Shown here: one piece after another, positions 1 through 64,000 of the stretch | Numbering within the stretch: position 1 is the stretch's first letter | Layout: each line of letters opens with the position of its first letter | Notes under the pieces: model-generated | The model's input: the letters and a program-made list of their open reading frames with translations, nothing else | Database searches by the model: none | Told to the model about the DNA's origin: nothing | Position numbers and translations under genes: made by a program | Origin: Lentisphaeria bacterium | Lineage (GTDB): Bacteria > Verrucomicrobiota > Lentisphaeria > Victivallales > UBA1829 | Assembly (NCBI GenBank): GCA_017615635.1 | Contig: JAFZZR010000062.1 | Span: 12,123 to 76,122, forward strand | Direction of reading: 5' to 3' | DNA: 64,000 nucleotides

Positions 1-170
1 GTGCGGAAAATACATATTCCTTCTATTCGCTGGAAATGAACTGGCGTCTCTGGCTCAGGGGATACCAGCTGCTTCGGGAAATCCTTTTCGGACGGGATCC
101 GCGGACCGTACACCAATTGCTGGAACGGCGGATCGCCTTTGACCGGGAAATTCCGGTAAAACGGGCATAG
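1..170 (+). CDS. 3' end of an unidentified CDS entering the window from upstream (partial)
   Basis: Frame 3 is open from nt 3 to TAG at 168-170 (...LLERRIAFDREIPVKRA*). The other + frames hit stops early. No family recognised. Confidence 0.3.
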   Translation, partial: AENTYSFYSLEMNWRLWLRGYQLLREILFGRDPRTVHQLLERRIAFDREIPVKRA

Positions 171-210
171 CTTTATCCTAGCTTGAGCAAAAATAATTTC
201 TCCGCTCCGT

Positions 211-239
211 TTGCATTAACAACGGAATCAAACTAGAGT
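211..239 (+). promoter_or_regulatory. Candidate sigma70-type promoter for the GH gene
   Basis: TTGCAT (211-216), 17-nt spacer, TAGAGT (234-239), about 45 nt upstream of ATG 285. AGGAGG at 272-277. Confidence 0.3.
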
Positions 240-284
240 ATCGTCGGAGATGATACAGGCCAAGGAAAGACAGGAGGAGAAAAA

Positions 285-1727
285 ATGTATCCTTTGAATA
301 AATGCGGAGAAATCAGGACGGTCAGTTCCGCGGAGGTATGCTCCTCTCCGCTGGGGATCGGTTTTGAGAAACTGGACCGGGGTGTGTTCGATCCGGAACC
401 TGCCTACGATAAAATAGCGGCCCTTGGCGTGAAATGGGTCCGGGTCCAATCCGGCTGGGCCAGGACCGAACAGCAGGCCGGAGTCTATGATTTCCGCTGG
501 CTGGACGATATTGTGGACAATCTGATCCGGCGAGGGCTGGAGCCGTGGGTGTGTCTCTGCTACGGAAACGGGCTGTATGATGAGGACGCGGCTCAAGTTT
601 TCGGGGCGGTCGGATGCCCGCCGATCAAGACGGACGAACAGAAAAACGCCTGGCATCGCTATGTCGCGGAAACAGTCCGGCATTACCAAGGTCGCGTGAC
701 CTGGTTCGAGGTCTGGAACGAGCCGGACGGACGATGGTGCTGGAAACACGGCCCAAACGGGGCGGAGTACGGAGAATTTGTCAAAGCGACAGCGGCGGCG
801 GTCCGCGAAGGGAATCCCGATGCAAAGGTGATCGGAGGGTCTTTCTGCCTTTCGGATCTGGGCTGGCTGTATGACATGTTCGAAACCGGCTGCGCCAGGG
901 ATATGGATGCACTCTGCTATCACGCATACTTGATCGATGAACGGTTTTCCCTGGGACAGCGGTTCCGGACGATCCGGGAGCTGGCCCGGCACTACAATCC
1001 ATCCATGCCGCTGATTCAAGGTGAAGTTGGAACGCAGTCCCGTCCGGATGGAGCAGGAGCACTGAAACAAGGCTCCTGGACACCGGAGAAGCAGGCCAAG
1101 TATGCGGCCCGTCATATTGTCGCGCACATTGCATCCGGAGCAAAGATCGTCTCTTATTTCACCTCGGTGGATATGATCGAGGCTTTGAACGGCCGGACCG
1201 GCGACAAAGCCAGTTACATGGACTTCGGGTATTTTGGAGTGCTGGGCGCGGACTTCGATGAAAACGGCTTCGCCACGGGTCATTATACGCCGAAATCTTC
1301 GTACCGGACTCTTCAGGTCCTTGCCGCTCTCTTTCGGGAACGGACGGAACGGATCGAGATCCCTCTGTTCTTCGCACCCTCGCTCACCTATTCCCCGCAG
1401 ATGTTCCGGGACGAGGGAAACGGAAGCGATTTGATGACATTCGGATTCCGTCTTGCCGGAGGCTGTCGTGCCTGGATCTACTGGAATCCGACAAACATCC
1501 TGACCTCGTTCTGCGAGGAGACGATATCCGTTATAGTTCATGCGGACCGGACAAAACTGAAGCTGGCTGATCTGAAGGATGGTTCGGTATATGAGCTCCC
1601 GGACAGTATGATCGAGGCCCAGGGGAAATCGGCTCTGTTTCTGAAACACCTGCCGCTCCGGGACTATCCGCTGATGCTGATTTTCGATGATTTCGAGTCA
1701 TATTTACAACACGAACGGAAGGGGTAA
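285..1727 (+). CDS. Clan GH-A (TIM-barrel) glycoside hydrolase, GH39/GH5-like, apparently cytoplasmic
   Basis: 480-aa ORF with AGGAGG 7 nt upstream. Motifs [11 protein letters not shown] and [10 protein letters not shown] (the NEP acid/base motif of clan GH-A). No signal peptide. Confidence 0.75.
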
Positions 1728-1732
1728 ACATC

Positions 1733-2626
1733 ATGGTAAAATCAAAAGACCGCCTTAAACCATCGTATCTCATCTTTCATTTGCCACGGCTGGAACGTTT
1801 TACTCTGATCGAGCTGCTGGTCGTCATCGCCATCATCGCGATTCTCGCGGGCATGCTCCTCCCGGCATTGGGCAAGACAAAAAAGATAGCACAGGAAATC
1901 ACCTGTATGAACAGTTTGAAACAGATCGGGCTTGCCCAAAGCATGTACAGTTCCGACAATCATGATTGGATCGTTCCGGGCAACACCGGCGCCGGAGCAC
2001 TTACCAGCTGGTTCTTCCGTTTGGGATACGGAACGGGAATCGGCTGGACAAAAGAGTCTTACGCGGTGAAGCCTCCTTATGGCGTAATCTATGACGGTTA
2101 TTTCAGCAGCAGTTCGTCATGGAATCCTCCGACTGAAAAGAGCACTTTTTACTGTCCCTCCGAACCGGATGGTTTCAAAACGCAGAAAAATCATTTCGGA
2201 ATCAATTTCTACCTCTCGGGCGTACCGAATAAACAAGGGAATTATTCTACCAATCTCTGGCACCAACTTTCGGCCGTGACTCGTCCCGCCGTGGCAATCT
2301 TCGGCGGAGACACCGGACTTAATGACTATGAAACCGCGATGGTGGGAACACCGCTGCTGAAATTCCGGCACGGTGCGGGTCGCGATACATGGAATGTTGC
2401 CGGCAGTGCTCGAGGAGTTTCCTCCATGCCGACGGTGATGCCTTCCGCAGATTCCCGGGCGAATGTGATTTACATGGATGGGCATGCCAAGGGTGAATCC
2501 ATCCAATATCTCTCGGAAGTTCAGCCGACTACAACGGAAACGACATCAGACAAGAGGACAAAACCCACTTATTCCGCTCTTCTGGCAGGATATGTGTTGG
2601 AGAAGGGAACGAACGTTCCCTACTGA
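1733..2626 (+). CDS. Prepilin-type N-terminal methylation-domain protein, DUF1559/H-X9-DG family (variant motif)
   Basis: N-terminus ...[25 protein letters not shown] (Glu at +5 of the pilin-like helix). C-terminal FRHG...[20 protein letters not shown] upstream. Confidence 0.85.
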
Positions 2627-2676
2627 TTTTTCCGAGTTGCTTCCCGCGAAGAAACATAATCTGAAAGGCAAACAGA

Positions 2677-5661
2677 ATGATGAATTCCTGTAAATTTTTC
2701 GGTGTTGGCATCGCCGTCTTTTTTTTGACAATGCTGATCCCATTGTCGGCATCTTCGGATTTTGAATTAGCGAAAGACGGACAGCCGTCAGCAGTCATTC
2801 TGGTGGGTGAAAATCCTTCGAGAAATGAGCAGCTCGCGGCTTATGAACTCCAGTATCACATCCGTCGGATGACCGGTGCGGATCTGCCGATCATAAATAA
2901 GATTGCCGAGGAGAACAGAGGAAATGTCATCCGGATCCAAGCTGACCGGAACATGATCGGCGATTCTTCCCGGATCGAATTTGATGGGAGAAATCTGCGC
3001 CTTACAGGCAGCGATTCCTCAGAATTCGGCAAGGTTGATTATCAGGATGAAAAAACCTTTCCGAAAGCGGAGTATGAGCTGAAAGGAGTCCTCTTCGCCG
3101 TTTACGATTTCCTCGAACTCTATTGCGGTGTCCGATTTTACGGCGTTGCCGAACGGGATACCTTCTATCCGGAAGGTAAAAGTCTGTCAGTCAAATCGAA
3201 GGACCGGATTTTTTCTCCGCCGCTGGAAGCCTTTCGTTTTATTCATCTCGGCGGATTGTTGAAGTACCGTGCGATGTATTCCAAACGGGAGTGTGCCCTG
3301 TGGCAACTCCGCTGGCGGATGAACACGCTTTATGGCTTTGCGAATCACAATCAATACAGCATCTATTACAGCTACTGGGCCGAATCCGCCAATCCGAATC
3401 TGGCAAAGATGTTCAAATACCGGAACAAGGACATGTTTGCCCAGGGCTATGACGATAAGAACCATCCCGTTGATCCGATCCTGCGTGAAAGTTATCCGAA
3501 TGACCGTGATTTGCCCCCTCAACTGTGTTATTCCAGTCAGGATGCCGTCAACTACTATGCCAATGAAGCCGCGATCTATTACCGGGGGGCAAATGTCCCG
3601 GGCGGCTGGCTCAATAAAAGAGGGCTGATCCCGGCGGACAAAACCCTGCTGCCGAAGTTCAAAGGCCTGCCGTTTTTCTATCCGTTCCAGGGTGGTGATA
3701 CGGGCGGACATTGCCTCTGCCCCCGGTGCACAGAGCGTTTCGCCGACACCACGAAAGACGATCAGTCCAACAGCAAGTTTCAGTTCGTGGCGGATATTGC
3801 CCGGGAGGCGGCTCGGGTTCAGCCCGGCGCCGGAATTTGCACCGACGCCTATATTTCCACCTTGCATTATCCGGACAAAGTGGATCTGCCCGACAATCTG
3901 GCCGTCACCATGTGCCTGCCGATTTATTCATGGTGGCATCCGACCGCGAAGCTGTTTCAGATGGAAGCATATAAGATCTGGATCGAAAAAGAAGCGAAAA
4001 AACGGCCGCTGACCATCTGGACGTATATTTTCAGTACTCAATGGGACGCCCGATTCCATTTTTCCGATTATAAACCTTTCCCCGGTCTTTACCCGTGGAA
4101 GATCGCCGGAATCATCCGGATGTTTGCGCGTGACGGTATCAAAGGCATTTTTGCGGAAACGGAATTCCGGTACACCCCGCTGGAAGCCTATGTCGTTTCC
4201 CGGCTGTCCTACGATCCGGAACTGGATACCGACAAAATGATCGATGAGTATTTCCGTGATCGCTACGGCGCCGCCGGAGACGTCATGAAAGAATTTTACC
4301 GGGAAGTGGAATCCGCTTACTGGAATGCTGAAAATTATCCTGCTGCATGGAGGGAAAACAAGAAAGTCCTGCTCGGCCCCTACGGAGCGAAACATCCCTA
4401 TTGGGGGACCGGACTGCAATCTCCGGATGTCAACTGGGCGCTGGGCACGCCCGAACGGATGAAAAAGCTGGCAAGTCTGATCGAAGAGGCGGAAAGAAAA
4501 GTCGTTACGCCGCAGGAAAAAGCGAATCTCTCGGATTTTATCCGGAGTATCTGGCAGCCGGCAGTGGAAGGCGAAAAGGAATACCGTCTGCTGAAAATAC
4601 GCCGAAGCAGTCCCCCTCGCAAGATCATTCCTCCGGTCATGCCGGATTATGCTCAGGGGCTGGATTCGGTGGACTGGGATAAGGCGGCGAAGACCGAGCC
4701 ATGGTGTGGGAACTTCGGAGAATCGGCAAAAAGAGAATGTATCGCCTCGGTCATTGCCGATTCGAAGAATCTTTATATCCGGCTGCATGATCCGCAAGCG
4801 CCGCAGATGGACAAGGATATCTGGTTTGAGGATTTCGAAGTTCTGTTCCACGGCTTGAATTCCAAGTTCCCTCTGTATCAGCTGGCTGTGTCGCCCAATG
4901 GGAAAGTCGTACAGTATCGGTATGATCTGATCAATGATGCCCGCAATATGCAGACCTGGGATCTCACTGCCGAGGTCCGCAGTCTGCCGAAAAAGGATTC
5001 CTGGACCGTTCAGATTGCCATTCCGCGGGCAAAACTTCCTCCGGCCGAAGGCGGGATCATGATCAACTTTATGCGCGCGTCTTCCGAATTCGGCTCACTG
5101 GCCTGGAATCCGATTTATACGAAAGGGTTTGTGGATGGCGCCGATTCTTACGGACTGCTGGCCCTGAACCCGATTGTTTTTCAGGAAAATCAATTGGATT
5201 TGTGGGAAAAGGGGCAACATACATTCATCGAAGATGACCCTCTGGCTTCCAACGGTAAAACGGCAGTCGCGTTCGCCGGCAACAGCTGGGCTGTAAAGTA
5301 TCCCGTCCCCCGTCATTTCCCCGCGGGGTGGTATGATGTCGTCATCCGGATGCGGACAGATGTCCCCGCCGATTCCGGCAATTCGATCCAGCTCGGGGTC
5401 TGGGATTTTCGGAAAAAGAAGAACCGGGCCGCCGTGAACATTTCCGTTGACGGATTTGTCGGTCAATACGGAGATGCCGTGATCCGCAGAGTATATCTGG
5501 AGCCGGAAACCGCAATCTATGTCGGCAAATCCGAGAAAGAATGCAGAGGCTGCAAAATTTTCGTGGACTATATTGCCTTGACAGCGTTGCCGGAAAGTCA
5601 TTCTCCCGAAATGACGAAAAATGACCTGGGCGATGAGGCTGCGGGAACGGCGGCACCTTGA
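2677..5661 (+). CDS. Secreted DUF4838-like glycan-active protein with CBM9/DOMON-like region and an extra C-terminal about 170-aa domain
   Basis: Signal peptide MMNSCKFFGVGIAVFFLTMLIPLSASS. N-terminal block FELAKDGQPSAVILV...AAYELQYHIRRMTGADLPI and LFAVYDFLELYCGVRFYG. Cys cluster GGDTGGHCLCPRC. Clear paralog of 7228..9702. Confidence 0.8.
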   Translation: MMNSCKFFGVGIAVFFLTMLIPLSASSDFELAKDGQPSAVILVGENPSRNEQLAAYELQYHIRRMTGADLPIINKIAEENRGNVIRIQADRNMIGDSSRIEFDGRNLRLTGSDSSEFGKVDYQDEKTFPKAEYELKGVLFAVYDFLELYCGVRFYGVAERDTFYPEGKSLSVKSKDRIFSPPLEAFRFIHLGGLLKYRAMYSKRECALWQLRWRMNTLYGFANHNQYSIYYSYWAESANPNLAKMFKYRNKDMFAQGYDDKNHPVDPILRESYPNDRDLPPQLCYSSQDAVNYYANEAAIYYRGANVPGGWLNKRGLIPADKTLLPKFKGLPFFYPFQGGDTGGHCLCPRCTERFADTTKDDQSNSKFQFVADIAREAARVQPGAGICTDAYISTLHYPDKVDLPDNLAVTMCLPIYSWWHPTAKLFQMEAYKIWIEKEAKKRPLTIWTYIFSTQWDARFHFSDYKPFPGLYPWKIAGIIRMFARDGIKGIFAETEFRYTPLEAYVVSRLSYDPELDTDKMIDEYFRDRYGAAGDVMKEFYREVESAYWNAENYPAAWRENKKVLLGPYGAKHPYWGTGLQSPDVNWALGTPERMKKLASLIEEAERKVVTPQEKANLSDFIRSIWQPAVEGEKEYRLLKIRRSSPPRKIIPPVMPDYAQGLDSVDWDKAAKTEPWCGNFGESAKRECIASVIADSKNLYIRLHDPQAPQMDKDIWFEDFEVLFHGLNSKFPLYQLAVSPNGKVVQYRYDLINDARNMQTWDLTAEVRSLPKKDSWTVQIAIPRAKLPPAEGGIMINFMRASSEFGSLAWNPIYTKGFVDGADSYGLLALNPIVFQENQLDLWEKGQHTFIEDDPLASNGKTAVAFAGNSWAVKYPVPRHFPAGWYDVVIRMRTDVPADSGNSIQLGVWDFRKKKNRAAVNISVDGFVGQYGDAVIRRVYLEPETAIYVGKSEKECRGCKIFVDYIALTALPESHSPEMTKNDLGDEAAGTAAP

Positions 5662-5705
5662 AATTTGAAACACATTGATCGAAGCATAAGGAAATCGGAC
5701 TTAAA

Positions 5706-6884
5706 ATGGAGTATTTCGTCACGGAAAAAAGCGGCCTCGCGATCCAGAAGGCCGTTGATCAGGCGGCTGCGGCCGGGGGCGGCAAGGTAACGCTGGAACC
5801 CGGGATCTATCCCTCCGGAACCATCAAACTGAAAAGCAATATCGAACTTCATATCCCCGCCGGATCCGTCATTCTCGGACATCCGAAATCGGAACAGTAC
5901 GAGGATTTCCGTCATCCCGCTCTGGACTCTGTTACCCCGGAAAACAGCAGGAAATGCCTCATTTCGTGTGCGGACTGCGAAAATGTATCCATCACCGGAC
6001 AAGGAGAGATCAACGGTCAGGGCTGTCTCTTTTTCGATCAGAACGTGCCCCCCGGAGTGCCGTTTGCAAAGCCTTCTTGGCCGCGTCCGCGCATGATTCA
6101 ATTCTTCCGATGCCGGAACCTGGTTTTCGAGGGCGTATCTTTCATCGACTCCCCGAACTGGACGTTCTGGCTTTCCGACTGCACAGACGTCCGGATCTCC
6201 CGGATCCGCATCAACGGGTGCAAACAGATATGCAACAACGACGGGATCGATATCGACGGCTGCCGCCGGGTCCTGATCAGTGACAGCGTCTTCAGCACCG
6301 GCGACGACTGCCTGATCCTGCGTGCCATCCGGAAAGATATCGAAACGCCCGTCATCTGCGAACAGATCACGGTGACGAACTGCGTTCTCGACAGCCGCTG
6401 TCAGGGTATCCGGCTGGGCTGTCCCAGCGACGACACGATCCGCAACTGTTCTTTCAGCAGCATCGTGTTCCGGGGCTCCGGCTCCGGGATCCACAGCGAA
6501 AGTCCGTTCCGGTATCTGCGGAAAAACTGCACCGGCTACATGAAGATCAGCGATATCTCCTTTGAAAATTTCGACATCGTTACAGACAGGTATCCGATCC
6601 GGATCGGGTGCGATGCCGGGATCCAGCTTCGCGGGATCGAGCGTCTGCACTTCCGCAATTTCCGGATCCGCTCGAAGTACCCCATCTCGCTGGAGGGTTC
6701 CTCCCGGACCATTCTAAAGGACATCGTGCTTTCCGGTATTTCCGGGGAAGTGGATGGAGACTCCGCCATCACGGCAAAATATGTTCAGAATTTAAAGCTC
6801 AACGAGTTCGAGCTTACGGCAAAAAACGGCCCGGACGTCCCGTTCCGCAGAGTCGAATCGGACTCCTGGGAAACCAAATTCTGA
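5706..6884 (+). CDS. Glycoside hydrolase family 28-like (parallel beta-helix, polygalacturonase/rhamnogalacturonase type)
   Basis: Motifs NNDGIDIDGC and STGDDCLILR in the spacing typical of GH28 catalytic aspartates. Repetitive beta-helix-like sequence. No signal peptide. Confidence 0.75.
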   Translation: MEYFVTEKSGLAIQKAVDQAAAAGGGKVTLEPGIYPSGTIKLKSNIELHIPAGSVILGHPKSEQYEDFRHPALDSVTPENSRKCLISCADCENVSITGQGEINGQGCLFFDQNVPPGVPFAKPSWPRPRMIQFFRCRNLVFEGVSFIDSPNWTFWLSDCTDVRISRIRINGCKQICNNDGIDIDGCRRVLISDSVFSTGDDCLILRAIRKDIETPVICEQITVTNCVLDSRCQGIRLGCPSDDTIRNCSFSSIVFRGSGSGIHSESPFRYLRKNCTGYMKISDISFENFDIVTDRYPIRIGCDAGIQLRGIERLHFRNFRIRSKYPISLEGSSRTILKDIVLSGISGEVDGDSAITAKYVQNLKLNEFELTAKNGPDVPFRRVESDSWETKF

Positions 6885-7108
6885 CCCGCAGTTACTTGCG
6901 GATCGGCGTGATCGCCGCCACGCTTCATTTTTGTGACGATAACAGCTTTTCGAACTCGTTCCGGTACTTTTACGGCAAGGCGGTCCTGCGCAATGTCCAT
7001 GAGCGTGAACTCGCAGTCCGCGAACACGGGATCGTGAAGCAGTTCCCTGGCGATGGTCAGAACGAATCCGGAGCCCGCGCCCAGCATGGTGATCTTCAGC
7101 CTTTTCAT
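6885..7108 (-). pseudogene. N-terminal remnant of a GH4-family (NAD-dependent glycosidase) gene
   Basis: ORF 6785..7108 starts MKRLKITMLGAGSGFVLTIARELLHDPVFADCEFTLMDIAQDRL, the Rossmann N-terminus typical of GH4 (KI..iGAGS..f ... D.eRl). A GAGGTGA RBS lies 7 nt upstream. After about 70 aa the reading frame runs antisense into the 3' end of the GH28 gene, so about 350 aa of a normal GH4 enzyme are missing. Confidence 0.45.
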
Positions 7109-7227
7109 TTCGATTTCACCTCATTTTTCAGAAAAAGGCGTACATGTTCCCGTTCGAAGGGAAGGTATTCCACTCCGCCGCATGACATATTAAGAGGCTG
7201 TCGACATTCGCGCCAGCCACGAATGAT

Positions 7228-9702
7228 TTACGGGTGGATATGCAGCACTCCGAAACGGTCGATCCCCTTTATGTAGGAATCGGTAAAAATCGGATTCCAG
7301 ACGGCATTGCCGGAAGGTGTGGTACGCATAAAATTCAAGGACATCTGTGAACCTTTCAACGGCAGCTTATTCAGCGGGATCGCCATAAGGACGGTCCATG
7401 ATTCATCGGTTGAACTGCTGCTGATCACGGCATTGAACTCGTACGGTTCAACAGTATCTTTTCCATCCTTCAAAATGTGTTTGTATTGATAGGAGGTCCC
7501 GTTCGGACCGACGGCGAGATGAAAGACTGGGTAACCTTTTCCATCGTGAAAGAAAACTTCGAAGTTTTCACGCCAGAAATTGAGCACATTCTCTGCCGGA
7601 GAACCATCCGTAAATTTGAGGTAAAGGTATTCTGAATCTGCGACCAGTTCCGCGCGGCATTTTCTTTCAGCCGTTTTGCCGTACAGATTCTGCCAGGTTT
7701 CAGTTTTTACAGATTTGGACCAGTCGACTTTTGACAAATCGCCGTTTATATTTCCCGAAGTCATGACCTGCAGACGATACGGCAATTCGCTTTTTTTCAT
7801 TTTGTCCAGTCGGTATTCGCGTTCTCCTTCGAGCGCATTTGTCCAGATGCCGTCGATAAAACGCTGGAGGCGGATCTTTTCTTCCGGCGTCCTGGTCAGT
7901 TTCTTTGCCTCTTCGATCAGCCCGGCAAGTTTCTTCATGCGTTCCGGCGTACCCAGCGACCAGTTGACATCCGGAGAATGCAGCCCCATTCCCCAGTAGG
8001 GATGCAGTTCCCCCTTGGGCCCGACAACGACATTTTTATCCATGAGCCATTCCTCTGGACAGTTGGCGGGATTCCAGTACGCTTTCTCGACTTCCCGATA
8101 AAATTCTTTCATGACAGGACCTGCCTCGCCGTAATAATGTTCGAAAAAGTCATCGATGACTTGTCCGGGATCAAGAGATGAATCGTAACATATTCTTGCC
8201 GCGACGTAGGCTTCAAGGTGATTGCACTGCATGTCAACTTCCGTAAACCATCCTTTTATTCCGTCTTTTGCAAACATTTTGAACAATTCGCCCGTTTTCC
8301 ATGGATAGAGCCCCGGAAACGGTTTGTAATTTCCAAAGTACCGGCGTGAATCATAATAGGGACTGAACAGATATGTCCAAAGTGTCAGAGGCCGTTTCTG
8401 CCCCTCTTTGGCGATCCATTCTCTGTATGCATCCATCTGCTTTTGACAGGCGACAGGGTGCCACCATGTACAAATGGGCAGACACAACTGTACGGATACA
8501 TTGGGCGGAAGAGAAACCTTGTCCGGATAACGGAGGGTCTGGATATAGGCCAGAGAAGAAACTCCTGCCGCCGGATCCGTTTCAGCCGCTTTGCGTGCGA
8601 CGTCGGCAATGAATTGGAATTTATTATTGGAGACATCATCTTTGGTGTCTTCCGGGAAACGATTCCGGCAATCGGGGCAGAGACAGTGTCCGCCGGTATC
8701 TCCCCCCTGGATCGGATAGAAAAACGGTTTGCCTTCGAACCGGGGGACGAGCGTACGGTTCGGCGGGATATTCCCGTGAAAATTCATCCAGCCGCCGCGG
8801 ACATTGCCGCCGTTGAAATAGGTGAGAACTTCCTCTGCGTAGTAGTCAACCGTTCCCTTGTTGGAGTAGCAGAGCTGCGGCGGCAGATCCTTGTCGTTTG
8901 GATAATTCCCGCGCAGGATGGCGTCGACATCCGCCATCTTTCCATCATACCCCTTGGCAAACAGTTCTTTCCGTTTATACTTGAATGCTCTGCCAAGCCA
9001 ATACATTTTTGCCTTGTCCCAGTGTGCAAAATAAATGCTGTACTGGTTGTGATTGTTGCGTCCGTATAAGGAACTCATGCGCCAGCGAAGCTGCCAGAGA
9101 GCAAAATCCCGGGGCACTATCTCGTTTCTGGCAAAACGTTTGTCCTTGTAGTAAACGTAACGGAAGGCATCCATTTGCGGACTGAAAACACGATTTTCCT
9201 CCTTTACGGATAGATTTTCGGATGCCTTATAAAAAGTCCCGGCCTCATCCATACCGTAGAACCGGACGCCGCAATACAGTTCGAGAAAATCATACACGGC
9301 GAACAACGAACCTTTGCACTCATATTCGAGTTTTGGAAATGTGTCGGGATTATGGTAATCGACTTTTTCGAAGACCGGAGAATCATTTCCCGTCAGAAGC
9401 AACGTATTTCCTCTGAATTCGATTTTGCTCGAATCTCCGGTCAATCCGCTGTTATCTCCGCCGATCTTGACTGTATTCATTCCCGGAGAGACATTGCCCG
9501 CCACAATGGGAAGTTCGACCCCCGTGATCGATTTTACATGATGCTGCAATTCATATGCACCAAGCTGTGCACTCTTGGTCGCCTTTGCATCCAGAAGGAT
9601 CACCGCTGCGGGCTTTCCATTGCGGACAAGTGAAAAATCGGCGAATACCGCTAACGGCAAAAATGCGAAAATCGATAAAATGAATCTCTTGAAAGGTTTC
9701 AT
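7228..9702 (-). CDS. Secreted DUF4838-like glycan-active protein with CBM9/DOMON-like region (paralog of 2677..5661)
   Basis: Signal peptide MKPFKRFILSIFAFLPLAVFA. Shares the blocks LFAVYDFLELYCGVRFYG, GGDTGGHCLCPDC and PDVNWSLGTPERMKKLAGLIEEA with the + strand copy. A 54-aa hand-aligned segment has 35 identities. Confidence 0.85.
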   Translation of the reverse strand: MKPFKRFILSIFAFLPLAVFADFSLVRNGKPAAVILLDAKATKSAQLGAYELQHHVKSITGVELPIVAGNVSPGMNTVKIGGDNSGLTGDSSKIEFRGNTLLLTGNDSPVFEKVDYHNPDTFPKLEYECKGSLFAVYDFLELYCGVRFYGMDEAGTFYKASENLSVKEENRVFSPQMDAFRYVYYKDKRFARNEIVPRDFALWQLRWRMSSLYGRNNHNQYSIYFAHWDKAKMYWLGRAFKYKRKELFAKGYDGKMADVDAILRGNYPNDKDLPPQLCYSNKGTVDYYAEEVLTYFNGGNVRGGWMNFHGNIPPNRTLVPRFEGKPFFYPIQGGDTGGHCLCPDCRNRFPEDTKDDVSNNKFQFIADVARKAAETDPAAGVSSLAYIQTLRYPDKVSLPPNVSVQLCLPICTWWHPVACQKQMDAYREWIAKEGQKRPLTLWTYLFSPYYDSRRYFGNYKPFPGLYPWKTGELFKMFAKDGIKGWFTEVDMQCNHLEAYVAARICYDSSLDPGQVIDDFFEHYYGEAGPVMKEFYREVEKAYWNPANCPEEWLMDKNVVVGPKGELHPYWGMGLHSPDVNWSLGTPERMKKLAGLIEEAKKLTRTPEEKIRLQRFIDGIWTNALEGEREYRLDKMKKSELPYRLQVMTSGNINGDLSKVDWSKSVKTETWQNLYGKTAERKCRAELVADSEYLYLKFTDGSPAENVLNFWRENFEVFFHDGKGYPVFHLAVGPNGTSYQYKHILKDGKDTVEPYEFNAVISSSSTDESWTVLMAIPLNKLPLKGSQMSLNFMRTTPSGNAVWNPIFTDSYIKGIDRFGVLHIHP

Positions 9703-9742
9703 TCACAATTCTCCTCTTCCTTCGGGGAAACTCGTTACAAGA

Positions 9743-10546
9743 TTACAGCGATTTTAAAAGTTTGAATTCATCATAATAATAGGCCGATCCCTCGTACTGG
9801 GCATCTCCATTCACCAGATTATCCTTGAATTCGGCGGGCTCCGTCGCGGCGACATGGCCATCCAGATACATCAGATTCATCTTTCTGGAATGTCTTGAAT
9901 GAAATCTTCCCAACGAGGTACTTTCTGCAGGATTGACTATACAATACTGTGCCTTTCCCCAGTATTGGTTGTCGACATAGGAATCCCCGCCGAACATTGC
10001 CGTAGTCGGGTGTTTAAGAGCCCCCAGGTTGATAAAGATCTGGTTTTCATTGCCGCGTATGATTACATATTTTTTTGTTGCGTTCCAATATAAGAGACCG
10101 TACGTTACTCTTTTTTGCTGTTTTGCTTCAGAAGTGGTTTTCGATGCCGTCGGGTCCAAAGGCAGCGGCAGATCCGGGCAAAGCAGCAGATTGAAGTCTT
10201 CAGGGATATAACCGCCGTCAACTAGAAACTCCGCCCATCCGTATTGAACTTTATACTTCGATGACTCGGAGGGCATATAATTCTGAACCAGGATCAAAGA
10301 ATTCCAGTCATTCGCATAATTCAGCCCGGCAAGAATTACCTGCCGCTCATTATTTATGCACGTTACTGCGCGGCCTGTCGCTTTCACCTTGCTCAATGCG
10401 GGAAGGAGCATTCCCGCCAGCACGGCGATAATGGCGATAACAACCAGCAATTCTATAAGGGTGAAAAACACTCCTGATCTCAACTTTTCGTTTCTTTTCA
10501 CTTTTGCACTCCTTCTGTTGTTTTTATTATTGCTACAGAAAAACAT
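9743..10546 (-). CDS. Prepilin-type N-terminal methylation-domain protein, H-X9-DG family
   Basis: [26 protein letters not shown], plus the canonical C-terminal motif [12 protein letters not shown] (H, 9 residues, DG) followed by H. Confidence 0.88.
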
Positions 10547-10574
10547 CCGCTTTGTCGAGGCGGATAAAATTCAG

Positions 10575-11615
10575 TTATTTCACCGGAAATGTCTCTCTCG
10601 AAATAAAGTGCGATCCCACAACGATTTCCCGTTCCGTTTTGCCCGCAATCTGCCCGAAGATCCCGCGGCCCAATGCCGCACCGATCTCTTCCGCATCCGC
10701 GGAAACCGTGGAAAGCCGCCGGTCGGCAACGGTCTCATCGTAGGTTTCATAATCGCCGTACCCGACAACAAACACATCTTTTCCGACTTTGATCCCTGCC
10801 GATTCCAACGCATCGCAAACGCCCATGGCGCTTGCATCGGAATCGCACCAGATGAACTTGTAGCGCTTCAACTCTTCCAGATGCATCATGCAGAAGCGAA
10901 GGGATGTCCGGTAATCCGCAAGGATCCCGTTTCCGGGATAAAACATGCCGTCAAGCGAATATCCGCTGCCGGGGTATACAATCTTTCCCGCACGCTCCGC
11001 CTCATTCCGGCGGATGTCGACCACAGTCGATTTCCGTCCGAAAAAAAGCATTTTTTTCAAGCATCGTTTCGGAATGTTCCGCCAGATCTCGCAGAACGCC
11101 GCGGTGTCGTCCCGCTGAATATGGTTCACGTTCGCAATGGAAACGCCGGATTCGCAGACCACCCAGAGGGGAGACTTCACCTTGTCCAGCATCGCTCTGA
11201 CGCCGCCTCCGATCATGGATGGTCCGGTCACATAGCCGTCTGCAACGCCTGACATCAGAAAATTGCTCACCTGGGTATCCATGGTTTCGCTGCCGTTGGC
11301 ATAAAGCAGACTGAGGACATAGCCGTGTTTCTGAATCTCGGCGCTTAACCCGCAGATGATCCGCGCCCAGTCGTGGGCTGCGAAGTCCAGCCGCATGTTT
11401 CCGAGGATCATTCCGATCTTATAAGTTTTCCCGGTGACGATGGACCGGCCGGAATAACTGGGACGGTATCCGAGTTCATCGCTGATCGCCTGGATTTTCT
11501 TCCGGACCTTTTCGCTGATGAGAGAAGCGGTTTCCGGATTCAGGGCGCGTGAAACGGTCGCCCAGTTGACCCCGGCTTTTTCCGCAATGCTTTTGATCGT
11601 CACACGCTGCTTCAT
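10575..11615 (-). CDS. LacI-family transcriptional regulator
   Basis: Start chosen at MKQRVTIKSIAEKAGVNWATVSRALN (HTH), with AAGAAAGGG RBS. The C-terminal periplasmic-binding-fold-like sequence is typical of LacI/GalR. Confidence 0.9.
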   Translation of the reverse strand: MKQRVTIKSIAEKAGVNWATVSRALNPETASLISEKVRKKIQAISDELGYRPSYSGRSIVTGKTYKIGMILGNMRLDFAAHDWARIICGLSAEIQKHGYVLSLLYANGSETMDTQVSNFLMSGVADGYVTGPSMIGGGVRAMLDKVKSPLWVVCESGVSIANVNHIQRDDTAAFCEIWRNIPKRCLKKMLFFGRKSTVVDIRRNEAERAGKIVYPGSGYSLDGMFYPGNGILADYRTSLRFCMMHLEELKRYKFIWCDSDASAMGVCDALESAGIKVGKDVFVVGYGDYETYDETVADRRLSTVSADAEEIGAALGRGIFGQIAGKTEREIVVGSHFISRETFPVK

Positions 11616-11643
11616 AGGAACCCTTTCTTGTTGTTTTGCCCTT

Positions 11644-11680
11644 AATATAGCACGGGGCTTTGACAATGCAAATGTTTGCA
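11644..11680 (-). promoter_or_regulatory. Candidate lacI-family promoter with overlapping palindromic operator
   Basis: On the minus strand: TTGCAT (11671-11666), 16-nt spacer, TATATT (11649-11644), about 30 nt upstream of ATG 11615. The 14-bp palindrome TGCAAA-TG-TTTGCA (11667-11680) overlaps the -35. Confidence 0.4.
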
Positions 11681-11761
11681 AAAACTTTTTTCCGCGATGT
11701 GAAATTGATTTCCTGATTTGCAGGCCATGGACTTTTTACGCAAAAAGATGCTCATTTTCAC

Positions 11762-11790
11762 TTGCATAATCGCTTGTGCGAGAGTATAGT
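11762..11790 (+). promoter_or_regulatory. Near-consensus sigma70-type promoter directly abutting the ATPase start codon
   Basis: TTGCAT (11762-11767), 17-nt spacer, TATAGT (11785-11790). ATG at 11801, only 10 nt after the -10 hexamer. Confidence 0.45.
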
Positions 11791-11800
11791 TTCCGCCATC

Positions 11801-13306
11801 ATGAGGATTCTTTCTGTCAGAAATCTCCGCGGCATTCCAAAGCTGGACTTCACGGTTCCGGACCGGCCCGGTGCGTATCTGCTCACCGGAGCCAACGGCG
11901 CCGGCAAATCCACGGTCCTTTCCTGCCTCGCGCAGCTGGGCGATCCCGGTGCACTGGACCGTTTTTTCACGCCGAACATCCGTTTTTCCGACTTCGATGC
12001 AGACGACGTCTACCGGGATTCCTTGATTCGTTTCGAGGCGGACGGGAAAGTCGTGGAGTTCCGCTATCGTTCCGGGAAATGGCGTGCCGCGGGGGAGGAA
12101 ACGGAAAACAAACTGGATCTCTTTGGTTTCTCCTCCGTCGTGTTTGCCGGAGAAAAGCGCAAAGTCTTCCCCGAGCCGGGGGAAACGTTCTCCATCCGGG
12201 CGGTCCGCCCGGCCCCGGAAAATCTGCGCAGCGCGGCGGCGGAAATTTTCGACGACGAAAAGTTTCATCAGCTGCATGTGGTGAAGAGCGAAATCACGGG
12301 CACGGAATTCTTTCTGATCCGCCGGTTCGAGGCAGGCGAGGACCGCTTTTTCAGTGAAAACAACTTCGGTTCCGGAGAGCGGGCGGTCCTCCGGCTGATC
12401 GCGCGGATCCAGTCGCTTCCGCCCTCGGCGCTGATCCTGCTGGACGAAGCGGAGATGGCGCTCCATCCGCGTGCGAGGAAACGTCTGTGGGAATATCTGC
12501 GGCGGACCGCCGCCGCAAGGTCTTTCGTGATCCTGGTCTCCACGCAGTCCGCCAGCCTTATCCGCGGGGCCGACCGAGGCCGGATCCTCCTTCTGGAAAA
12601 TGACGGAGCCGACGGTCTGGTCTGCCGGAACGACGTCTATCCCGCCGCCGTACTGGGCGAAATGGCGCTGCCCGAAGACATTCTGCCGGAGGTCCTGCTG
12701 CTGGTGGAGGATCAGGAAGCCTCCATGCTGCTGAACGCCATCGTGGACAAGCTCCGAGCCTGCATGGATCAGGAATTCCCCTACTGCCGGATCCTGCCTG
12801 TGGGCGGATATATGCAGGTCGTCATCCTGATGGACAATCTCTCCCGGGTTCTGCCCGCGTATATCCAGAAACGGGCCGTTCTGGACCGCGATGCGAAGCC
12901 CTTCATCGCAAAAGCGCTGGAATCTCCGGGCCGGTCTCATTTCGATGTGGTGGAGCGCAACCGGAAACAGATATTTTATCTGCCCTGCGCCCCGGAACAG
13001 GGGGTGATCCGTCTGCTGGAAAGCGATGTCCGGAGACACTCCCGGGGACTTTCGGAACTCTTTTGCGGACGGAGTCCGCATCTGGAGGACATCGTCTACC
13101 ACGATGCGCGATATCGGGCCGTGCCCGGCACGAACCGGGCGGACTGCAAGGAGAAGCTCTCGCTGATCGTGCGCGGGATCATGAAAATCTCCGGAGAACC
13201 GGAGACGAACGTAAGGAAAAAACTCTACCGGTATTACGTTGAGAACCGGTATCGCAATATCCGGGAACTGAAAGAGGATTACTGTCCGCTGATTTTTCAG
13301 AAGTGA
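11801..13306 (+). CDS. ABC/SMC-type ATPase fused to a Toprim/DUF4435-like C-terminal domain (OLD / PARIS AriA-AriB-like defence candidate)
   Basis: Start at MRILSVRNLRGI. Walker A GANGAGKST, signature-like NFGSGERAV, Walker B ILLDEAEMALHP. Then LLLVEDQEAS (conserved Glu), LPVGGY and VLDRDAKP (DxD), in the order expected for a Toprim-type nuclease domain. Confidence 0.75.
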   Translation: MRILSVRNLRGIPKLDFTVPDRPGAYLLTGANGAGKSTVLSCLAQLGDPGALDRFFTPNIRFSDFDADDVYRDSLIRFEADGKVVEFRYRSGKWRAAGEETENKLDLFGFSSVVFAGEKRKVFPEPGETFSIRAVRPAPENLRSAAAEIFDDEKFHQLHVVKSEITGTEFFLIRRFEAGEDRFFSENNFGSGERAVLRLIARIQSLPPSALILLDEAEMALHPRARKRLWEYLRRTAAARSFVILVSTQSASLIRGADRGRILLLENDGADGLVCRNDVYPAAVLGEMALPEDILPEVLLLVEDQEASMLLNAIVDKLRACMDQEFPYCRILPVGGYMQVVILMDNLSRVLPAYIQKRAVLDRDAKPFIAKALESPGRSHFDVVERNRKQIFYLPCAPEQGVIRLLESDVRRHSRGLSELFCGRSPHLEDIVYHDARYRAVPGTNRADCKEKLSLIVRGIMKISGEPETNVRKKLYRYYVENRYRNIRELKEDYCPLIFQK

Positions 13307-13328
13307 CCGAATCCGGGAGAATGGTTCT

Positions 13329-14411
13329 ATGTCCTGCCGTCTGGAATTCCAAAACATCTGCAAACGCTACGCCGGATCCGCCCCGGTGCTCCAGGATCTT
13401 TCTCTGACCGTGGAGCCCGGCGAGCTCTTTTTCCTTCTGGGTCCCTCGGGATGCGGAAAGTCCACCCTTCTCCGGATCGCCGCCGGACTTATCGAGCCGG
13501 ATTCGGGCCGGATCCTCGCGGACGGAAAGGACATCGGTGCTCTGCCTCCGGAACGGCGCGGCATGCCCATGGTGTTCCAAAGCTATGCTCTCTGGCCGCA
13601 CATGGACGTCTTCGAAAACGTGGCTTTCGGACTGAAGATCCGGAAAATGTCCGCCCCCGAGATCCGGACTCGGGTGGAATCCATTCTTGAAGCCGTTCAG
13701 ATGACTCCGTACATCCGGAGAAAGATCACCGCTCTTTCCGGCGGACAGCAGCAGCGTGTGGCGCTGGCCCGAGCTCTGGTGCTGGATCCTTCCGTTCTTC
13801 TTCTGGACGAACCCCTTTCCAACCTGGATGCGAAGCTGCGCGACGCCATGCGCACCGAGATCCGCAGGATCTGCAAGGAAAAGGAACTGACCGCCGTCTA
13901 TGTCACACACGACCGCCGCGAGGCCTTGAGCATGGCCGACCGGATCGCCGTTCTGAAGTTCGGGCAGGTCCGGCAATGCGGAACGCCCCGGGAAATCTAC
14001 CGGATGCCCCGGGACCGCTTCACCGCCTCCTTCCTGGGCGACGTCAACTTTCTCACGGGATGCTGCCTCGGACGGGAAGACACGTTCTGCGTCTTCGAGA
14101 CGGAAGTCGGCAAGCTCCGTGCCGCACCCGGCTGGGGAGATCCTCCCGCGCCCGGCGAAACCCGCACTCTCATGTTCCGTCCGGAATCCGTCCGGTTCGA
14201 CGCGGCGGAGTCCGAGATCAATTCGTTCTCCGCACAGATCCGGGAAAGCTGGTTCCTCGGCGAAATCACCCAGACAAGTCTGGCGGCCGGATCCTTTGTC
14301 TTCACGGCCAACGAACAGGCCGCCCCCGACCGGGCGCACGGGACCGGACTGCGGGTCCGGATCAGTCCGGAGCATCTGGTCGTTCTCTCCCCGGATCCGG
14401 AGGAGGATTGA
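13329..14411 (+). CDS. ABC importer ATP-binding subunit (PotA/FbpC-like)
   Basis: GPSGCGKSTLLR, LSGGQQQRVALARAL and LLLDEPLSNLD, plus a C-terminal TOBE-like regulatory domain. Confidence 0.9.
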   Translation: MSCRLEFQNICKRYAGSAPVLQDLSLTVEPGELFFLLGPSGCGKSTLLRIAAGLIEPDSGRILADGKDIGALPPERRGMPMVFQSYALWPHMDVFENVAFGLKIRKMSAPEIRTRVESILEAVQMTPYIRRKITALSGGQQQRVALARALVLDPSVLLLDEPLSNLDAKLRDAMRTEIRRICKEKELTAVYVTHDRREALSMADRIAVLKFGQVRQCGTPREIYRMPRDRFTASFLGDVNFLTGCCLGREDTFCVFETEVGKLRAAPGWGDPPAPGETRTLMFRPESVRFDAAESEINSFSAQIRESWFLGEITQTSLAAGSFVFTANEQAAPDRAHGTGLRVRISPEHLVVLSPDPEED

Positions 14412-14414
14412 TCC

Positions 14415-15983
14415 ATGTGGAAACGTCTTCTCCCCGCGCTGCTTCCTCTGGCTGTCCTTCTGGCGCTGCCGCTGTATCTCCGGCCCGCGCAGGATGACGG
14501 ACAGAACGATTCCGGCTCCGCAAAGCCGGATCTGCTGGTCATCGTGACCCCGCATACGGAACAGATCCGCTACGAGATCGACCATGCCTTCCGCAAGTAT
14601 TACCGGGAGAAGTTCGGCCGTCCCGTGGAGATCGACTGGCGGAACGTGGGCGGGACCTCGGACATCGTCCGGTATATCGCCGACCGCTTCGAAGCGCAGT
14701 TCCGGATGAAGTACGAGGAATCCGGAGGCACGTGGACCAAGGAAACGGCTGTATCCTTCAAAGATCCGAAAGCGGATCCGGCGAAATGTCCCGAGCGGAA
14801 AATGTTTCTGGAGTCGAATACGGGGATCGGGATCGACGTCTTCTTCGGAGGCGGCTCCTACGATCACGGCAAGTTCGCAAAAATCGGCTTCGCCGTTCCC
14901 GGCGGCGTGGAGACGCGTCACCCCGAATGGTTCGCGCCCGACGTCATTCCCCTGACTCACGCAGGGGAGCAGATCCGCGATCCTCAGGGCCGGTACTACG
15001 GGGTCTGCCTCTCCTCCTTCGGGATCGCCTACAATCCCGACCGCTACCGGGAGATGGATCTGCCGCCGCCCGAGAACTGGAAGGACCTGGGGCGTCCGGA
15101 ACTTTTCCGGAAGACCGAGGCTGCGGACCCGGCGAAATCCGGATCCATCACGAAATGTTTCGAAATGATCCTTCAGCAGTCCATGGCCGAGCACGGTCCG
15201 GAAAAAGGATGGCGCGAAGGTTTTCTCCTGATCCGCAGGATCGCCGCCAATGCCCGATGCGTCACCGACAGCGCCGGCAAACTGGTCCGCGACATCTCTT
15301 CGGGCGCGGCCGCCGCCAGCATGTGCATCGACTTCTACGGCCTTTCCGAAGCTGAATTTTCCGCCTCCGTTTCCCGGGGACAGACCCGGCTCGTCTACGT
15401 CATGCCGCGCAACGGGTCCTCCGTCTCCGCCGATCCCGTTCAGCTCCTCCGCGGCGCCCCCAACCCGAAAACCGCGCAGGCTTTTCTGGATTTCCTCCTC
15501 TCGCCCGAAGGGCAGGCCCTCTGGATGCGGAAGCCCGGCACCCCCGGCGGCCCTGTGAAGTATTCGCTCCTCCGTCCCTGCGTACGGATGGATCTGTACG
15601 GAACGATCCCGGATGACGAATGCGCCATTCCGGGATACAATCCCTACCGTTCCAGCGGCACGTTCCAGTATCACGGCGAGTGGACAGGCCGATGGTTCAG
15701 CCTCATCCGCGTGCTCATAAAATCCATAGCGCTGGATCCGCTGGACGATCTTCAGGATGCCTGGTGCGCCATCCTCGAAAACGGCGGACCGGAGAAGAAT
15801 CCCGAGGCCATGGCTCTCTTTGCGGCCATGCCCTTCGAACTCGCGCAGGCACCCGAGGCCGCCAAACGTCTTTCCGGCACTCCGCAGGAATCCGCCGCCG
15901 TCCGCAGGGAGTGGACGGCCTTCTCCTCGGAGAATTTCCGGAAAGCGGCCCGAATCGCCCGGGAGAAAGGAAAGACGAAATGA
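14415..15983 (+). CDS. ABC importer periplasmic substrate-binding protein (iron(III)/polyamine-type family)
   Basis: Signal peptide MWKRLLPALLPLAVLLALPL. Positioned between the ATPase and the permease. Its stop overlaps the permease start (ATGA at 15980-15983). Confidence 0.8.
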   Translation: MWKRLLPALLPLAVLLALPLYLRPAQDDGQNDSGSAKPDLLVIVTPHTEQIRYEIDHAFRKYYREKFGRPVEIDWRNVGGTSDIVRYIADRFEAQFRMKYEESGGTWTKETAVSFKDPKADPAKCPERKMFLESNTGIGIDVFFGGGSYDHGKFAKIGFAVPGGVETRHPEWFAPDVIPLTHAGEQIRDPQGRYYGVCLSSFGIAYNPDRYREMDLPPPENWKDLGRPELFRKTEAADPAKSGSITKCFEMILQQSMAEHGPEKGWREGFLLIRRIAANARCVTDSAGKLVRDISSGAAAASMCIDFYGLSEAEFSASVSRGQTRLVYVMPRNGSSVSADPVQLLRGAPNPKTAQAFLDFLLSPEGQALWMRKPGTPGGPVKYSLLRPCVRMDLYGTIPDDECAIPGYNPYRSSGTFQYHGEWTGRWFSLIRVLIKSIALDPLDDLQDAWCAILENGGPEKNPEAMALFAAMPFELAQAPEAAKRLSGTPQESAAVRREWTAFSSENFRKAARIAREKGKTK

Positions 15984-17665
15984 AGTTGTTTCTGCGTAAG
16001 ATCCGGCCCGGCGTTCTGCTTTCCATGCTGTTTCTCTGCGTGTTCTTCACGCTCTTCCTTTTCCTGCCTCTCTTTACGGTCCTGCGCGAAGGATTGAACT
16101 TCGGTGTCTTTCTGGAGATTTTCCGGAATCATCTGTACCGGGAGGGCATGTGGAATGCGCTGCTCATCAGCCTCACCACCACCGCCTTGGTCTTTCTCTT
16201 TTCCTTTCCGCTGGCTCTGCTGTACGATCAGTTCGAATTCCCCGGAAAATCCGCCTGTCCCGTCCTCATGATGGCACCCATGATCCTTCCGCCCTTCGTT
16301 GGCGCTCTGGAATTCCAGCAGATCCTCGGACACTACGGGGTCCTGAATTCTCTTCTGGCGCTCTTCGATCTGGGACCGGTGGACTTTCTGGGCGGAGGCG
16401 GCCGGTTCTGGAGCGTCTGCCTCATCGAGGCCCTGCACCTCTATCCCATCGCCTACCTCAATCTGACCACTGCGCTGGCCAACCGGGATCCGGCGCTGGA
16501 CGAGGCGGCGCGGAATCTGGGGATCCCGGCCTGGCAGCGGTTCCTGCACATCACGCTGCCCCTGACGAAGCCGGGCATTCTGGCCGGCGGAAGCATCGTG
16601 CTCATCTGGAGCTTCACGGAGCTGGGAACGCCGCTCATGTTCGGATTCAATACCGTGACGCCCGTGCAGGTCTTCAACGGGATCACCGAGCTGGGGACCA
16701 ATCCCGCCGCCTACTCCCTGGTCATTGTCATGCTTCTCTTTTCCGCCGTCCTCTACCTCGCCGGAAAATTCCTCCTCGGCGCTCCCTCGACGGCCACCGC
16801 CGTCAAAGGCATCGCGGGTTCCGGATCCCGAATCCTGACCGGCGCCCGCCGATTCCTCCCCGGCCTCGCCTTCGGACTCTTCACCTTCCTGGCGGTCCTG
16901 CCCCATCTGGCGCTGATCCTGACCGCGTTCAGCGAATCCTGGTACCGGACGATCCTGCCCCTTCACTATTCGCTGATACATTTCCAGAACGCTCTCTCGG
17001 ACAAACTGGTGGCCCCCAGCATCGCCAACAGCCTGCGCTACTCCGTGGCCGCGACGGTTCTGGCGGTGGCCGCCGGATTTCTGGCGGCGTTCCTCTCCTG
17101 CCGCGTGCGCTCGCGTCTTTCCAGACTCTTCGATCTGGCGGGCATGCTCCCGCTCATGATCCCGGGCATCGTTCTGGCGGTGGGCTTCCTCGGCATGTCC
17201 ATCCGGTACGAGTGGGCCTCGCTTCTCTTCGATCCCGTTGCCAATCCCGTCCTCCTCATTGCCGCGGCCTATGCCATCCGGCGGGTCCCGTACGTCCTCC
17301 GGGCGGCGGCCAGCGGACTGGAACAGACTCCCGAGGAGCTGGAGAACGCCGCGCGGAATTCGGGCGCGGGACCCCTTCGCGCCCTGTGGAAGATCACGAT
17401 CCCGCTGATCGCCGCGAATCTGCTGGTGGGTGCGCTTTTCGCCTTCAGCTTCTCCATGATGGAAGTCTCGGACTCCCTGATCCTGGCGCAGAAAGCCCAG
17501 TTCTACCCCATCACCAAAGCCATCTACGAACTTTCCCAGTATCTTGGATCGGGGCCCTACGTGGCTGCCGCCTTCGGCGTCTGGGCCATGGCCTTCCTGG
17601 CCTCGTCGCTCCTCGCCGCATCCATCCTCCTCGGACGGAAGATCGGCGCCCTCTTCCGGATGTGA
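15980..17665 (+). CDS. ABC importer permease with duplicated 6-TM halves (FbpB/ThiP-like)
   Basis: Start at MKLFLRKIRPGVLL. Two repeats of the binding-protein-dependent transport motif region (AARNLG...ITLPL and AARNSG...ITIPL). Confidence 0.85.
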   Translation: MKLFLRKIRPGVLLSMLFLCVFFTLFLFLPLFTVLREGLNFGVFLEIFRNHLYREGMWNALLISLTTTALVFLFSFPLALLYDQFEFPGKSACPVLMMAPMILPPFVGALEFQQILGHYGVLNSLLALFDLGPVDFLGGGGRFWSVCLIEALHLYPIAYLNLTTALANRDPALDEAARNLGIPAWQRFLHITLPLTKPGILAGGSIVLIWSFTELGTPLMFGFNTVTPVQVFNGITELGTNPAAYSLVIVMLLFSAVLYLAGKFLLGAPSTATAVKGIAGSGSRILTGARRFLPGLAFGLFTFLAVLPHLALILTAFSESWYRTILPLHYSLIHFQNALSDKLVAPSIANSLRYSVAATVLAVAAGFLAAFLSCRVRSRLSRLFDLAGMLPLMIPGIVLAVGFLGMSIRYEWASLLFDPVANPVLLIAAAYAIRRVPYVLRAAASGLEQTPEELENAARNSGAGPLRALWKITIPLIAANLLVGALFAFSFSMMEVSDSLILAQKAQFYPITKAIYELSQYLGSGPYVAAAFGVWAMAFLASSLLAASILLGRKIGALFRM

Positions 17666-17671
17666 ACCTTC

Positions 17672-17947
17672 TCAGTCCCTTCCATTACCGTTCCCGCTTA
17701 CTGCGGGAAGCTCAGCCAAGATAGCAAGAATCCATCTTCCAAAAGTAAGTATGATTGGCCAAAATGGAATGATAAAAATTGCAGAATATGGAATCATAAG
17801 AAAGAATAATTTTACAATCGCCAAAGGAACGGAAATTTCTGTGGCAGGAGCCCAAACCCCATTCATCCAAGGCATGGAACTATTAAGAAAACAACCAGAA
17901 CCCCAGATCCATTGACAATGTTCATAAAACCATCTTGCAATAATCAT
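17672..17947 (-). CDS. Hypothetical small Trp-rich membrane protein (91 aa) in a low-GC islet
   Basis: ORF MIIARWFYEHCQWIWGSG...IIPFWPIILTFGRWILAILAEL with 2-3 hydrophobic segments. Local GC is 36% (hand count 17761-17860). GAGG lies too close to the ATG to be a good RBS, so the start and the coding status are uncertain. Confidence 0.3.
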   Translation of the reverse strand: MIIARWFYEHCQWIWGSGCFLNSSMPWMNGVWAPATEISVPLAIVKLFFLMIPYSAIFIIPFWPIILTFGRWILAILAELPAVSGNGNGRD

Positions 17948-17982
17948 ACCTCAAAGAAACCGTCTTTTTTTCTCTTCCCTGC

Positions 17983-18011
17983 TTGAAAAGCATAACGTGT
18001 CGCGTTATATT
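17983..18011 (+). promoter_or_regulatory. higBA promoter with inverted-repeat operator
   Basis: TTGAAA (17983-17988), 17-nt spacer, TATATT (18006-18011). Inverted repeat ATAACG-N5-CGTTAT (17992-18008) spans the spacer and the -10. Confidence 0.5.
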
Positions 18012-18044
18012 GTGGACAGAACAAAAAACAGACTGGCCGGGAAG

Positions 18045-18320
18045 ATGATAAAGAGTTTCAGAGACAAGGAGACAGAGGCGGTTTTCAACGGGAATCGTTC
18101 CCGAAAACTGCCGGGCGATATACAAGTTTCGGCGCAGAAAAAATTGTGGCTTCTGGACGCAGTAACTGCTCCGGAAGAATTGAGAAATCTGCCAGGGAAC
18201 CGCTTCGAGGCATTGAACGGGCGCCCGGGATTTTACAGTATCCGGGTCAACGCCCAATGGCGCGTCACGTTTTCATGGAACGACGGCGCGGAGAACGTCA
18301 AGATAGAAGATTATCATTGA
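18045..18320 (+). CDS. higB: HigB-type (RelE/ParE superfamily) toxin
   Basis: MIKSFRDKETEAVFNG...KLPGDIQVSAQKKLWLLDAV...LPGNRFEALNG...YSIRVNAQWRVTF is the classic HigB 'killer protein' pattern. Toxin-first gene order. Confidence 0.85.
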   Translation: MIKSFRDKETEAVFNGNRSRKLPGDIQVSAQKKLWLLDAVTAPEELRNLPGNRFEALNGRPGFYSIRVNAQWRVTFSWNDGAENVKIEDYH

Positions 18321-18334
18321 AACGGAGGAAAATC

Positions 18335-18667
18335 ATGGCAAACGAAGAAAAATATCTTCCGCCAATCCATCCCGGCGAGATACTGAAAACAGAATTTCTG
18401 GAGCCCCTGAATCTTTCGCAGAACAGACTGGCAAAGGAGATCGGAGTACCTCCGCGCCGCATCAACGAAATCGTCCACGGCAAGAGGGCGATCACGGCGG
18501 ATACGGCCTTGCGGTTCAGTAAATTTTTCGGGACGACGGCGCAGCTTTGGCTGAATCTGCAGTCTCATTATGAACTTGACTGCATCCTCTATGCCGAGCG
18601 AACCGGAAAAACCAAACGGTTCGATTCCATCAAACGATTCATCCCCAAGGTCGCCGCGGTTCTGTAA
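18335..18667 (+). CDS. higA: HigA-type HTH (XRE) antitoxin
   Basis: PIHPGEILKTEFLEPLNLSQNRLAKEIGVPPRRINEIVHGKRAITADTALRFSKFFGTTAQLWLNLQ. GGAGGAA RBS at 18325-18331. Starts 14 nt after higB. Confidence 0.9.
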   Translation: MANEEKYLPPIHPGEILKTEFLEPLNLSQNRLAKEIGVPPRRINEIVHGKRAITADTALRFSKFFGTTAQLWLNLQSHYELDCILYAERTGKTKRFDSIKRFIPKVAAVL

Positions 18668-18861
18668 TTCCCGCCATTCCGCCGACTCCGGTCTTTCCGG
18701 GAAAACGGATCGTTCCGGCGGCAAAGATATGCGCTTCCGTCATTGCGAAACGGCTTGAAAAACGGGGGAAAGAGGTTATAGTAATGCCCCGCGGGAATTC
18801 CCGGGAGGCCTGTCCGTGTCTCGTTTTCCGCCGGGCCTGCAAAACAAGAGGATATTTTTAC

Positions 18862-20106
18862 ATGAAAATTGCGCATTACGACCAGATCATTACCCCGGAA
18901 GTCGGAGAGCCCGCCGCGGGATACGGCGTCAACGACGTTACGGTCCGGATCCACGACGACCTGAAAGTCTCCATTCTGCTGCTGGATGACGGCGAAACGA
19001 AAGGGGCGGTTCTGGGTTACGATCTGCTGGGACTGGACGAGCCGTTCATCAAAAAGATCCGGCGCGATACCGCCGATCGTCTTGGGTGTCCGGAAGCCAA
19101 CGTGATCTTGAGCTGCACGCACACGCACAGCGGCCCGCATTCGCGCTCGCTGGGACGCAGTCCCGCCAACATGGAATACATCAAGAAGCTCTACGGCTGG
19201 ACGGCGGAGGGCGTGGAGAAGGCGCTCTCCGAGTGGCACGAGGCGGATGTGTATTTCTACTCGACGAAATGCGATCAGAATTACAACCGCCGTTATGTGG
19301 ACGGATCCAACCGCTGCAAGTTTCTGCCGCACTACCGTTCGCTGGAACCCATCGGCCGGGAATTCGTCGATCAGGAACTGGGGATGCTGATTTTCACGCT
19401 GCCGAAAACGGGACATCCCCTGGGCGTGCTGATGAATTTTGCGGCGCATCCGCTGGCTTCGCATTCGCCGGGCCTGGGCGCGCATCAGATCTCCGCCGAC
19501 TATCCGGGCGAGATCCGGAAGATCATGGAGGACAATACCTGCTGGTGTGTGTTCGTGGACGGTGCGGCAGGGGATCAGTTTCCGAAAGACTCCGAATGCG
19601 GCTGGGAGAGCGTGCACAAATGCGCGTCCGGGATCGTGGTGGAGGCGATCCGCGGCATCTGCGATGCCTGCCGGAACAAGGATCTGTACCGGATCGAGGA
19701 GCCGAAGATCCGAGCGTCCATCGAGACAGTCACGCTGAAGCTGAGGCGCGATCAGCAGGCGAAACGCGAGGAGATGCCCGTCTACGCAGGAAAACGGGAA
19801 ACCGAGGCGGAGATCCAGCTGTTCGCCGTGGGTGACGTCTGCCTGGTGGGCGTGCCCGGCGAGATGCTGGCGGAGATCGGTCAGGAGATCAAATGGCATT
19901 CGCCCTACCGGCGGACGTTCATTCTGTACAATTCCACGGCGTATCTTTCCTATCTGCCTCATGCAGCCGCATACGTTGCGGGCGGATACGAATCGGCGGT
20001 GAACTCCGCCTATATACAGCCTTTCGAATCGCTGAAACTGATCAATACCGCGGTGGAGGGGATGCGCAAACTGCACGGCCCCATGCCGGAAGAACTGGAA
20101 AGCTGA
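18862..20106 (+). CDS. Neutral/alkaline ceramidase N-terminal-domain-like hydrolase (function uncertain)
   Basis: Start at MKIAHYDQIITPEVGEPAAGYG. Blocks DDLKVSILLLDDG and ILSCTHTHSGPHS resemble the ceramidase-like family. Confidence 0.6.
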   Translation: MKIAHYDQIITPEVGEPAAGYGVNDVTVRIHDDLKVSILLLDDGETKGAVLGYDLLGLDEPFIKKIRRDTADRLGCPEANVILSCTHTHSGPHSRSLGRSPANMEYIKKLYGWTAEGVEKALSEWHEADVYFYSTKCDQNYNRRYVDGSNRCKFLPHYRSLEPIGREFVDQELGMLIFTLPKTGHPLGVLMNFAAHPLASHSPGLGAHQISADYPGEIRKIMEDNTCWCVFVDGAAGDQFPKDSECGWESVHKCASGIVVEAIRGICDACRNKDLYRIEEPKIRASIETVTLKLRRDQQAKREEMPVYAGKRETEAEIQLFAVGDVCLVGVPGEMLAEIGQEIKWHSPYRRTFILYNSTAYLSYLPHAAAYVAGGYESAVNSAYIQPFESLKLINTAVEGMRKLHGPMPEELES

Positions 20107-20122
20107 AAGGAGAAGCCCTATC

Positions 20123-21208
20123 ATGAATAATCCGTTCAAAAATCTGCCCGCCTCGCGGGAACTTCACTCTTCCCCCAGTCTCCGCCGGTACGAGGGAAAT
20201 CCCATTCTCACGGCGAAGGACGTTCCCTATGAGGCTGACTACGTATTCAATGCGGGCGTGGCTTTTTATCACGGCGAATACTTCATTGCGCCCCGCATAG
20301 ACTGCCACAACAAGAACTACCGTCCCGGCGACGCCCGGATGAGCAGCATCGGCACCGGCTTCGGACGCAGCGCCGACGGCATCCACTTCACCATGGAGCC
20401 GGAGAAGATCCGTGTGCACTATCACGGAGAGATCCTGCCCTGGGTCTGCGATGCCCGGCTGACGGTGCTGGAGGATCAGCTGTATTTGAGTTTCTGCTTC
20501 GAGAATCAGCATTCGGAGCGGCCTGGCATTGCCCGCTGGCGCGGAACGGGGACCGATTTCGACGCCGTCTGCGTGGGCGTCCCCCAGCAGCGCAACATGA
20601 TCCTGTGCCCGTTCAAGAAAGACGGACTCTACATGCGTCTGGAGCGTCCTTCCAACCAGTGGCAGGATCCGTTCCACATCTGGTACAGTCTCTCGCCCGA
20701 TCTGCGCTACTGGGGCGATTCCGAGCTCCTCCTCGGCTGCGAGGACGTTCCCTTCGCCAACAAGAAGATCGGAGGCGGCGCCCCCATGCTGGAGCTGCCC
20801 GAGGGATATCTGCTGATCTTCCACTCCGTCGATGACGATCCGAAGCGTATGGTGACCTTCCCGGACGGGAGGACCTGGTCCAAACGCTATACCTCCGGAG
20901 CGGCGCTCTTCGACCGGAACGATCCGACGAAGCTGATCGCCATTACGAAGTCTCCGCTGATCGTGGCGGAGGCTCCATACGAGACCGGCGACCTGGAAAA
21001 GCTGTGGGTCGAGTTCACCGTCTTTCCCTGCGGCGCCGTGCCCGTCAACAACGGCCGGACCCTCCGGATCTACTACGGGGCGGGCGACTGCAACACCAAT
21101 ATCGCGGAAATCGATTTTGCCGATCTGATGCGTGAGCTTACGCCGTGCTCGCGTCTGGCCGAACGGGCCACGATCCCCTTCCGTCTCGAAGACTGGAAGA
21201 AGAACTGA
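20123..21208 (+). CDS. GH130-family glycoside phosphorylase/hydrolase (beta-mannoside-type)
   Basis: NPILTAKDVPYEADYVFNAGVAFYHGEYFIAPR ... IYYGAGDCNTNIAEIDFADLM, a typical GH130 five-bladed propeller pattern. Confidence 0.8.
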   Translation: MNNPFKNLPASRELHSSPSLRRYEGNPILTAKDVPYEADYVFNAGVAFYHGEYFIAPRIDCHNKNYRPGDARMSSIGTGFGRSADGIHFTMEPEKIRVHYHGEILPWVCDARLTVLEDQLYLSFCFENQHSERPGIARWRGTGTDFDAVCVGVPQQRNMILCPFKKDGLYMRLERPSNQWQDPFHIWYSLSPDLRYWGDSELLLGCEDVPFANKKIGGGAPMLELPEGYLLIFHSVDDDPKRMVTFPDGRTWSKRYTSGAALFDRNDPTKLIAITKSPLIVAEAPYETGDLEKLWVEFTVFPCGAVPVNNGRTLRIYYGAGDCNTNIAEIDFADLMRELTPCSRLAERATIPFRLEDWKKN

Positions 21209-21345
21209 GGATCGCGGATCCGGCGGACGCGCCGTGCGGAGCGAGACATATTTTTGCGTGCCGGACGGTGAAAGCCCGATCCGCAGGTTGAAAAACCGCG
21301 GATTTGTGGTATGTTTACGCGTTGATTCACAAATGGAGTTGTATC

Positions 21346-22446
21346 ATGGGTTTTGCTTGCGGTTTCGTTGGATTGCCGAATGTCGGCAAATCGACCTTGT
21401 TCAATGCTCTTTCGCACGGCGGCGCGGCCGCGGCGAACTTCCCCTTCTGCACCATTGAGCCGAACACGGGGATCGTCCCGGTCCCGGATCCGCGGGTGAA
21501 CAAGCTGGCGGAGCTGGAGAAATCGGCAAAAATCGTGCCGGCGTCCATGAAGTTCATCGATATCGCGGGACTGGTGGAGGGCGCCAGCAAAGGGGAGGGC
21601 CTGGGCAATCAGTTTCTCGGACATATCCGGGGCGTCGACGCCGTGGCCCATGTGGTGCGCCTCTTTTCCGATTCCGATGTGGTCCACGTGAACAGCTCCA
21701 TAGATCCGTCGCGCGACCTGGAACTGATTCTGACGGAGCTGATGCTGGCCGACATGGATTTTCTGCAGCGGCGCGAGGAAAAGACAAAGAAGATGCTCCG
21801 GGCAGGCGATCCGGAAACGAAAGCGGAGTGGGAGCTCGCGCAATCGTTCCTGGCCTCCCTTTCCGAGGGCAGGATCCCGGAGTACGACCGCGAAGATCCG
21901 TCTGTCCGCCGGATCGCCGAATCCTTTCAGCTTCTCTCCACCATGCCCGCCTTCGTCTGCGCCAATACCGACGAGGAGGCGTTCCGTTCCTTCGGGAAGG
22001 ATGAGATGTCGCGCCGTCTGATCGAGACCGCGGCGAAGCACCACATGGAGGTGGTTCCCGTCTGCGCCAAACTGGAGGAGGAACTGGGCGCCATGCCGCC
22101 GGAGGACGCCAAGATCTTTCTGGAGGATCTGGGCGTTGAGGAAAGCGGTCTGGAGCGGGTGATCCGCACCGGATACCGTCTTCTGGATTACATCACCTTC
22201 TTCACCACGGGGCCGGACGAGACCCGGGCCTGGACCATTACCCGGGGGACGGCTGCGCCCGATGCGGCGGGGAAGATCCACACGGATATGAAGAGAGGCT
22301 TCATCCGTATGGAGGTGGAGTCGTACGAAGAGCTGATCGGCCACGGCGGCTGGAACGAGGCCAAGCTGGCGGGCAAGCTCCGGATCGAAGGGAAGGAATA
22401 CATTGTCCAGGACGGCGACTGCGTGTTTGTGCGATTCTCCGTCTGA
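21346..22446 (+). CDS. ychF: Ribosome-binding ATPase YchF (Obg-like)
   Basis: MGFACGFVGLPNVGKSTLFNAL...FPFCTIEPNTGIVPVPD...DIAGLVEGASKGEGLGNQFL... and a C-terminal TGS-like KEYIVQDGDCVFVRF. Confidence 0.95.
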   Translation: MGFACGFVGLPNVGKSTLFNALSHGGAAAANFPFCTIEPNTGIVPVPDPRVNKLAELEKSAKIVPASMKFIDIAGLVEGASKGEGLGNQFLGHIRGVDAVAHVVRLFSDSDVVHVNSSIDPSRDLELILTELMLADMDFLQRREEKTKKMLRAGDPETKAEWELAQSFLASLSEGRIPEYDREDPSVRRIAESFQLLSTMPAFVCANTDEEAFRSFGKDEMSRRLIETAAKHHMEVVPVCAKLEEELGAMPPEDAKIFLEDLGVEESGLERVIRTGYRLLDYITFFTTGPDETRAWTITRGTAAPDAAGKIHTDMKRGFIRMEVESYEELIGHGGWNEAKLAGKLRIEGKEYIVQDGDCVFVRFSV

Positions 22447-22492
22447 AACTCTGTAACGAATGCGCGACGAGGCGGAAAGGGGCGAACCGGAA

Positions 22493-24328
22493 ATGCGTCT
22501 CATGAGAATCTTCCTCCTTTTCTTTGTTTTCACGCTGGCGGGATCCCTGTCCGCGGAAGACGGTCTGCCTGTTACGCGCAGCATCTGTCTTCTCAAAAGC
22601 GAGCAGGGGAGCGGGTCCGGCTTTTTTGCCTCGTTTGCGGGGATGGATGTGGTTTTCACCAATAATCATGTGATTCTGGGAATGGAGGATGTCCGCATAT
22701 ACGACATCAATGGGCACGAATACGCATACGACAAAATCTATTCCTCGCCTGAAAGAGATCTTGCGGTGATCCCCGTTCAACGGACGAATCACGCCACCAT
22801 GCCGAATCTGAAAATCTCCGGGAATCCGGATATGCTGCATCCCGGCGCGAACGTCTCCGCGTACGGTGACAGCCTGGGAGACGGCGTCATCGTCGAAGTC
22901 AAGGGCTCCTTCCAGGGGATCGGCCCGCAGACCATCGAGGTAAGTTCGCCATTTGTCCCGGGAAACAGCGGCGGTCCGGTGTTGGAGAAAGAATCCCGAA
23001 CGGTGATCGGTGTTGCCACGTACTGCCGGATCATCCGGGGAAACAGTGAGATATTGACCGGTTCGCGGTTTGCTTCGAAGTCATCCTACAAGCCGGCGGT
23101 CCGACGGTTCGCCACCCGGATCGACAACGTGACGCCGGACGATTTTGAACTTGTCACGAAAGAACAAGTGAAGGAAGATCAGGAGAAATACAGACCGTTC
23201 GCCCGGGCGTATGATTTCATCATGGAGAGTCTTCGCGGGCCGAATATTTTTACGGCCCGGGAAAGGATCATAGAGTATTTCAAAACGCATTCGCAGTTCG
23301 AAACGGGCGGGAAATGGCATACCACCTACCTGAAAAAGGATGCGATGGAAAAATGGACATTCATCAAAAACATCCTCGATTTCCTCCGGTCCGACGCTTC
23401 GTTTTCGCCGCAGAATGTCGAATCCGTATCCGAGAAGGAGGACATCCGGCATATCTGGCGGGAGTACAGCTCATCCATCACCGTGAAGAAAAAGAAGCCG
23501 GTCACGATGAAATGTCCCGCGTGCGACGGCGCCGGGAAGGTCAAGGAAAAACTTTCTGAGCAGGAAATACGGATGAACGCGAAGAAAATGCGTCCGACCT
23601 ACAAGATGGTCGTATGCGATGTGTGCCGGGGAAAACAGTCGTTTACCTTTTGCGGGGATGATGAATACTTTGTTGCTCCTCCTCCGTTTTTCGATAAAAT
23701 GGCCGAAAAAATCAGACCGATGCCGAAGAAAGTCATGGGATTCGGCATCGGCGGGGGCGTGCCGGATCTGGAGACCGTTTTTAACAGCTTCTACAGTAAA
23801 AGGAAGCGGAAAATTTCCAGGACCGGGATATTTACCGTGTACAGTTACAGGGGCAATCACAAGGATAAGGACGCCGCGGAAACAAGACTCTGGTTCATGG
23901 GCGGGATCCTGATGCGCGTCGACTTGTTTTATCCCGTACGGGACAGATCTTTCATCGAAACCGTGTTTCAGGATCTCGTCCGGGATTTCGGCGAGGATGT
24001 GCCGTTTTATTTCAATGTGATTCGGAAGACCTTGACATGGGATGAGATCCGGCAGTTATTCCTGAAGCAGAGAAGGAACGGTCTGCTGGTCGAACATGTG
24101 AAGATCGCGTACAAAAACGATCCCTTCGGCGTGTACTGTCTGCCTGGGAAAAATCAGATCCGCAAGATCAGTTTCTACGATGACTACGGCGGGGTTTATT
24201 ACGACAGGAACGGAGTCGCCAACAAAACGGAAGAACCTCTGTACTTCTGCGTTTCCTTTATCCACACACTCTTCGAAACGTGTTCGGATCTGAGACCGCC
24301 GAAGACGCAGGGCGGCCGATTCGATTAA
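22493..24328 (+). CDS. Secreted trypsin-like (S1/Trypsin_2) serine protease with DnaJ-type zinc finger and unknown C-terminal domain
   Basis: Signal peptide MRLMRIFLLFFVFTLAGSLSA. Catalytic triad context TNNHVI / RDLAVIPV / GNSGGPV. CPACDGAGKV...CDVCRGKQ at nt 23513-23638. Confidence 0.8.
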   Translation: MRLMRIFLLFFVFTLAGSLSAEDGLPVTRSICLLKSEQGSGSGFFASFAGMDVVFTNNHVILGMEDVRIYDINGHEYAYDKIYSSPERDLAVIPVQRTNHATMPNLKISGNPDMLHPGANVSAYGDSLGDGVIVEVKGSFQGIGPQTIEVSSPFVPGNSGGPVLEKESRTVIGVATYCRIIRGNSEILTGSRFASKSSYKPAVRRFATRIDNVTPDDFELVTKEQVKEDQEKYRPFARAYDFIMESLRGPNIFTARERIIEYFKTHSQFETGGKWHTTYLKKDAMEKWTFIKNILDFLRSDASFSPQNVESVSEKEDIRHIWREYSSSITVKKKKPVTMKCPACDGAGKVKEKLSEQEIRMNAKKMRPTYKMVVCDVCRGKQSFTFCGDDEYFVAPPPFFDKMAEKIRPMPKKVMGFGIGGGVPDLETVFNSFYSKRKRKISRTGIFTVYSYRGNHKDKDAAETRLWFMGGILMRVDLFYPVRDRSFIETVFQDLVRDFGEDVPFYFNVIRKTLTWDEIRQLFLKQRRNGLLVEHVKIAYKNDPFGVYCLPGKNQIRKISFYDDYGGVYYDRNGVANKTEEPLYFCVSFIHTLFETCSDLRPPKTQGGRFD

Positions 24329-24357
24329 AACCGGATCCCGCCGCGTCTCCCCGGAAA

Positions 24358-25497
24358 TCAGAGGCGTGATTTGAAGTCGTCGTAGGAGAAGGTGCGAACG
24401 ATCCGGAAACTGGAATCTTCCGGATCGAACGTGGCCAGCGAGGGCAGCGCAAGGCCGTTGAAGGTATTGGTCTTCACCATGGAATAGATGGCCATGTCCA
24501 GCAGCTCGATCCGGTCGCCCGGCTTCAGCGGACGGGGAAACGAATAGTCCCCGATGACGTCGCCCGCCAGACAGGAGTGTCCCGCCAGACGGTAGAGGCA
24601 GGGGAACTCTCCGGGCTTGCCGGCGCCGGCGATCTCCGGGCGGTATGGCATTTCCAGGACATCGGGCATGTGGCATTCGGCGGAGACGTTGAGAATGGCG
24701 ATGGGACGTTCGTTGAAGGTGACGTCCAGGACTTCGCCGATCAGGGAGCCGGCATTGAGAGCCACGGCCTCGCCCGGTTCCAGGTAGACTTCGGTATGAT
24801 ACTTTGCGCGGAAACGGTCGATGATCCGGCAGAGGAGATCCAGATCGTAATCGTTTCTCGTGATATGGTGGCCTCCCCCGAAATTGATCCACTTCATTCC
24901 GGGGATCCAGGGGGCGAAACGCTGTTCGAAACACGCGAGGGTCCGTTCCAGCGCATCGGCATTCTGCTGACACAGAGCATGGAAGTGAAGGCCTTCGATC
25001 TGATCCAGAACCGCATCCTTCATGGTTTCGGCGCGGATCCCCAGGCGTGAGCCGGGCGCGCACGGGGAATAGATCTCCGCAGCCGCCTCGGAGTGTTCCG
25101 GATTGCAGCGGAGTCCGAAGGAGATTTTTCCGGCCAGGCGCCGCATTTCCGGGCGGAAATGCTCCATCTGGGAAAGGGAGTTGAAAACGATATGATCGGA
25201 AAATTCGGCGATCTGTTGGAAATCGGGATCGGAAAACGCGGCGGCGAAGGAGTGGACCTCCCCGCCGAACTCTTCCCGGGCCAGCCGGGCTTCGTTGGGC
25301 GAACTGGCACAGCATCCGTCCAGCGCCGTCCGGAGGAGCGGATAGACGCTGTACATGGAGAAGGCCTTCTGCGCCAGAAGGATCTTTGCACCGGTCCTTT
25401 TCCGGACGGAGTCCAGGACGGCCAGATTATTCCGAATGGCCTCCAGATCGACGACGAAGCAGGGGGCGGGAACGCGATTCAGGTCCAGGTTCCGCAT
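24358..25497 (-). CDS. nspC: Carboxynorspermidine/carboxyspermidine decarboxylase
   Basis: N-terminus PAPCFVVDLEAIRNNLAVLDSVRKRTGAKILLAQKAFSMYSVYPLL and overall length are typical of NspC. Sits directly downstream of the dehydrogenase. Confidence 0.9.
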   Translation of the reverse strand: MRNLDLNRVPAPCFVVDLEAIRNNLAVLDSVRKRTGAKILLAQKAFSMYSVYPLLRTALDGCCASSPNEARLAREEFGGEVHSFAAAFSDPDFQQIAEFSDHIVFNSLSQMEHFRPEMRRLAGKISFGLRCNPEHSEAAAEIYSPCAPGSRLGIRAETMKDAVLDQIEGLHFHALCQQNADALERTLACFEQRFAPWIPGMKWINFGGGHHITRNDYDLDLLCRIIDRFRAKYHTEVYLEPGEAVALNAGSLIGEVLDVTFNERPIAILNVSAECHMPDVLEMPYRPEIAGAGKPGEFPCLYRLAGHSCLAGDVIGDYSFPRPLKPGDRIELLDMAIYSMVKTNTFNGLALPSLATFDPEDSSFRIVRTFSYDDFKSRL

Positions 25498-25504
25498 GAG
25501 GGGA

Positions 25505-26692
25505 TCAGTCGAGGAATTCTTCGGTCCAGGGGAGTCCGTATTCGGGCAGGAGCTTCATGAACGGCTCGGGATCGAACTGTTCCATGTTGAATACGCCTTT
25601 TCCGCTCCAGGTGCCGTTGCCCACCAGCATGGCGCCGATCATGGCGGGCACGCCCGTGGTGTAGGAGACGGCCTGAGAGCCGAGCTCCCGGTAGCAGTCT
25701 TCGTGCCGGCATATGTTGTAGATGTAGTACCGGCGGTCTTTGCCGTCCTTCTTGCCCTTGATGAGGCAGCCGATGCAGGTCTTGCCTTTCGTCAGGGGCC
25801 CGAGGGAGGCGGGATCGGGCAGGAGGGCCTTGAGGAACTGGAGGGGAATGATTTCCGTGCCGTTGTAGAGGACGGGGTCGATCCGTGTCATGCCGACGTT
25901 CTGAAGGACTTCCAGGTGCTTGAGGTAGTTGTCGGAGAAGGTCATCCAGAAGCGGGCCTCCTTCAGGCCTTTCGGCTGAAGGAACTTCGCCAGGGATTCC
26001 AGTTCTTCATGCCAGAGGAGGTACATCTTTTTGGGACCGATCCCGTCGGGAAAATCGAAGGTCTTGCTGAATTCCATGGGCTCGGTCTCGATGAATTCGC
26101 CGTCCTTGTAGTATTTTCCTTTGGCGGTAACTTCCCGGATGTTGATTTCCGGATTGAAGTTCGTGGCGAACGCCTGTCCGTTTTCCGCCGCGTTGGCGTC
26201 GATGATGTCCAGTGTTTCGATGGTGTCGAAATGTTTCTTCATGGCCCAGGCGGTATAGACGTTGGTGACGCCGGGATCGAATCCGCATCCCAGCAGGGCC
26301 ATGATGCCTTTTTCGCGGAAGCGGTCCTGATACGCCCACTGCCAGCTGTATTCGAAATGGGCCACATCCGGCGGCTCGTAGTTGGCCGCGTCAATGTAGT
26401 GGACGCCCGTTTCCAGACAGGCGTCCATGACGTGGAGATCCTGATAGGGCAGCGCGAGATTCAGGACCACGTCCGGTCCGAAACTGCGGATCAGTTCCAC
26501 CAGCTGGGGAACGTTGTCGGCGTCCACCTGCGCCGTGCGGATGGGCCGGGGCGTCTTGGCCGCGATTTTTTTGCATTTTTCTTCATTGCGGCTGGCGAGC
26601 ATGACCTCGCTGAACGCATCTTTTGCCTGCGCGCACTTCCATGCGGCCACGGCGCCGACGCCGCCCGCTCCGATCACCAGGACCTTGGACAT
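25505..26692 (-). CDS. Carboxynorspermidine synthase/dehydrogenase (saccharopine dehydrogenase family)
   Basis: Start at MSKVLVIGAGGVGAVAAWKCAQ (Rossmann fold). Saccharopine-dehydrogenase-like C-terminus. Conserved pairing with nspC. Confidence 0.9.
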   Translation of the reverse strand: MSKVLVIGAGGVGAVAAWKCAQAKDAFSEVMLASRNEEKCKKIAAKTPRPIRTAQVDADNVPQLVELIRSFGPDVVLNLALPYQDLHVMDACLETGVHYIDAANYEPPDVAHFEYSWQWAYQDRFREKGIMALLGCGFDPGVTNVYTAWAMKKHFDTIETLDIIDANAAENGQAFATNFNPEINIREVTAKGKYYKDGEFIETEPMEFSKTFDFPDGIGPKKMYLLWHEELESLAKFLQPKGLKEARFWMTFSDNYLKHLEVLQNVGMTRIDPVLYNGTEIIPLQFLKALLPDPASLGPLTKGKTCIGCLIKGKKDGKDRRYYIYNICRHEDCYRELGSQAVSYTTGVPAMIGAMLVGNGTWSGKGVFNMEQFDPEPFMKLLPEYGLPWTEEFLD

Positions 26693-26783
26693 GGATAATC
26701 CTCCTTCGCATTGCATGTTGGTCTGACCCCATTAGTTTAGCACGATCCGCGGGAAATGCAAGCTGAAAAAGGGGAAAAGTTCG

Positions 26784-26990
26784 TCAGAAAAAAACAAAGA
26801 AAAGGCCCGTCAGGAAAAGAAGCCAGGCCGCCAGACTCAGTGCAAGCCGGCGTTTCCCGATCGCCGACGGCGTCGGCAGCAGACCGCCCGTCCGCGTCCG
26901 CCGGATCTGCTCCAGACGCAGGGAATGAAGCTGCGGATCCGGATACCGGAACATGCGGCTGTCGGGGCGTCCCCGCCGTCGGGTCACCAT
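26784..26990 (-). CDS. Hypothetical 68-aa Arg-rich protein with C-terminal TM segment
   Basis: MVTRRRGRPDS...LALSLAAWLLFLTGLFFVFF. Its ATG (26990-26988) overlaps the stop of the upstream gene (ATGGTGA). Confidence 0.3.
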   Translation of the reverse strand: MVTRRRGRPDSRMFRYPDPQLHSLRLEQIRRTRTGGLLPTPSAIGKRRLALSLAAWLLFLTGLFFVFF

Positions 26991-27655
26991 ACGAACATCC
27001 CGTTGAAGGAGAGAATGATGGCGGCGGCCAGCAGGAGGGCGGAAAAGATCAGAACAGCCAGGACGGGGAAGAAGAAGGCGAAACCGGCCCTTGCCAGCTG
27101 TCCGAAGGAGAGGGAATCGAGGACGGGGAGGATGGAAGACGCATCCGTACTTTTCTCCCCGGATATCTTTTTGCCGGCAAGGATCTCCGTCTGTTCGGAG
27201 ATCCGGAAGAGCTCCAGCCGGAGGTGTTCGATTTTCCGGCATTCGGCGGCGAAGACCGCCTGATCGCCCGGATCCACGGATTCATCCGAGCTTTCCACCG
27301 CTTTCGCAAAATCTTCAAGATTCGCAAGATACCTCCGGATTTTCTCCGATTCCCGCTGGTTCTCCTCCTGACGGTTGCGAAGCGCTTCCGTCTCCCGGGC
27401 GATCCGGGCGGCCAGATCCCGCCGGGTCTTCAGAAAATCCTCATACCGCCGCAGCAGGGCATCTCCCAGAATGGAACCGGACTTCCCCTGCGGTTTCGGA
27501 TTTTCGGGCAGGGGCGGCCGAAACGTGACGGCAGGCGGCACGGAGGGGGAATCCGTTCGTGCGGCACCGACGGGGCGTACCTGGGGTCGGGCAGCCTCGG
27601 CGATTTTTCCGCTTATCTTGTGAAGTCCGTTCATAACGGAGCCGTTGTTCTGCAT
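26984..27655 (-). CDS. Hypothetical coiled-coil protein with C-terminal membrane anchor
   Basis: Start at MQNNGSVMNGL, with AGGTGA RBS 4 nt upstream. Central heptad-like region (RRDLAARIARETEALRNRQEENQRESEKIRRYLANLEDF). C-terminal TM FAFFFPVLAVLIFSALLLAAAIIL. Confidence 0.55.
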   Translation of the reverse strand: MQNNGSVMNGLHKISGKIAEAARPQVRPVGAARTDSPSVPPAVTFRPPLPENPKPQGKSGSILGDALLRRYEDFLKTRRDLAARIARETEALRNRQEENQRESEKIRRYLANLEDFAKAVESSDESVDPGDQAVFAAECRKIEHLRLELFRISEQTEILAGKKISGEKSTDASSILPVLDSLSFGQLARAGFAFFFPVLAVLIFSALLLAAAIILSFNGMFVW

Positions 27656-27923
27656 GGCGTCACCTGTTTCAGTCGTATCGCTGTAGGGTTGTTCGTTTCC
27701 GGTGCGGAGTCCATGTACTATACTCTCCGAAACAGCCGCTGGCAAGGAAAAGGGCGGAAAAAAGACGAAAATCCGAAAAATTTAAGAATCGGGACTTGAG
27801 TTTTCGGAAAATCGCGTTAATATACGTTTCTGCGGACTTTTCACGGCTCGGCCGTGGGCTTTCCGCGTACCCGGATCCGTAAGTTTTTGAATGATGCAAT
27901 AAAAACAACAGAAAGAATCGAAA

Positions 27924-29969
27924 ATGTCAGGGGAACAAAACAAATTATCCGTCGTTTCCGAAAGAGGCCGGATGGCAAAACGGCTCGCCATCGTCGGCCT
28001 GATCCTGTCCGCCGGCCTTGCGCTGACGGTATTACTGGCGGGACCCGTTTACGTATGGAGCGGTATAGCGCTGTTTTCACTGGGACTCTTCCCCTTTACG
28101 CTGGCGCTGGTATTCTGTATCGTGGCGCTGGTGCAGTCCGTGCTTTTTGTCCGGACCATGGAAGAGGAAGAGGAGAAACTCCTTCTGGAAAAACGGAAAT
28201 CCTCCGTCACTTCTCTGCTGGATATCTCGGAGGACGTGCGTTTCACAGCCCGTCATACCTACGATACCTTCCTTAAATACATTCCTTCCGCGGTGGCGTG
28301 TCTCTGCTTTGTTTTGAGTACCGCCGCCTTTGCCGCACTGTGGTCCCAGGGGCTTCTGGGGTCCGGCGAGACTGCATTTCTCGGGGCAACGGCGCCGAAG
28401 AATCCCATCAATCTGGCTTTTGTGGGGGCCATGGCTGCCGTTTTCAGCTTCATCTGCGGCGTGTTTTTCATCGGTCAGGCGCATGTTCGCGAATTCCGAT
28501 TCCTGCGGCCTGCGGGCAGCATGATGATTCTGGGCGCGGCGGTGATGCTGCTTTCGGCCATCTGCGCGCTTCTTCTGAATGCGGGTGGCGCCGGATACGA
28601 TGGAGCCGTCTCCCGGGTCGTCGTCGTCGTTTACGCCATTCTCACCATTGAATTTCTGCTGAACTTCGTCAAGGAGTTTTACCGTCCCCGCACCGGCGAG
28701 GAACAGCTTCCCGTCTATGAAAGCCGGGTCCTGGGCGTCTTCACGGAGCCCGGCGGCGTCATGCGGAATATCGCCAGCTCCCTGGATTATCAGTTCGGAT
28801 TTCAGGTGTCCAAGACCAGGATCTACGGGTTTTTCCAGAAGAGTCTGATTCCTGCCGTGATCGTGTGGGGCCTCATCTTCTGGCTCTTCACCGGAATCGC
28901 CGAGGTCGCTCCCGGCGAGGTCGGGATCCGGGAACGGTTCGGCGCCTTCCCCGGCAGCGGCAACGAGGTCCTTCAGCCGGGCGTCCATCTGAAGCTGCCC
29001 TGGCCCTGTGAACGGATCGTCCGCGTTCCCGTGGATCTGGTCCAGATGGTGACGATCGGGGCGCAGATCGACCGGGAAAAGGCAGCCGAGTCCGGCAAGG
29101 TGATCCTCTGGACCGGGAAGCACTATCTGAAGGAGGATATGTTCCTGGTTGCCACGAAGACGGCGTCCTCCGACAAGGAATCCGCTTCCGAGGCGCAGGC
29201 GATATCCGCGCGGGGCGGCCGCGGTGCGGCGTCCTCCTCGCTTCTTCCGGCATCTCTGCTGGAAGTATCGCTTCCTCTGTTCTTCAAGGCGAAAGCGGAT
29301 GAGCCGTACAATTATGCGTTTCAGTTCTCGAATGTTTCCGACGCGGTTCTGGCCATCGGCCGCGCCGAAGCCACAAGTTATTTCGCCAGCACGGACTTCC
29401 TGATGGATCTCTCCTACGGAAGAGTCAGTGTTTCCGAACATCTCCGCGATCGGATCCAGGCCCGGTGCGATGCGCTGAAGATGGGTGTGGACGTGCTTTC
29501 CATCGAGATGCACGATGCGCACCCGCCGGTAGGATCCGGAGGCGAGGAGGAGCAGGGTCCGGAAGGGAACGGCATGCCCAATGTGGCGGAATCGTTCCAG
29601 GATGTGGTCTGTGCCCGCGAAGAAGCGGCGTCCGCCGTGTTCAAGGCGCAGGCCGTGGCGGAGAAAACCGTGAATCAGGCCGGCGTGGAAGCGTCGAAGA
29701 TTGTGCTGGATGCCAGCGGATACAAGTTCAATGTCACGGAAGTGGCGAAAACGGATGCGGAGCGGTTCATCAGTCAGATGGAGTCGTACCGGAAACAGCC
29801 TACTTTGTTCCAGCTCCGCTCGTATCTGGATTTTCTGGAGAACGACTGTGCGGGGATCCGGAAATATGTCATTTCCTCGAAAATTCCCATGCGGAACTAC
29901 GTGCTGAATCTGGAAAGCAAGCCGTCGCTGGATCTTCTGGACACGGATCTTTCCTCGCTCGGCAAATAA
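27924..29969 (+). CDS. Polytopic membrane protein with C-terminal SPFH/band-7 (HflK-like) domain
   Basis: About 300-aa N-terminal multi-TM region, then GEVGIRERFG...VLQPGVHLKLPWPCERIVRVPV (SPFH start). An alternative start at 27972 (MAKRLAIVG) has a better AGAGG RBS. Confidence 0.75.
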   Translation: MSGEQNKLSVVSERGRMAKRLAIVGLILSAGLALTVLLAGPVYVWSGIALFSLGLFPFTLALVFCIVALVQSVLFVRTMEEEEEKLLLEKRKSSVTSLLDISEDVRFTARHTYDTFLKYIPSAVACLCFVLSTAAFAALWSQGLLGSGETAFLGATAPKNPINLAFVGAMAAVFSFICGVFFIGQAHVREFRFLRPAGSMMILGAAVMLLSAICALLLNAGGAGYDGAVSRVVVVVYAILTIEFLLNFVKEFYRPRTGEEQLPVYESRVLGVFTEPGGVMRNIASSLDYQFGFQVSKTRIYGFFQKSLIPAVIVWGLIFWLFTGIAEVAPGEVGIRERFGAFPGSGNEVLQPGVHLKLPWPCERIVRVPVDLVQMVTIGAQIDREKAAESGKVILWTGKHYLKEDMFLVATKTASSDKESASEAQAISARGGRGAASSSLLPASLLEVSLPLFFKAKADEPYNYAFQFSNVSDAVLAIGRAEATSYFASTDFLMDLSYGRVSVSEHLRDRIQARCDALKMGVDVLSIEMHDAHPPVGSGGEEEQGPEGNGMPNVAESFQDVVCAREEAASAVFKAQAVAEKTVNQAGVEASKIVLDASGYKFNVTEVAKTDAERFISQMESYRKQPTLFQLRSYLDFLENDCAGIRKYVISSKIPMRNYVLNLESKPSLDLLDTDLSSLGK

Positions 29970-30024
29970 AAAACGGACGGACAATTATTAGAAGAATAAC
30001 ATAAATCACGGAGTCAAACACAAA

Positions 30025-31014
30025 ATGAGCGACAAAACCAAACAGAAGGCCGTTTATCTCCCCACCATTTTACTCGGTTTGATCGTGGCGCTGATCTTCC
30101 TGCTCGCCATCTTCACCTATCAGGTGCCCGCCACCGAACGGGCGCTCGTCCTTACCATGGGACGCATCACCTCTCCGTCGGAAGGCGTCGAGCCCGGACT
30201 TCATTTCCGCTGGCCGCTTCCGTTCCAGGATGTGATCAAGTACGATGTCCGGCTCCGGACGTTCGACGGCAAGATCGGCAAATTCGAGGAATCCACCACG
30301 AGAGATCAGCGTCAGGTCGTGATCGGGATCAACGTCTTCTACCGGATCAAGGATCTCCGTCAGTTCAAGACGGCGGCCAGTCTGGAGGCGGCGGAGGACT
30401 ATCTGGGCAGCAAGATGCGGTCCGTGAAGGCCGCCGTTCTCGGTCAGTATAATTATGATCAGCTCATCAATACCGATCCTTCCAAGATGAAGCTGGAAGA
30501 GATGCGCGCCAAAATGCTGGACGCCATCGCGCCCGACGTCATGGCCCGGTACGGTCTGGAAGTCACGGCCGTGAACTTCATCTCCATCGGCGTGCCGGAC
30601 AAGACGGCGGTCAAAATCGCCGAGCGTATGAAAGAGGAACGTCTGACCGCGGCATCCGAGATCCGTGAGGCCGGAAACGCCAAGGCCGCCCGGATCCGCA
30701 ACGAGGCGCTGCTGGAAAAACAGAACATGATCACGGATGCGGAAAGCAAAGCCAAGGCTCTGATGGCCGAGGGCGATGCGGAAGCCGCCGCCTACTACGA
30801 CCGCTTCAAGGATGCGCCTCAGCTGGCCGCCTTCCTCCGCAAGCTTGATTCCATGAAGAAGATCATGGCGTCCAAGACGACGTTGATCCTGGGTACGGAC
30901 ACCGATCCCTTCAATATCTTCAATACCGATTTTCAGGCGCTCAAGGCGGAGGCTTCCGCTTCTCCCGCTCCCGCATCTGCCGGAAAAACCGATAAGAACG
31001 ACAAGAGAAAGTAA
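30025..31014 (+). CDS. SPFH/band-7 protein, HflC-like
   Basis: N-terminal TM, then ERALVLTMGRI...GLHFRWPLPFQDVIKYDVRLRTF and a coiled-coil tail. Confidence 0.85.
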   Translation: MSDKTKQKAVYLPTILLGLIVALIFLLAIFTYQVPATERALVLTMGRITSPSEGVEPGLHFRWPLPFQDVIKYDVRLRTFDGKIGKFEESTTRDQRQVVIGINVFYRIKDLRQFKTAASLEAAEDYLGSKMRSVKAAVLGQYNYDQLINTDPSKMKLEEMRAKMLDAIAPDVMARYGLEVTAVNFISIGVPDKTAVKIAERMKEERLTAASEIREAGNAKAARIRNEALLEKQNMITDAESKAKALMAEGDAEAAAYYDRFKDAPQLAAFLRKLDSMKKIMASKTTLILGTDTDPFNIFNTDFQALKAEASASPAPASAGKTDKNDKRK

Positions 31015-31026
31015 GAGGGGCCCCAC

Positions 31027-32208
31027 ATGAGCGAACACGAACATTCCCATACGGAGGACCGGAGCATCTCCGCGACTCAGGACGGACAGTTCGCGCCCGG
31101 CGTCGAACTGCTCTCCCGGGCGCTGAAGACGATCTTCGTGATCCTGGCCGCGGTCATCATCCTGATCCTTCTCTGGTTCCTGACCTGCGGCGGATCCTTC
31201 ATCGTGGATTCCACCAAGGAAGAAGTCATTGTCCTGCGCTTCGGCAAGTTCATCGAAGGCAGCGTCTACAAGAGCGGATGGCACTGGTTCCTGCCGTATC
31301 CCGTCAACAAGGTCGTCCGCATCCCGATCATCAAGCAGGAAGTCGTCAGCCGCAGCTTCATGGCTTCCAATGTGAACAAGCTGTACAATCCCAACGACGC
31401 CAGCCAGGATATGGTCGCCGGCGATTCCCTGACGCCCGGGAAGGACGGGTACACCCTGCTGGGCGACAACAGTATCATGCACAGCGACTGGAAGATGACC
31501 TATCGCGTTACGGACAGCCGCCAGTATTTTCTGAACTGCATGAGCCGTGAGACCGCGGTGGGCGGCACCGACGGACCGGACTCCGAAACCGTGAATCTGA
31601 AGACCTCTTCCATCATGCTGAAGAATCTTCTGGACGATGCGGTCATTACGGTCAGCGCCGGCCTGGATGTGCAGAAGACGTATTTCGACAAGGCCAGTTA
31701 CGAGTCACTGGTTCGCCGGCAGCTGGAAAAGAACATCGAGAAGGCGAATCTGGGCGTTACGCTGGAAAGCCTGAACATGCTTCTGGTTGCACCTCCGATC
31801 AAGTCCTTCGATGCGTTCCAGATGCTGGTCCTCTCCAGCGCCGAGCGCGAAGCGGTTCTCGAACAGGCCCGCAAATTCGCCGTGGAACAGCAGAATCAGG
31901 CGCTGGCCGACCGGTCCAAGATCCAGTCGGATGCCGAAGCGTACAAGAAACGCGTGGTCTCCGCGGTTCGTGCCGATGTGGAGTATTTCGAAGAGATCCG
32001 CAAGCAGTTCCGGCAGAATCCGGATGCCGCATTCGTTTCCCTCTATTACGGTATTCTGGCCAATTCCATGATTTCCGTCAAGGATAAATTCGTTATCGGC
32101 GCACCTGCCGGATTCCAGAATCAGACCCTGTGGCTGAAGCTGAATCCGGAATCGGATGTGAAACGGCCGCCGAAAAAAGATGAAAACAACCCGGCGGGAG
32201 AAGAATAA
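31027..32208 (+). CDS. SPFH/band-7 protein, HflK-like
   Basis: TM segment, then EEVIVLRFGKFIEGSVYKSGWHWFLPYPVNKVVRIPI. AAGAGGGG RBS. Its stop overlaps the ATPase start (TAATG at 32206-32210). Confidence 0.8.
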   Translation: MSEHEHSHTEDRSISATQDGQFAPGVELLSRALKTIFVILAAVIILILLWFLTCGGSFIVDSTKEEVIVLRFGKFIEGSVYKSGWHWFLPYPVNKVVRIPIIKQEVVSRSFMASNVNKLYNPNDASQDMVAGDSLTPGKDGYTLLGDNSIMHSDWKMTYRVTDSRQYFLNCMSRETAVGGTDGPDSETVNLKTSSIMLKNLLDDAVITVSAGLDVQKTYFDKASYESLVRRQLEKNIEKANLGVTLESLNMLLVAPPIKSFDAFQMLVLSSAEREAVLEQARKFAVEQQNQALADRSKIQSDAEAYKKRVVSAVRADVEYFEEIRKQFRQNPDAAFVSLYYGILANSMISVKDKFVIGAPAGFQNQTLWLKLNPESDVKRPPKKDENNPAGEE

Positions 32209-34274
32209 TGAGCCAGATCGAAGAGAAACACGTTCATCCGGATAACGGCTGCTGCTGCGGTCACGATCACGAACACCATGACGGCTGCTGCGGTCACGAT
32301 CACGAGCACCATCATCACGACCACGACGGGGACGAACCCACCCGGTGCATCTCGTGCGGCGCGCCCCTGGGCGAAGGCGCCGGCCATTCCCGGGCCATGG
32401 GACGGGCCTCCTTTGCGTTCGTGGGCGGATTCCTTATCGTGAATTCGTTCCTGCTGGAGTGGATCTTCCCGGATTTCCATTTCGCAGCCAGCCTCAGCGC
32501 CGCGCTCGGCGCCGTCTGTCTGGCATTCCCCATTGTGCTGACGGCCATTAAAGACCTGGTGGAAGGCCGGGTCTACATGAACGAGCTGGTGGCGCTGGCG
32601 ATCCTGGCTGCCTTCACCAGCGGCAATTTCCAGACGGCGGGGATCATTGCATTCTTCCTGCTGATCACCATCATCATCGAGACCCATACGGCCAGCGGCG
32701 CGCAGCGTTCCATCGAGGAGCTGATCCGCCTGACGCCTCATACGGCGCACCGGATCCTGCCGGACGGCACGTACGCGGAAGCCGATGTTTCCGAGCTGAA
32801 ACTCGGGGATCTGATCAACGTCCGGCCCGGCGAAAACTTCCCGGTGGACGGCGTAATCGTCCGCGGCGAAAGCGCGGTGAATCAGGCGTCCATCACGGGC
32901 GAATCCATGCCTGTGGACAAGGATGTGGACGATGATGTGTATGCCGGCACGATGAACCTTTCCGGAAGCATCGATGTGAAGGTCACCCGTCTGGGCGGCG
33001 ATACGACGCTGGGCAAGGTGAAGGAGATGATCCTTTCCGCCGAACGGAACAAGACCCCCGTGGTCCGGATCATCGACCGCTACGCCGGATACTATACCCC
33101 GACGATCCTTATGCTCGCCACCATCACCTGGTGGCTGACGGACGGAAATATGAACCGGGTCATCGCCCTGCTGGTCATCGCCTGTCCCTGCGCGGTCGTT
33201 CTGGCCACGCCCACGACCATCGTGGCGGCGGTGGCGGCGGCGGCCCGTCTGGGTATCCTCATCAAGAACGTGAGCCACCTGGAACTGGCGTCGAAGATCC
33301 GTACCGTGGTGTTCGACAAGACGGGGACCCTGACGGAAGGACAGCTTTCCGTGGCCCGTCTGAGTCCCGCCGAAGGCGTGGAGCCCGCAGAGCTTCTGCA
33401 GACCGCGTTCACGCTGGAACGGAACAGCAACCATCCCACGGCCATGGCGATCCAGCGTCTGGCAGGAGAAGTGGGGATCTCCGCTCTGCCCATGGAAAAC
33501 TTCAAGGAAACCGCCGGAAAAGGTGTTGCGGCCCGCATTGCCGGACGCGATATTCTGGTGGGCCGTCCCGCCTGGATCGAGTCCGCAGGCATCCGTCTGG
33601 AAGGCTATAACACGTCGGAAAGCGAAGGCATGAGCGTGGTCTTTGTGGCGGCCGGCGGCCGGGTGATCGGCTGGATCGGGTTCAAGGACAGCATCCGGCC
33701 GGAAGCCGTTTCGGCCATCCGCAATCTGAAGGATCTTGGCATCGTGCGCTGTGCCATGGTGACGGGCGACCGCGCCAGCGTGGCGACGGCGATCGCAGCC
33801 CAGCTGAACATCGACGACGTGAAGAGCGACTGCCTGCCTCAGGGCAAGGTGGAATACGTGGAAGAAGTGAAGAAGACCAGCGTGGTGGCGGTGGTGGGCG
33901 ACGGCGTGAACGATGCTCCCGCCCTGGCCGCCGGAGACCTGGGTATCGCCATGGGCGCCATCGGCAGCGACATCGCCATCAGCAGTGCCAGTATTGCGCT
34001 GATGACCAACGATCTGCGGCGGATCCCGCTGCTGGTCACCCTTTCCCGGAAGACCGGTTCGATCATGAACCAGAATCTGGCTTTCGGTCTGCTTTTCGTC
34101 ATCTGCGGTATCGTCCTTTCCGTCTTCGGAAGGATGGATCCCGTTCTCGCGGCCGTGCTTCACACGGTCAGCACCCTCATCGTCATCTTCAACAGCGCGC
34201 GTCTGGTGCGCACCGGGGAGGAATACACCGGAACCGACGGCGTCCCCGTTCTGGAAGGGAGGAGTGATTCCTGA
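32208..34274 (+). CDS. P1B-type heavy-metal translocating ATPase (Zn/Cd/Co-type) with His/Cys-rich N-terminus
   Basis: CCCGHDHEHHDGCCGHDHEHHHHDHD, TM CPC motif (VIACPCAVVLATP), DKTGTLT, GDGVNDAPAL. Confidence 0.95.
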   Translation: MSQIEEKHVHPDNGCCCGHDHEHHDGCCGHDHEHHHHDHDGDEPTRCISCGAPLGEGAGHSRAMGRASFAFVGGFLIVNSFLLEWIFPDFHFAASLSAALGAVCLAFPIVLTAIKDLVEGRVYMNELVALAILAAFTSGNFQTAGIIAFFLLITIIIETHTASGAQRSIEELIRLTPHTAHRILPDGTYAEADVSELKLGDLINVRPGENFPVDGVIVRGESAVNQASITGESMPVDKDVDDDVYAGTMNLSGSIDVKVTRLGGDTTLGKVKEMILSAERNKTPVVRIIDRYAGYYTPTILMLATITWWLTDGNMNRVIALLVIACPCAVVLATPTTIVAAVAAAARLGILIKNVSHLELASKIRTVVFDKTGTLTEGQLSVARLSPAEGVEPAELLQTAFTLERNSNHPTAMAIQRLAGEVGISALPMENFKETAGKGVAARIAGRDILVGRPAWIESAGIRLEGYNTSESEGMSVVFVAAGGRVIGWIGFKDSIRPEAVSAIRNLKDLGIVRCAMVTGDRASVATAIAAQLNIDDVKSDCLPQGKVEYVEEVKKTSVVAVVGDGVNDAPALAAGDLGIAMGAIGSDIAISSASIALMTNDLRRIPLLVTLSRKTGSIMNQNLAFGLLFVICGIVLSVFGRMDPVLAAVLHTVSTLIVIFNSARLVRTGEEYTGTDGVPVLEGRSDS

Positions 34275-35497
34275 TGGAGACAACGACGAAAGCTGTGGCA
34301 GACGATGTCCGTCCGCCGGTCGTCAGTGCGGTCGGTCTGCTGAAAATCTTCCGTGATTTCTGGAACCGGCCGAAAGCGAAAGCGGTCAACGACATCGATT
34401 TCGAGGTCCGCGAAGGGGAAGTGCTGGGACTGCTTGGACCCAACGGGTCCGGCAAATCCACCACGGTGAAAATGCTGCTGGGGCTTCTGTATCCCACAGG
34501 CGGACGCCTTACGGTGTTCGGCAAGTCGCCCCGGGATGTTTCGATCAAGAAACGCATCGGCTATCTTCCCGAGGAGACGTACCTCTACAAGTACCTCACG
34601 GCTTTCGAGACGCTGGATTTCTTCGCCTCGCTTTTCAATCTGTCCAAGGCGGACCGCACCAAACGCTGCGAACAGCTTCTGGATATGGTGGGCCTGGCCC
34701 ACGCCCGGAATCGTCCCGTAGGCGAATTTTCCAAGGGCATGGCCCGCCGGATCGGTCTGGCTCAGGCAATGATCAACGACCCGGCTCTCCTGATCCTGGA
34801 CGAGCCGACGTCCGGACTGGATCCGCTCGGCTGCCGCGAGGTGAAAGACCTGATTCAGATGCTGAAAAAGCGCGGAAAAACGGTGATCGTGACCAGCCAT
34901 CTTCTCAGTGATGTGGAAGACGTCTGTGACCGGGTGATCATTCTGTACGGCGGAAAGATCCGCGCCCAGGGCGCCCTGAACGATCTGCTCAGCATCGAAA
35001 AGAAGGAACGGATCACCACGCCGGCGCTTCCGCCGGACGTCATGAAGAAGGTCCTGGCCGTCCTTCGCGAAAATCTGAAGGACGATGAGTTCCGGGTCGA
35101 TCATCCCCGCATGTCTCTGGAAGAATTCTTCCTGGACGTGGTCAACAAGGCCCGCGTGGAGCACGTGGAGACCTTCGGTGCCCGCAGTTCGGGCCATATC
35201 GCCGAGTATCTTTCCGCCGGCAGCGAAGAAAAGAACGCCGACGGCGCTCTGCTGGACCGGCTGGCAGGCCGCGTGCCGGAACCGGCCGCCCCCGAGCCCG
35301 AAAAGGTCGATGCGGCGAAGGAGAAGGAAAAGGCCGAGGAGAAAAAGATCCTTCAGTCTTTGAGCAAGGACCGGGAAGCGGAGGAGTCTGCCCGGAAGGC
35401 GCTGGAGGAACTGCAGGCGGCCCGTGCGAAACTTTCGGATGCCAACGACAAACTGAAAGATCTGCTTGGCTCCCGCGGGAAAAAAGACGGGGAGTAA
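34274..35497 (+). CDS. ABC-2-type transporter ATP-binding protein with about 100-aa charged coiled-coil C-terminal extension
   Basis: GPNGSGKSTTVKML, FSKGMARRIGLAQAM, LILDEPTSGLD. C-terminus EKVDAAKEKEKAEEKKILQSL... Its ATG overlaps the ATPase stop (TGATG). Confidence 0.9.
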   Translation: METTTKAVADDVRPPVVSAVGLLKIFRDFWNRPKAKAVNDIDFEVREGEVLGLLGPNGSGKSTTVKMLLGLLYPTGGRLTVFGKSPRDVSIKKRIGYLPEETYLYKYLTAFETLDFFASLFNLSKADRTKRCEQLLDMVGLAHARNRPVGEFSKGMARRIGLAQAMINDPALLILDEPTSGLDPLGCREVKDLIQMLKKRGKTVIVTSHLLSDVEDVCDRVIILYGGKIRAQGALNDLLSIEKKERITTPALPPDVMKKVLAVLRENLKDDEFRVDHPRMSLEEFFLDVVNKARVEHVETFGARSSGHIAEYLSAGSEEKNADGALLDRLAGRVPEPAAPEPEKVDAAKEKEKAEEKKILQSLSKDREAEESARKALEELQAARAKLSDANDKLKDLLGSRGKKDGE

Positions 35498-35503
35498 ATC
35501 GCC

Positions 35504-37003
35504 ATGTTGCCCTTTTTTGCCATCGTTCGACTTACCTGCCGTTCGGCAATACGGTCCAACGTATTCCGGACTCTCCTGTTTCTGCTGGCGCTCAGCGTGA
35601 TCCTGATCCCGAATACGATCAAAGGCGACGGGACGGCGACGGGGTTCATCCAGCTGATTCTGGAGTACAGTCTCGGTTTCTCGGGTGCGATCCTGGCCAT
35701 CTCCGTGGCCTGGGTATGCTGTTCCGAGATCGCTTCGGACGTGGAGAGCGGTCAGATCCACATGATCGTGGTCAAACCCGTGCCCAGAGCCGTTGTCCTG
35801 CTCGGCAAGTTCACCGGAGTCCTGGTGATCCATGCCGTGCTTCTTCTCATTGCGTCCGCCGCCGTCTATGGATTCGTCATATATCAGTTCATGAGGCAGG
35901 ACTTCCCGACGGAGGAACGGCAGCGCGTGGAAAGCGAAGTGCTGACGGGCCGGAGACTGATTGCGCCCGACAAGCCCGATTTCGCCAAAATGGCGGAAGA
36001 AGAGCTGAAACACCGTCTGGAAACGGCCCGGCTCGATGAACGTCAGGCGATCGAGCAGAAACTGGCCGGCGACCAGAAGCGGACCGTTCTGGCCGGGATC
36101 GAACGGGAACTCCGGCGCCGGAACGGGGAAGTGGAGCCGGGCGGCGTGCTTTTCTGGAAATACTCGGGCATCTCGGAAGAGAATCCGGATCCCCTGTTTC
36201 TCCGGTATAAACTGTACGCCGGCACCGATACGTCCAAGAACCAGGAGACCACCTACGGCGCGTGGCTTCTCCGCTTCGTGTCCCGCACGGACCGCGGCGA
36301 AGAGGGCGCGGAGCCCGAATACACGGACAATATCGTTTCTCTGCCTCCGGAAGAGATCATGACCCGGACCCGCGATGAGTTCGGGATCCAGGATACGATC
36401 CTGCGGGTGGGCGGAGCGCCCGACGAACTTCGGCGGAACATTCCGCCGGAACTGATGAAGAATCTGACGGGTCAGCTGATCCGGGAAGGCACCTTCGTGA
36501 TCGGGTTCCAGAACTACGACCGGGAAGGCAAGAAGATCATTCTTCAGGAAGCGGACGGACCGTTCCTCATGGTGCGCGAGACCAGTTTCCTCAACAACTA
36601 TCTCCGGGCCGTGTTCGTCCTTTTCCTGGGCATCGCGGCGGTGGCGCTGGTATCCTCCGCCCTCGCGGCCTATTTCACGCTGCCGACCTCGGTCTTCCTG
36701 GCGGCGTCGTACGGACTGCTCTGTGTTTTCGCCGTGTACCTTCTGGGGTCCATGGCTGATATGGGCGATGATCTTTCCATGGGCGACCGGGTGGCTCGGG
36801 CTCTCAGCGAGGGCGTGTTCTTCCTGCTGATCCCGGTGCGGGACTTCTTCCTGACTACGGAACTGGCCACCGGTCAGCTGATCGATTTTGCCCGGATCGG
36901 ACACTTGATATTCTACAATCTTGTGCTGCGCGGTCTGCCCCTGTTCCTGGCGGGCATGCTGCTGTACAGCCGCCGCGAACTGGCGCTGGCCGTGAAACGC
37001 TGA
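35504..37003 (+). CDS. ABC-2-family permease-like membrane protein with large extracytoplasmic insert
   Basis: SDVESGQIHMIVVKPVPRAVVLLGKF (ABC-2 permease-type motif). Multiple TM segments at both ends. GGGGAG RBS. Confidence 0.7.
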   Translation: MLPFFAIVRLTCRSAIRSNVFRTLLFLLALSVILIPNTIKGDGTATGFIQLILEYSLGFSGAILAISVAWVCCSEIASDVESGQIHMIVVKPVPRAVVLLGKFTGVLVIHAVLLLIASAAVYGFVIYQFMRQDFPTEERQRVESEVLTGRRLIAPDKPDFAKMAEEELKHRLETARLDERQAIEQKLAGDQKRTVLAGIERELRRRNGEVEPGGVLFWKYSGISEENPDPLFLRYKLYAGTDTSKNQETTYGAWLLRFVSRTDRGEEGAEPEYTDNIVSLPPEEIMTRTRDEFGIQDTILRVGGAPDELRRNIPPELMKNLTGQLIREGTFVIGFQNYDREGKKIILQEADGPFLMVRETSFLNNYLRAVFVLFLGIAAVALVSSALAAYFTLPTSVFLAASYGLLCVFAVYLLGSMADMGDDLSMGDRVARALSEGVFFLLIPVRDFFLTTELATGQLIDFARIGHLIFYNLVLRGLPLFLAGMLLYSRRELALAVKR

Positions 37004-37021
37004 GGAAGGAGCCGGAACGAG

Positions 37022-38632
37022 ATGAAACGCATCAATCTGTTTTTCCTGGCGCTGACAGTGACGGTCCTCCTCCTGTTTGCAAACTGGTTCGTCCGCGAAC
37101 GCATGAACACCATCATCAAGGAAGACAAGCTGGTGGATGCCGAATTCCTCGACAAGGGCGGCACGCCTCCGCTGGTCTCGTTTACGACGGTGGCGCTGGG
37201 CGGATTCCGCGGACTGATCGCGGACATTCTCTGGCTCCGTCTGATCGCGCTGCAGGACGAAGGGAAGTACTTCGAGATGGTCCAGCTGGCCGACTGGGTG
37301 CAGAAACTGCAGCCCAAGTTCGCCGGCGTTTCGGCCTACCTGGGCTGGAATATGGCATACAACATTTCCGTGACGTGCAAGCGTCCGGAGGACCGTTGGC
37401 GGTGGATCCACAGAGGGATCGAGACCTTGAGATCCGCCATCGCCATGAGTCCCAACGACCCGGAGCTTTACAAGGAACTGGGCTGGATCTATCAGCACAA
37501 AATGGGCAACGTCATGGACGACGCCCAGCGGTACTACAAGTACGAAATGGCCCGCGATTTGCTTTTCCTGTACGGGACGAGGTATCCGGACTGGCAGACG
37601 CTGGCCGATGCGCCCGTGACGGAGGCGGGTTTTCTGGAAATGTATCCTGCGACGCCCGAAAGCAAGTTCTGGGAAACGCTCCGGAAGGCCGGCTATGAAG
37701 ATCTGCTTTCGATCTCCCAGACATTCCGTTTGAAGGGACAGCTTCCCGAAAATCTCCGCAAGGACCTTCCCGAAAAGGATGCGGCCGCGCTGGACGCCTT
37801 CCTCCGGGCGAAATGGATGCGTGAACGGTATATCCTGGATCCGAAGGAGATCGTGGAGATCAACAAGGAGTTCGGCGATCTGGACTGGTTGATTCCGGAG
37901 ACCATGGCTCTGTACTGGGCATATCTGGGAATCAAGCACAGCCCGAAGGAGGAAAACGTGGATTGCGACCGCATGATCGTCCAGTCTCTGACGGTTTCCT
38001 TCACCAACGGGCGGATCCTTCTGCCCAACAATCAGGCGAGTATGAATTTCATTCTGGTTCCGAACCCGGCCGTGGCTCCCAGCCTGAAAAAGAAGATCCA
38101 GTCGGTCTTCAAGAGCAGCTACAATACGAAGTCCTTCCGCGACGGATACGGCAACTTCCTGAAGGACGCCATCGTGATCCTGTTCAGTTACGGGCGTCAG
38201 AAGGAAGCCTACGAGTACTACGAGGAATACTGCAAGGAGTACAGCAAGAAGAAACCCACGGAAGCGGAGTTTCTTCCGTTCGTTCTGGCCGAATGGGAAG
38301 AGGACCTTCGGGACGGCGGCTACAAGCAGGGAAATCAGCAGATCACGGCTCTGATCACACGGGCCTGCGAACTTCTGGCCTACGGCGACCGTGAAGCATC
38401 CGCCGCCCATCTGGCGCTGGCCAAACGGGCCTATGACAACTACTGCGCGAATTTCACGGAGGACCGGCTGAAGCTGCCGTCCTTCTCTGAAATGAAGAGA
38501 AGCATCACACTGAACATCATGGAGAATTTCCCCGACCTTGCGGCCCGCCTGAAAGCGGAGCTGGAAAGTCAGGAGGAAGACGCGTCCGGCGCGGCAGCTC
38601 CGGCCGGGACCGTGACGACGGGAAAAAATTGA
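37022..38632 (+). CDS. Membrane-anchored helical-repeat (TPR-like) protein of unknown function
   Basis: N-terminal TM MKRINLFFLALTVTVLLLFANWF. Helical-repeat-like sequence (ADILWLRLIALQDEGKYFEMVQLADWV...). GAAGGAG RBS. Confidence 0.7.
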   Translation: MKRINLFFLALTVTVLLLFANWFVRERMNTIIKEDKLVDAEFLDKGGTPPLVSFTTVALGGFRGLIADILWLRLIALQDEGKYFEMVQLADWVQKLQPKFAGVSAYLGWNMAYNISVTCKRPEDRWRWIHRGIETLRSAIAMSPNDPELYKELGWIYQHKMGNVMDDAQRYYKYEMARDLLFLYGTRYPDWQTLADAPVTEAGFLEMYPATPESKFWETLRKAGYEDLLSISQTFRLKGQLPENLRKDLPEKDAAALDAFLRAKWMRERYILDPKEIVEINKEFGDLDWLIPETMALYWAYLGIKHSPKEENVDCDRMIVQSLTVSFTNGRILLPNNQASMNFILVPNPAVAPSLKKKIQSVFKSSYNTKSFRDGYGNFLKDAIVILFSYGRQKEAYEYYEEYCKEYSKKKPTEAEFLPFVLAEWEEDLRDGGYKQGNQQITALITRACELLAYGDREASAAHLALAKRAYDNYCANFTEDRLKLPSFSEMKRSITLNIMENFPDLAARLKAELESQEEDASGAAAPAGTVTTGKN

Positions 38633-38648
38633 ACGGGGGGCGGGTACG

Positions 38649-41600
38649 ATGGCTGTTGATTTTGTACATCTCCACGTTCATACCGACTACAGTCTGCTGG
38701 ACGGAGCGTGTGCGATTTCCTGGTCCAAACTGAAAAAGGAGGAGCAGGAGAACAAGTTCGACATCGTGAAGCTGGCGCATCAGTATGGGATGAAGGCGGT
38801 GGCCATAACGGACCACGGCGTCATGGGCGGCTGTCTGGAGTTTCACAATGCGCTGAAGAAGGAGGGGCTGAAGCCCATCATCGGCTGCGAGACGTACATG
38901 GCGCCGCACAGCCGTCTTGAAAAGGCGGTGGATGTTCCGAACATCCGCGGTTTTCATCTGATCCTTCTGGCAAAAAACGCCGTGGGCTACCACAACCTCT
39001 GCAGCCTGATCTCCGAAGCTCATATCTCGGGCTTCTACTATAAGCCCAGGATCGACAAGGAACTTCTGGCCCGTCATTCGGAAGGATTGATCGGGTTGAG
39101 CGCGTGCCTGCAGGGCGAGATCGACGTGGCGGCGCTGCATTCGGGACACGATGCCGCGAAAAAGGTGCTGGGCGAGTATCTGGATATTTTCGGGAAGGAA
39201 AACTTCTACCTGGAGCTGATGTATCACGGCATCGACGATCAGAAGAAGGTGAACCGGGAGCTGATCGCCCTTTCCCGCGAGTGCAACGTCCCCGTGGTCG
39301 CCACCAACGATGTACATTATCTGCGGAAGGAAGACCATTACCCTCACGAAGTGATGCTCTGCATCGGGACGAGGACCACGATGGACGATCCCCGGCGGAT
39401 GAGCATGGACCGTCCGGAATTCTACTTCAAGAGCGGCGAGGAGATGATGGCCGTCTGGGGCACGGAGATGCCCGAGGCGGTGACCAATACGCTGGAAGTG
39501 GCGGAACGCTGCGATGTGACGATCGGATACGAGAATCATTATCCGGAATTCCATACGCCGAAGTCGTTCGACTCCCATTTGGATATGGGCGCGATCCGGG
39601 CCGCCTCCGTCAAGGAGATCGATTCCGAGCTGGCGAAGGAGCGGGAGAAGGATCCGGACCGTCCGGCGCCGTCGGACGAGGTGAGAAATCACCGGATCGA
39701 GGCCCGCGTGGTCATGAAAAAAGCGGCCGCGTATCTCCGGAACGTGTGTCTGTACGGAACGGGCGAAAAATCCGTCTGCGGCTACAAGGTGAAGTACGGA
39801 TACGATCCGTATGATCCGCCGCCGGACAAGAAGGAGGATGCGGCCCGGAACCTGGAACGCATGGATTTCGAACTTTCCGTGATCGAAAAGACGAAGTATC
39901 CCAGCTACTTTCTCTGTGTGTGGGACTTCATCAACTGGGCGAAGGAGCATGGCATTCCCGTGGGACCCGGACGCGGATCGGGCGCGGGTTCCATCGTGGC
40001 CTATCTTTCGGGCATCACGAATATCGACCCGATGAAATACGACCTTCTGTTCGAGCGGTTCCTGAACCCGGACCGCATTTCCCCGCCCGACTTCGATACG
40101 GACTTCTGCGAACGGAGACGGCAGGAGGTCATCGATTACGTGATCGGCAAATACGGAGAGGACTGCGTGTCCCAGATCGGCACCTACGGAACGCTGAAGG
40201 CGAAAGCCGTTCTGAAGGACGTGGCGCGAGCCCTCGGACGGAAGCCGGAAGACGGCAACCGGATCACGAAACTGGTTCCCAACGATCCGAAAATGACGCT
40301 CGACAAGGCCCTGAAGGAGTCGCCCGATCTCCGGCAGCTGCTGGAGGCGGAGGAATGGGTGAAGCCCATTTTCGACATTTCCCGGCCCATGGAACAGCTG
40401 AACCGCCAGATGGGGATCCATGCCTGCGGCGTCATTATCTGCAATCAGCCTCTGGCCTCTTTGGTCCCGCTGGGACGCGGCGCCCACGAGGAGATCATCA
40501 CCCAGTATGTGGCGCCTCTCTGCGAAAGCGTCGGCCTCCTGAAAATGGACTTTCTGGGACTCCGCACGCTGACGGTGATCCAGGACGCCTGCGACAATGT
40601 GTTCCGCAACCGCGGGATCCGGCTGGATATGGATGCGATCCCGCTGGACGATCCGAAGACCTACGCTCTGCTGAACAGCGGCGACACGGTGGCCGTGTTC
40701 CAGCTGGAATCCGGCGGCATGCAGGATCTCTGCCGGAAGTTCGGCGTGGAAAATATCAAGCACATCATCGCCCTGGTGGCGATCTACCGGCCCGGCCCGA
40801 TGCAGTTCATCGACCTCTTTGTGGGCCGCAAGAAGGGGACGATCCCCCTGGAATACGATCATCCGCTCATGGAGAAGTACCTGAAGGAAACCTATGGGAT
40901 CATGATCTATCAGGAGCAGATCATGCAGGTGGTCCAGGCGCTGGCCGGTTTTTCCCTGGGCCAGGCGGATATTCTCCGGCGCGCCATCGGGAAAAAGAAG
41001 ATCAAGGACATGGAGGCGCAGCACGACAAGTTTGTGGCCGGCTGCGAAAAGACCAACGGGATCCCCGCGGCACAGGCGGAAAAGATCTGGGAAAACATCA
41101 AGAAATTCGCCGAGTACGGATTCAATAAATCCCACAGTGCGGCCTACGCGATTATGTCTTACCGTACCGCCTGGCTGAAAGCGAATTACCGTGCCGAGTT
41201 CATGGCCGCGGTCCTCACAAGCGAACTTTCCAATGCGGAGAAGCTGGCGTTCCTGATCAACGAGTGCCGGAGCTCGGGGATCCCCATTCTGCCGCCGGAC
41301 GTGAATTCCAGCGATGTGAACTTTACGGTGGACGGAGAGGCCATCCGATTCGGACTCGGTGCCATCAAGGGTTTCGGCCAGGGGGCGTCCGCCTCCATCA
41401 TTGCGGCGCGGAAGGACGGACCGTTCAAGAGCATGGCGGATCTGGTGGAACGGACGGAAGGGATCAATTCGAAGGGCATGGAGGCGCTGGTGCGCTGCGG
41501 CGCGCTGGATTCCACGGGCCTGAAGAGGTCCCAGCTGATGGCGATCATCGACGACTCGATCAAGGCGGGGAACAGGAGAAAAGAGGACAAGGAGCGGGGG

Positions 41601-42395
41601 CAGGGAAGTCTGTTCGATCTGATTCCGGAGTTTTCGGGAGGTTTTGCCGATGTGCCGGTTCCTGATATTCCCGAATTCGACGATGCGGAGAAGCTGGCCG
41701 ACGAGAAAGCGCTTCTCGGCTTCTATGTGTCGGGCCACCCGCTCTCCCGGTTCCGCAACCTGCTCTCCACCTTCTCCACGGCCACCGTTTCCGATATCAT
41801 GAATATGCCCGCGGACGTCGGCGTGAAGCTGGGCGGCATGCTGGGCTCCGTCGTCAAAAAGTTCACGAAGGCGGACAATCAGCCGTTTGCCCTGTTCCAG
41901 ATGGAGGATCTGACCGGCAGCATCGAATGCGTCTGCTACTCCAGAGTCTACAAGGAGTGCTCGCAGCTTCTGCAGGACGGCGCCATGGTGTTCGTCAGCG
42001 GGATCACGAAGCGTTCGGACGAGTCGTCTCCGCCCGCTCTGATGGTGGACAAGATCATTCCGCTGGAAACGACGGCCGAGCACAACAGTGAAGAGTTCCA
42101 TGTGCATGTGTACGAGCAGGAGATGAAGGCTGATACCCTGACCCGTCTGGCGGGTTATGTCCGGAAGCATCCGGGAAAAGTTCCTCTGGTCCTTTGCGTG
42201 ATGACAAAGTCCGGCAAGGCCGTTTTCATCAATACGGCTTCCGAGTTCTGCGTGCATGTGACGCCGTCCTTCATCGAAGGCCTGGAATCGATCCTGGGGC
42301 CGGGCTGCTACAATATCAAACCCAGTGCCGAGGTCCCGGTCCCGCGGCCGCGGTATGCCTGGTCCGGAAAAAGAAAGGATGGTTCAGCCGAATGA
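38649..42395 (+). CDS. dnaE: DNA polymerase III alpha subunit
   Basis: PHP domain start FVHLHVHTDYSLLDGA. PGRGSGAGSIVAYLSGIT, FERFLNPDRISPPDFDTDF, GLLKMDFLGLRTL, and a C-terminal OB fold. 1248 aa. Confidence 0.97.
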   Translation: MAVDFVHLHVHTDYSLLDGACAISWSKLKKEEQENKFDIVKLAHQYGMKAVAITDHGVMGGCLEFHNALKKEGLKPIIGCETYMAPHSRLEKAVDVPNIRGFHLILLAKNAVGYHNLCSLISEAHISGFYYKPRIDKELLARHSEGLIGLSACLQGEIDVAALHSGHDAAKKVLGEYLDIFGKENFYLELMYHGIDDQKKVNRELIALSRECNVPVVATNDVHYLRKEDHYPHEVMLCIGTRTTMDDPRRMSMDRPEFYFKSGEEMMAVWGTEMPEAVTNTLEVAERCDVTIGYENHYPEFHTPKSFDSHLDMGAIRAASVKEIDSELAKEREKDPDRPAPSDEVRNHRIEARVVMKKAAAYLRNVCLYGTGEKSVCGYKVKYGYDPYDPPPDKKEDAARNLERMDFELSVIEKTKYPSYFLCVWDFINWAKEHGIPVGPGRGSGAGSIVAYLSGITNIDPMKYDLLFERFLNPDRISPPDFDTDFCERRRQEVIDYVIGKYGEDCVSQIGTYGTLKAKAVLKDVARALGRKPEDGNRITKLVPNDPKMTLDKALKESPDLRQLLEAEEWVKPIFDISRPMEQLNRQMGIHACGVIICNQPLASLVPLGRGAHEEIITQYVAPLCESVGLLKMDFLGLRTLTVIQDACDNVFRNRGIRLDMDAIPLDDPKTYALLNSGDTVAVFQLESGGMQDLCRKFGVENIKHIIALVAIYRPGPMQFIDLFVGRKKGTIPLEYDHPLMEKYLKETYGIMIYQEQIMQVVQALAGFSLGQADILRRAIGKKKIKDMEAQHDKFVAGCEKTNGIPAAQAEKIWENIKKFAEYGFNKSHSAAYAIMSYRTAWLKANYRAEFMAAVLTSELSNAEKLAFLINECRSSGIPILPPDVNSSDVNFTVDGEAIRFGLGAIKGFGQGASASIIAARKDGPFKSMADLVERTEGINSKGMEALVRCGALDSTGLKRSQLMAIIDDSIKAGNRRKEDKERGQGSLFDLIPEFSGGFADVPVPDIPEFDDAEKLADEKALLGFYVSGHPLSRFRNLLSTFSTATVSDIMNMPADVGVKLGGMLGSVVKKFTKADNQPFALFQMEDLTGSIECVCYSRVYKECSQLLQDGAMVFVSGITKRSDESSPPALMVDKIIPLETTAEHNSEEFHVHVYEQEMKADTLTRLAGYVRKHPGKVPLVLCVMTKSGKAVFINTASEFCVHVTPSFIEGLESILGPGCYNIKPSAEVPVPRPRYAWSGKRKDGSAE

Positions 42396-43915
42396 GAAGA
42401 AGAATGAAAATCCTGCTGCTGTTTCTGTTCGCGCTGACCGTCGGCATTTGCGCCGTATCCGGCGAAGAGGATCGGAAGGCGGCGCCTGCCGCCGGGACGG
42501 GCAGTCTGGTGGAGCGTCTGGAAAAAGGCATTGCCCCGTTCCGCAGCATGGATATCCAGCTGGAGACTCTGGATGATCCCGTGATCGCGAAGAAGCCCAT
42601 GGTGGTCTGTCATCTTATCTTCATTCGGATCCACAACTACCGGAAGGAGATCCGCACGCCCAACAAGGTGGCCGGACTGCCGGACGAAGTCACCTATACT
42701 CCGGAAGAGGTCCGGGAATTTGCCGATTTCGTCGTGGTGCCGAAGGAGTCTTCGTTCCAGGCGGCGAATGCGCTCCGGTTTACCGCGGAAGATTCCCGGA
42801 ACGTTCCTCCGGAGCAGGCAAAGATCGCATTCCGCAAGTACGGGATCCTTTGGAAAAACGTCAAGACGCCCTTCCATGTTTATACCTTGTATCTGGGAGA
42901 GGATGCGGAAAATCACTATTTCGGGCAGGCCAATCTTTCGGTTCTTCTCTGGTTCCGCCGGGCCTTCCGGCTGTCCGGCGGGGAATCCACTTTGAAGCTG
43001 CTGGGCGATGCCCTGAATGTAAAGGATACGGAAGAATTCACCAGCCGGTTTGCCATCGCCGAGCTGGCAAAGTACAAGAATGCGGCTCTTCCGGAACTGG
43101 AAAACTCCATCCGGTCCTCTCTGGAGCTGGATGTTCCCCCCTGCACTCAGTTCCTCTGCATGAAGATGATCAATACGCCGGAGGCGGACAGCATGATGAG
43201 CCGCTATGCGGATTCCGCGGACGAAACGCTGCTGCTCGGTCTCTTTCAGGCCTTCGAAGATTTCGTGGGGATCCGTCCTTCCCAGAAAAAGGTGTTTTTC
43301 CGGATGATCGCCAGCAGGATCGCACCGATGCTGGGGATCCAGGCCGTTCAGAAGGTCGGGCTGGAAAAGGAAATCGTTCCGCTTCTCCAGGCTTATGTCA
43401 CCCGGCCGCGCAGTTTCGAGGAGTATTCCATCGGGGTCCGGACTCTGTTCTCGATCCGGAATCCGGACAAGAAGACGCCCCATACGTCCGCCGCGGAACA
43501 GATCAAACTTCTGCTTATGCGCGGGGGCGAGCTGCCGGATACTTTGAATTTCACGGATATCAATGAATCGGAATTTTCCCGTGAACAGCGTCTGGCCAAG
43601 CAGGACGAGGAACGGATCCAGCCGTATGTGGATATTCTCGTAAACGCGCCGGAAAAGGATATCGGGATTCTGACCGCGCTGGAACTGGCCATGTTCCGGA
43701 CAAACATGCCCTCGTTCAGTCCCCGCAATCAGACGAAGGGCGTGAAGAACACCTATCTGTCCCGGGTCCGGAAAACGGGCGCCCTCATTCTGAGAAAATT
43801 CCCCCGGGATCAGGTCCTGCGCGCATTCAATGCCCTTCTCTCCTTCGTGGAAGATGATACGGAGCATCAGATGCTGGATACGGCGTATCAGACCTATTCT
43901 TCCACGCGGCAGTGA
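42392..43915 (+). CDS. Hypothetical secreted protein (507 aa)
   Basis: Start at MRRRMKILLLFLFALTVGICAVSG (signal peptide). Its ATG overlaps the dnaE stop (ATGA at 42392-42395). No family recognised. Confidence 0.7.
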   Translation: MRRRMKILLLFLFALTVGICAVSGEEDRKAAPAAGTGSLVERLEKGIAPFRSMDIQLETLDDPVIAKKPMVVCHLIFIRIHNYRKEIRTPNKVAGLPDEVTYTPEEVREFADFVVVPKESSFQAANALRFTAEDSRNVPPEQAKIAFRKYGILWKNVKTPFHVYTLYLGEDAENHYFGQANLSVLLWFRRAFRLSGGESTLKLLGDALNVKDTEEFTSRFAIAELAKYKNAALPELENSIRSSLELDVPPCTQFLCMKMINTPEADSMMSRYADSADETLLLGLFQAFEDFVGIRPSQKKVFFRMIASRIAPMLGIQAVQKVGLEKEIVPLLQAYVTRPRSFEEYSIGVRTLFSIRNPDKKTPHTSAAEQIKLLLMRGGELPDTLNFTDINESEFSREQRLAKQDEERIQPYVDILVNAPEKDIGILTALELAMFRTNMPSFSPRNQTKGVKNTYLSRVRKTGALILRKFPRDQVLRAFNALLSFVEDDTEHQMLDTAYQTYSSTRQ

Positions 43916-45021
43916 CGGCGTTTCTCCAGAAGCTCCCCGTAGAGAGTCAGATAGTTCTGTGCCATCTCGCGGTTCGTCACCAGCGTCTGCCCGGATACCC
44001 GGGGCGCGAGGAGTGCCTCCGAAACGGCTTCCGCCAGACGGACTCCGTCGGGATCGGATTCCATGCGTATCCCTCTTGAAAACCCCTTGTATTGAGCACA
44101 GAGCTCGGGCAGGGAGTCCACATCGGAACAAACGACGGGAAGTCCCAGGCTCATGGCTTCCGCCAGAGCCAGTCCGTATCCTTCATAGCGGGACGGCATG
44201 AGGAAGACATGAAAACATGTCATCAGGGATGCCGCGTTCTTCCGGAATCCGGCGAAACAGATCCGGAGTCCGGGGCACTGCAGACTTTTCGCCCGGGCGA
44301 GGAGTCTTTCCCGTTCCGGACCGTCTCCCAGAATCAGCAGGATCCATTTCCGGCCGGCGGGGATGCGTCCGGCCAGAGCGCCGCACCGGTCGAGAAGAAG
44401 ATCGTATCCTTTCTGGAAGTCCAGGCGTCCGATGGATCCCAGCACCGCATCGCAGGAATCAAGATCCCATTCCGCGCGGAAAGCCCGGAGCTCCTCCTCC
44501 GAAGCGGGAATGACGGGATCGGATCCGTTGCGGATGGTCCGGATAGAACCCGCAGGCAGGCCGCAGGCCCGTTCGTGAAACCGGGCGGAGGCGTCGGAAA
44601 CGGCGGTAACGGCATTCGCCATGGAGAAAGTCCATCTGTCCAGCAGGAAAAAATGCTTTTTTCCCCGTCTCCGCTCGGAGATATGGACGGTGTTGACCAG
44701 AGGAATGCCGCTTTTCCGCAGCGCAAGACGCAGAAGCAGATTGGCATGGATCAGATGCGCGTGAACGACGTCGGGCGCTTCCGCCAGCACCGCCTTCCGG
44801 ATCTTCCGCAGCATGCCGAGCTGCGTCTTCCTCAATCCAAGATACCGGATCTCCGCGCCGGCCGACCGGATCATCTCCGGGATCGCGGGTTCGGACGGCG
44901 GGCCCTGAAGACAGAGCACGGTGACCGAGTGTCCCAGGCGGATATATTCCCCGGCGAGGACGGCGACGATTTTTTCAGCTCCGCCGGCCCCGAGTTCCGT
45001 AATGGCGAGAAGGATTTTCAT
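43894..45021 (-). CDS. Glycosyltransferase family 4 (GT-B fold)
   Basis: Start at MKILLAITELGAGGAEKIV. C-terminal ...LMPSRYEGYGLALAEAMSLGLPVV (EX7E-type motif). Confidence 0.85.
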   Translation of the reverse strand: MKILLAITELGAGGAEKIVAVLAGEYIRLGHSVTVLCLQGPPSEPAIPEMIRSAGAEIRYLGLRKTQLGMLRKIRKAVLAEAPDVVHAHLIHANLLLRLALRKSGIPLVNTVHISERRRGKKHFFLLDRWTFSMANAVTAVSDASARFHERACGLPAGSIRTIRNGSDPVIPASEEELRAFRAEWDLDSCDAVLGSIGRLDFQKGYDLLLDRCGALAGRIPAGRKWILLILGDGPERERLLARAKSLQCPGLRICFAGFRKNAASLMTCFHVFLMPSRYEGYGLALAEAMSLGLPVVCSDVDSLPELCAQYKGFSRGIRMESDPDGVRLAEAVSEALLAPRVSGQTLVTNREMAQNYLTLYGELLEKRRHCRVEE

Positions 45022-45179
45022 AATGGGGAATACCATAGCGCTTTTTTTTGAAAAAAACAAATGGAAAATGTGGCAAGTTTGCAAAAATATGCTAAATTAA
45101 GACAAATGACGACACTGACAAAAAGTTCGGCGAGCCTTTTGTCTGTGCCGTTTGAATCGGAATCCTTGAGGAATCGAAC

Positions 45180-46283
45180 ATGTACCGTTTTCTGACGCTT
45201 GTTCTGCTTTTAGGCGTCGTTGTCTGTCTCCCGCTGCGGGGTACGGATGATGAGGCAAACGCTTATATACGCGAGGCGGACGAATTGAAGAAAAACGGCT
45301 CTTTCTCTTCCGCCGCCGAGAAGTATCAGGCAGCCGCCAAGTTCGCGGATTCCCCGGTCCTTCAGGCCAATGCGATCCAGAACGCCTCCCTCTGTTACCG
45401 GAACGCCGGACTGTACGGGAAGGAGTTCGACTGTCTGGAGACTCTTCTCAAGAAATATATGCCCTTTGTGGACTTCGAACGGGCCGTCATGCGGGAATAT
45501 GAAATTGCGAACGATTTCTACAACGGGCACCGGGATGTGGTTTATTCGTGGCTCCCGTTCATCAAGGATGCCGACCGGACGGCCGAGATCTATGAGGCTG
45601 CTCTGCGGAATGCCTCCTGCACGGAGCTTTCTCCCGATGCCAGACTCCGGCTGGGCGAGATCTACCTTTCCCGGGACGAATATCAGAAGGCCATGGCCGT
45701 GTACCGCCAGATCCTTTCCCTTCATCCGGATACCAAGGCCGCCCGCTACGCTTCTTTGGAGCTGGCCAATCTCTATATCGCGCTGGCACGCCGCGGCGAC
45801 GGGGACGGATCATGGACGCACATGGCCATGACTGCGCTCAAGGATTTCCTGGAGAAGTATCCCAAGGATCCCGAGGCTCCCTGGGCCCGGAAGGCTCTGG
45901 ATGAAGTCAATGCGCTGGACGCGGCCCGGATCTACTCCATCGGGCGCTACTATCACCGCATGGGGCGGGATGATCTGGCCAGAAGATATCTGATCCGCGT
46001 TATCCGCACGCACGGCGCCAGCGAGCAGTCCGTTCCGTCCGAGCGGCTTCTTTCGGAGATCGACAAAACGTATGACGCGCCTCCGGAAGATGCGCCCCGG
46101 GAGGCTCCTTACGAGTACGAGTTCGAACGTCACACGATCCCGATGGAGCGCAATCCCATTATGGTGGTTCCGGAAAACAGCGACGGGAAATGGCTGCTGC
46201 CCATTCGGGATCTGGCTCCCGATATCCACACGGACTCCAGGGAGGCCGTTCCTCCCGGAAAGGTTGACTTGAATGAATTCTGA
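45180..46283 (+). CDS. TPR-repeat outer-membrane-associated protein, BamD-like
   Basis: Signal peptide, then TPR-like repeats (YQKAMAVYRQILSLHPDTKAARYASLELANLY; FLEKYPKDPEAPWARKAL; IGRYYHRMGRDDLARRYL). Confidence 0.5.
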   Translation: MYRFLTLVLLLGVVVCLPLRGTDDEANAYIREADELKKNGSFSSAAEKYQAAAKFADSPVLQANAIQNASLCYRNAGLYGKEFDCLETLLKKYMPFVDFERAVMREYEIANDFYNGHRDVVYSWLPFIKDADRTAEIYEAALRNASCTELSPDARLRLGEIYLSRDEYQKAMAVYRQILSLHPDTKAARYASLELANLYIALARRGDGDGSWTHMAMTALKDFLEKYPKDPEAPWARKALDEVNALDAARIYSIGRYYHRMGRDDLARRYLIRVIRTHGASEQSVPSERLLSEIDKTYDAPPEDAPREAPYEYEFERHTIPMERNPIMVVPENSDGKWLLPIRDLAPDIHTDSREAVPPGKVDLNEF

Positions 46284-46797
46284 ACGATCCGCTGCTGTCC
46301 TTCTTTTTTCTCTGCTGCTCTGTCTGGTCCTCTCCGGCTGCGGGTATCACATGGGCTCCATGATGCATCCGCAAATCAAGAGCATTGCCATCAGCGACAT
46401 CCGGAACGATACCCGGGAACCGCTTCTGACGGCCACTATGCGCAATCAGCTGGCCGCCGCCTTCCAGTTTGACAATTCTCTCGCTCTGAAGGAAAAAGAT
46501 GAGGCGGACTGCATCCTGTACTGCCGGATCGTTTCCGTGGATGTCCGGTCGATCCGCGAAAGCAGTACGGACGCCGACCGGACGTACAGACCTTCCGAAT
46601 TCCGGATCACGATCAATGCGGAATTTATGGTGAAGATCCCCGGCAAGAGTGAACCTCTGATCCCGCTGCGGCCGGTTTCCAGAGCCGTGAATTATCAGTA
46701 CAACGCGGATCCCAATGTCGGAAAGTACTATGGAATGCGTCAGGCGGCATACGATCTTTCACGCCTGATTGTCCAATACACCACGGAAGCCTGGTGA
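46273..46797 (+). CDS. lptE: LptE-like LPS-assembly lipoprotein
   Basis: Lipobox LVLSGCGYHMGS. About 170 aa. Overlaps the upstream TPR gene by 11 nt. Confidence 0.6.
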   Translation: MNSERSAAVLLFSLLLCLVLSGCGYHMGSMMHPQIKSIAISDIRNDTREPLLTATMRNQLAAAFQFDNSLALKEKDEADCILYCRIVSVDVRSIRESSTDADRTYRPSEFRITINAEFMVKIPGKSEPLIPLRPVSRAVNYQYNADPNVGKYYGMRQAAYDLSRLIVQYTTEAW

Positions 46798-46836
46798 CGC
46801 GTTCCCGGCTTTCCGGATGAACCGGAGAAGAGTAAT

Positions 46837-47556
46837 ATGGAAAGCCTTTCTTCCTGCGGAATCGTTCTTGCCGTCTTGTCGGTCGCTGCCGTTTCCTATT
46901 TGTGCGGATCCGTTCCCGTCGGCTATCTTATCGGACGTATGCACGGGATCGACATCCGCACGCAGGGCAGCGGAAACATCGGCGCTACGAACGTGACCCG
47001 CGTGATCGGGAGCCGCTGGGGAAAACTCTGTTTCTTCCTGGACTTCTTCAAAGGCATGCTGCCCGTGGTCCTCATCTCCATTCTGACGCCCGGGGCTGTT
47101 CTGGCATTCCTGCCGGACTCCTGGTTTTCCGGGGCCGTCATTCTGCCGGATCCGTGGGGCATTTTTCCCTCCGTCGCGGCATTCGCCGCCGTGTCGGGGC
47201 ATATCTGGCCCTGCTGGCTGGGATTCCGCGGGGGAAAAGGCGTGTCGACGGCGGCGGGCGCGGTTTTTGCCCTGAATCCGCCGGCTCTGCTTTCGGCTGG
47301 CGCAGTTTGGGCCGTGGTGTTTTTTGCTTCCCGTTATGTTTCGCTGGCCAGTCTGCTGGCGGCGGCGTCCATGCCCCTCTGGGCGATTCTGTTCCGTGCC
47401 GCGGGTCTGACCCGTTCGACGGTGCCGGAGATCGCGCTGTTCACGCTGCTTGCCTTGCTGACGATCGTCAAACATACGTCCAATATCCGGCGCCTGGTCC
47501 AGGGAACGGAAAACCGGTTCGTGAAGAAAACAGACCCTGAGAAAGACGGAAAATAA
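46837..47556 (+). CDS. plsY: Glycerol-3-phosphate acyltransferase PlsY
   Basis: YLCGSVPVGYLIGRMHGIDIRTQGSGNIGATNVTR, GHIWPCWLGFRGGKGV. Confidence 0.92.
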   Translation: MESLSSCGIVLAVLSVAAVSYLCGSVPVGYLIGRMHGIDIRTQGSGNIGATNVTRVIGSRWGKLCFFLDFFKGMLPVVLISILTPGAVLAFLPDSWFSGAVILPDPWGIFPSVAAFAAVSGHIWPCWLGFRGGKGVSTAAGAVFALNPPALLSAGAVWAVVFFASRYVSLASLLAAASMPLWAILFRAAGLTRSTVPEIALFTLLALLTIVKHTSNIRRLVQGTENRFVKKTDPEKDGK

Positions 47557-48560
47557 TGGAAAAACAATACCGTATTGCAGTCCTCGGCGACGGCGCCTGG
47601 GGAACGGCTCTTGCTCTGAACCTGCACTCCAACGGACATCGTACCGCTGTCTGGGGCGCATTCCCGGAAAATATCGAAGCCATGCGGCGGGACCGCGAAA
47701 ACCGCCGTTTTCTGCCCGGCGTTCCTCTCCCGGAAGATCTGGAGCTGATTCCGGATATGGGCAAGGCGGTATCCGGGTGCGATATGCTGATCCTGGCTTC
47801 GCCGTCCCAGTATCTGCGGGGAACGCTTCAGCTCCTGAAAAAATCGCTTTCGCCGGATCAGGTTCTGGTGAACATCGCAAAAGGGATCGAAGTCGGTACG
47901 CTCCTCCGGATGAGTCAGCTCTGCGAAGAGGTCCTGGGCCCTGTGAAGCATTACGCGGCCCTTTCCGGGCCCAGTCACGCCGAGGAAGTCTCCCGGGGGA
48001 TCCCCACCCTTGTGACCGTGGCTTCCCGGGATCCCCGGACGGCCAGACTGGTCCAGAAAGTGTTCATGAATCCCCGGTTCCGTGTATACCGGAGCTCGGA
48101 TCTTATCGGCGTGGAGCTGGGCGGGGCGCTGAAAAACGTATTTGCCGTGGCAGCCGGGATCCTGGATGGGATCGGCATGGGCGACAATGCCAAGGCCGCT
48201 CTGATGACCCGTGGGATCGCCGAACTTGCCCGTCTCGGTGTGAAACTGGGCGGACGCCGTGCCACGTTCGGCGGACTCAGCGGGATCGGCGACCTGATCG
48301 TGACCTGCATGAGCCGTCACAGCCGTAACCGGTATGTGGGCGAGGAGCTTGGCAAGGGGCGGAAGCTGGACGAGATCATACAGTCCATGAATATGGTCGT
48401 AGCCGAGGGTGTCCGGACCTGCGAGGCGGCGAAGGCACTGGCGGATTCCGTAGGCGTCGAGACCCCTCTGATCAACGGCGTATACGACGTGCTGTTCCGG
48501 GATCGTTCTCCCCGCGAGATCATCACCGAGCTGATGACACGCAAGGCCCGCAGAGAGTAA
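47556..48560 (+). CDS. gpsA: NAD(P)H-dependent glycerol-3-phosphate dehydrogenase
   Basis: IAVLGDGAWGTALA, NIAKGIE, SGPSHAEEV, GALKNV. TAATG overlap with plsY. Confidence 0.95.
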   Translation: MEKQYRIAVLGDGAWGTALALNLHSNGHRTAVWGAFPENIEAMRRDRENRRFLPGVPLPEDLELIPDMGKAVSGCDMLILASPSQYLRGTLQLLKKSLSPDQVLVNIAKGIEVGTLLRMSQLCEEVLGPVKHYAALSGPSHAEEVSRGIPTLVTVASRDPRTARLVQKVFMNPRFRVYRSSDLIGVELGGALKNVFAVAAGILDGIGMGDNAKAALMTRGIAELARLGVKLGGRRATFGGLSGIGDLIVTCMSRHSRNRYVGEELGKGRKLDEIIQSMNMVVAEGVRTCEAAKALADSVGVETPLINGVYDVLFRDRSPREIITELMTRKARRE

Positions 48561-48584
48561 GAGATCCGCGCCGGGCAAGAACTT

Positions 48585-49268
48585 TTATTTTTCGTCCGTC
48601 CGCCCGAAGTCGCAAAGCGCGCAGTTATGGCAGTCGAATTCCGGCGGCGGTTCGTAACGGGCTCCGTTTTTCCGTGCCTTCCGGATATTCAGGCAATTCA
48701 TTCCGGCCAGAACAAAGCCCAGCACGATGAATCCTCCGGGCGCCTGGCCCAGCACGGCGAACCCGGATTCCCAGCACTGCATATGCAGATTGAAGATCGT
48801 GCCGGCGGAAAGAAATTCCCGGATCACGCCGACGACCGTCAGCGCCAGAGTGAAGCCGAATCCCATGCCGGCCCCGTCCAGAAGCGAGAGGAACAGTCCG
48901 TTTTTGGAAGCGAACGCTTCCGCCCGGCCCAGCACGATACAGTTGACCGTGATGAGAGGCAGGAAGATTCCCAGTGCCTTGTAGATTGCCGGGGGCGCAT
49001 ACGCCTTCATGAAAAGGTCCGTCACCGTTACGAAGGTGGAGATTACCACGATGTAGCAGGGAATGCGGATCTTGTCGGGAACGATCCCCCGGATCAGAGA
49101 GATGACCAGATTGCTGCATACCAGCACGAAGGTGGTGGCCAGACCCATGGCCAGTGCATTGGAGGCATTGGAACTGGTCGCCAGAGTCGGGCACATGCCC
49201 AGCGCCAGAACCAGCACCGGGTTTTCCTTCCAGATCCCTTTCGTGAATTCTTTGGCAAAGGATGTCAT
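48585..49268 (-). CDS. rnfE: Rnf electron-transport complex subunit E
   Basis: WKENPVLVLALGMCPTLATSSNASNALAMGLATTFVLVCSNLVISL...IPCYIVVISTFVT. Confidence 0.9.
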   Translation of the reverse strand: MTSFAKEFTKGIWKENPVLVLALGMCPTLATSSNASNALAMGLATTFVLVCSNLVISLIRGIVPDKIRIPCYIVVISTFVTVTDLFMKAYAPPAIYKALGIFLPLITVNCIVLGRAEAFASKNGLFLSLLDGAGMGFGFTLALTVVGVIREFLSAGTIFNLHMQCWESGFAVLGQAPGGFIVLGFVLAGMNCLNIRKARKNGARYEPPPEFDCHNCALCDFGRTDEK

Positions 49269-49269
49269 G

Positions 49270-49890
49270 TCAGTGGCTCTCCTCTTCTTTCAGAATATCC
49301 GCCGCACGCCGGACCAGATCCAGCATGGCGTTGGAGCTTATGGTCGCCCCCGAAACGAAGTGGACGGTGCCGGGGGAAAGCTCATCGCCTGTCCGGCCTT
49401 CGTACGAGTCCAGCGCTTCATTGGCGGGAAGTCCTTCTTCCGTCTTTTGGCCCTTCAGCACGTCCCACAGACGACGGACCGCTTTCCGTTCCACCACCCG
49501 GGTCCCGATCCCGGGCGTTTCATTATGGGATATGACGACGATCCGCCGTACCCGGTTTGCCGGATCGAAACTCACCAGAGCCTCGATTTTTCCGCCGTAT
49601 CCGTTCATCGTGGATGTCTGAACGGCCTTTCCCGCGGGTTTGCCGTCTTTTTCAGCGAGGAAAAGAACGGAGTCCGTTCCGTCGCTGCCGGAAATCTTCC
49701 GTTCCTTGACGGCGTCGAAATCGGGCAGGACCAGTTTCAGATTTTCTTCCACCAGAGATTTTTGCCGCTGGCGGATGGGCTTCTCGGTCAGAAGCGCGGT
49801 GAACGCCATGACCGCGGCCGCCGCCGCACAGATGAGAAACAGGGCGAAGGAAAGATAAAGGATCCCGGATTTTTTTCTCAAGTCCGTCAT
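49270..49890 (-). CDS. rnfG: Rnf complex subunit G (FMN-binding)
   Basis: Start at MTDLRKKSGILYLSF (ATGA overlap with the rnfD stop at 49887-49890). NGYGGKIEALVSF...ISHNETPGIG...SGATISS. Confidence 0.85.
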   Translation of the reverse strand: MTDLRKKSGILYLSFALFLICAAAAAVMAFTALLTEKPIRQRQKSLVEENLKLVLPDFDAVKERKISGSDGTDSVLFLAEKDGKPAGKAVQTSTMNGYGGKIEALVSFDPANRVRRIVVISHNETPGIGTRVVERKAVRRLWDVLKGQKTEEGLPANEALDSYEGRTGDELSPGTVHFVSGATISSNAMLDLVRRAADILKEEESH

Positions 49891-51014
49891 TTCACTTCTC
49901 CCCGCCGCATGGTGTACGCCGCCGCGCTGGAAGGATGCCATCCGAACGGCCGCTTGTAGCAGATCCGGTCAATAAGAGGAACCAGAGCATTCATGATGAG
50001 GATGGCGAAGCTGACGCCTTCCGGATATCCGCCCCAGATCCGGATGACGCAGGCAATGATGCCGATCGACGATCCGAAAATCAGCTTTCCGCGCCGGGTG
50101 GTCGGACTGGTCACCATATCCGTGGCCATGAAGAAGGCTGCCAGCATCATGCCGCCGGAGCACAGATGGAAGAGAGGGCCGGGCGTAAGGGAAGGATCGG
50201 CCTTGCTGACGATCCAGGTGAAGATCAGCGTGGTCCCCAGCATGGCCGCCGGAATGTGCCAGGAGATGATTTTCAGCAGGATCAGTGCGATTCCGCCGAT
50301 GAGCACCGCCAGAGCCGACGTTTCGCCCAGCGATCCCTGGGTCCGCCCGAAGAAGCATTGCTTCAGAAGATCCGGCGTCTGCAGCGCCTGGATCTCTTCC
50401 GGGGTCTTCGCCATTTTCGCAAGACTCAACGGCGTGGCGCCCGTCGTGAAGTCGGGCTTCCGCTCGGTTTCGTGGACCTGGATCGCCGCCGGCGCCTTCT
50501 CTGCGTCCGGGAAAAATCCCTGACAGGGAGTGACCCAGGCGGTCATGGGGCCCGCAAAACCCACCAGCAGGGCCACCCGGGCCACCGCGGCGGGATTGAA
50601 CGGATTCTGGCCGAGTCCGCCGTATATGGCCTTGGCCACCACGATGGCGATGAATGCGCCGATCAGGCAGATCCACCAGGGCACGCCCGGAGGCAGATTC
50701 ATGGCCAGCAGAACACCGGTCAGGGCTGCGGAATAATCTCCCAGCGTGCTGGTCTTTCCGGCCAGCTTGCAGCAGATCCATTCGAATGCCATGCAGAACA
50801 GCGTCGTCAGAAGGAGGATCCGGACCGCGTGGAATCCGAAAAAGTAAATGGAGGCGGCCGCGGGCGGGATCAGGCAGATCAGTACCGTGCGCATGATGCC
50901 GGGGACCGTATCGGCGCACTGGATGTGCGGCGAGGCGCTCAGAATAAGTTTCTTCGGATCCGGCAGCATGATATCGGGCTGCGGGGTTTTTTCAGGTATG
51001 GGTGATTCGGACAT
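49887..51014 (-). CDS. rnfD: Rnf complex subunit D
   Basis: Polytopic membrane protein. SGGMMLAAFFMATDMVTSPTT (FMN attachment region). Confidence 0.9.
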   Translation of the reverse strand: MSESPIPEKTPQPDIMLPDPKKLILSASPHIQCADTVPGIMRTVLICLIPPAAASIYFFGFHAVRILLLTTLFCMAFEWICCKLAGKTSTLGDYSAALTGVLLAMNLPPGVPWWICLIGAFIAIVVAKAIYGGLGQNPFNPAAVARVALLVGFAGPMTAWVTPCQGFFPDAEKAPAAIQVHETERKPDFTTGATPLSLAKMAKTPEEIQALQTPDLLKQCFFGRTQGSLGETSALAVLIGGIALILLKIISWHIPAAMLGTTLIFTWIVSKADPSLTPGPLFHLCSGGMMLAAFFMATDMVTSPTTRRGKLIFGSSIGIIACVIRIWGGYPEGVSFAILIMNALVPLIDRICYKRPFGWHPSSAAAYTMRRGEVK

Positions 51015-51041
51015 GATTGAATTTCCTTCCGGACTGGTGGC

Positions 51042-52382
51042 TTAATGTTTTTTCCGGGCGCGGCGGATGGCGTTGATCTCGGCCTTCGCCCGGCGGAAAT
51101 GCTGGACCAGGGGGCGCTTCGCCGGACAGACGAACGTACAGGCCCCGCATTCCATGCAGTCCATAACGAAATTGTGTTCGGCCAGCGCATAGTTTTCGCA
51201 TTCGACCATGACGCTGATCGGACCCGGCAGCAGCCGCATGGGACAGACGCTCACGCAGCGTCCGCACCGGATGCAGGGCGAGGAAAGATAGCGTCCGGTT
51301 TCCCTGCCGGTCAGCAGAAGGATCCCGGAGGTGTTCTTCGTCACGGTCACATCCATGGAGGATTGGGCAAAGCCCATCATGGGGCCGCCCAGAATCAGTT
51401 TCGCAGGCTGTTCCCGGACGCCGCCGGCCAGTTTCAGCGCCTCTTTCACCGGCGTGCCGATCCGGAAGATCCAGGTGCCGGGATGGACCACCGGGGTCCC
51501 CGTGACCGAGGTATAGCGTTCGATCAGCGGATGTCCCTCCACAACGGCGTCGCGGATCGCCGCGCAGGTTCCTGCATTCTGCACTACGCAGCCCACGTCC
51601 ATGGGAAGACCGCCGGTCGCCACGGCCCGGCCCGTAACGGCGAAGATCAGCTGCTTTTCGGCGCCCTGCGGATACCGCACGGGCAGGGGAACGATCTGGA
51701 TCCCGTACGCGTCCGCCGCTTTTTTCATGGCCGCTATGGCATCCGGCTTGTTTTCTTCGATCCCGATGAAAATGCGGTCAACGTCCAGGATCCGGGCCGC
51801 GATGGCCGCACCTTCCAGAACGGCTTCCGTCCGTTCAAGCATAAGTCTGTGATCGGCGGTGAGATACGGCTCGCACTCGGCGCCGTTGACGATCAGCGTG
51901 TCGATGGTTTTTTCCGGCGGCGGAGAAAGTTTGACATGGGCCGGGAACGCGGCGCCGCCCATCCCGATGATTCCTCCGTCCGCCACGCGCTGCTTCAGAA
52001 CCTTCCGGTCCGCCTCCTGCCACGGAACGATGGGATCCAGGCCGCTTCCCCACTCGTCCTTGCCGTCGGAGATGATCTCCACGGCCTGAAGCGTATTGCC
52101 GGCCACGCCGGGCACTTCCGTCAGATTTCCTACTGTCCCGCTGGTCGGCGCGTGAAGCGGAACGGAGACGAAACCGCCGGGCTCCGCAATGCGCTGGCCC
52201 TTTTTGACGAGCTCGCCTTTGGTAACCGTCAGTTTCGGCGGCGCTCCGATATTCTGATGAAGCGGGACCAGATATTTTTCCAGAAGCGGAGCGGTCCGGG
52301 CCGTAATTCCGTTGGACAGACCTTTGCCGTCCATGGGATGGATCCCGCCGGTGAAGCGGGCGACATGCGGGGGCAGACTCAT
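51042..52382 (-). CDS. rnfC: Rnf complex subunit C
   Basis: Start at MSLPPHVARFTGGIHP (ATGA overlap with the rnfB stop at 52379-52382). GMGGAAFPAHVK. Two 4Fe-4S motifs, CIRCGRCVSVCP and CMECGACTFVCP. Confidence 0.9.
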   Translation of the reverse strand: MSLPPHVARFTGGIHPMDGKGLSNGITARTAPLLEKYLVPLHQNIGAPPKLTVTKGELVKKGQRIAEPGGFVSVPLHAPTSGTVGNLTEVPGVAGNTLQAVEIISDGKDEWGSGLDPIVPWQEADRKVLKQRVADGGIIGMGGAAFPAHVKLSPPPEKTIDTLIVNGAECEPYLTADHRLMLERTEAVLEGAAIAARILDVDRIFIGIEENKPDAIAAMKKAADAYGIQIVPLPVRYPQGAEKQLIFAVTGRAVATGGLPMDVGCVVQNAGTCAAIRDAVVEGHPLIERYTSVTGTPVVHPGTWIFRIGTPVKEALKLAGGVREQPAKLILGGPMMGFAQSSMDVTVTKNTSGILLLTGRETGRYLSSPCIRCGRCVSVCPMRLLPGPISVMVECENYALAEHNFVMDCMECGACTFVCPAKRPLVQHFRRAKAEINAIRRARKKH

Positions 52383-53224
52383 TTTTGCGTCTCCTTCGGG
52401 GATATGGGCTGGATCGCGCGATGGGTTTCCTCCGTTTGGAGGGCGCCGGTGGGACATCCTGCCGTTTCCGCCAATGAGATATCGGGCGGATTTTCACAGT
52501 TAATCCGCACGGTTCCGTTTTCCTGTTTTTCCACCCGGCCCTGGCCGTCTGCACGGATGCATTTCCCGCAGGAGATGCAGGCCGCGGAACAGACCTTGCG
52601 CCGGGCTGCCGGTTTGTCGGCCGAGCTGCAGTATACATGAATCTTCACCGAAGCGGGAACCAGCCGGATCAGATTCCGGGGACAGACCGTTACGCATTTC
52701 CCGCAGCCGCGGCAGACTTCCGGATGCACCACGGCCAGACCGTCCCGCATTTCGATGGCGCCGAAGGGACATGCCCGGGCGCAGCAGCCGTAGCCGATGC
52801 ATCCGTAGGCGCAGGCCTTCCCGCCGCCTCCGGCCACATTGGCGGACCGGCAGTCCATGATCCCGTTATACTGAGCCTTCCGAGCGGCCCGGGAAAGGGA
52901 TCCGCCGCAGAAGACCACCGCCGTCATTTTTTCTTTTTCTTCCGCCTCCACACCCAGAAACGCGGAAAGATTTTTCAGTGCCGCGGCGCTTATGACCGTG
53001 CAGCGCGACGGGCTGATCCCGCGGTTCACGATGGCGTCCGCCAAGTCCGCACAGCCGGCGAATCCGCAGCCTCCGCAGTTGGCGCCGGGCAGGAGTTCCC
53101 GGACTTTTTCCACCTTGGGGTCGGCCTCCACATCGAATTTTTTCGCCGTGAATGCGATCAGGCAGCCGAGGATCAGTCCGATGATCCCCACCACGCAGAC
53201 TGCGGCCAGAAAAGTCGTTGACAT
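52379..53224 (-). CDS. rnfB: Rnf complex subunit B (polyferredoxin)
   Basis: N-terminal TM, LPGANCGGCGFAGC, and several CxxCxxCxxxCP ferredoxin motifs. Confidence 0.9.
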   Translation of the reverse strand: MSTTFLAAVCVVGIIGLILGCLIAFTAKKFDVEADPKVEKVRELLPGANCGGCGFAGCADLADAIVNRGISPSRCTVISAAALKNLSAFLGVEAEEKEKMTAVVFCGGSLSRAARKAQYNGIMDCRSANVAGGGGKACAYGCIGYGCCARACPFGAIEMRDGLAVVHPEVCRGCGKCVTVCPRNLIRLVPASVKIHVYCSSADKPAARRKVCSAACISCGKCIRADGQGRVEKQENGTVRINCENPPDISLAETAGCPTGALQTEETHRAIQPISPKETQK

Positions 53225-53246
53225 TCTTCCCTCTTCTCCTTTCGGC

Positions 53247-53867
53247 TTATTTGACCAGAAGCCCGAATCCCATGAACGCCATGGCCAGAATCCCCGCGGT
53301 CACCAGCGCAATGGCGGTCCCGCGGAAGGGCCGGGGTATCATGGAAAGTTCCAGCCGCTCCCGGAGACAGGCAAAAAGCAGAAGCGCCAGGCCGAAACCG
53401 AGTCCTGTGGCGAACCCGAACACCGTCGATTCCAGAATCCCGCGGCCCAGTCCGTTGTTTGCTCCCGCGTTGAGCTCCGCCGCACCCAGCACCGCGCAGT
53501 TCGTGGTGATCAGGGGCAGATAGATGCCCAGCGCCCGGTACAGGGACGGAGAGAATTTCCGGAGCAGGATCTCGATGATCTGCACCAGAGAGGCTATGAC
53601 CACGATGAACACCAGAAATTTCGTGAACGAGAGATTCACCGTGGTCCCGCAGATCGTGATCTCGGCGGAGAGAAGCAGCTTGTACAGCAGCGCCGTCACA
53701 AAGGACGAGATGGTCAGGACGAACGTCACCGCGCCCGACATCCCCAGGGCCGTTTCCAGTTTCTTCGAGACGCCCAGAAACGGACAGATCCCCAGAATCC
53801 GGGACAGCACCACGTTGTTGACCAGTATCGCTCCGACGGTTATCAGGAGCCATTCATTGGAAGGCAT
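53247..53867 (-). CDS. rnfA: Rnf complex subunit A
   Basis: LVNNVVLSRILGICPFLGVSKKLETALGMSGAVTFV. GGAGGAA RBS upstream. Confidence 0.92.
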   Translation of the reverse strand: MPSNEWLLITVGAILVNNVVLSRILGICPFLGVSKKLETALGMSGAVTFVLTISSFVTALLYKLLLSAEITICGTTVNLSFTKFLVFIVVIASLVQIIEILLRKFSPSLYRALGIYLPLITTNCAVLGAAELNAGANNGLGRGILESTVFGFATGLGFGLALLLFACLRERLELSMIPRPFRGTAIALVTAGILAMAFMGFGLLVK

Positions 53868-53941
53868 CGCTCATTCCTCCGTTTCTTCAGCGGTACCGCC
53901 GCATTCGACGCGCGGCAATGTGAACTTCGATAAGCACATAT

Positions 53942-53969
53942 AAGATACTCCGTTTTTCCTTTTTTTCAA
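53942..53969 (-). promoter_or_regulatory. Candidate promoter of the rnf operon
   Basis: On the minus strand: TTGAAA (53969-53964), 16-nt spacer, TATCTT (53947-53942), about 75 nt upstream of the rnfA ATG and just downstream of the kinase terminator. Confidence 0.25.
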
Positions 53970-54004
53970 GGGCCGCGAACCACTTCTCCCCGCCTTCCGC
54001 CCCG

Positions 54005-54041
54005 AAAAAAAAGTCCGGGCCGGCGGATAACCGGTCCGGAC
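54005..54041 (-). terminator. Rho-independent terminator after the Ser/Thr kinase gene
   Basis: Minus strand: GTCCGGACCGG-TTATCCG-CCGGCCCGGAC (10 bp, one A-C mismatch, 7-nt loop) followed by T8. Starts 24 nt after the kinase stop. Confidence 0.65.
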
Positions 54042-54064
54042 ATCCTGTCTGCTTTTCACGCCGG

Positions 54065-56365
54065 TCAGAAGAGACTCTTGAACTCGGGGATCTTCCCGAA
54101 CTGATCCTGCAGCTTGTCCCGCTTGCCGATGGACGCATTTTCCAGAATCAGTTTCAGGGCATTTCGAATTTCGTTGACGAACGGACCGGTCGCCTTCAAC
54201 TCCTCCGGACTCATTTCCCCTTTGACCGCCTTCAATCCGGAGGCGTCGCCGGAAAGCAGCATGTAGAGGAACAGAGCATCTTTCTTGTCCGTCTTGTCCG
54301 CGGCGAGGAAGACCAGTTCCTGCTTGGTTTCGACGGGCAGCTTGGCGATCGGGATCGCCGAGAACTTGTTCTTGTCTATCTTGTAACGCAGCTTGCCGTT
54401 GGTTATGCTCTGGACCGCCACTTTTCGGCCGTTCAGATTCAGCTTGCTGTTCGCCAGCGTTTCCCCTTCGCCGAATGCGGCCTCGTGGATCGCCGCGCAG
54501 TCGCCCAGCGAAATGGAGAAGCGGCGCAGCAAGTCTGTCTGACCCTGGAACGGACCTTTCAGCTGCGGTGTCTCCTGGATCATCTTGTCCAGTTTTTCGC
54601 GCATGCCGTCGAGTGTCTTTTTGGCGCCGGAGAAGTTGCCCTTCGCCGTTTCCGTAAAGACGCCGGCCATCATGTCGGCTTTTTCCTGGGGCAAGGATGT
54701 CTTGGCTGCTTCCAGGATCTGTTTCGCCCTGGCGGCCTGTTCGGCTTTCTGCCGGGCGAGTTCTTCCCGTTTGCGTTTTTCCGCTGCTTCGCGTTCGGCT
54801 TTCAGCCTCGCGGCGGCCTCCTGCTTTTCGATGGCTTCCGTGCGTTTCCGGATATAATCTTCGCGCCGTTCTCCCGCAATTTTCCGTTTCTCTTCATATT
54901 CGATGAGCTTTTCGTCCGCCCGGGAGAGGAGGGCCATGAATTCGGGGAAGACCGCATTTTCCGCCTCGTTTTCGGGGCCGGCATAAGTCGAGAGGAATTT
55001 CTCACATTTCTGAAGCACTTCCTCCACTTTATTCTGGTTCAGCGCCGCATAGGCGAGAATGTCGTTCATGGTACGGGACGCCTCGGTGGCCGCCGGTTTT
55101 TTCTTCCGCATGGGCGGCTTCGGCGCATGATGGACCGTCGGTCCCTCGTCGGCGGAAGATATCAGCACAAGCGAAGTCACTGCGCCTGCGACCAGGATCA
55201 CCGCTATGACAATGGCCGAAATCACCATCTTCATCTTCCGCTGTTCTTTTTTCTGGGCCTCGATGACCTGGGAAACGGATTCCTCGGTGAAGAGGTGATC
55301 CTGATTGTCCGTGTCCACCTTGCCCGCTGCAGCCTGCGGACCTTTCGGCCCCTTCTGCGGCTTCAGTCCGATTTTGTGCGGCGCCGTCTTGCCGTGTCCG
55401 GGTTTTACCGGGGCCGGGCCGGCGGCATCCACCATCTTCTTCGCGATGCGGAGGTCGTCCACCAGCGATTCCGCCGTCTGATAACGCATGATGGGATTCT
55501 TGGCCATCATTTTTTCGATGATGCGGGACACGCATTCCGGGACCGCCGGATTCACCTTGCTCGGCGGAATCAGCGGTTCCGTGATGTGCTTCTGCGCGAT
55601 TTCCGCGCCCGTGCGCCCTTCGAACGGGAATTTCCCCGTCACGAAATGATAGAACGTCGCTCCCAGACTGTAGATGTCGCTCCGCACGTCCATGGGTGCT
55701 CCCGTCAAATGCTCCGGACTGATGTACTGCGGCGTACCCATGACTTCGTCGTCTTCCGAGTCATCGATATCACCGGCCACCCGCGCAAGACCCAGGTCGG
55801 CCAGCTTGGCGCGGCCCGAAGACGTCAGCATGATATTGTCGGGTTTGATGTCACGGTGGATCAGTTTCTGCTCGATCCACGCATAGTTCAGCGCTTCGGC
55901 GATCTGCTGGATGATGCTGATCGCCTGATCCACGGGAATGATCTTCTCCCGCTTCAGTACGCTCTTCATCGTCTCCCCGTCGATATTCTCCATGGCAAAG
56001 TAGAAGATCCCCTCGTCCTCTCCCACCGCGTACGCCTGCACGATGTGCGGATGATTCAGTTTCGCCGCCGCACGCGCTTCCTTGATGAATCCCACCACGA
56101 ATTCCGCGTTGTTCGCGTACTGATCCGCCAGAACCTTCACTGCCGCAGGACGGTCCAGACTGATCTGGTGCGCCAGATACACCACACCCATGCCGCCCCG
56201 GCCGATCTCGCTCCGGATGATGAAATCCCCCACAAGACAGCCCGGCGCCACTCTGGACGAAGGAACCCTTACGATTTGCGAACAGTGTCCGCACTGGACC
56301 ATGGTGTTGAGGTCGCCGTTGTCCACAGCCACGACCCCGCCGCATTCGGGACATTGAAATCGCAT
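54065..56365 (-). CDS. Ser/Thr protein kinase with N-terminal zinc ribbon, one TM segment and extracytoplasmic coiled-coil/unknown domain
   Basis: MRFQCPECGG...CGHCSQ. GRGGMGVVYLA...AVKVL, HRDIKPDNIML, DLGLA, GTPQYISPE. TM ISAIVIAVILVAGAVTSLVLI. Lys/Glu/Ala-rich coiled coil. Confidence 0.9.
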   Translation of the reverse strand: MRFQCPECGGVVAVDNGDLNTMVQCGHCSQIVRVPSSRVAPGCLVGDFIIRSEIGRGGMGVVYLAHQISLDRPAAVKVLADQYANNAEFVVGFIKEARAAAKLNHPHIVQAYAVGEDEGIFYFAMENIDGETMKSVLKREKIIPVDQAISIIQQIAEALNYAWIEQKLIHRDIKPDNIMLTSSGRAKLADLGLARVAGDIDDSEDDEVMGTPQYISPEHLTGAPMDVRSDIYSLGATFYHFVTGKFPFEGRTGAEIAQKHITEPLIPPSKVNPAVPECVSRIIEKMMAKNPIMRYQTAESLVDDLRIAKKMVDAAGPAPVKPGHGKTAPHKIGLKPQKGPKGPQAAAGKVDTDNQDHLFTEESVSQVIEAQKKEQRKMKMVISAIVIAVILVAGAVTSLVLISSADEGPTVHHAPKPPMRKKKPAATEASRTMNDILAYAALNQNKVEEVLQKCEKFLSTYAGPENEAENAVFPEFMALLSRADEKLIEYEEKRKIAGERREDYIRKRTEAIEKQEAAARLKAEREAAEKRKREELARQKAEQAARAKQILEAAKTSLPQEKADMMAGVFTETAKGNFSGAKKTLDGMREKLDKMIQETPQLKGPFQGQTDLLRRFSISLGDCAAIHEAAFGEGETLANSKLNLNGRKVAVQSITNGKLRYKIDKNKFSAIPIAKLPVETKQELVFLAADKTDKKDALFLYMLLSGDASGLKAVKGEMSPEELKATGPFVNEIRNALKLILENASIGKRDKLQDQFGKIPEFKSLF

Positions 56366-56424
56366 TTTAACGTTGGTCCTTTCCTCTGGTTCCGACTGGA
56401 TCGTCCTTTTTCATATTTGTTTTG

Positions 56425-57057
56425 TTATTCATCTTCATAGCTTACCGCCGTCCGCCCGGAAATCGAATTCACTGTGAGCACCGCGTACGTCGTCTTTGAA
56501 CCCGTCTTCTTCAGCGTAAACGTATCCGATCCGGGGATCTTCGTTCCTTCCGCCGCACGGATCGTAATGGGTTTCACCGACGAATCCGATATAAGGATCT
56601 GACCGCGGGGCGAGAAGGTGATCGCACGGGACGCCGCCGCCGAGGTTCCTCCGCCGAGATCGGAAAAATCTACGCTCGAGATAGAATAGGGGGCAGTGGT
56701 CCCGCTGGCTCCTTCGTGAAAGTTCTTATCTCCGTCGGGAATCACGACTCCGTCTCCGATTCTCTCCCAGGAACTGCCGTCCAGCCATTTCACAAACGCA
56801 AAGCCGGAGGAGGTTTTCCGGATCTCCGCCAGACGTGTCGAATCGCCCGAATAAAAAATCAGCGCCGTGTAGATATGGTCCGAGACCGCACGGGCACGGG
56901 CCAGCGAGATGTTCGCCGCTATGGCGCTCATGGCCCCGGTAAGCCGCCGGCCGGACGAGATATTGTAGAATGCGGGCAGAGAAATGGAGAGCAGGATGGC
57001 CGCAACGGCGCAGACCAGCACCAGCTCCAGAGCGGTAAAGGGCAGTCGTTTCTTCAT
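56425..57057 (-). CDS. GspH/FimT-like minor pseudopilin
   Basis: Start at MKKRLPFTALELVLVCAVAAILLSISLPAF (Glu at +5). ...AANISLARARAV. ATGA overlap with the upstream gene (57054-57057). Confidence 0.7.
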   Translation of the reverse strand: MKKRLPFTALELVLVCAVAAILLSISLPAFYNISSGRRLTGAMSAIAANISLARARAVSDHIYTALIFYSGDSTRLAEIRKTSSGFAFVKWLDGSSWERIGDGVVIPDGDKNFHEGASGTTAPYSISSVDFSDLGGGTSAAASRAITFSPRGQILISDSSVKPITIRAAEGTKIPGSDTFTLKKTGSKTTYAVLTVNSISGRTAVSYEDE

Positions 57058-57728
57058 TCTTCCGTCTCCTTGTTCTTTTTCTTCTTCTTTCCGCCGGACG
57101 CCGCCTTTTCCTTCGCCTTTCTCAACTCTTCCGCCTGTTTTTCCCGGTACCACTTGATGTATTCTTTTCTGCGGCGTTCCCGGTTTTTCGCCGCTATGGC
57201 GGAAAGATCTTCCGAGGAAAGTTTTTTCGGCGGCTTCGACATTATCGCAAGCGTTTCCGCCGCCGCCCGTTCCCAGGCTCTCTTCGCCGCTTGGTAGTTC
57301 CGCTCCTCACAAAGTATTTTTATGCCGTTCAGTGTTTCCACCGAACTTTGAAGGGGCAGAGCCGCATTGAAGATTTTTTCGTACCAGGAACGGGGAAGAC
57401 GGGATACTTCCTCCAGATCGGGATCTGTTGCCAGATCGCGCAGACTCATCAGCTTCGTCCGGACATCGCCAATGGTTATGTTGTCGAAGTCTTTCGCCCG
57501 TTTCTGAAACTCCGCACCCGAGGCGGGCAGCTGTATGGCTTCCAGCCAATTCCTGAATTCCTTCAGCTTGCCGGAGAAATCCTCCGGTTTGTAGTAAGGC
57601 CGCAAAGCTTCCGAGGGAACTCTGATCTCCTCACTCCTCCCCGATCCCTGCGCAAACAGAGCCGTATTCGGCAGTATCGCCGGGAGGACAATAAGAAGAA
57701 GTACGATTCCCGATCTGTTAATCTTCAT
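57054..57728 (-). CDS. Hypothetical secreted protein with Lys-rich tail, embedded in the pseudopilin operon
   Basis: Signal peptide MKINRSGIVLLLIVLPAILPNTALFAQG. C-terminus ...RKAKEKAASGGKKKKKNKETEE. Overlaps both neighbours. Confidence 0.6.
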   Translation of the reverse strand: MKINRSGIVLLLIVLPAILPNTALFAQGSGRSEEIRVPSEALRPYYKPEDFSGKLKEFRNWLEAIQLPASGAEFQKRAKDFDNITIGDVRTKLMSLRDLATDPDLEEVSRLPRSWYEKIFNAALPLQSSVETLNGIKILCEERNYQAAKRAWERAAAETLAIMSKPPKKLSSEDLSAIAAKNRERRRKEYIKWYREKQAEELRKAKEKAASGGKKKKKNKETEE

Positions 57729-60723
57729 ATTTCACCTGAATAATCTTCCATTTTCCCGCAACATGATCATACAGAAGGCGCGCTACCATCTTGGTCTCGC
57801 CCGTGATCCGGTCCGCACCGTTATCATAGCGCCCATAATGTGCGGTAATCTCGTCCCCGGGCAAAGTCGGAGTCGAGAAGAATCCCGGATCTTCGGGATC
57901 CGCGCTGGCTCCGCTGCTTTCCTTGTAGAAATAGTAGCCGGCTTCCTGTTTTTTCTTGCTGCTGTCCGTATTCCAGGTGCGGTACACCACGGCGCCTCCG
58001 CCCAGGTCCTGAATGGATTGCGCCAGCACGATGACGGTGGCGGAATCGGGCGCCGAATTCACCGTGGTGAGACCGATGATGCGCCCCATCAGCTGCTCCT
58101 GTTCCGCATCCTTATTCAAAGCCGTCGTACCGTCCCGGGGATCTTTTTCGATCAGATTCCAGAAATCGGTGTGGCTGGAGCCCGTCTGGTATATATCGGA
58201 CCGTCTGTACAGAACGCGGTGATCCGCGCCGGACGTGTCGAAGGCCTTTCCCAGACCGTCGGCCAGACGCTGCGCCGCCGTCCCGTCCAGGGCCGCCGTA
58301 GTCGTCCTTGCATAATCGCCGTCCGTCGCCCAGGGCATTCCGCGGAACAGGGAATCGAAAGTGAACTTGCGAATCCCCGTATTGGGCGCGTAGAGATTGA
58401 TCCTTCCGAACAGGCCGACCGGGACATACGATGTCTTACTGCCCTGTATGGTCACCTGATCCAGAATCCGGAAATCGCCTTTGCCGTATGCTCCGCCGCC
58501 CGCGGTCGTCAAATTGGTGGTCAGGGTGTCGGAACACGATCCCGGCTTCTTCAGATTGATGGTCTGCCAGGGCGCCGCCCGGTGGATCGCTCCCAGCTCC
58601 CACAGGGACTGCATGGGCGCATGCCGGATATAGGCGGTGGAAATGGATTTGTTCGCCGGATCCGTCGCTGTCTCTTTATCCATGTCCCAGCCGTTCTCGG
58701 CGCTCCATGAGGCTTCGGAGGAAGTTACGCCCGAATTTGCCGATCCCAGAGTACCGGAATCCGACACGGCCCAGTCCGCCGCATGGAGATTGTGTCTTGG
58801 ATCGTCTGCCACGATATATTTTTTCAGTACAGGATTGTCTGCGGGTACAGCAGTAAGCGTTTGCTCCGCATTGATGGTGATATCGGGCAGCTGGGCATAG
58901 TCCACAAGTTCCTTCAAACCCGTCTTCGCTCTCCTGACCATGAGCCGGAAGTTTTTTATCTTGATGTTCTTGACTTTGAAAAGTCCCAGACCGGCTATAT
59001 CCGCTTGAGACGGAGAGTTCGTGCTCCAGCCGAAATTGCCGGGAACTTCCACTTCTCTTTGCGCGACATAGGCTTTATCGGAACTCTTTGAAACCTTAAA
59101 TGTCTGGTAGTATGTTGTGCTTGTTTCAGGTGTCGGATAACAGCTCGTGGTGGAAGGCTTCCGCGCCAGCGTCTGGTGCTGGTGTCCTGTGCCGTCGATG
59201 CTGAACTCACTGTATGTTCCATAGCCCGAACCGGAAGTGTTTGTAAAGAACGGAGCGGTTGTATTTCCCGTGGCGGAGCTGGACATGTTTTGGGCAAACT
59301 GGAATTCGTAGTCCAGATATCCTTCCACCGAATATGTTCCGTCGAGGACATCGGAGCCGAACATGTTGATGAGTTCCGGGAGGACATAGAGCCGGATCAG
59401 AAGTTTGTTTTTCGACGATCCGTCGCCAAAAGAGAACCATTCACCGACTTTCACGCCGGATCCGTTTTTGACGTCATGCTTTTTTGCCGCCCCCTTCTGG
59501 AACTCGATTTCAAGAACGAGACCGCATTCATTCAGGTACCATGTACGTTTGTTCCCCGTGTAGGTGGGGGCCAGACCATCCCGCCAAGGCATATTGTCAT
59601 TTCCTTCGCTGTTGGGAATTATGGGGTCCCGATCGGACACTACCGGCGAATCCTCGGATGCGCAGTAGTTGATGAGGTTGGCCGCGATCTGCTTGCCTTT
59701 TGTCGCGTTATCGGGCCAGTTCCCGGAGTTCTCGGACCAGTTGTTCAGCCAGGGGATGCCGGCGGTATTCGATGCCTTGGGCACTCCGGATTCGTAGAAG
59801 GCCACGGCGGATCCGGAACCGGACGGGTTCAAAATCTCATTGACCGCACTGTCGCCGTCTCCGCTTTTTTCTGCAATGGCATCCCACTGGGTCTCCGTCT
59901 TGTTGAGGAGAAAGCGCTGATAGTATTCGTTTTTGTCTTTGACCCCATTGCTGTTTACATCGCCGCCGAACCAGGCGTCGGATTCGTCAAGGGAGGAGGC
60001 GCGGGAAACGGTAAACAAGGAATTGACCCGGTTCAGTGCGCTTGCCCAGCTGCCCGATACGGAAAGGCCGGACGTGAGCAGGTCTTCCGGACTGTTATAC
60101 TGACGGATCTTGCCGCCGGATGTGACCGCCTGAAGTTTTTCCGCGCAAAGATTTTCGCCGGCGAGCTTGACGTTGGAGAATTTATCGGGATCGAACTGCA
60201 GTTCGACGGCGGTGTTGCCGAGCCGCTGCGCCCGGAGACATCCGGCACCGCCGTCGCAGGAGGTTCCGGCCGAACAGAGGCTGTGGTCCAGTATGGCATT
60301 GAGATTCAGGCGTTTTTCTCCGATGATGATATAGGCGTAACGACCGATGATGTGCCCCCTGGAATCACGGACATACTGCCAGCGGACAGGACAGCTCCCG
60401 TCCCTCTGGAGAATGTGTTTTTCCGGATCCAGTTTCCAGAGCCAGTCGTAATCGTTATCTCCCGCGAGACCGGAGTAGAATCCGGTTCCGAAGGCTGCGT
60501 TTTTCTTGAGCTGCAGGAGAGCACGGCCGAAGGCGGACTGAGCCAGATCCTTTGCCTCGCTGTAGTGGGAATAGGCGGATGCCACTTTCCGGTCGATGAC
60601 GGCCCGCTGGGAGAAGATGAGAACCGCGACGATGACCAGGGAGAGGATCCCCAGGGCGAACATGACGGCGATGCCTCGGCGGGAAGCCCTGCATGTTTTG
60701 TGAAGAACGGGATTGTATCTCAT
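57718..60723 (-). CDS. Giant GspK-like minor pseudopilin (1001 aa)
   Basis: Start at MRYNPVL (AAGGAA RBS). N-terminal RRGIAVMFALGILSLVIVAVLIF lacks Glu+5, as in GspK. YAYIIIGEKRLNLNAIL resembles the GspK '...NLN' motif. The remaining about 800 aa are unassigned. Confidence 0.65.
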   Translation of the reverse strand: MRYNPVLHKTCRASRRGIAVMFALGILSLVIVAVLIFSQRAVIDRKVASAYSHYSEAKDLAQSAFGRALLQLKKNAAFGTGFYSGLAGDNDYDWLWKLDPEKHILQRDGSCPVRWQYVRDSRGHIIGRYAYIIIGEKRLNLNAILDHSLCSAGTSCDGGAGCLRAQRLGNTAVELQFDPDKFSNVKLAGENLCAEKLQAVTSGGKIRQYNSPEDLLTSGLSVSGSWASALNRVNSLFTVSRASSLDESDAWFGGDVNSNGVKDKNEYYQRFLLNKTETQWDAIAEKSGDGDSAVNEILNPSGSGSAVAFYESGVPKASNTAGIPWLNNWSENSGNWPDNATKGKQIAANLINYCASEDSPVVSDRDPIIPNSEGNDNMPWRDGLAPTYTGNKRTWYLNECGLVLEIEFQKGAAKKHDVKNGSGVKVGEWFSFGDGSSKNKLLIRLYVLPELINMFGSDVLDGTYSVEGYLDYEFQFAQNMSSSATGNTTAPFFTNTSGSGYGTYSEFSIDGTGHQHQTLARKPSTTSCYPTPETSTTYYQTFKVSKSSDKAYVAQREVEVPGNFGWSTNSPSQADIAGLGLFKVKNIKIKNFRLMVRRAKTGLKELVDYAQLPDITINAEQTLTAVPADNPVLKKYIVADDPRHNLHAADWAVSDSGTLGSANSGVTSSEASWSAENGWDMDKETATDPANKSISTAYIRHAPMQSLWELGAIHRAAPWQTINLKKPGSCSDTLTTNLTTAGGGAYGKGDFRILDQVTIQGSKTSYVPVGLFGRINLYAPNTGIRKFTFDSLFRGMPWATDGDYARTTTAALDGTAAQRLADGLGKAFDTSGADHRVLYRRSDIYQTGSSHTDFWNLIEKDPRDGTTALNKDAEQEQLMGRIIGLTTVNSAPDSATVIVLAQSIQDLGGGAVVYRTWNTDSSKKKQEAGYYFYKESSGASADPEDPGFFSTPTLPGDEITAHYGRYDNGADRITGETKMVARLLYDHVAGKWKIIQVKYED

Positions 60724-60748
60724 AGTTCGGTTCCTTGGTTTTTCAGCC

Positions 60749-61474
60749 TCAGTATTGCCCTCGGTCAATCTCCACGATCCGGAAGAAGGACCTGCATTTA
60801 TCCTTGACCGCCTGCGATGAAGGCTTCAGCGCGTCCGGCACTTTGTCACTGCCGAAAACTTTCACGGCATTCTTGTACGCCTCCACGGAATCACCGTCCA
60901 TCAGCTCCAGTTCGATCTGCACATAGTCCGGAATCCGTCGCGCCCCTGTGTTTGCGGAAGTAAATTCGGTAAGAGTCGTGATCTCACTTCCATCCCTCTT
61001 GTGCGGCGCCACGCGGAAATGAACGACGCCCTCCGCAAGAGTACCCAGACTGCCGGAAGCAAGAGGCGAGCAGGAAGCCGGAATATGATCCTCGTCGGCG
61101 ACTCCCATCTTGAGCTCATAATTGTCCGTGTCGTAGTGATAGGTGACGAAAGCGAGATCGGTCTTCGTATTTCCCTGCGTGTAGGGACGGAGAACAGGGA
61201 AAGCGAGACTCGTCGTGTTTGCACCGGATCCGCTTCCCGTGTTCGTCTGGTTGTAGACAACGGTACTCAACCCCTCGGTGTAGTAAATGCTCTGGAGATC
61301 GCTGGCCAGCAGATCCATGATGACGCGGGCCCGTTCGAACTGGTCGGTCTTGCTGGTGGACCGGTTCATGACGTCCTGAGAGGCGTTGTAGAAACGCATG
61401 ACGAACAGCATGAAGATCATGAGCACGGCCATGGCCGCAGAAAGCTCCAGGAGGGTGAAAGGTTTTCTTTTCAT
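60749..61474 (-). CDS. GspJ-like minor pseudopilin
   Basis: MKRKPFTLLELSAAMAVLMIFMLFVM (prepilin-type N-terminus, Glu+5). 241 aa. Overlaps the upstream gene by 4 nt. Confidence 0.65.
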   Translation of the reverse strand: MKRKPFTLLELSAAMAVLMIFMLFVMRFYNASQDVMNRSTSKTDQFERARVIMDLLASDLQSIYYTEGLSTVVYNQTNTGSGSGANTTSLAFPVLRPYTQGNTKTDLAFVTYHYDTDNYELKMGVADEDHIPASCSPLASGSLGTLAEGVVHFRVAPHKRDGSEITTLTEFTSANTGARRIPDYVQIELELMDGDSVEAYKNAVKVFGSDKVPDALKPSSQAVKDKCRSFFRIVEIDRGQY

Positions 61475-62109
61475 GGTACAGCCTCCTCAACGTCCGCCTT
61501 CGCGTTATAGAACTCGCGGACGAAGATTCGTTTTTCCCGTTTGTCATAGGCGGTGCGTACCGGCCAGCTGACTTCCAGATAGACCCGGACAAGATCCGTC
61601 TGATCGCCCTCCGCATCGGCAATATCCTTGGGAAAGCATTTCCAGCCGCAGAGATCGGCTTCGAAATCGGGCAGGGTGGAATCCTTTTTCCCGACACGGA
61701 CTTTCATATATCTTTTCCCGGAGGCGGTTGTGTTCGGATCGTTAGGGAAATTGACTCCCTCTTTCTCAAGTGCGGCACTGACCGTTTCCGTCCAGGGGGC
61801 AATATCGGAGACGGGGTTTGCGTACACGTCATAGGAGGGTCCTCCCGATTCCGGAGTGACATTTGTCGGTGTGGTGACTTCCTCAAAAGGAATGGTGGAA
61901 ACGAAAGAGGCAAAACTGTCGGCTCCTGCCGCCTGGATATTGAGGGTCGCGAAATAGGAATTTGCGATATCGGCGACGAAAGACTCGGCCATGGCGTCGC
62001 GGTTGGCGTTGAGGCCGAGGGGGATAATGCCCATGAGGCCGGTGATGCCGACGGCGGTGATGGCGAGGGCGAGGAGGACCTCGATCATATTGAAGAACCG
62101 GAGTTTCAT
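61471..62109 (-). CDS. GspI-like minor pseudopilin
   Basis: Start at MKLRFFNMIEVLLALAITAVGITGLMGIIPLG (prepilin-type N-terminus, Glu+5). First gene of the operon. Confidence 0.65.
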   Translation of the reverse strand: MKLRFFNMIEVLLALAITAVGITGLMGIIPLGLNANRDAMAESFVADIANSYFATLNIQAAGADSFASFVSTIPFEEVTTPTNVTPESGGPSYDVYANPVSDIAPWTETVSAALEKEGVNFPNDPNTTASGKRYMKVRVGKKDSTLPDFEADLCGWKCFPKDIADAEGDQTDLVRVYLEVSWPVRTAYDKREKRIFVREFYNAKADVEEAVP

Positions 62110-62468
62110 GGCTGCATATTCTCCTGAAATACTGATAAAGACAACATAATCCGTCAACTTGTAACTTATATCCTTTTTTCCGTCTTTCAAGTGAATAAAG
62201 GAGAAAAAAGCAAAAAAAGCGGACAAAGGGCCCCTGCCGGTGGATGTTTTTTGCGGAAAACTTGCATGTGCGTGTTGATTTCCGGGAGTTTCGGCAGTAT
62301 TTTATATAAGAGGCAGCGTCAAAAGTCTTGCGCATGACTTTTGAAATTACCTCGTGAGACATGCTCTGCCGGACGGATCGTCCGCCGTGTTCTTTGGATC
62401 ATCGGGATCAGGCCGTCCGGCGTCGGAGAGCGCAGGGAAAGAGCTTCTGAATCGGAGACCGAGACCAG

Positions 62469-63683
62469 ATGAAAGAGGAATTTGATACGATCGAGAGCGT
62501 TCTGGAAGACGTTCGGGCAGGGAAACTGATCATTCTGACCGACGACGAACAGAGGGAGAACGAGGGTGACCTGATGTGCGCGGCGGAAAAAGTGACGCCG
62601 GAACTCATCAACTTCATGATCACCCATGCCCGTGGCCTGGTGTGCGCACCCATCACGGAAGCAAGAGCAAAGGAACTCGGCATCTTCCGTCCGCCTTCCA
62701 CCGATCACTTCAAGACCGCCTTCACGGAAAGTCTGGATGCCTTGACCGGCGGGACCACGGGGATCAGCGCCTTCGACCGGGCCAACACGATCCGCCGTCT
62801 TCTGGATCCCGGCGCGAAACGGTCGGATTTCGGGATCCCGGGCCACATCTTTCCCATCGCGGCGAGACCCGGCGGAGTGCTGCAGCGGACCGGCCATACG
62901 GAAGGATCCACGGATCTGGCGAGACTTGCGGGCCTGGCGCCCGCGGGGGTGATCTGCGAGATCACGAAAGACGACGGGACCATGGCGCGCCTGGACGATC
63001 TCATGGAATTCAAGAAAAAGTACGGGCTGAAGATCTGTACCATCGCGGATATCGTGGCGTACCGGAGGAAAACGGAACGGCTCATAGAAAAGGAGTCCGA
63101 GGCGGCGCTGCCCACGAAATACGGTGACTTCCGTCTCTCCGTCTACCGTTCGAAGCTGGACGGCATGGCGCATCTGGCCCTGGTCATGGGCGATGTGACA
63201 ACGCCGGAACCCGTGCTGGTCCGTGTACACAGCGAATGCCTCACGGGCGATGTGTTCGGCTCGGCGCGATGCGACTGCGGCGATCAGCTTCACGAGGCCA
63301 TGCGGCGTATTGCGGCGGAAGGACGCGGCGTGCTGGTGTACATGCGTCAGGAGGGCCGCGGCATCGGACTGGAGAACAAGATCCGGGCCTATCAGCTTCA
63401 GGATCAGGGATACGACACCGTGGAGGCGAATCTGAAGCTCGGTTTCCCCGCGGACCTGCGGGAATACGGACTGGGCGCGCAGATTCTTCTGGACCTGGGC
63501 GTCCGGAGCGTGCGTCTTCTGACGAACAATCCGAAGAAGCTGGTGGGAATCGACGGATACGGGTTGAAGATCGTGAAGCGGGAGGCGATCGAGATCCCGC
63601 CGCAGGCGCATGATCTCCGCTATCTGGAGACGAAGAAGGAGAAGATGGGGCATCTTCTGAATCTGGGCGGGGGTGTGAAATAA
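62469..63683 (+). CDS. ribBA: Bifunctional 3,4-dihydroxy-2-butanone-4-phosphate synthase / GTP cyclohydrolase II
   Basis: [35 protein letters not shown], then [24 protein letters not shown] and [20 protein letters not shown]. Confidence 0.95.
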
Positions 63684-63751
63684 AGGGTGCGGAGGAAACA
63701 GACACGACAGTCGACAATCATACAATAATTGAAGAACAAAGGAGTCGGACC

Positions 63752-64000
63752 ATGGAAAAAACAGTGAAAAACGTGCTGGAAGGAAAGCTGGATGCTTCCG
63801 GGTTGAAAATCGCCATCGTCTGCGCGAGATTCAATGAATTCTTCGTCAGCAAACTTCTGGGCGGCGCCATGGATTCCATCGTTCGCCACGGCGGCAGCGC
63901 GGAGAATGTCACGGTGGCCTGGGTGCCGGGCTCGTACGAGCTCCCCTTCGGAGTCAGTCAGCTGCTGAAGAGCGGAAAGTTCGACGCGGCTATCGCCATC
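63752..64000 (+). CDS. ribH: 6,7-dimethyl-8-ribityllumazine synthase (5' part, runs off the window)
   Basis: AAGGAG RBS. LKIAIVCARFNEFFVSKLLGGAMDSIVRHG...VAWVPGSYELP. Confidence 0.9.
   Translation, partial: MEKTVKNVLEGKLDASGLKIAIVCARFNEFFVSKLLGGAMDSIVRHGGSAENVTVAWVPGSYELPFGVSQLLKSGKFDAAIAI

Follow-up and report, generated by a model that had tools for sequence, protein, structure and literature searches.

OLD-family nucleases are recognised by the motifs of an ABC ATPase and by a Toprim domain containing a Glu, a Gly after beta2 and a DxD motif. Class 1 of the family was defined as solitary genes (2023 review); P2 Old and TsOLD, in which motif IV reads 'VEGxxE', belong to it. GajA of the Gabija system is an OLD class 2 protein, the ATPase-Toprim effector of retron I-B1 falls into class 3B (Mestre et al. 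2020), and PARIS represents class 4. The signature of the retron I-B1 effectors is an 'ED' motif IV instead of 'EG'. The catalytic site of Bp OLD consists of E400/E404, a Gly, D455/D457, T506-x-E508 and K562. The experimental basis for class 1 proteins as defence factors is thin and consists mainly of P2 Old and HEC-04, and the 2023 review raises the question of whether broad defence can be achieved by a cellular OLD protein on its own. HEC-04 (PADLOC PDLC04149; Payne et al. 2024, bioRxiv 10.1101/2024.01.29.577857) is a single-gene ATPase-TOPRIM that has been experimentally validated to defend E. coli. Mutation of its Walker A or of its E/D/D residues abolishes defence; both active sites are required, and the protein is toxic on induction.

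The window analysed here, a stretch of 64,000 nucleotides from a Lentisphaeria bacterium, contains a gene whose product resembles HEC-04. Both proteins are single polypeptides of about 500 aa in which an ABC ATPase is followed by an OLD-like TOPRIM domain, and both are partnerless. The residues K36, E303 and D362-D364 of the window protein show a spacing similar to K62, E319 and D375-D377 of HEC-04. The HEC-04 HMM matches residues 28-366 of the window protein (E=3e-22, 77 bits, profile positions 52-379 of 494), whereas the C-terminal helical part lies outside the match. The score of 77 bits over about 66% of the profile implies that the window protein belongs to a sister family and is not a close member. 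The contexts are also different: HEC-04 is found embedded in Hma systems, while the window gene lies in an importer operon and its relatives are found in the importer operon or alone. Since HEC-04 has already been validated, the minimal single-gene architecture is not new.

The best PADLOC model for the window protein is the retron I-B1 effector profile (PDLC02914; E=8.6e-25, residues 139-368). This profile is also compact, with 443 positions, and the 'ED' motif IV is common to both. The match extends only to about profile position 357-385, indicating that the C-terminal helical domain is different. The window protein (501 aa) is shorter than TsOLD of Thermus scotoductus (528 aa, chain length in PDB 6p74) and P2 Old (586 aa); unlike these class 1 proteins, it has 'VED' in motif IV and no evident large dimerisation insert. 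In PARIS and Gabija GajA, as in the window protein, the sensor is an ABC ATPase and the effector a Toprim nuclease, and the ATPases are detectably homologous; the window protein, however, is much smaller and has no large ATPase insert. GajA models score below the I-B and HEC-04 models, and the UvrD/PcrA-like helicase GajB is absent beside the window gene and does not recur at related loci. Profile comparison does not support an identity of the window gene as PARIS or as a DUF4435 protein, and the retron I-B1 effectors and HEC-04 are its nearest known relatives.

The gene and its product

The gene and the domains of its product are located as follows.

11801..13306, + strand: whole gene, encoding the 501-aa ABC ATPase-Toprim (OLD-like) protein (ORF list, homologue N-termini, PADLOC profiles, AF2 model)
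11801..12625, + strand: ABC ATPase head, residues 1-275 (Pfam AAA_21, PDB profile search, Foldseek)
12692..13000, + strand: Toprim core, residues 298-400 (model secondary structure, conservation, PADLOC I-B, hhalign)
13001..13303, + strand: C-terminal helical domain, residues 401-501, with R446 and K450 (helices 398-498 in the models, conservation)

The open reading frame containing the gene extends over 11762..13306 of the + strand. In the alignment, the N-termini of the homologues coincide with the ATG at 11801, which yields a protein of 501 aa; this start is preferred over the TTG at 11762. The AF2 model of the 501-aa protein has a mean pLDDT of 86.8. An antisense reading frame of 573 aa (11642..13363, - strand) spans the whole ATPase-Toprim gene; it is unsupported as a real gene and is regarded as a high-GC artefact.

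A sequence-only reading of this DNA had described a solitary, compact protein in which an ABC ATPase of the defence type is joined to a Toprim nuclease domain; the present analysis supports this description. All motifs listed in that reading are present in the 501-aa translation at the coordinates it gave. They do not occur by chance, as is evident from the Pfam AAA_21 score, their conservation in 44 homologues and a dN/dS of 0.11. The latter value was obtained in comparison with a relative of 91% identity and is alike in both halves of the gene, which is thus under purifying selection.

The ATPase half

The N-terminal half belongs to the defence-type ABC ATPases and is matched by Pfam AAA_21 above the gathering score (E=1.1e-18). 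Walker A, GANGAGKST, occupies residues 30-38 and includes K36. The signature region (F189-GSGE) contains SGERAV at residues 191-196, and ILLDEAEMALHP at residues 212-223 comprises Walker B and the D-loop (I212-LLDEAEMALHP, with D215 and E216). In a profile search against the PDB, PtuA, AriA and OLD 6p74 rank at the top for the ATPase. Foldseek finds PtuA, OLD 6p74 and GajA at E about 1e-10; OLD 6p74 matches the full-length model with E=3e-10 in an alignment of 556 columns. NCBIfam gives only sub-threshold matches to ABC-transporter, RecF and PtuA models, all on generic motifs.

In the hhalign comparison with P2 Old, Walker B of the window protein lies about 80 residues nearer to the N-terminus (query position 207 against template position 291), which implies that the inserts are compact. 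The AF2 model contains no large helical insert within the ATPase. On the basis of the model, a dimerisation insert of the TsOLD kind is probably absent.

The ATPase motifs are invariant in the family (44 homologues), yet the window protein deviates from the consensus at two of them. Gln249 stands in place of the H-loop His, and the signature region reads FGSGE instead of FSxGE, with its Ser at a shifted position. Because of these deviations, ATP hydrolysis may be slow. The same changes, H-loop His to Gln and a shifted signature Ser, are a feature of the Victivallales lineage in which the gene leads an importer operon.

The Toprim half and the candidate catalytic site

In the models, the Toprim core forms a beta-alpha-beta-alpha-beta-alpha-beta unit. 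LLLVEDQEAS corresponds to residues 299-308, with the codon of E303 at nt 12707-12709; E303-D304 constitutes motif IV of the 'ED' type. LPVGGY corresponds to residues 332-337 and includes G335-G336. In VLDRDAKP, D362-R-D364 is encoded by nt 12884-12892, and A397-P398-E399, in the family (T/A)-P-E399, also belongs to the core. Among 44 homologues with 26-59% identity, the residues E303, D304, P333, D362, D364, P398, E399 and K450 are conserved in all sequences, and A307, G335 and R446 in 98%. The Glu and the DxD that had been picked out from the sequence are thus invariant; in the alignments, the Toprim Glu and DxD of both P2 Old and an OLD-like E. coli plasmid protein fall at the same positions.

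The conserved order E303-D304, G335, D362-x-D364, (T/A)-P-E399 and K450 is the order of the two-metal-plus-lysine site of Bp OLD, and the spacing of the residues is comparable. The distance from E399 to K450 is 51 residues, compared with 54 between E508 and K562 in Bp OLD. K450 may correspond to the catalytic lysine of OLD proteins.

A Toprim/DUF4435-like fold had been proposed for this half, and only its Toprim part was supported, by profile methods. Even at E<=10, the Pfam Toprim, OLD and DUF4435 models leave the C-terminal half unmatched. Searches of the PDB with this half, either as a single sequence or as a 27-sequence profile, returned no relevant match and reached no solved structure, and Foldseek found nothing for the C-terminal model in the PDB and BFVD at E<=1e-3. 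Its best sub-threshold matches are GajA, the PARIS chain 8ux9_A and an RloB-like protein; GajA and AriB are the top, though weak, structural neighbours. Generic flavodoxin-like folds are interleaved among these Toprim relatives, and the fold search alone is therefore not decisive. A database search with the C-terminal profile gave family fragments only and no DUF4435- or Toprim-annotated relative. Pfam recognised no Toprim domain in any of ten distant matches of the 'ATP-dependent endonuclease' type, which made them unusable as a bridge.

The alignments of the full-length protein to the PADLOC ATPase-Toprim I-B and HEC-04 profiles, in contrast, run through the Glu and DxD motifs, and the I-B profile recognises the C-terminal half alone at residues 300-368 (E=0.0054). 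With hhalign, the C-terminal profile aligns to a solitary 583-aa protein of the E. coli plasmid pSE11-2 (97%, E=9.8e-11) with VED, GG and LDxD in register. The link to P2 Old was made through this plasmid protein as a bridge: in BLASTP it matches P2 Old with E=7e-4, and VEG, DGKG and DCD are in register. The full-length profile of the window family aligns to P2 Old through the Glu motif (hhalign, 95.6%); the match of the C-terminal profile alone to P2 Old is weak (E=0.24), with the motifs in register. Four lines of evidence, namely the PADLOC profiles, the hhalign comparisons, the core seen in the model and the conserved residues, connect the C-terminal half with the OLD family. Both the ABC ATPase motifs and the Toprim domain with its Glu, its Gly after beta2 and its DxD, by which this family is recognised, are present in the protein.

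Distribution and genomic neighbourhood of the family

The family comprises 132 clusters, mostly of a uniform length near 500 aa. It is rare and phylogenetically patchy across phyla; its proteobacterial members include homologues from Acinetobacter and Ferrimonas. Within the Victivallales/Lentisphaeria, 11 species genomes among 185,579 GTDB species carry the gene, and its position in the genome varies. The retron I-B (ATPase-Toprim_I-B) and HEC-04 models rank at the top in ten of ten distant members, with E-values down to 1.6e-43. No full-length relative was found in the phage genome collection.

Some members of the family are encoded on plasmids, and some adjoin Hachiman and several PADLOC candidate systems. 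The family is thus found in defence islands in some cases, and the association is partial. The neighbours of distant members (96 in total, with several high-GC loci omitted from the statistics) contain no recurring partner, and each Pfam family occurs in at most two of them. Standing alone and lacking any conserved partner of the helicase, reverse transcriptase or AriA kind, the window gene conforms to the definition of OLD class 1. In the window it lies outside any defence island, and the only neighbour suggestive of defence, located 4.7 kb downstream, is a HigB/HigA pair.

The gene at the head of a probable importer operon

The gene is located between a LacI gene and an ABC importer, as had been read from the sequence and was verified with Pfam. 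The flanking features are listed below.

10575-11615, - strand: LacI-family regulator gene (Pfam)
11616..11800, no strand: divergent intergenic region between the LacI gene and the ATPase-Toprim gene (sequence)
11667-11680, within this intergenic region: LacI-type palindrome TGCAAATGTTTGCA
13329..17665, + strand: downstream ABC importer (Pfam)
13329-14411, + strand: importer ATPase with TOBE domain
14415-15983, + strand: importer solute-binding protein (SBP)
about 15986-17665, + strand: fused importer permease

The palindrome TGCAAATGTTTGCA is unique in the window, where 0.1 matches are expected by chance, and may serve as an operator; in related loci no LacI-type palindrome was found near the gene. 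In this window the importer operon is situated behind the LacI-family regulator and the operator-like palindrome. The stop codon of the ATPase-Toprim gene is separated from the importer start by 22 nt. This gap contains no terminator-like site, and the gene and the importer are probably co-transcribed.

The same four-gene block is present in six distinct, related Victivallales genomes with 56-91% identity and variable sequences on both flanks. The importer is absent beside the gene in other Victivallales (50-54% identity) and in about 40 distant members. Conversely, three importer orthologues, each a complete ATPase-SBP-permease unit with 56-59% SBP identity, occur without the gene, and the SBP family gives 1191 matches compared with about 35 for the ATPase-Toprim gene in the same kind of search. 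This shows that the importer linkage is specific to one Victivallales subclade. Synteny with the importer had been named in the sequence-only reading as a sign of a transport-related ATPase; the linkage exists in the six genomes and is absent outside them, and it does not refute the defence reading. The first place of the gene in the importer operon is best explained by an old insertion that was kept by vertical descent, and not by a function in transport.

Two other interpretations of this position were considered. According to the first, an OLD-type nuclease has become fixed in one Victivallales lineage as the leader of the importer operon; defence may then be coupled at the level of transcription to nutrient or glycan supply, or the nuclease may have been domesticated for a role outside defence that is tied to the importer. 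We regard this as unlikely. According to the second, which is very unlikely, the protein has no role in defence; it would be an additional ATPase that assists or regulates the downstream importer and is co-expressed with it under the LacI-family regulator. The short gap, the conserved block, the upstream palindrome and the host-like base composition of the gene are consistent with this interpretation. Against it speak the occurrence of gene and importer without each other and the far larger number of SBP matches. The importer already possesses its own TOBE-domain ATPase. Obligate co-occurrence with a permease and an SBP and an ABC_tran match above the threshold would mark a nucleotide-binding subunit of an importer; the gene lacks the former, and ABC_tran reaches 20.5 bits against a cut-off of 25 on the N-terminal half, covering only the P-loop. 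Moreover, neither the invariant acidic/Lys/Toprim constellation nor the homology to OLD, HEC-04 and the retron effectors has a role in transport.

Proposed function

We propose that the gene encodes a stand-alone, compact OLD-family ABC-ATPase-Toprim nuclease, which most probably provides abortive infection or anti-phage defence on its own. For the window protein we infer the trigger, the oligomeric state, the substrate and the defence phenotype as follows. The N-terminal ABC ATPase head would act as the ATP-binding sensor and switch. An infection cue, for instance a phage protein or phage DNA that is aberrant or being replicated, would cause head-to-head dimerisation or a change in the oligomeric state, through which the C-terminal Toprim domain would be released. 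The Toprim domain would then cleave nucleic acid by a two-metal mechanism, with E303, D362 and D364 at metal A, D304 and E399 at metal B, and K450 as an additional residue. The substrate may be DNA, as for TsOLD, BpOLD, GajA and Retron-Eco8, or tRNA, as for AriB; tRNA has also been given as the substrate of P2 OLD (2026 preprint). The cleavage would halt phage replication or host translation.

The sequence-only reading had linked the protein to PARIS through a DUF4435-like domain, and this link was not sustained. That the protein is a fused PARIS system, in which AriA is joined to AriB with its DUF4435 Toprim domain at the C-terminus, is highly improbable. The PADLOC models for AriA (E=2e-18) and for the fused AriAB (E=2.4e-12) do match, 8ux9_A is among the top sub-threshold Foldseek matches of the C-terminal domain (probability 0.69), and the placement of PARIS in OLD class 4 implies shared ancestry. 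The AriA and AriAB matches, however, are confined to residues 116-259 of the ATPase (147-259 for AriAB) and leave the Toprim half uncovered. AriB is a DUF4435 protein, whereas the window protein has no match to this profile. In 11 of 11 proteins, scores are higher with the retron I-B and HEC-04 models than with those for PARIS. As had been noted from the sequence, the 501-aa protein is also shorter than the PARIS pair, AriA with 464 aa and AriB with 306 aa (PDB 8ux9), together 770 aa.

An equally poor case can be made for a retron I-B1 effector that has been orphaned or has degenerated, its reverse transcriptase and ncRNA being lost or located elsewhere; such a protein would be inactive or constitutively toxic alone. 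ATPase-Toprim_I-B is the best PADLOC model for every member of the family, and the shared 'ED' motif IV points in the same direction. Nevertheless, no reverse transcriptase is present among the neighbours in the window, none recurs in the set of 96 neighbours from distant members, and an Rfam scan detected no RNA family in the window. The uniform length near 500 aa in 132 clusters, the invariant catalytic residues and the dN/dS of 0.11 are unlike those of decaying remnants, and the C-terminal helical part beyond the end of the retron profile match is different. Functionally, the window family would relate to retron I-B1 as Septu relates to retron I-A.

A housekeeping role, in which the protein would act in DNA repair or recombination like RecF, RecN or SbcC, equipped with a Toprim domain and serving genome maintenance in Victivallales, is just as doubtful: weak RecF and SMC_N matches on the N-terminal P-loop region, Rad50 and SMC heads among the Foldseek matches, and the presence of the gene with host-like composition in many Victivallales MAGs suggest it, but the RecF/SMC-type matches are below the curated cut-offs and fall on generic ABC motifs, the defence-type ATPases PtuA, AriA and OLD rank first, and the gene is present in only 11 Victivallales/Lentisphaeria species genomes, at variable positions, patchy across phyla, and found on plasmids and beside Hachiman and candidate defence systems.

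With about 130 clusters of proteins near 500 aa and an invariant E-D/G/DxD/E/K site, the family offers a clean minimal candidate in which the gating of a Toprim nuclease by an ABC ATPase head can be studied free of partners and of large inserts. The family has the look of a stand-alone version of the retron I-B1 effectors; if so, it would help to explain how retrons recruited pre-existing toxic effectors. The gene also adds a defence candidate for the Lentisphaerota/Victivallales, a group of gut bacteria about whose phages hardly anything is known. The Pfam-based label of such proteins, 'AAA family ATPase', misses the nuclease half.

Gene, start codon and motifs

Within the plus-strand open reading frame 11762..13306, an ATG at 11801 is in frame, and about 20 homologues have N-termini that align to it. 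This bears out the 501-aa protein proposed in the sequence-only reading. Translation of the gene recovered every motif quoted there at its position, and the fusion of an ATPase with a Toprim domain is a correct description of the architecture.

Motifs of the ATPase-Toprim protein
Walker A: GANGAGKST, including K36
Signature region: FGSGERAV
Walker B and D-loop: ILLDEAEMALHP
Toprim Glu motif: LLLVEDQEAS; E303 at nt 12707-12709, plus strand
Glycine motif: LPVGGY
DxD motif: VLDRDA; D362-x-D364 at nt 12884-12892, plus strand

Compared with a 91% identical relative, the gene shows a dN/dS of 0.11, equal in both halves, and its GC content is host-like; it is not decaying. The GC content of the window is 57-62% and long antisense reading frames are common throughout. 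Many such shadow frames, typical of high GC3, occur across the window, none with homology support, including these two:

11642..13363, minus strand, 573 aa, spanning the entire ATPase-Toprim gene
13179-15674, minus strand, 831 aa, fully overlapping real plus-strand genes

The N-terminal ATPase half

The N-terminal half is a defence-type ABC ATPase on the following evidence. AAA_21 is the sole Pfam family exceeding the gathering score in the protein (E=1.1e-18). When PDB sequences are searched with the family profile, the retron and Septu PtuA proteins, AriA and the OLD nuclease of T. scotoductus come out on top, with transporter ATPases below them. Foldseek with the confident AlphaFold2 model (mean pLDDT 86.8) retrieves PtuA, OLD 6p74 (E=3e-10, 556 aligned columns), GajA and Rad50/SMC heads. 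The ATPase half is compact. hhalign places residue 207 opposite residue 291 of P2 Old, and therefore about 80 fewer residues lie ahead of Walker B than in P2 Old; no large helical insert is seen in the AlphaFold2 model. At the H-loop, where 84% of the family have His, this protein carries Gln249, and most Victivallales members likewise have Gln; a shifted signature Ser is restricted to the closest relatives. Together, the two deviations suggest slow ATP hydrolysis with ATP binding retained.

The C-terminal Toprim half

Pfam gave no match to the C-terminal half even at E<=10, and a search of PDB sequences returned nothing with either the single sequence or a 27-sequence profile. The domain-only model is confident (pLDDT 89, pTM 0.81), and Foldseek found no match to it at E<=1e-3. 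The best sub-threshold matches were all to Toprim relatives, namely GajA (E=0.03), the PARIS chain 8ux9_A (probability 0.69) and, with probability 0.82, a viral RloB-like protein; generic flavodoxin-like folds, however, were interspersed. In PADLOC, the retron type I-B "ATPase-Toprim" model PDLC02914 matches residues 139-368 in one stretch (E=8.6e-25) and the HEC-04 model residues 28-366 (E=3e-22). The C-terminal half alone still matches PDLC02914 over residues 300-368 (E=0.005), and these two models rank first in all ten distant members from five phyla, with E-values down to 1.6e-43. The C-terminal profile aligns with a 583-aa protein of plasmid pSE11-2 (hhalign probability 97%, E=9.8e-11) across YP...VED...GG...LDxD. 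This protein in turn matches phage P2 Old (BLASTP E=7e-4) with VED/VEG, GG/DGKG and DGD/DCD in register. The full-length family profile reaches P2 Old directly (95.6% probability), in an alignment that extends from Walker B up to and including LLLVEDQEA/VLLVEGKTET. The modelled core is beta(298-302)-alpha-beta(329-333)-alpha-beta(356-361)-alpha-beta(391-393), followed by a helical bundle. From these results we assign the C-terminal half to the OLD-type Toprim nuclease domains.

In an alignment of 44 homologues (26-59% identity), E303, D304, P333, D362, D364, P398, E399 and K450 are 100% conserved and A307, G335 and R446 98% conserved. In Bp OLD the published site is made up of E400/E404, a Gly after beta2, D455-x-D457, T506-x-E508, located where the helical domain begins, and K562. 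The family invariants follow the same order with similar spacing.

Spacing of putative catalytic residues
Toprim Glu to first Asp of DxD: this family 59, Bp OLD 55
DxD to metal-B Glu: this family 35, Bp OLD 51
Metal-B Glu to Lys: this family 51, Bp OLD 54

From this motif mapping onto Bp OLD we conclude that the C-terminal half carries a complete predicted two-metal-plus-lysine constellation.

Distribution of the family

The first search yielded about 35 full-length relatives, predominantly from Lentisphaeria, and a scan of GTDB species genomes yielded 58 loci. Eleven of these belong to Victivallales or Lentisphaeria (50-59% identity); the others, full-length at about 500 aa and 26-34% identical, are found in Gammaproteobacteria (Acinetobacter, Ferrimonas, Marinomonas, Halomonas), Burkholderia, Luteibacter, Bacteroidota, Clostridia and Acidobacteria. 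With phmmer, run exhaustively against 1.84 billion representatives, 132 clusters passed E<=1e-30. The family is real, length-uniform, rare and phylogenetically patchy. All-against-all BLAST of the neighbours, four per side, revealed lineage-local synteny only and no recurrent neighbour. No Pfam family occurs in more than two of the 96 neighbours, and no reverse transcriptase, helicase or separate nuclease recurs among them. Some members neighbour Hachiman HamA/HamB or the PADLOC candidates PDC-S46, PDC-M65A/B, PDC-M05A/B, PDC-S15 and PDC-S04; other copies are surrounded by housekeeping genes.

Linkage to the ABC importer

The importer begins 22 nt beyond the stop codon, with no terminator-like site in between:

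13329-17665, ATPase with TOBE domain, solute-binding protein and fused permease

Conserved synteny with these genes, which the sequence-only reading held would indicate a transport-related accessory ATPase, was found in part. The four-gene block recurs in five further distinct genomes (56-91% identity), with both flanks different in every one, but elsewhere the gene is unlinked and the importer is complete alone. Victivallales members at 50-54% identity are located away from it, and it is absent beside all distant members. The importer possesses its own ATPase, its solute-binding protein is far commoner (1191 matches at E<=1e-30), and orthologues sharing 56-59% identity make up full three-gene units with unrelated genes upstream (L074, L076 and L078, loci from other genomes). 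The most plausible reading of the linkage is that the gene inserted long ago ahead of the importer genes and has since passed down vertically within a single subclade.

The solute-binding protein is unusually large (about 520 aa, SBP_bac_6/8/11), the permease is a fused double permease, and the importer, putatively labelled "Fe3+ transport" in one source, is found very frequently in Lentisphaeria. In other genomes it stands behind GH106-like genes or others related to glycans.

Relation to known systems

HEC-04, a lone protein combining an ABC ATPase with a TOPRIM domain, protects E. coli; it is toxic on induction, and its K62A and E319A/D375A/D377A mutants no longer defend (Payne et al. 2024, bioRxiv 10.1101/2024.01.29.577857). 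Our protein shares its architecture, size and motif spacing but reaches just 77 bits on the HEC-04 model. Retron I-B1 effectors combine an ABC ATPase with a TOPRIM domain whose motif IV is "EDxxL", unlike the "EGxxE" of I-B2 and OLD (Mestre et al. 2020). The invariant E303-D304 is the I-B1 variant, consistent with the I-B model as best match. No retron reverse transcriptase or ncRNA was found among the window neighbours, the 96 family neighbours or in an Rfam search of the window. Because both are missing, the family resembles a free-standing version of the I-B1 effector, much like Septu in its relation to retron I-A. The solitary genomic context agrees with the definition of OLD class 1. The suggested PARIS/DUF4435 label is wrong, since Pfam DUF4435 has no match in the C-terminal half (E<=10), and Gabija membership fails for want of a GajB neighbour in the window and at family loci. 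HEC-04 and the retron I-B1 effector already exemplify the minimal design; the family itself is an unnamed, rare sister family of the OLD-type single-gene nucleases.

By analogy with OLD, GajA, PARIS and HEC-04, we propose that the ABC head would serve as ATP-dependent sensor and switch and the Toprim domain as effector, with defence probably working via abortive infection. TsOLD, BpOLD, GajA and Retron-Eco8 cut DNA, and P2 OLD is reported in a 2026 preprint to be a tRNase set free by tetramer destabilisation; by these precedents the substrate may be DNA or tRNA.

Other loci

A type II toxin-antitoxin pair (17997-18667, plus strand; GC 0.50, below neighbouring genes) immediately follows the importer:

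17997-18320, plus strand, HigB-like toxin gene (Pfam HigB-like_toxin, E=8e-15)
within 18146-18667, plus strand, HTH_3 (XRE-type) antitoxin-like frame

It is echoed by a HipA/HipB pair upstream of the ATPase-Toprim-importer block of a 61%-identical relative (L073, 424-1877). A perfect LacI-family-type palindrome, TGCAAATGTTTGCA, lies at 11667-11680 in the divergent region between the LacI-family and ATPase-Toprim genes; it occurs once in the window against 0.1 chance matches expected and was not found near homologues in related loci. Two further minus-strand genes adjoin each other:

9743-10546, minus strand, 267-aa protein with a prepilin-type N-terminal cleavage/methylation-like segment (no Pfam match at 1e-4)
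7228-9702, minus strand, 824-aa DUF4838 protein

A DUF4838 gene likewise flanks the importer block at L001, another comparison locus. The 583-aa pSE11-2 protein (L068, 4983-6734, E. coli SE11), a solitary "AAA family ATPase", is also encoded by some 25 further E. coli plasmids; its gene is located close to repA on conjugative IncF plasmids. An OLD-like ATPase-Toprim protein with the same VED/GG/LDGD motifs as our family, it provides the link to P2 Old and apparently has not been named.
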